In this document: positions 1 to 19,710 of the stretch, one piece after another
How positions within the stretch are numbered: position 1 is the stretch's first letter
Layout: the number at the start of each line of letters is the position of its first letter
Assembly: GCA_051294375.1 (NCBI GenBank)
Contig: JBJCIZ010001353.1
Coordinates: forward strand, 1-19,710
Source of the DNA: Paraspadella gotoi
Lineage: Eukaryota; Animalia; Chaetognatha
Reading direction: 5' to 3'
Length of the DNA: 19,710 bases
Program-made: the position numbers and the translations under genes
The notes under the pieces: generated by a model
What the model was told of the DNA's origin: nothing
What the model saw: only the letters and a program-made list of their open reading frames with translations
Databases searched by the model: none

Positions 1-157
1 TAAAACCACCATAACCTGAACAAAGTCAGGATGAATGGCTATTCTATAAAAGTGACCGATTTCATTTTTCACTTTAGCTAATTCTATTTTCTGTCCTTGA
101 ACATCTCACTCTCAGCTCTTAACATCACTCTCTATTCAAATCACTCTTTCCTCATAC

Positions 158-352
158 CAGCATCTTCCCATCAACTGCCTCGACTACATCAGCCTCGATC
201 CCATCTTCTCCATCTTAAACATCATCTCATCTTTCGCTGTGTCGTCGCTTCAAGTTGATGATGTAGACGCGATCCAACCCGAGGTGTCGCGAGGAGGTGG
301 AGTGGAGGTCAGGTTGTGGAGTGAGGGGGGAGGGGGCGATCCCAAAAATCGT
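158..352 (-). CDS. COLGALT1: COLGALT exon, start of GT25 domain; gene continues past position 1
   Basis: HLGLDRVYIINLKRR...GIEADVVEAVDGKML then GTATGA resembles KMGFDEVFMINLRRRQDRR...IECRLVEAVDGKAM; acceptor position approximate. Confidence 0.9.
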
Positions 353-641
353 CGAGGAGAAATGATTGAAGGAATTTTTTAGAGTCGAGATGGAGAAAAA
401 TATAGATTTAAAAGTTTAAATCATACTATTTATAATTTTTTAAAAATTGGCTATTGTGGTCATTGACGAATGCACCTTTATAAATAATGTCATCATCCTC
501 ACCACAAAAGCCGAATGATTTTTTCGGATATCTCTAGCTATTTGCAATTTTGTAGCATTAAGATTATGTTCTTTAAATTTTCATTCGGTTTTCTTAAAAT
601 GTTTGGTATTTATGGTGGACTAAAATCCACTAACCGTTCAT

Positions 642-709
642 GCCCATTGGTGCGGAGGCAAGTCATTCGCCTCCCACCAAAGGTCCGGGGTTCTAGCCCG
701 GTGGTCGCC
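642..709 (+). ncRNA. tRNA-Gly(CCC)-like Pol III head in 5' LTR (not a functional tRNA)
   Basis: A-box TGGTGCGGAGG (648-658), B-box GGTTCTAGCCC (689-699), T-arm CCGGG/CCCGG, D-stem GGTG/CATT, anticodon region CGCCTCCCAC as in tRNA-Gly. Anticodon stem degenerate. Confidence 0.75.
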
Positions 710-787
710 TAGCAGTTTAGAGGGGGACGGGCGCTTATACCCGCTGTAACTCGGTGTTAAGCCTGATCCGAAGCTCAAGGGACTGCT
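710..787 (+). ncRNA. Twister ribozyme, type-P5 (5' LTR copy)
   Basis: TAGCAGTT..GGGG-GA-CGG-GCGCT-TA(T)A-CCC-GC-TGTAAC..GTTAA-G-CCTGA-TCCGAAGC-TCA(A)GG-GACTGCT; same architecture with a few 1-nt indels. Confidence 0.7.
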
Positions 788-839
788 TATATAGAACGGT
801 TCTGTCATTAACACTTATCAATAATTACTGTCTTTCCAT

Positions 840-852
840 TGGTGAGCCCGAC
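840..852 (+). promoter_or_regulatory. Primer-binding site, tRNA-Trp-like
   Basis: TGGTGAGCCCGAC matches 12/13 to the tRNA-Trp PBS TGGTGACCCCGAC(GTGAT) known from avian retroviruses; directly after LTR1. Confidence 0.75.
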
Positions 853-1013
853 TTCCGAACACAACAGCAACAACAACACTTTCAGGCGACATGCTCAACT
901 GGCGATGCCACTTTCCGCCCACAACACATCAGGCGACAGCCTCAACTTTGGTGACGAAACTTTTCCACCAACAACAACAATTCACTGAAGAGACGCAACA
1001 GACTTCTCCCTAC

Positions 1014-1022
1014 GGAGGGGGG
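1014..1022 (+). promoter_or_regulatory. Polypurine tract
   Basis: GGAGGGGGG ending 1 nt before the TG of LTR2. Confidence 0.8.
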
Positions 1023-1053
1023 CTGTATGTGGACTAAAACACTAAGTTCATCA

Positions 1054-1129
1054 GCGGGCCATTTGGTGCCGGAGGCAAGTCATTCGCCTCTCCCAACCTC
1101 AAAGGTCGGGTTCTAGCCGGTGGTTCGCC
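1054..1129 (+). ncRNA. tRNA-like Pol III head in 3' LTR
   Basis: Acceptor stem GCGG(G)CCA / TGGT(T)CGC; A- and B-box-like motifs as in LTR1. Confidence 0.7.
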
Positions 1130-1207
1130 TAGCAGTTTAGAGGGACGGGCGCTTAACCCGCCTGTAACTCGGGTTTACAGCCTGATCCGAAGCTCAGGGA
1201 CTGGCTA
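1130..1207 (+). ncRNA. Twister ribozyme, type-P5 circular permutation, minimal P1 (3' LTR copy)
   Basis: P5 TAGCAGTT/GACTG(G)CTA; P2' G-run then GA-CGG; linker GCGCT; TAA (1154-1156); P2 CCC; GC (T2); P3 CTGTAAC/GTT(T)ACAG; P4 CCTGA/TCAGG; L4 TCCGAAGC (canonical UCCCAAGC). T1 is CCG/CGG instead of CCC/GGG. Confidence 0.8.
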
Positions 1208-1277
1208 TAAAGGAACGGTTCTGTCTTAACACTTATCAATAATTACTGGTCTCTTCAGTATGATCAATTCGCGTTAC

Positions 1278-1308
1278 TTTTAAAAATCATTCATAATCAT
1301 TCGTTATC
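1278..1308 (-). CDS. COLGALT1: Possible COLGALT micro-exon
   Basis: TAG acceptor and GTAACG donor bracket 31 nt where a short linker (QDEAESFMHVQL-like) is expected; peptide similarity is weak. Confidence 0.35.
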
Positions 1309-1367
1309 CTATACAAAATCCCCAAATTGCCACAACCACCATTTTAAAATATTTATTAGTCCCTAAC

Positions 1368-1478
1368 CCCAAGAAGACTGGAACTTTCGTCCGGAAATGG
1401 GACACCGACGAAAACTCTTCGTTCGAGACCAAGGCGGGAAGATGAGGCGACGAGCATTGTAGTTGAAAGATTGAACGT
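1368..1478 (-). CDS. COLGALT1: COLGALT exon
   Basis: DVQSFNYNARRL.LPALVSNEEF.G resembles [27 protein letters not shown]/GT boundaries. Confidence 0.75.
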
Positions 1479-1536
1479 CTGAAAGTGAAAGAGATTAGGA
1501 AAGAAAGACAGAAAGATAGCTAGAACAGTGCAATAC

Positions 1537-1679
1537 GGAACATTAGAAAACGTCGCCCCTCTTAAACGATAATTCTTTCGACCTCTCCGACATCAACCAG
1601 AATGCTGAAATGGACGACGGAACTGAAAAGACGCCCGATTTTGTTTCGCCTCACGATGTCCACATAATCCTCGCTGCGG
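1537..1679 (-). CDS. COLGALT1: COLGALT exon
   Basis: RSEDYVDIVRRNKIG(VFSVP)VVHFSILVDV..SKELSF resembles [38 protein letters not shown]. Confidence 0.85.
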
Positions 1680-2018
1680 CTGAAAGTGAAATTAGAGAAA
1701 ATGAAAAGACAAGAACTTTACTTGTTCAATCGAGATATGTATTTTTCATCTTTTTAAAATGAGTTTTCTTAATATACGTAACACCAACAGACAGACAGAC
1801 CGAAAGATCTCATTTTATGAAATTTAAAAATTGGAAGAAAAATTAAGAAGGAGAAAGAATATTGTAAAGAAACCTGGGAAGAAATGCTGCGGAGATACTA
1901 ATTACTAGGACTTGAATCCATTGTCTATCTTTACGAATTTACAGCATAATGACATTATGTACTACTATTTTCACACAATAATCTCGATTTAACATTAAAA
2001 TGAACTTTCGCATCTCAC

Positions 2019-2134
2019 GATAGTAAAATCTTCGTCGAAATCGCCCAGAAATTCGAGTAAAGTGACCAACGTGAAGGTAGGGCTGTCAGAAGGCGGAGCA
2101 ATCATGCTTCGATGTGAAACAGCTTCGTCAAATA
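2019..2134 (-). CDS. COLGALT1: COLGALT exon
   Basis: MIAPLL..SLYSNFW(G)DFDEDFYY resembles [25 protein letters not shown]. Confidence 0.85.
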
Positions 2135-2216
2135 CTGAGGGAAATATTAACAATAAAATTATAAATTATTAATTATCGGACGCTCGATTTAATGAATAAA
2201 CAACAGACAATTTAAC

Positions 2217-2326
2217 CGGATGGATTTCGTACGATGACATCGGAATCGAGATTAAAAGACGAAATTGATTCCCTTTTGGTCTCCAAATCCAGCGCCGCCT
2301 CGCGATGAACCGTGATCGTTGAAAAT
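2217..2326 (-). CDS. COLGALT1: COLGALT exon (DxD motif)
   Basis: HREAALDL..KGINFVFNLDSDVIVRNP resembles [29 protein letters not shown]. Confidence 0.85.
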
Positions 2327-2563
2327 CTATGGATGTGACAAAAGACAGATTGTAAAATTAAATGTTTATTAAACATTTACCATGAATGGACTGTTACAGT
2401 TTATTATGTTATTATCTTGTAAAAGGGAATGGAGGTCTTAAAACTCCCATTAAGGCCATAGCCTTCTTAAGCTAAGAGGCTTCACAGAGCTTAGACTTTC
2501 ACTTGCATAATATAACAGTAATACAAAAACAATTAATCCCAATGAGACATTGCAAAGGCAGAC

Positions 2564-2687
2564 CTCTCGTCGTCCAGTCATTGAGCCGTCGCTCTCCGAT
2601 GTAACCCTTTTTGGCGAATCATCCACGATCGGATTGACCTCAGCGTAGAATTGAGACACATGCTTCAACCCATTGATTTAAATAGAT
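2564..2687 (-). CDS. COLGALT1: COLGALT exon
   Basis: IYLNQWLKHVSQFYAEVNPIVDDSPK..DW resembles [30 protein letters not shown]/GT boundaries. Confidence 0.8.
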
Positions 2688-2785
2688 CTGCAATACCGTG
2701 AAGTTAAAGGTTGTAATGTACAATAGTACAATGTACGTAAAACTATGAGTTCCTACTATTCAGCTCCTTTCCTCCGGCGACCTAC

Positions 2786-3057
2786 TTGTGGAGTCGTCAC
2801 GCTGGTGGTCGCATCTGACGAAGAGGCTCGTCCTTGCTCTCGGATGTTGAAGAAGTCGAGGCCTCCGAGGAAGTGGGGAGGGTGTGGCTTTGTTGCGGAC
2901 GAGGATGACGAGGAGGCGGAAGGAGGAGGAGGAGAGGAGGATGCGATCGGATCTCCTTTGGACATTTTCGTCTTCGCGACAAAGTCAGAAATCGGCGTCC
3001 ACAGAAAAAGTCAAGAATATTGTGTGATGGACCATTCATGGCTCCTGTTTCGTTCAT
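2786..3057 (-). CDS. COLGALT1: Procollagen galactosyltransferase (GT25), first coding exon; start codon uncertain
   Basis: Frameshift-corrected LLVILVRNKAHTLPHFLGGLDFFN(Y)PRARTSLFVRCDHQRDDS resembles COLGALT [42 protein letters not shown]; GT donor at 2785. Confidence 0.85.
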
Positions 3058-3904
3058 GGCGGGACGCCTTCCTCAAGTGAACCAATTGTAAGATCAATAG
3101 AAATTGTATTCGTTATCACTTAAGACAAAAAATTACTTTCTTAGGAGTTATAGAGAGTTGAAAAATAATGGTTTGAAGTTTTACGTGCGTGTCGTAGCGG
3201 GACTGAGAACCGGTTTAAACAGGCAACAGTCCGAAAAAGCCATTAGCTACATAAATCGTTGCGAGATATTATACCTTTTTCAAATTAGTTTCGCTTATCA
3301 AAATTGTGTTTCTTGTGTTACGCTAATAGGTTAATTAAAAGAATATATTTTGGTCAACCTTAAGACTAATGCAAAAGTATTAGTACTCATCTTTGGTTAG
3401 CTTAGTTTAGCCTTGAATTTTAAATTATGGTCAACCTTTCCTTTTTCATGCGCAAAAATAAGAAAATGAGCAATGATGAAACTAATATTTATTTCAATTT
3501 GACGTCAAAAACGGTAAAATAATGAAGTTACAATGAGGTTTACAAGACAACAAAGAATTTTACATTTCGTAGTCTCTCATTGTCTAGTGCGATAATGATT
3601 AATGATACCGATCGGGGAGTTTTTTTTTAAAATTCCTTAAAAGCAACCAAAAATGTTACAATAAATAACTTTGTACGAGAGTTGTTTGCTAATTACTAAT
3701 TAGGAGTTAATCCAGGGATCAAATCTATAAATTTTAATAACAATAATCAATAAAACCAAGAGTAAAACGTAAAAAATAAAGGAGTGGTGACTTAAATAAA
3801 TATCAAATGGGCAAAAAAGTCATAAAAAAGACGAAGTTAGACAAGTTTTCCTTAAATAATACGTATTTCATGTAAAAATTCTTTTCTTGCCATGCTATCA
3901 ACGA

Positions 3905-4232
3905 CTAAATAACAAGTGAAGCAGCAAGCAAAGTTTTCCAGTCAAAGCATACTAGTTTATACCCAATACTTCCAAACTGATTGGCTTCCTCCAAGAGACG
4001 TGGCCTGCCCGCCTCTGGATTCTCCATCGTTACTCTCAAATTCCCTCGACAGGCAACAGAACCACTAACGCCCTCTTCCCGTCTTCAGTTGTAGTCATTC
4101 CTTGATGCACAGACGAATTGGGATTGGCTGATTAGCGAATGGATAACGCCGCCGTGAGGACAGCACTTGTCGCAGGAGGCTGGAGCTGGAGCCGACGCAA
4201 CAATTCGCGCAACAACGAATGCAGGACCCGTC
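3905..4232 (-). CDS. Probable terminal exon of the innexin-like gene
   Basis: GC-richer block with TTTAG acceptor; frame broken by errors, stop position uncertain. Confidence 0.3.
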
Positions 4233-4531
4233 CTAAATGATCGATTTAAAAATTATTGTTTCAATAGAATCGTTTTGAATTCAATTTCAAACTTTTCTCT
4301 AATCGAAAACGAAAGGATTACAATGGCAAATAATATTACATAAATCCGATCATATTAATCTGATTCAGTCCATTAACAATGATGGTATTAAAATAAAACA
4401 AAGATATGAAGCGTGAAATCGAAAGTTTTGCCTCGCTCCCTATAGTCAATAAGTCTAAAAATAATTAACAATTAACAACAGACGTCATTAAATATCTGAA
4501 TGAAATTAGTTGTAGATGTTTATTTCGATAC

Positions 4532-4735
4532 CTTGTACAATGCAGTCGCTAGCCAATATAGACACCCAAACGCTAGATGGTGAAATGATAGATGGCGAAT
4601 AGGATAAAAATGATCTCCGTTAAGCGATATCAGCGTCGACACGTACATGTCTGTTGGCGGGTAGTACCAGTTTCGCTTCCGTGTGATTATATTCCCCATC
4701 GTCCATTTTGTCGTACAGTTATTCCTCGGGGGGAA
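4532..4735 (-). CDS. Innexin-like exon (extracellular loop 2 and TM4)
   Basis: FPPRNNCT..DDGEYNHTEAK.VLPAN..STLISLTEIIFILFAIY..GCLYWL resembles the innexin FPRxTxC...CVLPxN..EKIYIFLWFW...LLYW signature. Confidence 0.55.
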
Positions 4736-4944
4736 CTAGAGTTAGTTAAACGTATTATTAGTAACTAAAATTAAATAATTACCCCGATACTAGTATACTT
4801 TGTTGGTATTTTTACATTTATACATGAAAGGCCAGGTTCTCTACAAGAGAGTCTTGTATGTTAATTGAAAATTGCAAAGTCTGCTATGTTATTATCTTTT
4901 AAGAGGGATGAAAACTAACCCCTAGGGCATAGCCTGTCAAATAA

Positions 4945-5478
4945 TTGAACTTCAAGTTCTCTCAAAAAATTTCTTTTTTCCTTTATAACTACAATCGATT
5001 TTCAATGAAAACTTTGAATTAGTTCATTGGGTTGTGCACTCAAGCTTTTAAATAATTTTTAGATATATAACAAAAGACAAAAATTTTTTAAAAATTATAT
5101 TTTTAAGAACGGATTCCTATAGAGCTTAAAAAAGTAATGAAAGTTATTACACATTTTTAAAAATTTTGACATAAATTAGGTTAAAGAAAGAACTTAAAAA
5201 ATCAATCGATCATCATTGGGCGGAATTTTATAGTTTTTTAAAAATTTTCAATTAATAAAACAAAAAAATTTAAAAAGTGTATTAATAACCTTTATCTAAC
5301 TTATTAATAGTCTGTCGAATCTATTAAAAAAAAAAATTGAAAATTGAAAAGATTTTTAACTTTATATAGTATAAAAATAATCTTTAAATGGCTTTCCCTG
5401 TGGCTTCAATTAACTAAAGAATTAATAAAATATTAATCATTTCATTCCCTCAAGCAAGCATATTTAAGCTTAATTTTA
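4945..5478. mobile_element. Degenerate AT-rich palindromic (MITE/foldback-like) insert
   Basis: ~5050-5170 (..GGATTC..AAGTAATGAAAGTTATTACACATTTTTAAAAATTTTG) is an imperfect reverse complement of ~5260-5390; outer limits uncertain. Confidence 0.5.
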
Positions 5479-5492
5479 TATATGACGACGAC

Positions 5493-6041
5493 CTAGTATC
5501 AACTCCGGCACCTTAGAGCGGTTCCTTCAAAAGTACGTTGCAATAAATATTTCCTTGTATGACTTTACAGTTATTAATTTTGTATTTTAGTCTGTACCAT
5601 TTCGGAGATAACTTTTACATAGTCTACAATGGACCCACATTCATATCCCACATCGTATTCGACTGATCGTCATAATACTCACGTCCCCGATCACTCACTT
5701 GCCTCTCAAAAACGAAATCTACGACTTAGCAAAGGATCGATTGGAAACATAGTAAGATGTCTCGCATGTTGACACAGATTGATTTCCAGTGCGGCGGACG
5801 ATAAATTGCTTCATACGCCCACAATGAACGTAGAACAGGTGTCTCAGCCGCTCGAGAGCATGGCCATCACGCATCGTCTGACGACATCCGTCGTTTAGCG
5901 TAGCGACGACCGTAGAGACGAGAAGAACGAGCTAATGGCGGCGATTGGTTGACGGTCGCTGTAAAGTTGGTGCCGCGCGGGGCGTCATTTGTTGGTGACC
6001 CGTGAATCTTACGGCGAATTTGGGCCAGGGCGGGTTGGGTT
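5493..6041 (-). CDS. Innexin-like exon (loop 1, TM2, cytoplasmic loop, start of TM3); 3' boundary uncertain
   Basis: Frameshifted fragments VATLNDGC, DILLCFQSIL, IVDYVK and IATYF.KEPL fall in the order expected for innexin motifs. Confidence 0.35.
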
Positions 6042-6146
6042 CTTAGAAGAGGGGAGAATTAGATATCATTAGTGTTAGTGTAGATAGATACAATGCGAAT
6101 GTAACCGATGACCATATGTGAAATGATGCATACGTTAAAGGCTCAC

Positions 6147-6358
6147 TCGCGCTATGTCTCGATCTCGAGCATTTTCCAGTTAGATCGAATAGTGCGTACA
6201 GATACATAAGATTCCACCGTCATAGTGAGCCAAAGTTTCGACGAAAGCAAATAAAACTGACGAAATGAGTGCTACACAAAGAGGGATAACTGCAACTGTC
6301 TATACGAGATCACAGTAACCGCTTGTTCGGTGACGACTTCTATGGCTTGAGGCGAATC
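6147..6358 (-). CDS. Innexin/pannexin-like gene, TM1 exon
   Basis: RHRTSGYCDLV.TVAVIPLCVALISSVLFAFVETLAHYDGGILC: hydrophobic helix then G-x-I-x-C, like the first loop Cys of innexins; AG/GT boundaries. Confidence 0.45.
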
Positions 6359-9300
6359 CTTGGGAAGAGGGAATGAAACGATTGACCGACATATAATAAT
6401 TATAAATTTACCCTTAAATTCCATTTATTAATCATTATCCCTCCTACTCCTTCCATTTCTGTTCAGTTCCTTACTACAGAATTATTTGATTTTTCAACGT
6501 AAATGACTTCCTTTCTTATTAGACTATAGAGCGGGAGTATGTTCTCCTTAACCATGGGTGGTTGTCTTAACTAGATCTGCTCTATTCCTCAATTTCCAGA
6601 TAGACATGCTCACTATCCTATGAACGCATCACATTGATCGCTTCTCCGCTATTAATTAGTAAATATGCAATAATTATATCACCGTGGCTCTATACTTCTG
6701 GGATTAATTATATTTTAATATTCTGTTTAAATTAGTCTTAATATAAAAATGCCAATTGGAGAATGATATAAACGAAAGATTTCCCAACATCCGTTTATGC
6801 TTGTCCGATACATGATGACATTCGCCAATGTTCATAAAAATCTCAACCTGTCCATAGACGTATAAGTCAATCGACACGATGGCGCTCTTACGACTTCCTT
6901 CCTGCGTGCCGCACGTGCGACATCTCATCAGCAGATCCCGTCATAGTTTAAAGTGGACATCCGAGGTGAATCTATGCGCGGTATGTATCGGAGATAGTTT
7001 GTTGATTGGTGTATACTGTACCTTCATAACAGACATCTATCAATCGCGGATTAAACCGCCCGCTAAATCAGGACACTCTCCCAACGCCCACGCACCGAGG
7101 AGGTGTTGACTCATCCCAACTTGGAGATTCGACACTAACCATTGTTTCGCTCTGCATCTGGCCAAGAGCCGGAGAACGAGGGACAACCATCCAACGGTTA
7201 ACAGAAGTGGCATCGAAATAATTTCGAACTCGAAAAAGCAAGCCAGAAAATGGCCGCCGAAAGACAGAAGACGATCTTGCAGACAATGGCCAGCTTTTGG
7301 CCCGCAGAGCTCCCGGCCGACGCGGAATGCGGGATGGAGGAAGGGGAGAAGGGGAGAAATACATTTAAATATTCCTTCTGTCCCGCGGGGGAAATGTGAT
7401 ATTCTTACACTGGAAATGAAAAATAAAATTTCGAGAGTAGTAAAAAACCCCAACCAAAAAAATTGACTACAAAAATATTAAAGCAATAGTTAATTTCAAC
7501 AAAACAAATTGTCATATTTTGTCATATAAAATCAAAAAGTTTAAATCGTAACATCAATTAAACCGGGGCACTTTTAGGGTAAATTCGTGAACGGAAGTCA
7601 AACACTTATCCAGAATAAGTTTTATTGACCACCCTGTGGACATTAATCTAAATTCTTCAAAGTAGGTGCTTCCAAAAATATACACTTTACAAATCAGCAT
7701 CATTGCAAGTATAACATTATACGAGCATGGGACAATATTTTTCCATTTAAGAGTTTACCTTCAAAAAAGCTGGCATCGCAAAACCACGACAAACGATTTT
7801 TCATTTGACAATGGCTTCTTAGAACTTATTCCAGCTTGTAACTTCTACCCAATAAAGATACGAACCGCTCAACCGCCTTCTGCTCTTTCCATTGCCACAT
7901 TCATGTTAACGTTCAATCCACGGCAGCAAAACGAACCAAGGCACTGTTGGCCATCCGCCCAGTTCTAGGGTTCACTTCCTTGATTGCTGGAACCACGGAA
8001 TTGGATCGGAAAAATCTCTCGAGGGATAATGAGCGTTGGGCAAGGCGGCACGCACCCAGGCAAGCAGCATCGCTCGACAGGTCAGATGTCAACAGGGGCC
8101 GCAGTTGCTGGCAACCGATAATGCAAGCAGAAAAGTTGCTGAGCAAGAAATCGAATACCAAGTTTGGTTCCTAAAACGGAAAGAATGTAGTATAATATAA
8201 AGGGTCAAACTAAAGCTCTCATATGGCCAACAACATATTTAGAAACCTAAAAAGAGAAGTAAAAATTTACAGAAAAATACAATAAGAAAAGAATAAAACT
8301 ATATATAATTAACTAAAATACTTAATTAAAATTACTAAACGGCTTCTATTATCTACCTTGTGCAAGATAAGGCCCCCATTACGGGATTCCGAGATCATAT
8401 GAAAAGTAGATAACCGAGACAACCGCACTCGATCAGAAAAAATAGCAAACTGACGCGTCCATCCAGCCCGCTGCCAGCCGGACCAAAATGGCTCATTTCC
8501 TCCAAAATGCAAACAATCCATGACGGCCCCAAAACGACGGCGTGTCAGAAAGAGAAGCGCAAAGTAAGGTCCGAGCCGTAAATAGCGATCCGCCGCTCGA
8601 TTTGCCATAATACTGGTATTCTGTAGCGTTTTGCGCCAGTACACCCCAGCGGCATGGTTGGCAATTCGTGTTGGCGCTGCGCCCAAGGATGCTGTTATCA
8701 GCTCGTATTGTAGTCTTTTTTTTCATTGACTCATCCCATTCATGATCAGCCTTCTGAGCGGAGATCGCAAGTTCGCGAGTTGGGAGTTAGTCATCCCTGC
8801 CGCCTAATGAAACCGGATCCCCTATCCCCGCATCGTCTTTTTCCTTTTTTTTTGACTTTCGTGTTCAGCTCGCGCACTCTTTCCCCGTGCCTGGCTTCCG
8901 GTATGGTATGCCACTTTCCGATATCAAAGATGGGATTAAGTCCACGGCTTTAAAACATATTGTCGAACCTTCCGACCGTGAGTTAAACCTATGATATTAT
9001 AGCCAAGGCCCAGAAAAATTTCAATCTTAGCGACACACCTTAACAGTATGTTATCCATTTAATTTTGACTTCACTTTTACAAACGTTTAATTATTTGAGA
9101 GGCTATAAAAAACAGTTTAAAAAACATTTTAACAATTTTAAAATTCGCGCTATGCGCACCTTACTCGAAATCCGCCTGATCTCAGAGTCGATAGCAAGGA
9201 TCCGCCGGCACCGACTTATCCCGCGCGCCAGAAAGAAGCGTATTCAGCCCAGGCCAAAAACGACGTGACTAGGCATAAGTAAAACGGTCGGTTTTGCTGA

Positions 9301-10689
9301 GTGATCACCTGGGTGCGGTGTAATGGTATAAGTGTTTCTCTTTATGCCCCTGGATAGATACTTGGGATGGTCCTACTGAGTCATGTGTGGAGGCGTATCA
9401 TTCTGGTCTGGTGATGTGTGGTTAGGAATTGGTTGGTGGGAGGTTGGTATGATGACCTTCTTCCGTTGATTTGGGGATAGGGGAGTTGAGTTGTTTGGTT
9501 TGTGGTATTAGTGAGTTGTGGTGCATTGGTTGTATACATTGGTTTCCGATTCTCTTGTACTGGTTATATGGCATCGTTTTTATGTGGTGCCTAGCAGTTC
9601 GGTTGTATGAATAGATTTGCAATATTTGTGTGTTTAAACTCGTCATCTCCCTAGTGGATACGAACGTGGGTTTATTAACTAACTGGATTTTTAGAGAGAC
9701 TTGAAGTTCTGGTTCTTTAGGAGATGCTGGGATCTCGAATTTATGTAATGAGCTGTTGAACTAGCGCGATTGATGGTTCTGTCAAGCGGAATACCACATG
9801 TTGCCGTGATCGTACCACTTTACGATTGTTCCACTCGACAGTGTGTGCCGACCCTTCGTGCTGACTCATACAGGATGTATTCAGCCCTCCTTTACCGTAC
9901 AACCCGTGATTTCTCTCGCGGTAGAAACAATATATATTTGGTTCTCTCGACATACAGAACCTTCTTTACAAAATCAATCAGCACCTAATAATATGCTTAA
10001 CTCTAACATAGAAAGCGTAGAATTAGTACGCTAGATTGCAGCGTGATGTTTTATCATATTCTATATGAACTGGTTTCAAACCAATCCAAGAAATTAGTCA
10101 TCAGTTAATAATATATGACTGTGGACAGATCGTTGGTTTAGAAGCACTCCATATACTCTTACATCGCTCCCGCTCCCTCAAGCGTGAGCCGATCAAAGAC
10201 TCTACATGATACACCGTCGAATTACCCGGCCTCCCAAAAATGAAAGTTATAGTATAAAACATTGTCAGAAATATGTTTCAATTTGATAGCAATAGGAAAA
10301 TAGGATGTAGACCTTTTGTTTACCCCTATTTTTCAACCGTCAGACTCGAGAGACTCAATACAAAAACACAACCAAACTTGAAGAGCAGAAACACTCAAAA
10401 GGCGAATCTTCTCTACTCATCTCCCCGTAAGGACATAAATTACAGAAAGAAGCCGGCGTGATGTTAAATCCTAATGTTTGTCCAACGACATAGAAGACAG
10501 GCGTGAGGTCTGGTTATCGTGTTGATGTTCTTCATACTCGTGAGTTATGACATCGGGTTGGGTTGAGGTGGGAAGGTCGAGGTTAAGAACGCGTGAGAAA
10601 GGAGACAAGGGGCAGCGGAAGGATAAAGGTGGGTGAGTGGTGGGCGAGTGAGAAAATGGATAAAACCCGACAAAGCGGCGAATAGGTAG

Positions 10690-11705
10690 GTTACACCAAG
10701 ACAAAAACAAAGAAAAAAGAAGAAAAGAGAAGAAAAGATAAGATAAGACAGAACAATAGTGTTGGGGGAAGAATGAAAAAGTGATAATGAGATAGGAGAT
10801 GTAAAAACGAAAGGTAGTAAATGAGGAGGAAGGGAGAAAAACAGGAAAGAGATGCGGTAGTGAAAAAAGGAAGGAGGAAGAGAGAAAGAGAAGGGAGGAA
10901 AGAATGAAAGGGTAGTAAGAAGAGGGAGTGTTGTGAAAAAGAAAGAGAGGGGAAGTGGAAATTGAACGTAAAAATAAAAAATAATAGAGAAGTAAAAAGA
11001 AACACGTAGAGAAACATAATGAAAAATGAACTAGCGTCTTGAAAAGAGGATCAAAAAATGAACGGGATGTGGAGAAATAAAACAAGAAGGAAAAGAGGTC
11101 CATTGGAATTACAAAAGAGGATTATGGGACAGATAAGGGGTACATAAGAGAACAAAAGAACAAGAAAGCAATAACAAAATAATAGAATAATGGTGATGGG
11201 AAGATAATGTACTATAATAATAAGGCGCGTGAAAAGGCAATGGTATAAACTTAACGGAAGACCAAGAGAATTTGTTAGATCGCTAGAAGGTGCAATAGGA
11301 ACTGCAGGTAGAAGCAGTGTATAGGTAAACTCAGAGGAGCGGAAAGAGAAGGAAGCAGGGCACAAGCGAGTCGTGAAAGAAGAAAAAAAAAATGTAATGA
11401 GAAACGGAAAGGAGGAGGAAAAGGAAAAGAGAAATGAAAAAGAAAAGAAAGGGAAGAAAAATGATAAGAGTGAAAAACGATAAGAGAGGACGAGGAATGA
11501 TAAAATGGAAAAGAGAATAGAAGAAATTGGGACCCGTATCGATATAGAAAGATAAGAAAGTATTGAAATGAAAGCAAAGAAGGGGCGCATAAAAATAGCG
11601 CGAGAAGAAAATGAACAGAGAAAAAAAAGGAATGAGAAAAAAAAAGACCACAGGAACGTCCGTAGATCTGTTGCAACATGAGAAACAAGAAACACAACAA
11701 AAAAA
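10690..11705. other. Purine-rich (A/G) low-complexity tract, possibly a low-quality read segment
   Basis: Extreme A/G skew with no clear period; gives only F/S/L-rich spurious ORFs. Confidence 0.7.
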
Positions 11706-11747
11706 TATCGTACCAATTCAGGCCAACAGGTGTAGGAAGCGCGCTAC

Positions 11748-12021
11748 TTAAGCCAAAGGCAGGAGTTTGAACTGAAAATGCAAATGGACGCGGCGAATGT
11801 TGACGAACTCGCCTACGAGTGGTGGAAAGCACCAACACTGCGAACAATCCGCGACTGAAAACTTAAAGAAAGCCCTATAATCGAGTGTAAGCTGGTAGAG
11901 GAGAATACAATAGAAAAATCCGATTGACGATCGGACGTGCCGAATTGAACCTCCTGAACGTGACATGTTCTAGTTGTAGCTGAGGCGCGTTGAGACCGTG
12001 AAAAGGAATATCAGCGACCCT
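11748..12021 (-). CDS. MFS/SLC16-like last exon (TM11-12)
   Basis: NMSRSGG...ILLYQLTLDYRAFFKFSVA resembles NLTNAFG...GALYDATGSY..SFYLAG; CAG acceptor. Confidence 0.45.
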
Positions 12022-12351
12022 CTGAGCGGATTAAATATACGAGCCAAATGAAATAAAATATTATAATAACCGGTGTTTTAAAATTCAGTAGAAATAAGTT
12101 ATTGATAGTGTGTCCTCTGTAAAAATTTATTCGCTGCCTCTCGTGATTCTGAAATCACAATATAAGCTCTCGGTTGCACCTCATACAAAATTTCAATTTA
12201 TACTTGACGGGATGTATTTTAAACTTTCTGTTCAAACACCCGTCATTAATTCAATAATATCAATAAAAATATTGCATTTGAAATTTTTCAAAATTAATAG
12301 ATACTCCAATTTAAATATCTAAAAATTTCGAAAATCAACAATTATAATTAC

Positions 12352-12924
12352 TTATTATTTCTGGCAGAAAAATACAAATATTGTATTTAAATAAAACTGA
12401 GAAGAAACATTATAAAAATCCCCAATATTAATCCTTCTCTTGAAACCTTAGTAATCCAATAAAAACTTGATATAATAAAAAAAAAGGTATACATATACAC
12501 ATTTTCATATCCTCTCTGAGCCACAAGACCATGACGTATCTGAATCCGGACACCAATCAGTTCATACTGGCTTGGTGCCCTTCCGCCAAACTCGATAAAC
12601 AACCAAATAGCACTAGTCAAACCCTCAATCCATAACTGATCGTCCGTTATTTCACGCCGGCAGCCGCCCGACCACCGACGAAGGGTCGGCCACGGACCGC
12701 CTCCCAAAGATGGCCTCAGAGAAAAGAGGTTTGCAGACCACACCCGCCCCGGATATGAGGAGGACCGTCTCCACCAAAGGCGGACAGACGATAAGTGACA
12801 ACGGAGTAAAGGAGACACGGTTAGAACGGGGAATAGCGCCAATATTGGTAACCCCACCACGTTCAGGATCGTTAGTCCAACCGTGAAACAAGTGAACGGT
12901 CTATCGTTTAGAATAGAGATTCCA
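12352..12924 (-). CDS. MFS/SLC16-like exon 2 (about TM4-TM10)
   Basis: Successive hydrophobic helices; LFPVLTVS.Y..TYRLSAFG resembles [21 protein letters not shown]; overlaps supplied ORF 12387-12860. Confidence 0.5.
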
Positions 12925-13073
12925 CTGATTTGAGGAGAGAAAATAGGGGGGGGGTATTTATTGAGCTCATGTCATTGATTTAATTACCAGACGTAAGTTT
13001 TTTTAAATTAATTGCACGGCATATTTCTAAGCAGTGGCAATTTCCAACCCCTGCCCTAATTTTTTTCCCATAC

Positions 13074-13383
13074 GAACCCATAACAATGACGTGGGCGGAC
13101 GTGGTTTTTAAAACCCGGAGACAACGTTCAACGTTCAGCGCGGGAGCGACTGGACACGTGGTTCGCCCTCTTCCGGCCACGGATGGGGTAACGAGCCGGG
13201 TAGCGACGTTAAAGCATGCCGGCCAAAATTCCGGAAGGGTCCCGGTCCGCTTTGAGGTTGGTCGAGCCCAATCTGAGCTACAGCCATGACGACGAGAATG
13301 CGGCGTGTGAAAGGGACGGATGCAGACTGGCGCACCGAAGATCTGGAGCCGCCGTTTTTTTCGCGCCGCGGCGTTTCAGTCAA
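13074..13383 (-). CDS. MFS transporter, SLC16/MCT-like, exon 1 (TM1-3)
   Basis: RRILVVMAVAQIGL..KRT..PEFWPACFNVATRLVT..VAP...KTTSAHVIVMG loosely parallels the MCT N-terminus; GTATGG donor. Confidence 0.4.
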
Positions 13384-14496
13384 AATAGACGTTGACTCGA
13401 CCCATTTTTTTTGAAGGCCGATTTATCACGAATTTGATAGTTTCTCTATGAGGTACATATACACCACATCAACAAACTACTCCGATATCACCGTGTTTTA
13501 GATCACTAAACTTTATTGGTCTTGCGAAGGTAAAAAAATATGAAATTACTTTGAAACAAGGATATGAAATTAGAACTAATGAACGGGATATCACGACAAT
13601 TATCGTTGGATATGAGGACATTGGACTTTTGGACGAGACATTTGCGACATTCTCGATACTGTCGAAATATTGATAATAGACACGTCAGAGTTTAAATTTT
13701 AAATTCACTTTCAGAGCTTAAAACAGAATCATGAACAGTCATCTTTCTCTCTCTCTCTCTGCACACACACTCACTATTTCTTCTCTTTCTACGTTCATTT
13801 TAATATCAATTTTTTAAATTTTTCTCTTTGTTCGAAGATTATTCACCGAATTTATTTCACATGATGAAAAAAAATCAAAACGAAATATTGTTAAACGTTG
13901 AATTTAAACTTCAAAAAGAACGAATTTGGCGATTATTAATACATCTTTAGCTTTTTTTTTTTTAATGATTTAATATTTCTTGTTCTTGATCCAGAATTTT
14001 CCATCCTGTTTTCTTAAAAATTTTGTTTCTTGTTTCATCAAAATCTGTTTTTTTGTTTTCTATCAGTTAATTGCGAGACTAGGAATGATAATGGGCGATT
14101 CTTTTAAGAAAACAAAATTAACAAACTTTTTATAAGCATTTAACATTTACAAAATTTGGCAAATATCTTATATAAAATTTAAACTTTTTATTTTTTCTAA
14201 TAATCGATCAACTTTTCAGGTTTGATTATTATTATTTAACCAAAATTTTTAATCGTAAGTTTTATTAAAATTAAAAGGCAAACAGTAAATCATGCTACCA
14301 AATTATATACAATCAAGTCAGAGGAACACTTATATGCTGGCGCTTCTCCATTAACAAACTTTGCAATTATATTTATAAAATCACTTTAAAAGGTCATCTC
14401 CTCCTCCTGCCTCCTCCTCCGTCACAACAACAAACAACTTTTTTGACAACATTTCCTTCCTCTCGATACGCCTTTCAGAAATCTCTCACTCTTCCT

Positions 14497-14813
14497 TCAA
14501 TCCACTCTCAGCGCCTCGTCCACCCCGGACGAGAGGAAGCCGCAGCATCCGTCGCGGCAGCTGTCACAGATTTACTGCAATTTGCAAGAATTTGCGGCAG
14601 TTTTCGCAACCTCAGTTTGTCGCAGCCACATGCCGCAACCGCCGCAGTCAAAACCAGCCGCGGAACATTCGTCTCTTCAACGACTCAAGCCCGCCTCGCC
14701 GCCTCCAGCAGCTCCAGCGGTCGACAGGATAGATGGAGAAAGCAGAGCAGCAAAACGCAGACGACGATGACGGCGACGTATGTTTGTTGTGTTGTCATCT
14801 CCGTCATTTCGGT
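14497..14813 (-). CDS. CLCA: Probable last CLCA-like exon: TM anchor plus Cys-rich tail
   Basis: CAG acceptor; TYVAVIVVCVLLLCFL hydrophobic helix followed by frameshifted CGGCG, ENCRKF, CDSCRDGCC. Confidence 0.5.
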
Positions 14814-15147
14814 CTGGGAAAGAAAATGGTGAGAGAGGCAGAAGAATAATTGAGAATTATTTTAAAATTTAGAACATTACAATGAGAAAACGACATCCTC
14901 CTTACTATCCCCGCCTACCTCTATAAGCGAATTACAATTTACTACGCAATACTGCAATTGAATTAGTCTAATTACTTATTCGGAAAACTGAATCATTTAA
15001 AGTATTTGTAAAATAATAAAATAAAACATTGGACAAACCGAAATAAATAAATATTCGAATAATCTGATAATACTCAATATGCAAATGAGACTTGCAGGGA
15101 ACGCAAAAATCAAAATTTCTATGCTTCGCCAGCCCAACCACAATTAC

Positions 15148-15372
15148 CTGACGATCGTGCCGTTAAGGTCGGCGCACGTGACCCCAAACCGACCGCCTCA
15201 CGCCGATTCGACGCCTCGCCTCTGGTTTCCGGCTTCGTCCAAGGCGACGACGACAGATTGCTGGAACGACACCGCAAGACGCATTCGTCGTTGTTGTTGG
15301 GAGTGCTTAACGGACGACGAGGCGTCGAAGCCGCGGACTGGCCGGACGGGGTCTTTCGTCACGGACTCGAGT
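15148..15372 (-). CDS. CLCA: CLCA-like exon, FN3 domain C-half
   Basis: SVVVALDEAGN(fs)RGEASN resembles IAIQAVDKVDLKSEISN; AG/GT boundaries. Confidence 0.7.
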
Positions 15373-15609
15373 CTGGATTGTTATCCATTAAATTGATTCA
15401 ATGCTAGATTGTTTTATCTATATTTATTCTTTGATATCATCAATTCTTGTTATCTATTATGCATTCATTCATTCAGTAGTTAGTGTCCTTCGTATATGTT
15501 TAATTTCGTTCACTTTTATTCATCTTCAATTCATTTCATTCTACTATCCATACATTTTTTTATTTCACTCTTTCCTTCATTTATTTCATTCCTTAAATAC
15601 TTACTATCC

Positions 15610-16880
15610 ATTCAATCCATCCAGTCCATCCCATCCAATCCATCCATCCGGTCTCTCCCTCCTACATTTCCATCCATCCATCCATCCATCCATCTCTCCT
15701 ATCAATCCATCCATCCTTCCATCCCTTCCCTACATCCATCCATCCATCCATCCATCCCTCCGACATCATCCATCCATCCATCCTCTGACATCCATCCATC
15801 CATCCCTCCATCCATCCGTCGCCTCCCTTCCCTACAGCTATCCATCCTTCCATCCCTCCCTACATCCATCCATTCCATCCCTCCATCCATCCATCCGTTC
15901 CTACCTCCCTACATCATCCATCCATCCCTACATTCCCTGCCCTCCCTTCCTCCTTACATCCCCTCCTCATCATCCAATCCATCCATCCATCCACCCTCCC
16001 TACATCCCTCCTCCCTTCCTCCTTACATCCCTCCCTCACATCCATCATCCATCCATCCCTCCCTACATCCATCCATCCATCCCTACATCCCCCCTCCCTT
16101 CCTCTTAACATCCCTCCCTCATCCATCCATCCATCATCCCTCCCTACATCCCTCCCTCCCTCTCCTCCTTACATCCCTCCCCCCCCCATCCATCCATCCA
16201 TCCATCCCTCCCTACATCCATCCATCATCCCTACATCCCTCCCTTCCCTTTCCTCCTTACATCCCTCCCTCCATTCCATTCCATCCATCCATCACATCCA
16301 TCCCTCCTCTTACATCCCTCCCTCCCTTACCTCTTACATCCCTCCCTCCATCCAGTCCATCCATCCATTCCTCCCTCCATGCCATCCATCCATCCATCCA
16401 TCCCCTCCCTACATCCCTCCCTCCCTTTCACTTACATCCCTCCTCCATCCATCCATCCATTCCATCCCTCCCTACATCCATCCATGCCATCCATCCATCC
16501 ATCCCTCCCTACACTCCCTCCCTTCCTTCCTCTTACTCCCTCCCTCCATCTCATCCATCCATCCATCCATCCATCATCCATCCATCCATCCATCCTATCC
16601 TCCATCCATCATCCATCCTCCTCCCTACTCATCCTACTCCATCCCATCACTCTTCCATCCGTCACCTCCGTTCCTCCCTAATCCTCCATCCAATCACCTC
16701 CATCCCTCCCTCCTACTGCCCATCATATCCCATCCATCCATCCATCCAATTCCCCATCCTCACATCTAATAAATTTCCAACTCCTCCCTTCCTCCCTACA
16801 TTCCTCCCTCACATCCTCCTCTCCATCGCATCCATCCCTCAGTCTCCCTTCCTCCCTCATTTACCCCCTCCTCCCTCTCT
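15610..16880. repeat. Degenerate (CCAT)n/(CCCT)n microsatellite filling a CLCA intron
   Basis: About 1.3 kb of ccat/ccct/ctacat units, almost G-free on the + strand. Confidence 0.95.
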
Positions 16881-16890
16881 CATCTCCTAC

Positions 16891-17131
16891 CCTTATCTCA
16901 TTTCGTCTACCACTCGGTTTCCCCTTCTGCGTCCCAATCGCGGCCCAGTCCTTCGCCATCTCAAGCCTCGCTTTCCCCAGTCGCTCGCCAGGTGGCTTCC
17001 ACCGTCAACGTCTCACGGCGCGGGAGTGACACCCGGACGCGTCCACGCCCGCGCGGAGACGACGAGCTCCACACGTCGATGAGGTGATGGGAGGAGGGGA
17101 GGAGGAGGAATGGGCCGGCGATTGGCGTTGT
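16891..17131 (-). CDS. CLCA: CLCA-like exon, FN3 domain N-half
   Basis: PPPIT...[13 protein letters not shown]...EIR resembles PPGQITDL..INLTWTAPGDD..YIIR. Confidence 0.65.
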
Positions 17132-17246
17132 CTTTGGGGGGATTGTACGGGGAGAGGATGAGAGTCACGGACAGGACAAATGAGAGGATGACAGAGCAGA
17201 GAGAGGAGACTGCAAGAGAAGCCGAGAGAGAGAGAGACTTATTTAC

Positions 17247-17401
17247 CTTAGAATATTTTATTGCGATGCAGATCGCGTCTCACGATATGAGGCGAGGAGA
17301 GTCGACCTGGTTTGCGACTGTCGACGATGACAGAAACGACGCGATTAACGACGACGATCTGACCAGGTACGTCGAACAATCTTTCCGTCCGCGGTTGAAC
17401 T
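17247..17401 (-). CDS. CLCA: CLCA-like exon (linker)
   Basis: GC-rich block with CAG/GTAAAT boundaries between two recognisable CLCA exons. Confidence 0.55.
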
Positions 17402-18024
17402 CTGATGAGATGATGTTGGTTTTTGGATTTTGTTTCACAAATTTAAATTAATAATCCTATTATTCGTCAGCTTTATTTGATCCGGAAATGTTTTTGTTCT
17501 AATACAACTTTATGAATCTGGACAATACATCGAAACTGTAAAAATACTACATGTCAAGGAAGAGCGGTCATCCCGACCCAAATCTGATTTTAACCTTTTC
17601 ATTCATGCCAACAAACCTTCACTAGTATAATCAACCGCGTCACGTAAAGGTTTAATTCATCACATTTTCAGTATGCGTCGTCACTCTAATTTCATCACAT
17701 CCTATCCCCCCCCTCCCTCACATTTTAAATTTCGACGACGAAACCAAAATGATTTTCGAACAATAACGAGAGTTAATTTTTAGCTCAACGTTAGTTTATT
17801 CAATGATTAATCTAACATGAATAGATAACGCGGTTGAAATGAGTTTGCTATTTGCACATGATTATATATTCAAGATGAATAAAGTCCGCATGGAGAATCT
17901 TCACGAAACTTTCTTCCGACACAAACACATTTCTGCAAAAGATTCTCATATTGATAAGAGTCAGTTCCGAACGCCGTAAAGGCTCGCCCGTTCCTTACCA
18001 AACCCTTACCTTACCCGACCTTAC

Positions 18025-18209
18025 CTGACGCTGCGTCTACGTACTTCCAAGCCCTGGATCTGAAGAATCTTCTGGAAAATTCGTATCTCGTTCGTCGACG
18101 TCGGCAGCGTCGATTCCGTCGTCAGTGGAGACGGAGGATTGAATGGAGTCGGGAGGAAGGGGAGGGACGAGGGCTTCCACTTGGGGAGGTATGGAGGGTG
18201 GCTGTTGAC
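18025..18209 (-). CDS. CLCA: CLCA-like exon
   Basis: LRLH.DDGIDAADVDERD..FSRRFF resembles LELLDNGAGADATKDDGVYSRYF; acceptor approximate. Confidence 0.75.
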
Positions 18210-18289
18210 GTGCGAGGGGTGTGGGGGAGGATGCCGAGATGGGATGGAAGTTTGATGAATTTTATGCTCAGTCTGAGTTTTACTTTAGC

Positions 18290-18753
18290 CTGACCTCTTT
18301 TATACTCTCTGGATTTTTTTTTCGTCTTACCTGATTTACTGTTTAATCTAACAGTTTTGACTTGAACTCGTCTGACATTTTTTGACTTTAAGTCAGTCTG
18401 ACCTCTTTATAACCTACCTCAATGTGATCTTTTAGCTTGTCCTATAGTTTGACCTTTTTGACTTAAACTCGTCTGACTTCTTTAACCTGGCCTTAATACT
18501 TTGATTGAACCTGACCTCAATCAGAACTTTTGGCCTGCCCTTGATGTTACCTTTGATATTAGTCTCAGTCTGACTCTTTATGCGCTCGATTTACATTTTG
18601 ACATACGCTTGACCTGACCTTTTAATTGTCTTAAAGTTTCTCCTCCTCAATTTGTCCTCTTTAACGTGACCTCAACCTGACCTCAATCTGACATTGACTT
18701 AACCTCTTGACCTTACCTCCTCGACCCCTCTAACCGGATCTAAAACTGACCTT
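18290..18753. repeat. TGACCT-rich degenerate repeat, intronic
   Basis: Ten exact TGACCT on the + strand plus TGACTT/TGACAT variants. Confidence 0.75.
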
Positions 18754-18773
18754 TCCAAATTCACTTAACTCAC

Positions 18774-18974
18774 CTTCAAACCCAAAACTGGATTCCCTTC
18801 ACCGAATTTGGCCACAACGCGAATCACGATCGCCGACGGATAAATCACGTGAACGGATTGGACGCTGGCGGTGATCGTCACAGTCGGCTCTGGAGGCGGC
18901 GGCGACGGCTGCTGCTGCTGCTGCTGCGCTGTTATGGATTTGCTTTTGCGTCGTCGCTTCGAGGTTACGGTCAC
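18774..18974 (-). CDS. CLCA: CLCA-like exon with poly-Q/poly-P insert
   Basis: Open 67-codon exon; VTVTSK...VTITAS..YPSAIVI..GNPVLGLK resembles LTVTSR..PITVTS..FPSPLVVY..GASPILRAS. Confidence 0.85.
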
Positions 18975-19060
18975 CTGGTTTAAATTGTCTCTTGCTTGTT
19001 TTCTTTAATTTAGACTTTTTGTTTTTTAGTAGCTTTTTGAGCTTTTTTAGTATCATTTCC

Positions 19061-19062
<2 letters not shown>

Positions 19063-19100
<38 letters not shown>

Positions 19101-19104
19101 TCTC
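19063..19104. repeat. (CT)n microsatellite, intronic
   Basis: Direct reading. Confidence 0.95.
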
Positions 19105-19106
19105 AC

Positions 19107-19265
19107 CTTTATCTCCTGCTTCACAGCCAGGATCGTCTTGTTCACCAAAATTATCCATCTTCCTTCTTCAGCTTCGCCAGGAATCGAAATCAAAACGCTT
19201 CGTAATTTTCGATCGACGAAAGCGAATTTCGATCGGGAATCGAACGCGGGACCTTTGGAGGGACT
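19107..19265 (-). CDS. CLCA: CLCA-like exon
   Basis: Open 53-codon exon; FVDRKLRSVLISIPGEAEEGRW resembles VVDKNTKMAYLQIPGIAKVGTW. Confidence 0.85.
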
Positions 19266-19293
19266 CTGAGGAGGGGTTGGAAGATTAAATCGA

Positions 19294-19455
19294 CCAATCA
19301 ATCAATCGTTTAAATAATCATTTAATCGAGCAATTGGTCAATAAATTAATAAGGTAATCATTTAAACAATCAATCAATCATTCGGACGATTATTCAAACA
19401 ATCAATCAATCATTTAATCAGTCAATCTTAACCAATCAATCAATGAATCCAATCA
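19294..19455. repeat. Degenerate (CAAT)n microsatellite, intronic
   Basis: Repeated caatcaat units. Confidence 0.85.
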
Positions 19456-19469
19456 CTCTGTTTCCTCAC

Positions 19470-19602
19470 CTTGACCTCAACATTAAACCCGTATCCAAAG
19501 TCGGACGAATCGAATTCTACGACGAACTTCGTTTGTCGACCGACAGAGGGATCGATGTCCACGTGACCGGAATACGTTGATCCACTCATCAAGTGACCCA
19601 AA
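19470..19602 (-). CDS. CLCA: CLCA-like (calcium-activated chloride channel regulator) exon; gene starts beyond the window
   Basis: YSGHVDIDPSVGRQTKFVVEF resembles CLCA GTVIVDSTVGKDTLFLITW; AG/GT boundaries. Confidence 0.8.
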
Positions 19603-19710
19603 CTGTAAAAAAGAATTCGAGATGAAATGGATTAGGTTTCGTTCCATTATGATGACTGACGCGCTTCGCCCTACATTGCGCTCGAGGCTTAGTTATCGTG
19701 CGTGCGAAAG

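Follow-up and report, generated by a model that had tools for sequence, protein, structure and literature searches.

A miniature LTR retrotransposon of the chaetognath Paraspadella gotoi with a predicted P5-type twister ribozyme core in its LTR

Could a small non-coding LTR retrotransposon of an animal cut its own RNA with a twister ribozyme and be replicated through an RNA circle? The question was raised by a 19,710-nt stretch of Paraspadella gotoi DNA (contig JBJCIZ010001353.1, referred to as the window, to which all positions refer). A preliminary description, made from the letters of this stretch, had pointed to a pair of LTRs in which a tRNA-like unit was directly followed by a twister fold.

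Structure and mobility of the element

The element was a miniature LTR element of 648 bp at window positions 610-1257, without coding capacity, and its features are listed in Table 1. The two direct repeats, expected at about 230 bp each, were 229 and 234 bp long, and their alignment of 247 columns had 209 matches, 7 mismatches and 31 columns with gaps. The GTAT target-site duplication (TSD), the primer binding site (PBS) of the tRNA-Trp type and the polypurine tract (PPT) that had been described were all recovered. The duplication was seen at this one site, and 12 of the 13 PBS bases were identical to the complement of the 3' end of A. mellifera tRNA-Trp (PMC10886601, Fig. S2). The lack of an open reading frame was confirmed as well, since the longest stop-to-stop frame within the element was 77 aa and none of the 92 window frames searched against Pfam (92 tested of the 143 open frames listed) gave a match, nor did any point to a helper. 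The TG..CA ends were found in the 3' LTR, whereas the 5' LTR started with TT as written; the public contigs described below carried TG before 611. A length below 1 kb, two LTRs, no coding sequence, a PBS and a PPT adjoining the LTRs, a TSD and dispersed copies are the features of a TRIM, which the element almost certainly is. The window sequence was noisy in indels, as a contig of the single-copy flank showed 12 gap columns in 143 bases, and the intactness of the window's own copy therefore cannot be judged from it. The tandem unit of about 50 bp inside the internal region (873-975) was bounded by CAA-rich tracts.

Table 1. Positions of the features of the element and of its insertion site in the window
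Feature	Position	Strand	Evidence
Left target-site duplication, GTAT	606..609	+	Sequence comparison of both flanks
5' LTR, 229 bp, TT start as written, CA end	610..838	+	Public contigs with varied loose ends ahead of 611 and past 833
tRNA-like head, 5' LTR; degenerate A box ~648-658, B box 689-698; approximate boundaries	641..710	+	
Twister-like copy of the 5' LTR in the P5 permutation, interrupted as written by four single-base indels; cut predicted after 736	722..780	+	Alignment to 3' copy; no descriptor match
Internal region, 185 bp, non-coding, CAA-rich, tandem ~50-bp duplication 873-925 / 921-975	839..1023	+	
PBS, tRNA-Trp type, 12/13	840..852	+	
Polypurine tract, 9 purines	1014..1022	+	PPT-LTR junction seen in public contigs
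3' LTR, 234 bp, TG..CA	1024..1257	+	Repeat alignment
tRNA-like head, 3' LTR; B box 1109-1118; approximate boundaries	1053..1123	+	
Alternative hairpin, exclusive with twister fold; predicted cut in 7-nt loop	1140..1170	+	-14.8 kcal/mol, z -3.2
P5-type twister core, 3' LTR (predicted)	1141..1198	+	Descriptor match; viral-contig controls
Right target-site duplication, GTAT	1258..1261	+	Flank contig of run X2 ceases aligning at 1258

No second copy of the element was found elsewhere in the window. Other repeats were present there: a long degenerate (CATC/CCCT)n satellite at 15600-16870, degenerate TGACC/TGACT-rich and TCAA-rich repeats at 18340-18790 and 19298-19460, and, at 2398-2470 and 4878-4940, a short repeat in two copies that have diverged (84% over a 31-nt match) and may represent a further small mobile element.

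The evidence for further copies came from contigs of public DNA-type sequencing runs of the source organism, which were aligned to positions 500-1400. Four runs yielded 4880, 6499, 1424 and 507 such contigs. No run recorded as RNA was among those listed, and X6, which may be of RNA, was left out of any reading of expression. The summed depth in run X2, which is not a copy number, was 1e5-1e6 over the LTR bins as against about 90 over the flanks, and the internal region was likewise at high depth in the public contigs. Contigs that left the LTR behind 833 entered dissimilar flanks (103, 106, 78 and 32 contigs in the four runs; agreement 0.50-0.54). The passage from the LTR through the PBS into the internal region was continuous in record 23 of X5 and records 29 and 30 of X6, and that from the internal region through the PPT into the LTR in record 32 of X6. 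The right junction of the window's own insertion was present in X3 (record 16) and X5 (record 24). In X2, a single record overran both ends of 500-1400 with a depth of 91 on each flank, and its alignment ended at 1258, beyond which 340 bases of the record remained. This suggests that the insertion site is unoccupied in X2 and that the break falls precisely at the duplication. The insertion (606-1261) thus appears polymorphic, with its right junction in X3 and X5 and an apparent empty allele in X2. The many copies, the LTR-PBS and PPT-LTR junctions and the apparent empty site support a mobile, many-copy element of the LTR type, in agreement with the LTR-retrotransposon reading of the preliminary description.

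Only part of the tRNA-like unit that had been described for each LTR could be retained. A B box was matched in both LTRs, at 689 and 1109. The A-box pattern gave no match in either LTR copy of the window, and an A-box-like form was visible in the loose ends of the contigs. The head region, which may resemble tRNA-Gly, did not form a cloverleaf in folding; ARAGORN found no tRNA in the window, and Rfam gave no tRNA match at E<=1 on the window or at E<=10 on 600-1270. Judged by its letters, the tRNA head is real at the level of the boxes only. Helenus elements likewise conserve the boxes without a functional tRNA (Kojima 2024, PMC10886601).

The twister-type core and its short linker

The segments of a circularly permuted twister of type P5 followed one another at 1141-1198 of the 3' LTR. 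They comprised P2' (1141-1143), GA (1144-1145), T1' (CGG), a short linker, the predicted cut between U1154 and A1155, P2 (CCC), GCC, a P3 hairpin and a 5-bp P4 with the loop UCCGAAGC. The U/AA motif, the GA, the GC..GC and 3-bp pseudoknots, P2, P4 and L4 of the type were thus present. Canonical letters stood at the general acid and base (the catalytic A and G), in the two pseudoknots and at the A of L4. T1 was CCG/CGG instead of CCC/GGG, being altered on both sides, and P2 had one C-A mismatch. In twisters of type P1, flaws of P1, P2 and P4 are tolerated, and the catalytic A and G, the pseudoknots and the A of L4 are critical (McKinley 2024, PMC11662667). The core was complete in the 3' LTR only. 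The preliminary description had placed a twister in each LTR; the part of this claim that stood is the P5-type core of the 3' LTR, while the 5' copy was broken at four core positions as written, P1 was stunted in the motif, and the proposed check with the Rfam twister models turned out negative (no match at E<=1 on the window or at E<=10 on 600-1270, with the gathering score of RF02684 not reached).

The motif was compared with RF02684. The order P2'-GA-T1'-P1-UAA-P2-GC-P4/L4, the catalytic A and G and both pseudoknots were shared, and the spacing of a 3-nt P2 and a 5-bp P4 is found in natural matches of the model. The motif differed from the model in that the 8-bp P1 hairpin was replaced by a linker of 5-6 nt, in T1, in the presence of a P3 hairpin and in the lack of an Rfam match. 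Descriptors for the P1 and P5 orders were built from the twister columns in Liu 2021 (PMC8501958), with P2 of 3-4 and P4 of 4-5. The P5 descriptor, which was composed after the motif had been seen, had one match in the window (1141-1198). Shuffles of the whole window gave 5 matches in 195 Mb and those of the element 4 in 207 Mb (9 in 402 Mb). Chance matches without cleavage activity are expected about 2.5e-5 times per element. The alternative of a P1-type motif whose 3' strand lies downstream was rejected, since its descriptor had no match.

Viral contigs served as controls. Among nine pattern-found loci run on Rfam, five matched Twister-P5, four of them above the gathering score, and the descriptor recovered all five, partly by construction. 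Three of the four strong matches had a 3-nt P2, and one of them (L088, 57.1 bits) also had the 5-bp P4 spacing; both unusual spacings therefore occur in nature. These four (L067, L088, L106 and L116) are type-P5 twisters, three of them with an added P3 hairpin. The CCG/CGG form of the P5 pattern was found at 48 loci in viral contigs, none of which fitted the full descriptor. An exact scan with 19 bases found 11 metagenome loci, all with unrelated flanks, and no viral locus.

The P1 hairpin was absent from the motif. The linker in its place had 5 nt in the window and 6 nt in 98% of the X2 depth. It was self-complementary (-8.3 kcal/mol as a duplex); only five of the 643 six-mers of the element paired as strongly, and two of these five were the two linkers. 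A search for natural P5 twisters with a 6-nt linker gave no convincing precedent. The stem filter was passed by none of 86 genome loci and by 4 of 20 viral loci; two of the four were tandem P1-type twisters, and the other two, with one sequence between them, had no Rfam match. L132 was rejected as a precedent because it is such a tandem. Together with L146, L247 and L254 it forms a set of head-to-tail pairs of P1-type twisters in viral contigs, with cut sites about 48 nt apart and Rfam scores of 37-42 bits each, below gathering. L241 and L257 carry at 501-535 a P5-like pattern with a 6-nt linker and a 3-bp P2, without Rfam match, which may be a chance pattern or an odd twister. P1 has been reported to be dispensable in twisters (PMC8501958; PMC11662667), so the cutting form may also be a monomer whose P1 is small or absent.

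Variation between copies was examined in the contigs. At 1147-1204, only 1169 (in the P3 loop) and 1173 were listed as substituted at 2% of depth or more in two runs, compared with the U5 substitutions 808, 815 and 818 at 30-58% of depth. The invariance of the core is soft, since the variant table misses at least one difference (1174) that is implied by other tables. The low variation of the core relative to U5 would loosely fit selection on the core, although a young family would be uniform anyway. Overall, the sequence evidence supports a P5-type twister core in the 3' LTR that is predicted to cut itself, and an active ribozyme in the family is quite probable.

Predicted folding and proposed processing of the transcript

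We put the chance at about even that this Helenus-type element acts as an LTR retrozyme, whose RNA would be cut twice into a 418-nt unit, circularised and copied by a Gypsy helper; given an active ribozyme, the circle would be the probable route. Pol III would begin transcription within the 5' LTR, at its tRNA-like head, and continue to a T-run at 1278 in the flank. Both twisters would then cut, after 736 and 1154, and release 737-1154 without a terminal repeat; the predicted cut sites lie 418 nt apart, as the preliminary description had estimated. During cutting, P1 would be absent, reduced to one pair, or built between both copies through the self-complementary linker. The resulting ends, a 5'-OH and a 2',3'-cyclic phosphate, would zip into a hairpin like that of 1140-1170, in whose loop a host ligase of the RtcB type would join them. 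The cuts would remove R, and reverse transcription primed by tRNA-Trp would proceed round the circle and restore both LTRs, after which a Gypsy integrase would insert the DNA with a 4-bp duplication. Plant retrozymes similarly lose R by a double cut, circularise and undergo tRNA-primed reverse transcription round the circle (PMC4918200). The 4-bp duplication and the Trp-type PBS point to a Gypsy helper, as has been argued for animal Helenus (Kojima 2024, PMC10886601).

The folding predictions were mixed. Nested folding in context, a method that cannot model pseudoknots, disfavoured the active stems (P3 0.00, P4 0.08). The alternative hairpin at 1140-1170 was matched by 1 of 200 shuffles and formed first in 5'-to-3' folding. 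The two ends left by a double cut might form a similar hairpin, with -16.7 kcal/mol when the letters of the 3' LTR were used and -9.6 with the noisy 5' copy, and the predicted fold of the noisy monomer left the two ends unjoined. Such an end-pairing hairpin would suit a tRNA-type ligase and might prevent the circle from being cut again; in plant retrozymes, a blocked hammerhead keeps the circle from re-cutting (PMC4918200). The predicted 418-nt circle, taken from the noisy window copy, was 54% paired (z -0.2 relative to shuffles), and it was thus not the highly self-paired monomer of the LTR retrozymes. A value above 70% is stated for metazoan retrozyme RNAs (PMC7761336). Neither LTR had a T run of four or more, and the element had one T4 run for a mean of 2.6, a scarcity without statistical significance (P 0.19). 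In many animal Helenus LTRs of the PMC10886601 supplement, a T-run was seen by eye directly behind the tRNA boxes, as opposed to none of four or more here.

The motif might instead be the relic of a twister, or an inactive look-alike, within an LTR of an otherwise ordinary TRIM of the Helenus type. The missing Rfam match, the missing P1 hairpin with no precedent in the searched genome and viral loci, and the prevalence of alternative folds in the nested predictions agree with this reading. However, every residue that is critical according to McKinley 2024 was canonical in the 3' copy, with the T1 change made on both sides; the high-depth variants lay in U5 and the P3 loop with none listed at core residues, and chance matches are expected at the very low rate given above. 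In our judgment, a relic or look-alike is rather unlikely.

We consider it rather unlikely, too, that an active twister merely forms the 3' end of a linear RNA. In that case only the 3' copy would cut while the 5' copy was held in the competing hairpin, and an R of about 95 nt would be left for ordinary LTR strand transfer without any circle. The strength and early formation of the competing hairpin, the lack of T4 runs in the LTRs and the unexceptional structure of the predicted circle are in line with cutting at one copy, but the LTRs are identical and offer no evident reason for it, and the plant LTR retrozymes cut at both sites (PMC4918200). Two independent SINE insertions or a local duplication with a chance GTAT match are highly improbable. 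The repeat does begin with a tRNA-like head in the fashion of a SINE, and the 5' copy lacks TG as written. Against this, contigs pass without a break from LTR through PBS into the internal region and from the internal region through the PPT into the LTR, the depth of the internal region is itself high, and the apparent empty allele lacks all 648 bp, which together largely remove this explanation.

Relationship to known elements and meaning of the finding

The element is probably a Helenus, judged by its layout and boxes rather than by sequence alignment. It shares with the Helenus TRIMs, or TRIMp3 (PMC10886601), a length below 1 kb, two LTRs with a tRNA-like B box, a PBS, a PPT, the lack of coding sequence and the 4-bp TSD of the animal families. 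Its layout was shared by Helenus-2_SyJa and Helenus-2_SyUm of Synergus wasps, with a TGTGG-like start, a tRNA-Trp PBS identical to that of the element in 13 of 14 bases and, following the tRNA boxes, a motif like that of a ribozyme. That motif resembled, by eye, a type III hammerhead, in contrast to the twister type found here: both LTR sequences had a CUGAUGA and GAAA core, three stems and complementary loops I and II. Among the five CTGATGAG occurrences in the Helenus supplement, only these two could be fitted to a hammerhead by eye. The main text of PMC10886601 contains the word "twister" 0 times and "ribozyme" once, in a reference. The Synergus Helenus-2 LTRs would make a published candidate for an LTR retrozyme of an animal. 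No twister within an LTR element was found in a literature search by titles and the beginnings of abstracts, with most subscription papers outside its reach. The earlier supposition that a tRNA head and a twister had not been combined in an LTR element before thus agrees with this literature, although a tRNA head with a hammerhead-like motif is seen by eye in the two Synergus LTRs.

The plant LTR retrozymes (PMC4918200, PMC7761336) are also non-coding LTR elements in which each LTR has the ribozyme at an equivalent place, with a PBS, a PPT, a 4-bp TSD and an R-removing double cut, the last being predicted for the present element. The same position in both LTRs was found here at the level of the motif. 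Unlike the element, the plant retrozymes have a type III hammerhead, a tRNA-Met PBS, circles of 600-1000 nt and highly paired RNA. They are described from plants only, without Pol III boxes in the cited parts of these papers, and their circles have been shown, whereas those of the element are predicted. The Rfam hammerhead models gave no match on the window or on 600-1270, the motif being of the twister type.

Among animal elements, the twister T-variants of Schistosoma Perere-3 (Liu 2021, PMC8501958) likewise lie in a retroelement, with similar P3, P4 and L4 sequences and a weak or absent P1. They differ in their P1 permutation and in occurring once, 5'-terminally, in an autonomous non-LTR element that has no LTR, PBS or circle. 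The animal non-LTR retrozymes (PMC7761336; bioRxiv 10.64898/2026.07.22.740005) resemble the element as small repeats with one ribozyme per unit and with circles, some of them cutting as dimers, but they have type I hammerheads, are tandemly repeated and linked to Penelope-like elements, and lack LTRs, PBS and PPT, which reviews state for metazoan retrozymes (PMC7761336). A broader and doubtful idea is that the ribozyme is an exchangeable module in Pol III-driven LTR retrozymes of animals, a twister here and a type III hammerhead in Synergus Helenus-2. Lacking its own P1, the twister of this family would cut as a strand-swapped pair to which the two LTRs of a single transcript contribute, which would limit cutting to full-length RNA, and the same bases would then refold into the hairpin that offers both ends to a tRNA ligase.

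The LTR retrozymes described so far come from plants and carry hammerheads, and the retrozymes described from animals are of the non-LTR kind. If the twister of this element is functional, the circle route of LTR replication would reach animals, a twister would have a defined job inside an LTR element, and the question of how the Pol III transcript of a TRIM obtains its ends would be answered. Ribozyme specialists would also find interest in a natural P5 twister that lacks the P1 hairpin and may cut as a pair.
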